64,000 bases of DNA, taken from the NCBI GenBank assembly GCA_949443285.1, contig CASSLW010000001.1, positions 137,093-201,092 of the forward strand, in the 5' to 3' direction. A program made the translations under genes and the position numbers. Below are positions 1-64,000 of the stretch, one piece after another. This DNA is from an uncultured Clostridia bacterium. GTDB taxonomy: Bacteria; Bacillota; Clostridia; TANB77; CAG-508. How positions within the stretch are numbered: position 1 is the stretch's first letter; each line of letters begins with the position of its first letter. The notes under the pieces are model-generated. The model saw nothing but the letters and a program-made list of their open reading frames with translations. It searched no databases and had not been told where the DNA came from.

Positions 1-19142: not shown

Positions 19143-20441
19143 TCATATCAAAAACTTTTTTATTTTATTAACAACTGTACTATATGTATATAAACTTCCT
19201 ATCACAAAATTCACAGTATCATCATCTGTATTTAAAGCATCTTGCAGCGCCACATCTAATTCTTTCCTATAAATTCTATCACTGTTTACAAATTCTTTCA
19301 TGCAATCATATAGCTCATCTTTTGATGCATATCTATCACTATCATTCCCTGATGTCATAACAAATATGGCATTTTCATCTTTAGCTAGTAGCTTTAGCAT
19401 TCTTCTGTAATCTTTTCTTTTCAAAATTGATATAATATACACTCTTTTTAATTTAGGATAATATATATCAACCATATCTAATAAGTTCCTTATTGCTGGA
19501 TCGTTATGAGCCCCATCGTAAATAATTTTTGGGTTATTACTCAATTGTTCCATTCTTCCTTTATGAATAACTGTTTTTAGTCCTTCTAATATATTTTTCT
19601 CGTTTACTTTATATCCTAGTTTGTTTAATATATTAATCACTTCTATACATATACTTGCATTTTGTATCTGCATTTTTCCCTTTAAATTTATACTTAAATT
19701 TTTTAAATCTTTATAGTTAAAATGTTGAAATTCCTCGTCAAAACTATAATTTGATATATCTGAATTGTTTACAATATGTAAATTGTTATTTTTCTTTTTA
19801 CATTCATTTATAAACACTTCATTTATATCCGCTTCTTGTTCAAATATCACAGTATGAGAATTTTCTTTTATAATTCCTGCTTTTTGATGCGCTATCTCTG
19901 TTAAAGTATCTCCTAAAATCTTTGTATGGTCATACCCTATTGACGTAATTACAGACACTACTGGATTTGTTATAATATTTGTGCAATCATCTAATCCCCC
20001 AAGCACTGTTTCTAATACAACAAAATCTACACTGTTTCTATAAAAATATAATAATGCCATCGTTGTAATTAATTCAAATACTGTAACCTTTGTATTTTGA
20101 GAATGGTTGTATTCTTCTATTAGTGGTTGCAATTCTTCTATTATATCTGACATTTCTTCATCGGATATTTCTTTTCCATTTATGCTTATTCTTTCATTAT
20201 ATTTAATTAAGTGTGGAGATAAAAATTTTCCTACTTTATATCCTTGTTTTTCTAATATATTAGCTATAATTTCTGTGCAGCTTCCTTTTCCATTTGTTCC
20301 TGCTATATGAATGAATTTCATTTCTTTTTCGAAGTGCTGAAATTTATTCATAAAATATTGCATTGCTTTTAGTGTTCGTTTTTTATTTGCTTTAAATAAG
20401 TTATTTAAATATTCTTCTACATCTATCATTGTTTTCTCCAT
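19143..20441 (-). CDS. folC: Bifunctional folylpolyglutamate synthase/dihydrofolate synthase
   Basis: HIAGTNGKGS P-loop and Mur-ligase-fold motifs. 432 aa. Confidence 0.8.
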   Translation of the reverse strand: MEKTMIDVEEYLNNLFKANKKRTLKAMQYFMNKFQHFEKEMKFIHIAGTNGKGSCTEIIANILEKQGYKVGKFLSPHLIKYNERISINGKEISDEEMSDIIEELQPLIEEYNHSQNTKVTVFELITTMALLYFYRNSVDFVVLETVLGGLDDCTNIITNPVVSVITSIGYDHTKILGDTLTEIAHQKAGIIKENSHTVIFEQEADINEVFINECKKKNNNLHIVNNSDISNYSFDEEFQHFNYKDLKNLSINLKGKMQIQNASICIEVINILNKLGYKVNEKNILEGLKTVIHKGRMEQLSNNPKIIYDGAHNDPAIRNLLDMVDIYYPKLKRVYIISILKRKDYRRMLKLLAKDENAIFVMTSGNDSDRYASKDELYDCMKEFVNSDRIYRKELDVALQDALNTDDDTVNFVIGSLYTYSTVVNKIKKFLI

Positions 20442-20632
20442 TTTCTATTTTAACTTTGTTAATTTGTATTTTCAAGTATCAAAAGTGTATTCTCCTATCT
20501 ACAAAATATTTTACCATAGTTATTATCTTATTAGCAAGTATAAAAATGTAATTTAGAGAACAAATGTGTTGCTTTTTACAAGAAAATATAGTATTATTTT
20601 AATAAATTAATATGATATTAGGAGGTATTACT

Positions 20633-20878
20633 TTGAATATATATTCTAAAAATATTTATGAAATAACAGAAAACGGTAATAAAAAACATATCCTTATCAT
20701 TTATAACATTTCAGAAAATCACTATGTGGGGTTATCTATTCATAATACAAAAATCTCCGACTTTAAATACTTAAAATCCATAGATAGATTTGTTGATATA
20801 GACAGTTTGCAAGAATATAGTCGAAAAAATATTAAACGGATTAGTATATGTAAAAGGTACTTTTTTAAAATTAAATGA
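20633..20878 (+). CDS. Hypothetical small protein immediately upstream of a PemK-like toxin (candidate non-canonical antitoxin)
   Basis: Start assigned to TTG at 20633 after RBS AGGAGG. The track ORF begins at 20612. There is no AbrB/MazE, RHH or Phd fold signature. Confidence 0.35.
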   Translation: MNIYSKNIYEITENGNKKHILIIYNISENHYVGLSIHNTKISDFKYLKSIDRFVDIDSLQEYSRKNIKRISICKRYFFKIK

Positions 20879-20897
20879 TGCAGACTTTAATTTAACG

Positions 20898-21368
20898 ATG
20901 AAGTATTTAAAAAATTCTTTATTAAAAAAATTAAATATTAACACTGATTATAGAAATATTGAAAACATCAAATATTTAAAGTGGTGTTATGATAAGTTAA
21001 TATTGGAAACTACAAACAATAATATTTCTCACTTAAAACCTGGTTGCATTTGTTGGGTAAACTTTGGTCAAAATATTGGTTCTGAATTAAGGAAATTGAG
21101 ACCTGCCATTTTATGGCGCTGTTCAGCAGATAAAAAAATGTGGACAGTTATTCCATTAAGTAGTAAATGCTATAATGATAAGTACTACTTTCACTGCGAT
21201 ATTACTAATTTACCTTGCAGTACTGCCAAGTTAGAATCTATGACAAATTTTAGTTATAAAAGAATTAGAGAACCCTTTTTCCATAATAAGAAAATAGCTC
21301 ATTTATCAAAAAATGATTATAATAATATTCTTTTATCTCTTAAAAAATATTACATTTTTGACGCATAA
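20898..21368 (+). CDS. PemK/MazF-family endoribonuclease toxin-like protein with an N-terminal extension
   Basis: KPGCICWVNFGQNIGSELRKLRPAILW ... TVIPLSSK matches the MazF core pattern (RGDV..adl.P..GsEq.g.RPvlVI ... vvPiTs). Confidence 0.55.
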   Translation: MKYLKNSLLKKLNINTDYRNIENIKYLKWCYDKLILETTNNNISHLKPGCICWVNFGQNIGSELRKLRPAILWRCSADKKMWTVIPLSSKCYNDKYYFHCDITNLPCSTAKLESMTNFSYKRIREPFFHNKKIAHLSKNDYNNILLSLKKYYIFDA

Positions 21369-21381
21369 TATAATAAAATTA

Positions 21382-21410
21382 TTGACTATCTTCAAAAAAT
21401 GTTTTATAAT
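21382..21410 (+). promoter_or_regulatory. Sigma-A-type promoter (TTGACT-17-TATAAT)
   Basis: TTGACT at 21382-21387, a 17-nt spacer, TATAAT at 21405-21410. Confidence 0.45.
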
Positions 21411-21416
21411 GTAATT

Positions 21417-21494
21417 ACATTTAATTGTTGCACATCTTATGATGTGGAAGTTGTTCTTCGGAGATTAGGTTTAAACCTAATCTCTGCTTTTTTG
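21417..21494 (+). ncRNA. Candidate ~78-nt small RNA (promoter to terminator unit)
   Basis: The predicted TSS is ~7 nt after the -10. The transcript has an internal hairpin CACATC-ttat-GATGTG and ends at an intrinsic terminator. No ORF is present. Confidence 0.35.
21459..21494 (+). terminator. Rho-independent terminator
   Basis: GGAGATTAGGTTT-AAACCTAATCTC followed by TGCTTTTTTG. Confidence 0.6.
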
Positions 21495-21648
21495 TAATAA
21501 TCCAATTATTATTTGCATATAATATAAATACATTTAATGTTACACATTTAAATGTGAAAAATTCGTTTATAAACGCTTGAAATCTCTCTTATATTAAGAG
21601 AGATTTCGCATTTTATATCAAAATTTTCTAAAAATTACAAACAAACAT

Positions 21649-21676
21649 TTGACAAATTTATTTTTTATGATATAAT
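21649..21676 (+). promoter_or_regulatory. Sigma-A-type promoter (TTGACA-16-TATAAT) for the radical SAM DNA-repair gene
   Basis: TTGACA at 21649-21654 and TATAAT at 21671-21676. It is preceded by two perfect palindromes, CACATTTAAATGTG (~21526) and GAAATCTCTCTTA-TAT-TAAGAGAGATTTC (21578-21608), that may be operators. Confidence 0.5.
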
Positions 21677-21719
21677 AAGCACAAATGTTCGATTAATGAA
21701 TAAAAAGGGAAAATAAAAA

Positions 21720-23018
21720 ATGGATACTTTAGAAAAACTACAAATACTAGCTGATTCAGCCAAATACGACGCTTCATGCAGTTCAAGTGGAAGCACAAGA
21801 GCAAACAAAAACAACGGAATAGGAAATGGAAGCAAAGCAGGAATATGCCATAGTTGGGGTGCAGATGGAAGATGTATATCATTACTAAAAATACTATTTA
21901 GTAACTGCTGTATATATGACTGCAAATACTGTATAAACAGATGTACAAACTCTGTAAAAAGAGCCACCTTTACCCCACAAGAAGTAGCAGACTTAACAAT
22001 CAACTTTTACAAAAGAAATTATATAGAAGGTTTATTTCTAAGCTCTGCTGTTGTAAAATCTCCTGACTACACAATGGAACTTTTGGTTAAAACTGTTTCT
22101 ATTTTAAGGAATGAATACAAATTTAATGGATACATTCATTGTAAAACCATACCTGGATGCAGCAAAGAATTAATAGATAAACTTGGAAATTTAGTAGATA
22201 GATTAAGCATAAACATCGAATTGCCTTCAAGTACTAGTCTAAAATTGCTTGCACCACAAAAAGAAAAAGACGGAATATTAGACCCTATGACTTATGTATC
22301 TAATGGTATTAAGCAAAACAAACTAGAAAAAAGTAAATTTAAGCCTAGTTTTGTTCCTGCTGGGCAAACAACTCAATTAATAGTTGGTGCAACACCTGAA
22401 AGTGATTTGAAAATATTAAAACTTTCTGAAGGGTTATATCAAAAATTAAAGTTAAAAAGAGTTTACTATTCTGCATACATAAGCGTAAATAACGACAAAA
22501 ATTTACCTACTTTAGAAGCCCCACCTCTACTTCGTGAAAATAGATTATATCAAGCAGACTGGTTACTTCGATTTTACGGCTTCAAAGCAGATGAACTATT
22601 AGATGAAACACACCAAAACTTTAACCATATATTAGATCCAAAGTGTGATTGGGCTTTACGAAATCTTGATAAATTTCCTATTGAAATAAACACAGCTGAT
22701 TATTTTACTCTACTTAGAATACCTGGTATTGGCGTAATTTCAGCAAAGAAAATAATTAAGGCAAGGCGTTCTTTTGCTTTAGATTTTGAAGCTCTAAAAG
22801 GCCTTGGAGTAGTGTTGAAAAGAGCTAAATATTTTATAACTTGTAAAGGGAAATATTGTAACCAAGTATATAAATTTAATCAAAACTTCATAGAAACAAA
22901 CTTAATATACCAAGAGCGAAACTCCCTACCTCGCCCAAATTTTCAGCAACTGTCAATCTTTGATAGTCTGCAACCTACAAAGGAGGATAAAATAAAATGC
23001 CTAACTGGAAGCTTATAA
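21720..23018 (+). CDS. Putative DNA modification/repair radical SAM protein (TIGR03916-like)
   Basis: 432 aa with a Cys-rich N-terminus (CSSSGS...CHSWG...CCIYDCKYC) and a C-terminal HhH-like region (LLRIPGIGVISAKKIIKARR). It forms a conserved pair with the following gene. Confidence 0.65.
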   Translation: MDTLEKLQILADSAKYDASCSSSGSTRANKNNGIGNGSKAGICHSWGADGRCISLLKILFSNCCIYDCKYCINRCTNSVKRATFTPQEVADLTINFYKRNYIEGLFLSSAVVKSPDYTMELLVKTVSILRNEYKFNGYIHCKTIPGCSKELIDKLGNLVDRLSINIELPSSTSLKLLAPQKEKDGILDPMTYVSNGIKQNKLEKSKFKPSFVPAGQTTQLIVGATPESDLKILKLSEGLYQKLKLKRVYYSAYISVNNDKNLPTLEAPPLLRENRLYQADWLLRFYGFKADELLDETHQNFNHILDPKCDWALRNLDKFPIEINTADYFTLLRIPGIGVISAKKIIKARRSFALDFEALKGLGVVLKRAKYFITCKGKYCNQVYKFNQNFIETNLIYQERNSLPRPNFQQLSIFDSLQPTKEDKIKCLTGSL

Positions 23019-23755
23019 ATAAAACATTTTTATATGATGGCACATTTGATGGATTTTTAACAATTGTTTTTGATTGCTATTCAAACAAAACTTTACCACA
23101 AAAAATATTTTCAGAAGCGGAATACACTTTTAATTTTTTAGACCATACCACTTACATAGAAACAGATTTTGAAAAGTCAAAAAGAGTATTTAATGGAATT
23201 GAAAAAAGCATTAGTTATACAACTCTTTACAACACTTACTATGCCTTTCTTTCCGACGAACCTGAAAAAGAAATATTTATATTAAAATATTTGTGTAATG
23301 GTTTTGATATTGGTCCAAAAATCAACAATATGCTTACTGTCTCTTATGTTTTTAAAGTAATGAATATGAAAAAAAGATGTTTTGGGGAATGTCATAGATT
23401 AAAAGGGTTATTGCGCTTTCAGGAAATTGGTAATAATTTGTATTATGCTTCTATTCATCCTGATAACAATATTATAGAACCACTAGGTCATCATTTTATT
23501 AGTCGCTTACCAAACCAGAACTTTATTATACACGACAAAATACGAGATTTATGTTTATTATATAATGGCAATGAATATAGAATAATTGATAGCAAAAATA
23601 TAAAAATTCCTAATATTTCTTACGAAGAACAAAAATATCAAGAATTGTGGAAACTATTTTTCAAAACAATTGCTATAAAAGAACGAAAAAATGCTAGATG
23701 TCAAATGCAGTATATGCCTAAAAAGTATTGGCAAGACTTAATTGAAAATCCATAG
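22997..23755 (+). CDS. DUF4130-like probable DNA metabolism protein (TIGR03915-like partner)
   Basis: 252 aa, overlaps the previous gene by 22 nt. This is the known conserved two-gene arrangement. Confidence 0.6.
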   Translation: MPNWKLINKTFLYDGTFDGFLTIVFDCYSNKTLPQKIFSEAEYTFNFLDHTTYIETDFEKSKRVFNGIEKSISYTTLYNTYYAFLSDEPEKEIFILKYLCNGFDIGPKINNMLTVSYVFKVMNMKKRCFGECHRLKGLLRFQEIGNNLYYASIHPDNNIIEPLGHHFISRLPNQNFIIHDKIRDLCLLYNGNEYRIIDSKNIKIPNISYEEQKYQELWKLFFKTIAIKERKNARCQMQYMPKKYWQDLIENP

Positions 23756-23826
23756 AACACAAAACCTAGTATATTTGATTTACTCAAAAATACTAGGTCT
23801 CGCCAAACAGCATATCCTGCTATTCT

Positions 23827-24549
23827 CTATTTAAAATTAACTATTACTTCTCCTATACCTGCTTCAATTTTGATTAAAGCATTTCCATTACCAAATGTTT
23901 GATGGTTAGAAACCTTTTGTCCTGCTATTTCAAAATTACCTAATCCTGCTTCTGCATTTATTCTGTAATCTTCTTGTTCTCCAACTAAGTTCAACTCAAG
24001 CTTTCCTACACCACATTCAATATCTGCATTTTTTAGAACTTCACTTGTCAACACTACCTTGCCAACACCCATATCAACATCAAGTTTTTCTGTTTTTAGA
24101 TACTCAATATTTGTATCATTAACACCTGTGTCTATGCTAACTTTATCAAATTGCATATTTTCTGGTACATAAATCACAACAGTTGGTGTTATATTATGCA
24201 TATTTAAGAAGTTTCTATTTAAATGTTTATCTTCAATTTTTAGTTTGCTACCATTTGTTTCACATCTAAATCTATCAGAAATATCAGAAACATTTACTTT
24301 TAATGTATCTCCTTTTCTTATATCAAGCTTACATATACTTAAATCTATATCCATTTCAGATATATTAGCATATTCCTGTTCCCAAGCTGTTATTATTTCT
24401 GAGCTACTTCCTTCCTCAAGTGCTTCTATACCTGTTGTAATTCCAATCATAGCCGTAATTCCAACAATTATGCCTGTTAAAATCATTAAACATAAATATC
24501 CTGCAAATATTAATGCTCCATATTTTACTATTTTTTGAAATGTTGTCAT
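23827..24549 (-). CDS. DUF4097-like beta-repeat putative adhesin (LiaG-like)
   Basis: N-terminal TM segment and repeated beta-strand units (VGKVVLTS..., CGVGKLELNL..., AGLGNFEIAG...). Confidence 0.55.
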   Translation of the reverse strand: MTTFQKIVKYGALIFAGYLCLMILTGIIVGITAMIGITTGIEALEEGSSSEIITAWEQEYANISEMDIDLSICKLDIRKGDTLKVNVSDISDRFRCETNGSKLKIEDKHLNRNFLNMHNITPTVVIYVPENMQFDKVSIDTGVNDTNIEYLKTEKLDVDMGVGKVVLTSEVLKNADIECGVGKLELNLVGEQEDYRINAEAGLGNFEIAGQKVSNHQTFGNGNALIKIEAGIGEVIVNFK

Positions 24550-25229
24550 TTTATTTCAACACCCCCAAATATAGCTGTTCCATTAATATATAGTGTTGGT
24601 AGATTTTCGCTATAAGTTGCTTGTGCCTTGTTGCTTACTCCTCCGAATATTGGTGTTGATTTTAATTTTATGTTCACACCTTCTGGCACTCTTATTTCAA
24701 CTCCACCAAATATTGCTGTTGCATTAATAATTTGGTCTTGCTTTATAATAGCTTTTGAAAGGTCTAAATCAACTCCCCCAAATACGGAATCTACATTTGC
24801 CCCATTAAATTCTTGTCCTGCAAAATTGCTTTTTTGCTCTCCAAATGTTGCACAAAGTTCTTCTAAGTTTCCTTTATTTTGATTTAATTCTTTTATTTTG
24901 TCTGCTACTTTTTTGTTTAAAGTGTCTTTAAATATAAGACTAATCCCTATCATTACAAGTATAAATGGTACTATTAACTTGCTAATCATTGAAAATGATA
25001 GTATGTTTTGTGTACATAGTAATAATACAATTCCAATTACTAGCCATATAAAACTCCACATCTTGCTATCGCTTCTAATTAATTCTATAAAGCTAGGTAT
25101 AATTATTATTAATGTCCACCATCCTCTGAAGAATATGTTAATATTAGTAATTCCTAATGCATTTAATCCAAAGATTACTCCTATTGCAATTAACAAAATT
25201 CCCCATAATAAGTTTCCAATTTTTTTCAT
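24546..25229 (-). CDS. LiaF-like cell-envelope stress membrane protein (DUF2154-type C-domain)
   Basis: N-terminal TM segments and C-terminal repeats IFGGVEIRVPEG / IFGGVSNK / IFGGVEIK. Start assigned to MKKIGNLL at 25229. Confidence 0.55.
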   Translation of the reverse strand: MKKIGNLLWGILLIAIGVIFGLNALGITNINIFFRGWWTLIIIIPSFIELIRSDSKMWSFIWLVIGIVLLLCTQNILSFSMISKLIVPFILVMIGISLIFKDTLNKKVADKIKELNQNKGNLEELCATFGEQKSNFAGQEFNGANVDSVFGGVDLDLSKAIIKQDQIINATAIFGGVEIRVPEGVNIKLKSTPIFGGVSNKAQATYSENLPTLYINGTAIFGGVEIK

Positions 25230-25394
25230 TGTTCCACATTCCCTTCTTTTTTTCTTCAATTCTATCACAACATTTTTTAATTTACAACTCTTATATCAAT
25301 TTTATTGTTTGGTTGTTTACTTAATTGTCGCTACTTGGCTTTTCTTTAAAAAGGGGAAACTCTGAAAAGGAGTACCAAATAGCAACAATTAAAA

Positions 25395-25757
25395 TTAATT
25401 ACTATTTTCTTGTTGTGTATAATTCACTTTCACTTTTTCAGGGAGTTCATTGTATTGTACTTCTTCCCATTTATGAACTCCAGTAGCTAATACTTCTAAC
25501 TTCAAGTAAGAAGTTTCTTTTAGCTCTCTACTTGTTTTAAATTGAATTTCTTTTTTGGCTCCTTTTTCATTGTAACAGTCTAAAGTGTATTGATATTTCA
25601 TCTCGTCTGTTGTTGATAGTTTTTTAATTTTAGTATTATCTATTTGAGTGTAATAATTTTCATCATAATTTTCTGCCCAATAAAATACTGCTCCACAAAT
25701 TACTATTGCAACAATAACTGCGAGTATCATTGGCATTTTCTCTTTTATAGCTTCCAT
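25395..25757 (-). CDS. YxeA-family small secreted/membrane protein (DUF1093)
   Basis: 120 aa with an N-terminal TM segment. It sits in the typical position next to a Bce-type ABC transporter. Confidence 0.5.
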   Translation of the reverse strand: MEAIKEKMPMILAVIVAIVICGAVFYWAENYDENYYTQIDNTKIKKLSTTDEMKYQYTLDCYNEKGAKKEIQFKTSRELKETSYLKLEVLATGVHKWEEVQYNELPEKVKVNYTQQENSN

Positions 25758-25760
25758 ATT

Positions 25761-27849
25761 CTATTTCTCCTTTATAATATTTTTACTTCCAAAATAAGTT
25801 GCTAAGAAATATGACCCATAAATTATTCCTATAATTATGACTGTTGCAACAATTGATGGTAATAAATCTTCTTTACTTGCTAAACCTGCCATTGTTTCAA
25901 GTGCAAATTGTATTCCAAAAATTGAATGTATAATCGCAAGTACCATAGGCAATCCGAAGAATATTCCTATCTGTCTAAACAATGACCTATTTATAATTTT
26001 TTCGTCACAACCTATTTTTCTTAAAATAGTATATCTTTGTTTGTTGTCTGAACTTTCTGTTAATTGTTTTAATGCTAATATTGCTGAACTTGCTATTAAG
26101 AAGATAATTCCCAAGTAAATTGCTATAAATGTTATTATTGTAGCAAGTCCTGTACTTGATTGTATTATAGATATTTTTGTCATGCCGTCAAGTTGAATTC
26201 CTTTTTCATTTAAGCTTTGTACAAAACATGAATCTCCACTTTCAAACATCTCTCGTATTTTTTCTTTTTCTTCATCTGTATTTGCATTGAAATTTGCTGC
26301 TAATAAGTACCTTTCTTTTTCATTTTCTTTTAATTCACAGTTATCAGGTACAAGAATAATCCCTGTGTTTGTGTGATTTGTTGACATTACGATAAATCCT
26401 TCTTTACATTCATTATATTTAGATTTATATTCTTTTCCTGCTATTGTTAGTTTATGTTTTCCATCACTTAATGCCATATTTCTAATCTGTTCCATATTGT
26501 CAAAATCACAAAGCACCATAAATTCGTCATCTTCTAGTTCGTATTGTTGTATTCCATATAGCCTTGCTATCTTATTATAATCTGATATCTTTACTATTTG
26601 TTCTGCTGTATTATAGCTTAACATTGCAAACTTAGCTTTTACCTCATCTATTTTATCTCCAAAAAACTTCTCCATAGTTATTTCATTTGTTGCATATAGT
26701 GGTATTTCTACAACATCTTTTAAATTATCCATATCAAATTTGTTGTTTATCATAGTTTCTTGTATTGATATTTTAGAATCTTCTCTTTGTTCCTTTGTAG
26801 TTGTTATAGTTCTGCCATATTGTGTATATGTTTCTGGCAAATTTGCTGTTTTATATAGATTTACATCAACTGGCGTCATATCAATTAAATCTTTTTGCAT
26901 TGTATTTCTTAGTGCTAAACTTGTTGAAAGTATAGAAATTGTCATAAATAGCATTAAACAAATAACACTCATACTAACTGTGTTTGTATTAATTTTGTTG
27001 TTCATTTGTCTTAGTACAAACATATTTGTATCTTTTAAATAAATCTTTTTATTCTTTTGAATTATTTGTAATATAAATCCTGATAAAGACCAGAAAATCA
27101 ATACTGTACTAACTATTCCCATCATAATAGGTGGTATAATTTTTTCTGCTCTATCTAGTGATTGTGCATCTGCTGTTACTTTCCAATAAGCATAACCTAA
27201 AATACTTGCACCTATAATAAATATTAAAATAGAAACAATAGGATTTTTTATTTTTACTTGCTCATTTTTCTTATTTGCATTTAATAGGTTTATCAATTTA
27301 TATCTTGAAACTGCTATTGTATTAAAAATTATAACTGCAAAATACATTACTGCAAAATATATACAAGTTTTTACACATGCATCTTTTGAAAATACAAATT
27401 GGAATTCACTCATATCTGCTTCAAACATTTTTGCCACTAATATTGACATAAATTGTGAAGCAAATATCCCTATTATAAGACCAACTGCAAGAGAAATTAC
27501 TCCTACAAAAATGGTTTCCATTAAAATTATTTTTGATATTTGCTTTCTTCCCATTCCTAAGGTCATATAAATTCCAAATTCTTTTTTCCTTCGGTTAATT
27601 AGGAAATTATTTGCATATACAATTAGTAATCCAAGTACAACAGCTACGAATACTGATACAAAACCAAGCGTTGTTATCATCAATTGTATAATTTCTCTTT
27701 GTGACCCGAGATACTTGTAGCATTGCTTGTTGGCTATCTAAAGAGTTGAACATATAAAAAATGCTAACTCCTAGTACTAATGTTAAAAAATATATGCTAT
27801 AATCTTTTATGCTTTTTTTCATATTATTGAAAGATAATTTAAATAACAT
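25761..27849 (-). pseudogene. BceB-type (FtsX-domain) ABC transporter permease, frame-disrupted near 27706
   Basis: The N-terminal 80-codon ORF reads MLFKLSFNNMKKSIKDYSIYFLTLVLGVSIFYMFNSLDSQQAMLQVS, then CGG. The body (640 aa) continues in the +1 frame as GSQREIIQLMITTLGFVS.... Removing the C in tct-C-ggg joins them. Confidence 0.75.
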
Positions 27850-28606
27850 CGTTCAAATCACCTCCAAGAAGTGTTTGAACTTCTATAATCTCTTCAAAGA
27901 ATTGTTTTCTTGTATCATTTCCTTTTACTATTTCATTAAATATTTTTCCGTCTTTGATAAATAGAATTCTTTTTGCATAAGAAGCGGTAAATGCGTCGTG
28001 TGTAACCATTAAAATTGTTGCATTTAGCTTTTGATTTAATAGTTCAAAATTCTCTAATAGCTGTCTAGCAGATTTACTGTCTAATGCACCTGTTGGTTCA
28101 TCTGCAAGAACAAGTTGCGGATTTGATATAATTGCCCTTGCTGATGCAATTCTTTGTTTTTGCCCACCAGATACTTGATATGGATATTTTTTTAATATAT
28201 CTTTAATACCTAATTTTTCAGCAATATCTTGAACTCTTCTATCAATTTCTTTTGCTGGCACTTTTTGAATTGTAAGTGCTATTGCAATATTTTCATAAGC
28301 TGTTAGTGTATCTAACAAATTAAAATCTTGAAATATAAATCCTAACTCTTCCCTTCTAAATTTGTTTAACTTGTTTCCTTTTAGTTTTGTTATATCTTCT
28401 CCATTAACCATTATGTGCCCAGCTGTTACTCTATCTATTGTTGATATACAATTTAAAAGTGTAGACTTTCCGCTTCCACTTGCTCCCATAATTCCTACGA
28501 ACTCACCTTTTTTAACATTAAAGCTAATATTGTCTATTGCTTTTGTTAAATTAGATTTATTTCCGTAGTATTTTTCAATATTTTTTACTTCTAAAACATT
28601 TTCCAT
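27839..28606 (-). CDS. ABC transporter ATP-binding protein (BceA-like)
   Basis: GASGSGKST, LSGGQKQR and LLLADEPTGALD motifs. Confidence 0.8.
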   Translation of the reverse strand: MENVLEVKNIEKYYGNKSNLTKAIDNISFNVKKGEFVGIMGASGSGKSTLLNCISTIDRVTAGHIMVNGEDITKLKGNKLNKFRREELGFIFQDFNLLDTLTAYENIAIALTIQKVPAKEIDRRVQDIAEKLGIKDILKKYPYQVSGGQKQRIASARAIISNPQLVLADEPTGALDSKSARQLLENFELLNQKLNATILMVTHDAFTASYAKRILFIKDGKIFNEIVKGNDTRKQFFEEIIEVQTLLGGDLNDVI

Positions 28607-28706
28607 TTTAAAACTCCTTTCTTTTCTATTTTAATTATAGCTACCTGTTTCTATTATTGCCATCGATTTAGCTTACACAACCTTACGATTTTGTAATAAA
28701 CAGATA

Positions 28707-28734
28707 TAGCAAAAAGAAGTAACAATTACTTCTT
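28707..28734 (-). terminator. Rho-independent terminator after the histidine kinase gene
   Basis: AAGAAGTAA-TTG-TTACTTCTT perfect hairpin followed by TTTTTGC on the minus strand. Confidence 0.4.
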
Positions 28735-28744
28735 TCTTTCCTTT

Positions 28745-29764
28745 TTAATTCAACTCTATAAAACTATTTTGTGGAAAAATCAAACTAACTTCTGTTCCAA
28801 TCCCCTCTTCTGATTTTATATCAATTGATATTCCCAATTTGTTACATAGCTTTTTGCACAAATACAAACCAATTCCAGTAGACTTTTTATTAGAATATCT
28901 ACCATTAGTACCTGTAAATCCCTTTTCAAAAACTTTCTCAACTTCACTTTTCTTTATTCCAATTCCATTATCTTTTATATGTAAAATTGTACTTTCTTTA
29001 TGTTTTGTTGCATAAATCTCAACTTTCAAACACTCATCTTTTTTCTTATATTTCACACTATTTTGTATAAGTTGATTTAAAATAAAAACAATCCATTTAC
29101 TATCTGTACTAATTTTATTATCTATATCATGTATATCTATAACTGCCTTTTCAGTAATCAAAGTATTTTTATTCTTCTTTATACTTTCATTAACAATATC
29201 TTTAAGACTAATCTTTTTAATGTAATAATCTTTTTCTACTGTATTACTCCTTGCATAAAACAAAGCCTGCTCTACATAGTTTTCAACTTTGTCCAACTCT
29301 TCATCTATATTCTCCATTATAGAAGACTTATTATTTTCAATTATCATCTTACTTGTAGCAATTGGAAGTTTTATTTCATGAATCCATAACTCAATATATT
29401 CCTTATAATCCTCTTGAAGATATTTATATTTATTAACGTTCTCAATCATAGATTTATTAATTTGTACCAAATTATCATACGAAATCTTGCCTTCTACAAA
29501 GTTTGGCCTTTTAATAATCTCAGTAATCAAATACTTGTCTTCTAACTCTTTTAAAGTATCCTCAAATTTAGAGTAATAACTTCTTTTAATAAAATATTCA
29601 ATTAAAATTCCAATAAAATATAACCCTATAATCACTGTTGGAATATAGAATTTCACAAAACTTCCAAATGAATATATCAATAAGAAAATCTCTATTGTAA
29701 TTAATCCAAACAATAACAAAAATATTGTAGGCAACTTATCTTTTATAAAATCTTTAAACTTCAT
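28745..29764 (-). CDS. Sensor histidine kinase (BceS-like, intramembrane-sensing)
   Basis: Two N-terminal TM segments, the HisKA H-box HEIKLPIAT, and HATPase_c GIGLYLCKKL. ATG (MKFKDF) at 29764 with RBS AAAGGAG. Confidence 0.75.
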   Translation of the reverse strand: MKFKDFIKDKLPTIFLLLFGLITIEIFLLIYSFGSFVKFYIPTVIIGLYFIGILIEYFIKRSYYSKFEDTLKELEDKYLITEIIKRPNFVEGKISYDNLVQINKSMIENVNKYKYLQEDYKEYIELWIHEIKLPIATSKMIIENNKSSIMENIDEELDKVENYVEQALFYARSNTVEKDYYIKKISLKDIVNESIKKNKNTLITEKAVIDIHDIDNKISTDSKWIVFILNQLIQNSVKYKKKDECLKVEIYATKHKESTILHIKDNGIGIKKSEVEKVFEKGFTGTNGRYSNKKSTGIGLYLCKKLCNKLGISIDIKSEEGIGTEVSLIFPQNSFIELN

Positions 29765-29808
29765 CTTCAATCTCCTTTCGGTGTTTTTTGGGACAGACCT
29801 AAAATGCA

Positions 29809-47547: not shown

Positions 47548-48576
47548 TTAATTACAAATTTTATAAATTAACTCCTGATATTGTTTGATTAATTTTTTAT
47601 AGCTATCTATTGATATATGTTCATTTACCTCATGTGCTGTTATTGGTCCAGTACCTAAAATAATTCTTTTAGAGCCTTTAATATGACTTGCTTCAGTCAT
47701 ATAATTTGCTGTTTTTATTTCACTTAAGAAGTCAATTTTATCTAAGAACGGATCTATCTCTTCTATAATATTTATATTTGCTTTATATTTTTGAGCTAAT
47801 TCTTCTATTTTACTTTTAATTATTTCTATATGTTTCTTCTTAGCTATACGAAAATCTATACTAATTTCACAATTAGCTGGAATTGAATTTTTAGCACTTC
47901 CACCTTTTATTATTCCTACATTCATTGTAGTATATGGAATTTCATAAGCATTCTCTTTATCATTCTTTATATTAATATTGTAAAATTCATTTAATTCATA
48001 TATAAAATTTACCGCGTTTAAGTTTGCACTTATTCCTTTATCCGGATTACTAGAGTGTGCTTTAATTCCTTTAAAATAAATTTCATATTCAAGTAATCCT
48101 TTTCCTCCAGTCAGTAATTCATTGTGAGTTGGTTCTCCAAAAATCATAAATTCAGGAAATTTTTCATTATTTTTTGTTAGCTCATAAATTCCACCAAATC
48201 CTATTTCTTCGTCATATGTAAAATAAAGTTTCATTCCATTATTTAGCTTGCTAAAATCAATTGTTGAAACAGCATCTAACATTGCAGAAATTCCACCTTT
48301 CATATCACATACTCCTAGTCCATATAAATCCCCATCTTTTATAGTTAATTCAAATGGATTTTTAAATTCTTCTATATATTCCACAGTATCTGTATGTCCT
48401 AAAAAACCTAACTTTGGATTTTCTCCAATCGACATTACTAAATTTTTTGTCTTGCTTTCTGTTTTAAATCCTAATTTTGTTAAATACCTTTCTATGTAAT
48501 TTATAATTTCCTTATTGCTCTTATCTTTGATTGTATTAAATTTTACTAAATCCTCTAAAATCTTAAATTCTTTCAT
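47548..48576 (-). CDS. M20-family metallopeptidase (ArgE/DapE-like deacylase)
   Basis: GHTDTV and GVCDMKGG metal-binding motifs. Confidence 0.7.
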   Translation of the reverse strand: MKEFKILEDLVKFNTIKDKSNKEIINYIERYLTKLGFKTESKTKNLVMSIGENPKLGFLGHTDTVEYIEEFKNPFELTIKDGDLYGLGVCDMKGGISAMLDAVSTIDFSKLNNGMKLYFTYDEEIGFGGIYELTKNNEKFPEFMIFGEPTHNELLTGGKGLLEYEIYFKGIKAHSSNPDKGISANLNAVNFIYELNEFYNINIKNDKENAYEIPYTTMNVGIIKGGSAKNSIPANCEISIDFRIAKKKHIEIIKSKIEELAQKYKANINIIEEIDPFLDKIDFLSEIKTANYMTEASHIKGSKRIILGTGPITAHEVNEHISIDSYKKLIKQYQELIYKICN

Positions 48577-48854
48577 TTTCTAATCCCCCATTTTCTTATA
48601 ATAGTTATAGCAAAGGAGCATTTCCCTATAGCATAAAAATAAGCCTTGCAAAAAAATCTTTAAGACTCCTTTGCAAGACTTATATATCTTACTTCGTGTA
48701 AACAATCACTTATTATTGATTGTCCTTTACCGCTTGGAACTTTTCGTTCCTAGATAAACTCTTAATTATGTTTTATATTTTAGCACACTATTTTATTCTT
48801 GTCAAACTGTTTTATTTCTTCTTTTGGCAAATGATTTTATTAACATAATCTTTT

Positions 48855-49262
48855 ATTTTCTATATCTTGACTAAATCTTAATACATATCCATTTGGATCT
48901 TGTACTAAAAATTCTTTACATCCCATTAAAATATCATCTTTTCTATACCAATGTTATTCCATATCTACAAATATTTTATAATTCACTTCTTTTAATTTTC
49001 TATATATATCATCTATGTTAGTTACATCTATTTGAAAATTAATTCCTACTCCAAGTGGATATTCTAGCTTTCCTGTTGACCATTTATTATCTTCTTTATT
49101 AATTTCCTGTATCATAAGTTGCACATTTTCAAGTTGCAAAAAGGCAAATTTATCTTCTTTTCTATCATACACTATATGAAATCCAATTAGTTCAATATAA
49201 AAATGTAGGCTATCATCTAGATTAAAAACATCAAATTCTGGCAATATTTGATTCCATTTCAT
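48855..49262 (-). pseudogene. VOC/glyoxalase family paralog interrupted by an in-frame TAA at 48954-48956
   Basis: Co-linear with 43488-43910. The copy-1 codon GAA (E103) is TAA here. The downstream frame still encodes HWYRKDDILMGCKEFLVQDPNGYVLRFSQDIENKRLC. Confidence 0.65.
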
Positions 49263-49281
49263 TACATTTTTCCCTTTTCAT

Positions 49282-50112
49282 TTATAAAACATTAGAATAT
49301 TTCTTCCAAATTTCCAAATACATATTTGTATCTTTCAAGTTATGCCTTACACATCGAATTATTCTGTCAAACAAAATAAGAATCGTCATTGCTTTAACTT
49401 TTTCAATGGGTTCCTTATTTAAATCGTTACATATTTGTTCTATTGTCACGTCTTTGCAAAACATTATGTCAGAAAAAATAAAAAATATGTAATCATATAT
49501 ACGGTCGCCTGATATAGGTTGCGGGTCAATAACTCCAATTAGTTCATTCTCCTTAAACAATAAATTATGAATACCTAAGTCTCCATGTAGTATTGTTTTT
49601 TCAAATTTATACTTATCTATTATTTTCAACGCTTTTTCTACTTTTAAATACTCTTCTTTTGGCATTAATTTAAAAGCCTCTTCTTTTCTCCAATTCATCT
49701 CAAACTCAAAGAATTCTTTCCATGTATCTTTTTCTTCAAATAAATATCCATAACCATTCCATTCACAATTTTTATATGAAAAAACGTAATCTTTCATTTT
49801 CTTCGTTAATTTTTTGACATTAATAGCAGTTTTGTCAATGTCATCATTTTCAATAAAATTATAAACAATAAAACTATAATTTTTATTGTCACATAATATT
49901 ATCTTTTCATTATATTGATTACTATTATTTTCAAAAAATACCTTTTCTCCTTTTATGGTTATAGTATTATTAAATTTAACAATATATCTTTTGTTTAGTA
50001 AGTATACATTACTATGCACACCCTTCGCCATTCTCTTATGTTCTAAATATGGTTCACCTACTTTTTCTAAGATGTTTTTTAATGCTCTTTTTTCTTCTTT
50101 TATTAGTCCCAT
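49282..50112 (-). CDS. Phosphotransferase-family kinase (APH-like)
   Basis: LHGDLGIHNLLF Brenner motif and a downstream IDPQ...D. Confidence 0.6.
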   Translation of the reverse strand: MGLIKEEKRALKNILEKVGEPYLEHKRMAKGVHSNVYLLNKRYIVKFNNTITIKGEKVFFENNSNQYNEKIILCDNKNYSFIVYNFIENDDIDKTAINVKKLTKKMKDYVFSYKNCEWNGYGYLFEEKDTWKEFFEFEMNWRKEEAFKLMPKEEYLKVEKALKIIDKYKFEKTILHGDLGIHNLLFKENELIGVIDPQPISGDRIYDYIFFIFSDIMFCKDVTIEQICNDLNKEPIEKVKAMTILILFDRIIRCVRHNLKDTNMYLEIWKKYSNVL

Positions 50113-50161
50113 TTCCTATACCTTCTTTATATTTTACTAATAGTCTTTTTCCATTTACTCT

Positions 50162-50995
50162 TTAGTTATTATTTTCAAATAATTCTTTAATATATAATTC
50201 TGTATTTCTAAGTTCATTATTTTTACCTTGTAATAAATTTTCAAAAAACATCACTATATAATCAAATGTAGGGTAAATTCCTTTTGGAATGTTTCCATAG
50301 TTACTTCTAACTAATGCATTTCTAAAATATAAACTTTTATCTTTAAACATATCATTATTAACATTAAATCCCATATTATTAAGATATTTTTCAATAAATA
50401 CTGCTGTAGTCCTAGTATTACCTTCTCCAAAAGGGTGTACTTGCCAAATGCTTGAAGTAAATTTTGCAATATGTTTGATTAATTCATCATTATTTAGTTT
50501 TGAATAATCAAAATCTTTTTCTTCTTTAAAATCATAGTCAAAATAACTTTCAATATCTTGATAATTTACATATTTAACAGTATCTCCATTTAATATGTCC
50601 TCTTTTTTGGTAATATTATAATTTCTATAGTTACCAGCAAAATTATAAATATCTTTGAATAAGTATTTATGAATATTCTTTAAAGTAATAGGACTGAAAC
50701 CAAAACTTTTATCTTCTAATAGTTGTGCTATTCTTAAAGATACTAAGTCACATTCTTTTTCTTTTTGAATGTTTATATTGTTAAGATTTTGTGTTTCATA
50801 ATATTCTTTTAACAAATTTTCTACTTCGTAATACTTTAGTTCTCCATTAATATTTTTTTGAGATAAGTCTAATAAATATTTAGAAGGCTCTAAATTATCA
50901 ACTTTATTTAACCCAATACCAGTATTCCAATATTCTTGTTTTTTTGTGGTATCAGTTATTTCATTTTCAATTATATAATTTTCTTCACTAGACAT
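50162..50995 (-). CDS. Fic/DOC-family protein (AMPylator-type)
   Basis: HPFGEGNTRTTAVFIEKYL is the Fic motif HxFx(D/E)GNxR. Confidence 0.7.
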   Translation of the reverse strand: MSSEENYIIENEITDTTKKQEYWNTGIGLNKVDNLEPSKYLLDLSQKNINGELKYYEVENLLKEYYETQNLNNINIQKEKECDLVSLRIAQLLEDKSFGFSPITLKNIHKYLFKDIYNFAGNYRNYNITKKEDILNGDTVKYVNYQDIESYFDYDFKEEKDFDYSKLNNDELIKHIAKFTSSIWQVHPFGEGNTRTTAVFIEKYLNNMGFNVNNDMFKDKSLYFRNALVRSNYGNIPKGIYPTFDYIVMFFENLLQGKNNELRNTELYIKELFENNN

Positions 50996-51133
50996 ATAAA
51001 AACCTCCTAAAATTTCTCTTTTTCATACCTTAATATTATACCATAAAATGCCTAAATTTACTATAGTTTTGCCTAAAATTTCCAATACTACCTACTACTC
51101 TTATTATATCTAATTTATCCCATTAATTTTTAT

Positions 51134-52132
51134 TTATGAAAAATATATTATCTCATTATTTGGAAAATACTTACTCATCAAATCTCTAAAAAAAGCTTCG
51201 CCTTCCTGCCTTACAAACTGATTATAAGTATATTTTCCCTTTCCTCTCACTGTCATTATTTCTTTATTATATAAATCTATAGAATTAGGAAAAGCTTCAC
51301 TATTTATCGCTTTATGAATATAACTATATGTCATAAATATGAACTCAAAAAACACTTTCTTTTTTGCTTTTTCAGTTAATAATTCATTAATCTCTTCAAA
51401 CAATTTCCCATATAATAATTTCCAATTATCTATCAAAATTATAGGCGCAACCAATATTCCTACTTCATAGTTAGCTTCCACCAATTTATTAATTGCTTCG
51501 ATCCTTTGTCTTAACCTTGACGTACCAAATTCAAATTTGTTTATTATTTCTTCGGGATTGATGCTCATTCTTATAATTATTTTCCCCTGATGATTAACAT
51601 TTAAAATTGAATCAACCATATCAAATTTAGTCGGAAATGTAAGTTTTCCTTTCTTTGAATTTCTAAAATTCTCTATTGTCCATACCAAATTATTTGTTAT
51701 AGTATTTTCTAATATTAAATCGCTGTTACTTCCAATTTCAAATACATAGTCTTCTTCTGCACTGTTTGCAGTTTTTATTATTTTGTTCAACATTTGCTCT
51801 CTGTTAACAAATAGCCTTAAGTAAGCACATTTATTATAGTTACATACTAAATAACAATACATGCACATAGCTGTACATCCCGAAGATGTGTATGGCACTA
51901 AAAAATTTGATATTTTATAATTAGGAACGTATTTATGCGTTTTTCTTGTTCCAATGATTAGATTTCTTTTCATTTTTGGAAATTCTGAATTCTCTTTTTT
52001 TCTCATTTCTTCAATGTTGTTGTGGTCATCAATTATCGTTTTAGGAACATCTTTGTATTTTTCTAATAATTCTTTTCCTAATTCATAGTTTTCAACTTCT
52101 TGCTCGTAATATATTTTTTCGGGTATAAACAT
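51134..52132 (-). CDS. splB: Spore photoproduct lyase-family radical SAM protein (SplB-like)
   Basis: CTAMCMYC (Cx3Cx2C) at an SplB-like position and overall SPL family similarity. 332 aa. Confidence 0.6.
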   Translation of the reverse strand: MFIPEKIYYEQEVENYELGKELLEKYKDVPKTIIDDHNNIEEMRKKENSEFPKMKRNLIIGTRKTHKYVPNYKISNFLVPYTSSGCTAMCMYCYLVCNYNKCAYLRLFVNREQMLNKIIKTANSAEEDYVFEIGSNSDLILENTITNNLVWTIENFRNSKKGKLTFPTKFDMVDSILNVNHQGKIIIRMSINPEEIINKFEFGTSRLRQRIEAINKLVEANYEVGILVAPIILIDNWKLLYGKLFEEINELLTEKAKKKVFFEFIFMTYSYIHKAINSEAFPNSIDLYNKEIMTVRGKGKYTYNQFVRQEGEAFFRDLMSKYFPNNEIIYFS

Positions 52133-52185
52133 TTAAATCACCTCTACAATTATCTTTTGTAAAAATGATTTATTTATACTATGTT

Positions 52186-52434
52186 TTATTTATCTTTAAC
52201 ACTTTTTATATTTTGTAATTCAAATCTATATTTTTGCTTTACATTTGGATATTTTTTGTGGTCAACTTCAGAAGCAAACATTTCATATGGTCTTATGTAT
52301 AGTCCTGTATCTCCATATAGTGCTCTATATACTACATATTTTTCTCTTGTTTCGCTGTGTATCGCAATGTCTTCTACTAAGTATAGATCTCCTTTAAAGT
52401 GTTTATAAATTGATTTAACTTTTATTTCGTTCAT
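52186..52434 (-). CDS. DUF1653 family protein
   Basis: [39 protein letters not shown] matches the DUF1653 signature. Confidence 0.55.
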
Positions 52435-52454
52435 TTTTAATCTCCCTGTAATTT

Positions 52455-53552
52455 TTATTTTTCAAAAGTCTTAGCAACTTTTTCTAAATCTTCTCTTATA
52501 TGTAAATGCTGTGGACACACTATTTCACATTTACCACATTTAATACAATCCGAAGCCTTACCACAATCTTGTGTATGTACCCCATAATAAAAATCACTAT
52601 TCCAATCATTAAACTGCACCTTTGCATTATAACAGCCAAACAAATCTGGAATTGATATTTTCTTTGGACAACCTTCTACACAATATCTGCAAGCTGTACA
52701 AGGAATCCCTCCCAAATCATTTAATATATCCACAACTTTTTCTATTGCTTTATATTCTCTATCTTCAAGTGACTTAAACTGCTTCATATAGCTTATGTTA
52801 TCTTGCATTTGCTGTAAATCACTCATTCCTGATAACACTTCGGTCACTCCCTCAAATGACGCCGCAAAGCGAATTGCGTAACTTGCATAACTTAGTCCAT
52901 CTCCTAAATTATCAAAAACTTCTTTAGCGTCTTTGGGAAGGTTTACAAGTCCACCACCTTTTACAGGCTCCATTATTAATACTGGTTTATTGAACTTTCT
53001 ACAAACATTATATACTTGTTCACTTTGTACACTTGGGTTTTTAAAATCTATATAATTAAATTGTATTTGTACAATTTCTATTTCTGGATGTTCTGTTAAA
53101 ATTTTCTCAAGCGTTTCTGCTGTATCATGAAATGATATTCCTAAATGTTTGATTTTCCCTTCTTTTTTTAATTCATATGCTACTTCATAAGCTTTTGTGT
53201 TTTGGAAATGCATGTAGTTTTCCCTATCTTGCGAATGCATTAAATAGTAATCAAAATATTCTACACCTGTACATTCTAACTGTTTTTCAAAAAATGGTCT
53301 AATTTCTTCCTTTGTTTTAAAATATGTTCCTGTTAATTTGTTTGTAAGCACATAACTTTCTCGTGGATATCTTTTTACTAAACACTCTCTTATTGCAATT
53401 TCACTTTTTCCTTCTATGTATCCATGTGCTGTATCAAAGTAGTTAAATCCTTCGTTCATATATAAATCTATCATTTTATTAAATTCTTCGTAATCAACTT
53501 GTTTTTCTTTCATTGGCAGTCTCATACAACCAAACCCTAGCTTTTTTTCCAT
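52455..53552 (-). CDS. Aldo/keto reductase with a C-terminal 2x[4Fe-4S] ferredoxin domain
   Basis: AKR TIM-barrel N-terminus plus [12 protein letters not shown] and [12 protein letters not shown]. Confidence 0.7.
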
Positions 53553-53581
53553 TTCGTTTTTCCTTAAATAATTTTATTTCT

Positions 53582-55312
53582 TTATTGTTTCAACCTTAAA
53601 TATCCAAGTTCTTCCCAAACATTATAAGCAAGATTTAACCTAAACAACAACGTAGGCTTAGCACCAGCTCTATTTTTATCGACAACACAAGCATAATACC
53701 TAACATCAGGGTCATCATACTTCTTCAAATCAAAAAACTTAGTATCAACTTCATTTAAAGAATACTCATAATTTTGCAAAGTATCCCTATTAATCTGTTT
53801 AATCAAGCACAATGTATCTAAAACTTCTTTTACAGTTCTGCTTACAGCTAAATCATTTACGTTCAAGTTTACTGGTAAAGTATTACTCTCAGCTAACTGT
53901 AAAGTTGAGCATATAAACATATTAAAGTTCTGTGCTAAATTTGAAAGTATTGTAGCAGTCTTCTTCAATTCCTCACCAACACCAATATTAGCAGTATCAG
54001 TCTTCAACGTATCATAAAATACATACTCAATTTGCTCTTTGTAATAATAGTTCATTATTACTTTCTTTAGCTCATCATTTGTATGGTCTGTTATATTAAT
54101 AAAATAAATTGAATTTTTTATTTCTTTATTTGCCCAATTTGTTATTTCTATTGTCTCATTAAATTCTGTTGATTCTTCAGATAATCTTTTTACAAATTCT
54201 TTTTGAGTTTCTTTTTCTCTTCGCAAAATAAAACCATCTTCATCTACTTCTACATTTTTCTTATTATCTGGTCTAAACTTGAACTCTAAAAGTTCTCCTT
54301 CAGTTTTACTTATTTTATGCCCATGTAACTCTTGAATTGCCTTATTGTTTATTATTGTAGTAATCAAGCAAAGTCTCATTTTCTCTTCTGACATCTCGTT
54401 AGAAATAACAAGCACTTTTTTCTTATGTACTAAAGCTGTATGTGCAGCTAAATCTGTTGTAAACCTACTTTTACCAGCATTTGAAGGCATTGCATATGCC
54501 ATTGTTTCCCCTTTTCTTATTCCCTTAAACACATCTGTTAATGTTGGAAATGGCAATGGTAAACCATTTCTTAAATTATTATCACCTTTTTTTAGAAACT
54601 CTGTAAGGTCTTGGCTTAGTACTGCTCTTTTAAATTTCTCAGTATCATTTACTTGTATAACTGCATCTTCAACTTCTTCTACTGACATTTTATCATATAA
54701 TTTATAGTCAATTATTTCTATTACTTTGTCCTGGATACTTTGTATTGGAATAGCTAGATAACTTTTTCTTAATACAAATAACTTGCTAAGCTCTATATAC
54801 ACTTTTTCCATATTATAGTTTTCGTCACGCATTTCTCTTTTTAATTCACTTTTTAGCTTAAAAGATTGCTCTGTATCTTTTGCAAAATTATATCCTTTTT
54901 TTGCAGCCTCAGAGCTATACGCCCCACCTTCTGTAAATAAAATACTTTTGTATATATTTTCTAAATCTGCATCTTCAAAATAAAAATTTTCACGTAGGAA
55001 ATAAAATTTCACTATTAATTTAGGGTTTAAAAGTAATAAACCTATATACTCACGTTCTAGCTCTTTATTACTTAATTTCTTAGGATAAATTCCTACCATC
55101 TCTTCTTTTTTCTCATTAACTTTCGGAGCATTCAAAATCTCTTTTTCGTTCTCTTCCCTTTGATTAACTATTTCTTCAAGCTTTTTTAACGCTTCAATAT
55201 AATTTTTATTGGATATATATTCCTTTACTTCTTCAACAGCATCTATATTCCATTCATTTATTGGTATTTGATTTAAAAGCTCTTGTATCTTTTCTTTAGT
55301 CTCTTCATTCAT
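53582..55312 (-). CDS. DnaB-like helicase (RecA-fold C-domain) with atypical N- and C-terminal extensions
   Basis: AMPSNAGKSRFT Walker A, VLVISNEMS, and a DnaB-N-like EREYIGLLLLNP. 576 aa. No phage structural genes are nearby. Confidence 0.55.
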   Translation of the reverse strand: MNEETKEKIQELLNQIPINEWNIDAVEEVKEYISNKNYIEALKKLEEIVNQREENEKEILNAPKVNEKKEEMVGIYPKKLSNKELEREYIGLLLLNPKLIVKFYFLRENFYFEDADLENIYKSILFTEGGAYSSEAAKKGYNFAKDTEQSFKLKSELKREMRDENYNMEKVYIELSKLFVLRKSYLAIPIQSIQDKVIEIIDYKLYDKMSVEEVEDAVIQVNDTEKFKRAVLSQDLTEFLKKGDNNLRNGLPLPFPTLTDVFKGIRKGETMAYAMPSNAGKSRFTTDLAAHTALVHKKKVLVISNEMSEEKMRLCLITTIINNKAIQELHGHKISKTEGELLEFKFRPDNKKNVEVDEDGFILRREKETQKEFVKRLSEESTEFNETIEITNWANKEIKNSIYFINITDHTNDELKKVIMNYYYKEQIEYVFYDTLKTDTANIGVGEELKKTATILSNLAQNFNMFICSTLQLAESNTLPVNLNVNDLAVSRTVKEVLDTLCLIKQINRDTLQNYEYSLNEVDTKFFDLKKYDDPDVRYYACVVDKNRAGAKPTLLFRLNLAYNVWEELGYLRLKQ

Positions 55313-55407
55313 GTTCCAACTTCATCCCTTTCTTTTGCATTAATTATATACTTACAAATTATTTTTATCAATAGATTTTTTATAAAATTTGTGGTATGAT
55401 AGACTTA

Positions 55408-55500
55408 TGCCAATGGGGACGGACCTTTTTGGCAATAAATTGCCAATAGGGACGGTGCTTTCTGGCAATAAATTGCCAAAAAGGTCCGTCCCCAGTGGCA
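55408..55500. repeat. GC-rich palindromic intergenic element, copy C (GGACC subtype, duplicated inner module)
   Basis: TGCCAATGGGGACGGACC-TTTT-TGGCAATAAATTGCCA-ATAGGGACGGTGCTTTC-TGGCAATAAATTGCCA-AAAA-GGTCCGTCCCCAGTGGCA. It lies between a TG-TATGAT promoter-like motif and the rqcH start, so it is probably in the 5' UTR. Confidence 0.6.
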
Positions 55501-55518
55501 AAAAAGGAGAGATAAGAA

Positions 55519-57236
55519 TGGCATTTGATGGAATTGTTACAAAAGCTATTGCTTCTGAGCTGCAACAGCTTTCAGGGGCAAGGATTGATAAGATTTTTCA
55601 ACCTAATTCAAATAATGTAGTGTTAGGTTTTTATTTGGCTGGTACAAATTATGCGCTAAATATTTGTACTAATTCGCCTAATTATAGAGTTCATTTAACT
55701 ACGCATCCAAGACCTAATCCTAAGGTTGCACCTAATTTTTGTATGGTTCTACGTAAGCATTTGCTTGGCTTACATATAAAAAATATAATTACAAATAATT
55801 TGGAAAGGATTGTAACTATTGAGTTTGAAGGGTTCGATGATGTTGATGATGTTATTTGTAAAAAATTGATTGTTGAATTAATGGGAAAACATTGTAATGT
55901 TATTTTATTGGATGATGATAATACAATTATAGATAGTTTAAGGCACATAAATAATGAAAATACTTCACGTATTATTGTGCCACATATAAAATATACTTAT
56001 CCTCAACCTACAAAGCAAAACTTTTTAGAATGTGTTGATTTTAAAGATTTTGAAGACGCTATTTTATCAAGTGATGAAAATGATATTTCTACTGCTATTT
56101 CAAATACTTTTAATGGCATTAGTAAAAGTTATATTGATTTTATAATTAGCAAACTTCATACCAACAACCTAAAAGACATATATGATTATTTAGAGAAAAC
56201 AATTTCAAAAACAGAAGCTCAGACTTTAAATTTTAAACAATTTGAAAATGATTATTTTTTAGTTTCAGATAGTAATACTGATACTGATAATTTTGCTTTA
56301 AACTTTTTTATTGATGATTTTTATTATGAAAAAGAGGCCAGCGAAGATTTGAAATCATATAGAAATAGCATTTTAAAGCTAATTTTATCTACACTAAAAA
56401 AGTACAATAAAAGACTTCAAAATATAAATAAAAAATTAGAAGATTGTTCAGATATGGATAAATTCAAATTATATGGCGAATTAATTACTGCTAATTTATA
56501 TAGGATAAAAAATGAAAATTTAAATCAAATTGAATTAGAAAATTATTATGATAATAATAATCTAATAACAATAAAACTAGACCCTGCCTACACCCCAGCA
56601 ATTAACGCTAAAAGATTTTTCAAAAAATATAACAAACTAAAAAATGCACTTGAAATTGTTGGAATTCAAAAAGATGAAACTTTAAAGGAGTTAAATTACA
56701 TTGAAAGTATAGTTTATGAGTTAGAAGTTGCAACTAGTATTGAAGAAATCTCTGATATATACGAAGAGATTTCAGAAAATGTTATTTTTAAATCTCAAAC
56801 TGATAAATATAAAAAGAAAAAAACTACAAAAATAAAGAAGTCATCACTTACAAAAAACAAAGCTGTAAACTTCAATCCAATAAAATATACAATCGATGGC
56901 TATACTCTTTTAGTTGGTAGAAATAATAAAGAAAATGATTATTTAACTTTAAAATACGCTAGAAAAAATGACTTATGGTTCCATACAAAGGATATTCATG
57001 GAAGTCATGCAATTTTGGTTTTAAATAATGTTACTTCTTCCCCTTCTGATGAAGTTTTGACAAAATGTGCTGAAATTGCTGCCTTTCACAGTAAAGCTAG
57101 GTTGTCTTCTAATGTTCCTGTGGATTTTTGCGAAGTTCGCTTTGTTAAAAAGCCTAATGGCGCAAAACCTGGTATGGTTATTTATACAAATAATTCTACT
57201 TTGTATGTTTGTCCTAATGGGGACGTTTCCATTTAA
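55519..57236 (+). CDS. rqcH: Ribosome quality control factor RqcH (NFACT/FbpA family)
   Basis: MAFDGIVTKAIASELQQLSGARIDKIFQP NFACT-N signature and a C-terminal DUF814/NFACT-R. ATG at 55519. The upstream 43 codons of the track ORF are repeat-derived and were rejected. Confidence 0.75.
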
Positions 57237-57290
57237 GACAAAATGTCCAAAAAGAAACGTCCCAAATGGACATTTTGTCCAATTTGGGAC
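57213..57290. repeat. GC-rich palindromic element, copy D (GTTTCC subtype), overlapping the last 8 codons of rqcH
   Basis: CCTAATGGGGACGTTTCC-ATTTAA-GACAAAATGTC-CAAAAA-GAAACGTCCCAAATGGACATTTTGTCCA-ATTTGGGACAC. The left arm encodes ...PNGDVSI-stop. Confidence 0.6.
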
Positions 57291-57299
57291 ACATCTATT

Positions 57300-57767
57300 T
57301 TACCAGAATATTAACAATGTAAATATTGTTGCAACTATTATTTCACTCTTTGTCCATTCTTCTGGGATTAATTTTATTTCCTCTGTATCTTTGTGGTCAA
57401 CTATTGATACATTGTATGATGTTACTTCATTCAATTCAAAATATGCGCTAAACTCTTGAGTTGTTGTTGCTTGAGTAGTTGTAATTGGTATATATTTTGT
57501 TCCTACCAAAATATCTCTTTTTGAATAAAAGTCTATTCTTACATATTTTCCTGTTAGGTAATCATCACTGGTATTTGTAATTGTACCTCTCATTCTTCCG
57601 TTTACCAATGTTGCTTGGGCTACTTCCATTTGAACCTGTGTAGTTTCGTCTTTTCTCTTGATATTTTTATATGATGAGTTCAATCCTACATTTATTATAA
57701 ATTCTGAAAATATAAAAAATAGTATTAACCATATCGCATATTTCAAAAAAGTTCTCATTCTTTTCAT
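57300..57767 (-). CDS. Hypothetical membrane-anchored protein
   Basis: N-terminal TM segment (AIWLILFFIFSEFII). 155 aa. Confidence 0.4.
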   Translation of the reverse strand: MKRMRTFLKYAIWLILFFIFSEFIINVGLNSSYKNIKRKDETTQVQMEVAQATLVNGRMRGTITNTSDDYLTGKYVRIDFYSKRDILVGTKYIPITTTQATTTQEFSAYFELNEVTSYNVSIVDHKDTEEIKLIPEEWTKSEIIVATIFTLLIFW

Positions 57768-57817
57768 AATTTTTCTCCATTTCTTACTTCGATGTCTATA
57801 TTATACCAAATTTCTAG

Positions 57818-64000: not shown

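What the first reader, a model, noticed from the sequence alone, without database searches (positions are those of the whole stretch)
55408..55500. New-looking family of GC-rich dispersed palindromic elements (core ATGGGGACG), in two co-varying subtypes
There are four copies in 64 kb: A 2881-2942, B 7776-7833, C 55408-55500 and D 57213-57290. Each has inverted arms of the form YCAATGGGGACG(G/T)(A/T)(C/T)CC / GG(A/T)(A/C)CGTCCCCA(A/T)TGG flanking a short inner palindrome. The arm variant co-varies with the inner palindrome: GACGTTTCC goes with TGGACA..TGTCCA (copies A and D), and GACGGACC goes with TGGCA(A/G)..TGCCA (copies B and C). Because the inner palindrome is also complementary to the outer arm ends, alternative hairpins are possible. 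Copy C carries a tandemly duplicated inner module. Three copies start at or overlap a stop codon (mgtC-like, gerQ-like, rqcH; copy D encodes the last 7 residues of RqcH), and copy C is in the rqcH 5' UTR. This resembles REP/BOX/RUP-type elements or structured 3'-UTR stabiliser-terminators, but I do not recognise the motif. The elements stand out strongly against the AT-rich background.
Basis: seen in the sequence. Interest (0 to 1): 0.7.

Follow-up and report, generated by a model that had tools for sequence, protein, structure and literature searches.

The report
REP-like hairpin repeats with a Y1 transposase
The four GC-rich palindromes are real copies of a dispersed REP/REPIN-like repeat built from 29-nt hairpin units, and in related genomes the same units flank a single-copy HUH tyrosine transposase gene, so this is a new family of a known kind of bacterial mobile DNA rather than a new kind of element.

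Summary
The window has four loci (A 2881-2942, B 7772-7833, C 55407-55501, D 57210-57291) made of 8 intact and 2 decayed or partial copies of one 29-nt unit: a 6-bp stem X/X' of variable sequence around a 17-nt loop with the core (T)GGGGACG. Units sit 4 nt apart (33-nt period) as inverted doublets or triplets.

Relatives differ at the rqcH sites. They have 0, 1, 2 or 3 units upstream, and copy D is present only in the window lineage. Short-read assemblies break inside the elements.

The same unit geometry recurs in many phyla, with full covariation in the stem. In 6 of 7 related AT-rich Clostridia lineages, and in four further metagenome loci, units in inverted orientation flank a Y1/HUH transposase gene. 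In six AT-rich lineages sampled by protein that gene sits in fixed synteny (dnaB-gene-tilS). The enzyme is closest to the published TIRYT / TnpA-Y1 subclass 2.1 group, and its best structural match is 4ER8, TnpA-REP. The loop sequence changes with enzyme lineage.

I conclude this is a REPIN-like family served by a TIRYT-type transposase: a new member of a known kind. No transposase gene was retrieved from the window's own species, and catalysis and mobility are inferred.

The parts
2881..2942 (.). Copy A: inverted doublet U-4nt-rcU. Units lie at 2879-2911(+) and 2912-2944(-) in model coordinates. Stem is TGTCCA/TGGACA and the loop is YTGGGGACGTTTCYWWW. It sits between the mgtC stop (2943) and the cysE start (2848), both on the - strand.
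   Evidence: -41/-47 kcal/mol, z about -9 to -10; 37.6 and 39.2 bits. Logan contigs L129, L130 and L132 end inside it.
7772..7833 (.). Copy B: inverted doublet with a decayed left unit (7770-7802+, core GGGAATG) and an intact right unit (7803-7835-). Stem is TCTGCCA/TGGCAGA and the loop contains GGGGACGGTCC. It ends 4 nt from the stop of ORF 7838-8230(-).
   Evidence: -32 kcal/mol; 42.7 bits; left unit 9.8 bits, E 5.6. It is also present in L125 and L126.
55407..55501 (.). Copy C: triplet U-U'-rcU (55405-55437+, 55438-55470+, 55471-55503-). Stems are (A/T)TGCCA/TGGCAA, spacers are TAAA, and loops contain GGGGACGGACC / AGGGACGGTGC. It lies between the divergent genes 53582-55312(-) and rqcH (ATG at 55518) and ends 8 nt before the rqcH ribosome-binding site.
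   Evidence: -65 kcal/mol, z -12; 42.1, 40.9 and 45 bits. The orthologous site holds 0, 1 or 2 units in L137, L133 and L134. Logan contigs L001-L004 all start inside it.
57210..57291 (.). Copy D: U-rcU (57209-57241+, 57242-57274-) plus a partial third unit (about 57275-57291+). Stem is TGTCC(T/A)/TGGACA and the loop contains GGGGACGTTTC. The first unit encodes the last 8 codons and the stop of rqcH (CPNGDVSI*).
   Evidence: (25.5 and 38.6 bits). It is absent downstream of rqcH in L133, L134 and L137, which carry unrelated small hairpins and different RqcH C-termini.

Best explanation
The four elements are members of a REP/REPIN-like family of short non-autonomous repeats.

Anatomy. The building block is a 29-nt unit U: a 6-bp stem whose sequence is free but must be self-complementary, enclosing a 17-nt loop with the conserved core (T)GGGGACG(G/T). 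Units are strung together 4 nt apart. The usual form is U followed by its reverse complement, so a doublet can fold either as two small stem-loops or as one long hairpin.

Proposed mechanism. The family is maintained by a single-copy, vertically inherited Y1/HUH tyrosine transposase of the TIRYT / TnpA-Y1 subclass 2.1 type. This enzyme has an N-terminal TnpA-REP-like nuclease fold and a C-terminal helical, HTH-like domain. By analogy with TnpA-REP and IS200/IS605 TnpA, it would recognise the unit as a hairpin in single-stranded DNA (for example at replication forks). It would read the loop sequence specifically and the stem by shape, then cut and rejoin the strand to excise and insert units without target duplications. 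Unit number at a site would also change through recombination or slippage between 33-nt repeats.

Shown here:
- the unit anatomy and its covariation;
- dispersal, and gain and loss between close relatives;
- the physical association of inverted units with the Y1 gene;
- the fixed synteny of that gene;
- co-variation of enzyme lineage with loop sequence;
- the enzyme's fold and catalytic motifs.

Inferred:
- that the window's own genome carries the enzyme;
- that the enzyme binds and cleaves these units, and that the substrate is single-stranded DNA;
- any effect of copies A-D on neighbouring genes, such as mRNA 3'-end stability, the rqcH leader, or the rewritten RqcH C-terminus.
For: **Repeat and structure**
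- establish the repeats and their folding.
- Among GGGGACG sites from a genome scan that put no constraint on the flanks, 34% (101 of 298) have at least 5 of 6 complementary bases in the fixed geometry X6-N2-core-N8-X'6. The figure is 5.6% when the 3' halves are permuted (33% against 3.4% for perfect stems).
- In 41 units from diverse taxa, all 6 stem pairs change on both sides, while GGGGACG is invariant. Those units were pre-selected for pairing, so this shows stem diversity, not pairing frequency.

**Arrangement**
- 53 of 63 junctions between adjacent units are exactly 4 nt.
- '><' doublets outnumber '<>' by 19 to 2.

**Mobility or turnover**
- The site upstream of rqcH has 0, 1, 2 or 3 units in L137, L133, L134 and the window.
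- Copy D is unique to the window lineage.
- Assemblies break inside copies A and C.

**Enzyme association**
- ORF clustering of pattern-selected loci found a Y1_Tnp gene (PF01797, E 5e-14) directly flanked by units. Examples are L191 (3 U | gene | 3 rcU), L148 and L235.
- In AT-rich relatives retrieved by protein, the arrangements are L260 (U,U | gene | rcU,rcU), L270 and L283, and L294 and L304.
- Six lineages whose enzymes are 48-68% identical to P0121 (the enzyme of locus L192) share the synteny gdpP-rplI-dnaB-gene-tilS-ftsH. L192 itself was seen as dnaB-units-gene in a 1.9-kb fragment.
- Many homologues sit on contigs of about 1.0-1.2 kb, as expected if repeats flank the gene.

**Enzyme class**
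- The HUH motif and the Tyr of YI(H)xNP are invariant.
- The only PDB sequence hit is 4ER8 TnpA-REP.
- The AlphaFold model (pLDDT 89) best matches 4ER8 (E 1.2e-7), followed by IS608 and ISDra2 TnpA.
- BLASTP gives 90-119 bits to most published TIRYTs against 25-57 bits to canonical RAYTs.

**Specificity**
- Lineages P0121, P0136, P0161 and P0172 are flanked by GGGGACG-loop units.
- Lineages P0221, P0212 and P0315 are flanked by units of the same geometry with loop GTTCCGGGTT.
Against: - No Y1 gene lies in the 64-kb window.
Its presence there is therefore an extrapolation from the clade.
- The enzymes score below NCBIfam's cut-off for 'REP-associated tyrosine transposase' (51-65 bits against 80).
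- The units lack the GT[AG]G tag of classical REPs.
- The core matches the published TIRYT repeat consensus GGGG[AT][CG]A[CG] at only 7 of 8 positions.
- No target motif or excision footprint could be defined.
- Only four loci in one window were counted, so genome-wide copy number is unknown.
- A published survey reported no REP-like sequences next to subclass 2.1 genes. Either this clade is an exception or the survey's search missed units of this shape.
Confidence: 0.78

Rival explanations
1. The units are chiefly binding sites for a domesticated protein, either the HTH domain of the Y1 protein or a host factor. They would serve chromosome or transcript organisation and spread and change in number mainly through recombination and slippage, not through transposition by the Y1 enzyme.
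For: - The enzyme gene is single-copy, syntenic and vertically inherited.
- Unit number varies in situ at one site, from 0 to 3.
- Tandem arrays have a strict 33-nt period.
- In-frame arrays are tolerated inside tilS.
- The enzyme has a C-terminal helical/HTH-like domain.
Against: - The same units appear at unrelated loci (A, B, C, D). Copy D is a lineage-specific gain into a site that holds different sequence in relatives. That needs a dispersal mechanism.
- The catalytic HUH and Tyr residues are invariant across a deep radiation.
Confidence: 0.1
2. The elements are locally evolved intrinsic terminators or mRNA 3'-end stabiliser hairpins, and resemble each other through convergence.
For: - Three of the four lie at gene 3' ends.
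- The hairpins are strong.
- Copy A on the - strand and copy B are followed by short T runs.
- Sub-hairpins of copy D pass the terminator scan.
Against: - The 17-nt loop sequence and the geometry are shared at unrelated loci and across phyla.
- Copy C is upstream of rqcH and is followed by an A run.
- The terminator scan does not call A, B or C.
- Units flank a transposase gene and occur in frame inside tilS.
Confidence: 0.03
3. The elements are MITEs left by a DDE-type insertion sequence, with terminal inverted repeats and target-site duplications.
For: They have inverted-repeat structure, small size and an intergenic location.
Against: - There are no direct repeats at the ends, and no conserved flank beyond A/T richness.
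- Solo units and direct tandem arrays exist.
- The only recurrently adjacent gene is a Y1/HUH transposase, not a DDE enzyme.
Confidence: 0.03
4. The elements encode a structured regulatory RNA, such as a riboswitch or small RNA, that acts in cis.
For: The stem covaries around a conserved loop, which is the usual signature of functional RNA. Copy C sits in a leader.
Against: - Units occur in both orientations relative to genes, as symmetric doublets and as tandem arrays.
- Rfam gives nothing at gathering thresholds. The only sub-threshold matches are to eukaryotic miRNA-precursor models, which any long hairpin would hit.
- The same covariation is expected for a single-stranded DNA hairpin recognised by an HUH enzyme.
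Confidence: 0.04

Closest known systems
TIRtrons: TIR repeats with TIRYT enzymes (Di Nocera et al. 2013, PMC3733652), equated with TnpA-Y1 subclass 2.1 (Quentin et al. 2018, PMC6006769)
   Same: - The enzyme aligns from residue 1 with most published TIRYTs at 90-119 bits, against 25-57 bits for canonical RAYTs.
- It has a C-terminal extension with HTH character.
- The gene is flanked by inverted repeats that begin with GGGG and resemble GGGG[AT][CG]A[CG].
- The repeats are dispersed as single, dimeric or clustered copies.
   Different: - The core GGGGACG[GT] departs from the published consensus at position 7.
- Here the repeat is a defined 29-nt stem-loop unit with a covarying stem and a 33-nt period.
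- The host is an uncultured AT-rich Clostridia clade. The Di Nocera paper never uses 'Clostridi' or 'Firmicutes' in its text, although its TIRYT alignment includes an entry 'dau 2153' that I take, from memory, to be the Firmicute Desulforudis audaxviator.
- The gene is fixed between dnaB and tilS.
- The 2018 survey found no REP-like structures next to subclass 2.1 genes.
- I could not see the published TIR sequences (Figure 9 is not held), so identity of the repeat architecture is untested.
REP / BIME / REPIN elements with RAYT (TnpA-REP) enzymes (Nunvar 2010; Bertels & Rainey 2011, PMC3116915; Ton-Hoang 2012; structure 4ER8)
   Same: - Short extragenic palindromic units, mostly as inverted doublets that fold into a long hairpin.
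- Clusters with alternating or repeated orientation.
- A preference for gene 3' ends.
- A single-copy, vertically inherited Y1/HUH gene flanked by its own repeats.
- One repeat family per enzyme lineage.
- The best structural match of the enzyme is 4ER8.
   Different: - There is no GT[AG]G tag.
- The conserved sequence lies in a large loop rather than beside a conserved stem.
- The enzyme is outside the canonical RAYT model (below the NF047646 cut-off) and carries an extra C-terminal domain.
- Bertels et al. 2017 tie REPINs only to RAYT groups 2 and 3 of Proteobacteria.
CGTC-tagged REPs (Di Nocera et al. 2013)
   Same: - The reverse complement of the core contains CGTC.
- Stems often end in CCA.
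- Loops between adjacent unit stems are 4 nt.
- Head-to-head dimers predominate.
   Different: - In the published families CGTC directly precedes an 8-9-bp stem with a 4-5-nt loop, and no transposase is associated.
- Here CGTC is inside a 17-nt loop, 5 nt from a 6-bp stem, and a Y1 gene is associated.
IS200/IS605 ends (IS608, ISDra2)
   Same: The enzyme has an HUH/Y1 fold. Recognition of hairpins in single-stranded DNA is the proposed mode of action.
   Different: The repeats here are not ends of a multi-copy insertion sequence. The gene is single-copy and syntenic, and no tnpB is present.

Membership tests
REP/REPIN-RAYT system | Short palindromic unit repeated in extragenic DNA, typically as inverted doublets able to form a long hairpin | tested here: met
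   There are 4 loci and 8 intact units in the window. The hairpins have z scores of -5 to -12. '><' doublets predominate.
REP/REPIN-RAYT system | Conserved GT[AG]G tetranucleotide at the 5' end of the palindrome | tested here: not met
   No GTAG or GTGG tag is present. The invariant block is GGGGACG inside the loop.
REP/REPIN-RAYT system | Single-copy Y1/HUH transposase gene flanked by the same repeats in inverted orientation | tested here: met
   Met in relatives: L191, L148, L235, L260, L270, L283, L294 and L304, with fixed synteny. It was not shown for the window's own genome: there is no Y1 ORF in the window, and the look-ups did not reach that species.
REP/REPIN-RAYT system | Enzyme belongs to the curated RAYT family (NCBIfam NF047646 above its cut-off) | tested here: not met
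   NF047646 is the best hit, but at 51-65 bits against a cut-off of 80.
TIRYT / TnpA-Y1 subclass 2.1 | HUH motif and catalytic tyrosine on a TnpA-REP-like fold | tested here: met
   N-H-x-H-L/I-L and the Y of YIHxNP are invariant in 30 sequences. Foldseek's best hit is 4ER8 at E 1.2e-7.
TIRYT / TnpA-Y1 subclass 2.1 | Sequence closer to published TIRYTs than to RAYTs | tested here: met
   Best hits to published TIRYTs score 90-119 bits (lowest TIRYT scores 40-87 bits), against 25-57 bits for RAYTs, in all five query proteins (reference sequences).
TIRYT / TnpA-Y1 subclass 2.1 | C-terminal extension with a helix-turn-helix domain | tested here: inconclusive
   The predicted domain at residues 182-245 is helical with high confidence. 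Pfam HTH_24 scores E 1.5e-5 in the L235 protein, but only weak HTH hits (E 0.009-0.3) appear in the others.
TIRYT / TnpA-Y1 subclass 2.1 | Flanking inverted repeats carrying GGGG[AT][CG]A[CG] | tested here: inconclusive
   The flanks are inverted and carry GGGGACG[GT], which matches 7 of 8 positions. One enzyme sub-lineage has GTTCCGGGTT instead. The published repeat sequences could not be inspected.
CGTC-tagged REP | Terminal CGTC directly followed by an 8-9-bp stem, a 4-5-nt loop and a CCA tail | tested here: not met
   CGTC lies within the 17-nt loop and the stems are 6 bp (searches compared with the description).
MITE of a DDE insertion sequence | Terminal inverted repeats bounded by a target-site duplication | tested here: not met
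   No direct repeats flank A-D. No flank is conserved across 191 clusters.
Intrinsic terminator | GC-rich stem-loop followed immediately by a T tract on the transcribed strand | tested here: not met
   The scan does not call A, B or C, and calls only sub-hairpins of D. Copy C is followed by an A run.
Any Rfam RNA family | Score at or above the family's gathering threshold | tested here: not met
   There are 0 matches in the whole window. Only sub-threshold matches to miRNA-precursor models appear on copy C, and none on A or B.

The most novel reading that the evidence does not exclude
The GGGGACG-loop hairpin units may be the long-missing REPIN-like partners of the large TnpA-Y1 subclass 2.1 (TIRYT) group, a group for which a published survey reported no REP-like sequences. 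On this reading they form a pan-bacterial superfamily (Clostridia, Bacilli, Coriobacteriia, Bacteroidota, Myxococcota and others). The enzyme would read a conserved loop displayed on a free-sequence stem. Enzyme and loop would co-evolve. The pair would be inherited vertically at a fixed housekeeping locus (dnaB-tilS) in a gut Clostridia clade, and units would even be carried in frame as a variable peptide insert in the essential tilS gene.
Probability: 0.4. Interest if true: 0.6.

Novelty: new member of a known kind. Interest (0 to 1): 0.42.

Why it matters
REPIN-RAYT systems have been studied almost only in Proteobacteria, as examples of mobile DNA that persists through vertical inheritance. 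This finding would place a comparable system in uncultured, AT-rich gut Clostridia, and apparently in many other phyla.

It is tied to a transposase subclass whose DNA partners are poorly defined. The stem-free, loop-conserved unit and the enzyme/loop co-variation give a directly testable recognition code.

There are also practical consequences. These units break short-read assemblies. They rewrite gene ends, as with the RqcH C-terminus. They place very stable hairpins in leaders and 3' regions.

Tried and rejected
1. My only genome-contig scan used TGGGGACGN{20,50}CGTCCCCA. It turned out to be useful for the cross-phylum unit analysis.
2. BLASTN of copy A against plasmids and phages found no match. 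The unit pattern gave one chance-like hit in IMG/VR. The elements therefore do not look plasmid- or phage-borne.
3. A literature search by sequence string found nothing relevant.
4. ORF clustering of the first 120 loci showed no shared neighbour beyond common families. The Y1 gene emerged only from the second, unit-specific set.
Eight went on transposase homologues in the hope of reaching the window's own species, and none came from GCA_948853545.1, GCA_948485965.1 or GCA_948617325.1.
6. I considered a sigma-54 promoter reading of TGGCA-N-TGCCA. The spacing is off by one and the stem sequence varies between families.
7. I considered CsrA-type GGA loops, LexA/CtsR/Rex boxes, attC sites, invertons and Tn3-type ends from memory. 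I dropped them because the stem is not conserved, both orientations occur, or the geometry does not fit. None of these was formally tested.
8. I looked for exact insertion boundaries or a target motif from filled and empty sites. They could not be resolved because the flanking intergenic DNA is itself diverged.

Full report
**1. Observation**

GGGGACG occurs six times in the window against 0.33 expected, and no shuffle reaches six. The window is about 28% G+C, so the elements stand out. Each folds into a hairpin far more stable than shuffled controls: -32 to -65 kcal/mol, z = -5 to -12, on either strand. Rfam has no match at gathering thresholds anywhere in the window. In permissive mode only sub-threshold matches to eukaryotic miRNA-precursor models appear on copy C, which is what any long hairpin gives.

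**2. Anatomy**

The unit U is 29 nt:
- a 6-nt X;
- a 17-nt loop of the form Y-T-GGGGACG-KWYC-YWWW;
- a 6-nt X' complementary to X.

Copy A is U, 4 nt, then the reverse complement of U. Copy B is the same with a decayed left unit. Copy C is U-U'-rcU. Copy D is U-rcU plus a partial third unit.

I built a covariance model from 60 units of AT-rich genomes; the window's own units were included. Run over the whole window without filters, it recovers exactly these eight intact units (E <= 2e-4), the decayed B unit and the partial D unit, and nothing else below E 0.7.

In 191 distinct clusters from related and metagenomic loci, 53 of 63 junctions between adjacent units are exactly 4 nt. That gives a 33-nt period in all orientations. 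U-then-rcU doublets outnumber the opposite arrangement 19 to 2.

**3. Turnover**

Contigs carrying close homologues of RqcH give the orthologous loci. Upstream of rqcH:
- a relative with 76% identical RqcH has no unit (L137);
- one with 92% has a single unit (L133);
- one with 86% has a doublet (L134);
- the window has three.

Downstream of rqcH none of the three relatives has copy D. They carry unrelated small hairpins and different RqcH C-termini (TPKKKPI*, NPKI*, TPKNNRVE*), whereas the window has CPNGDVSI*, read from the first unit of copy D.

All Logan contigs with the window's exact RqcH start inside copy C. Three of four Logan contigs with the exact MgtC end inside copy A. That is what a multi-copy repeat does to short-read assemblies.

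The species is represented by MAG GCA_948853545.1, which is 98.5% identical over the shared region. Homologues carry the source name 'Clostridia bacterium'.

**4. Wider distribution**

A loose genome-wide pattern returned mostly GC-rich genomes. Even so, many hits share more than the searched 8-mers. They share the same X / loop / X' geometry with entirely different X sequences: TAGTCA in Collinsella, TGAGTCA in Butyrivibrio, TTGTCA and TGTCA in AT-rich Clostridia, GGATAC, CGGCAC, AGAAGC in Rossellomorea, and others.

With the geometry fixed, 101 of 298 distinct sites (34%) have at least 5 of 6 complementary bases, against 5.6% when the 3' halves are permuted. In a set of 41 such units all six stem pairs show changes on both sides, while GGGGACG is invariant. 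This set was chosen for pairing, so it documents stem diversity, not pairing frequency.

The units there occur in several forms:
- solo units;
- inverted doublets, some with 60-190-nt spacers;
- U-U-rcU triplets identical in plan to copy C;
- U-U...rcU-rcU;
- direct tandem arrays of up to seven units.

**5. The partner gene**

I clustered ORFs from the 120 metagenome loci. The only recurrent neighbour with a mobile-DNA function was a Y1/HUH transposase (PF01797, E 5e-14). Units flank it directly:
- L191: three U, the gene, three rcU.
- L148: U, gene, rcU.
- L235: U, U, gene, five rcU.
- L192, an AT-rich genome: dnaB, U, U', gene.

Homologues of the L192 protein form a large radiation in AT-rich Clostridia (611 proteins at E <= 1e-10; 1170 at E <= 1e-40 from a second seed). 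Many sit on contigs of about 1.0-1.2 kb, as expected when both flanks are repeats.

Six lineages sampled by protein, whose enzymes are 48-68% identical to that of L192 (P0121), all lie in the same housekeeping synteny: gdpP-rplI-dnaB-[gene]-tilS-ftsH. The model finds units on both sides in inverted orientation in L260, L270 and L283. Counting L192 (units found upstream only) and L293 (flanks unclear), units flank the gene in 6 of 7 AT-rich lineages.

This is the behaviour described for REP-associated tyrosine transposases: single copy, vertical inheritance, and flanking by their own repeats.

**6. What kind of enzyme**

- The HUH motif and the tyrosine of YIHxNP are invariant.
- NCBIfam's best model is 'REP-associated tyrosine transposase', but below its cut-off (51-65 against 80 bits).
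- The only PDB sequence match is 4ER8, E. coli TnpA-REP bound to a REP hairpin.
- An AlphaFold model (mean pLDDT 89) matches 4ER8 best (E 1.2e-7). IS608 and ISDra2 TnpA follow. The model has an additional confident helical domain at residues 182-245.
- Pfam sees HTH_24 in one member (E 1.5e-5) and weak HTH matches in others.
- Against the sequences printed in Additional file 5 of Di Nocera et al. 2013, the proteins score 90-119 bits to most 'TIRYT' enzymes and 25-57 bits to canonical RAYTs.

Quentin et al. 2018 equate TIRYT with TnpA-Y1 subclass 2.1. They note its C-terminal HTH domains and the flanking-repeat consensus GGGG[AT][CG]A[CG], and they report that no REP-like sequences were found next to these genes. 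The core here, GGGGACG[GT], fits that consensus at 7 of 8 positions.

**7. Specificity**

Lineages P0121, P0136, P0161 and P0172 are flanked by GGGGACG-loop units. Lineages P0221, P0212 and P0315 are flanked by units of identical geometry, and even the same stem TTGCCA, but with the loop WTRGTTCCGGGTTWAAA. The window has none of the latter. Enzyme lineage and loop sequence therefore change together while the stem is free. This is the pattern expected if the enzyme reads the loop sequence and the stem only as a structure.

**8. Mechanism, and what is inferred**

By analogy with TnpA-REP and IS200/IS605 TnpA (established knowledge; structures listed), I propose three steps:
- The enzyme binds the unit as a hairpin in single-stranded DNA, cleaves, and rejoins. 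Units are moved without target duplications.
- Recombination or slippage between 33-nt repeats changes unit number in place.
- Doublets predominate because they are the stable or mobile form, as argued for REPINs.

None of this catalysis was tested. No target motif could be defined.

Effects on neighbouring genes are plausible but untested. These include the 3'-end hairpins after mgtC and ORF 7838-8230, a -65 kcal/mol hairpin 8 nt before the rqcH ribosome-binding site, and the rewritten RqcH C-terminus.

**9. Rivals**

- Locally evolved terminators: ruled out by the shared loop and geometry at unrelated loci and phyla, by copy C's position, and by the terminator scan.
- DDE-type MITEs: ruled out by the lack of target duplications and by solo and tandem units.
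- A structured RNA: unlikely given both orientations, the symmetry and the in-frame coding copies.
- Domesticated binding sites that spread mainly by recombination: not excluded (about 0.1). This reading would still place the elements in the same system.

**10. Verdict**

The elements are a previously undescribed sequence family of a known kind: REP/REPIN-like repeats of a TIRYT-type Y1 transposase. They lie in a taxon and an enzyme subclass where such repeat populations have barely been documented.

The two 'co-varying subtypes' are subfamilies. Other stem/loop combinations occur in relatives.

Interest is moderate. The extension to a cross-phylum superfamily with a readable recognition code is the part worth following up.

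Noticed in passing
L260 3093-3158; L270 3899-3931; L283 3404-3436; L294 about 3590-3740; L304 about 1060-1170 (related loci): The right-hand units flanking the transposase gene lie inside the tilS reading frame, in frame (33 nt = 11 codons), in the loop between the SGGPDS motif and VAHVNH. They are read as about CQKGP(T/S)PVA. Copy number varies: one copy in L270/L283, two in L260, a diverged one in L279, and 4-7 tandem 13-residue repeats (NLSCHLNPEPMAE) in L297/L294. An essential gene therefore carries a variable peptide insert made of repeat units.
   Followed up: partly
L279 2345-2375; L294 2333-2420 and 3239-3350; L304 1-75 (related loci): There is a second unit family with the same 6+17+6 geometry and even the same stem (TTGCCA/TGGCAA, or TCCCCA/TGGGGA), but with loop WTRGTTCCGGGTTWAAA. 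It flanks a diverged sub-lineage of the transposase (P0221, P0212, P0315).
   Followed up: partly
L192 about 1000-1100; L260 about 2030-2146; L270 about 2915-3000; L283 about 2420-2500: A conserved stretch of about 70 nt lies between the left units and the transposase start codon (GGGGATAAAAGAATG ... GTTTTTT.TAGGGAGAAACAT ... AAAGGGGCAAAA). It could be a leader or regulatory element of the transposase gene.
   Followed up: no
window 3888-5267 and 5272-5745 (+): UvrB is split into two adjacent ORFs in different frames (459 aa and 157 aa). The same split appears in the gene calls of all related contigs. It may be a conserved frameshift or a genuine split gene.
   Followed up: no
window 8687-11570: This segment carries an HNH-domain ORF (8691-9596, -) and a 656-aa ORF (9571-11541, -). 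It has no counterpart in the same-species contig L125, which has about 0.7 kb with a Ham1-like gene there instead. It is a strain-variable insertion or replacement.
   Followed up: no
window 34200-34400, 44205-44400, 45895-46090; 43480-43779 vs 48832-49131; 45251-45770 vs 51102-52021: Other, unrelated direct repeats of 60-520 nt at 70-99% identity occur within 34-52 kb, including a hairpin-containing 62-nt repeat (AAAAATAAACTCCTCTCAT...ATGAGGTAGAGTTTATTTTT). They look like duplicated gene ends or terminators of a paralogous gene array.
   Followed up: no
window 34000-42000: This stretch has higher G+C (0.36 against about 0.28 elsewhere).
   Followed up: no
window 2886-2857 (-): The terminal TGGACA of copy A plus a downstream TATTAT gives a 10-of-12 promoter-like match upstream of cysE (2303-2848, -). 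The unit stems TTGCCA and TGGACA resemble -35 boxes, so inserted units could supply promoter halves.
   Followed up: no
L011, L013, L014, L017, L018 and about 40 further Collinsella loci: A very uniform 58-nt doublet family occurs in Collinsella (for example GTAGTCATTGGGGACGTTCTTAAATGACTAGTCGTTTAAGAACGTCCCCAACGACTAC). It has the same unit plan, and many copies are bracketed by GTAG...CTAC.
   Followed up: no
window 53582-55312 (-): A 576-aa protein with only a weak, partial DnaB C-terminal / AAA_25 match lies divergent from rqcH. It is conserved at this position in all relatives, whether or not copy C is present.
   Followed up: no
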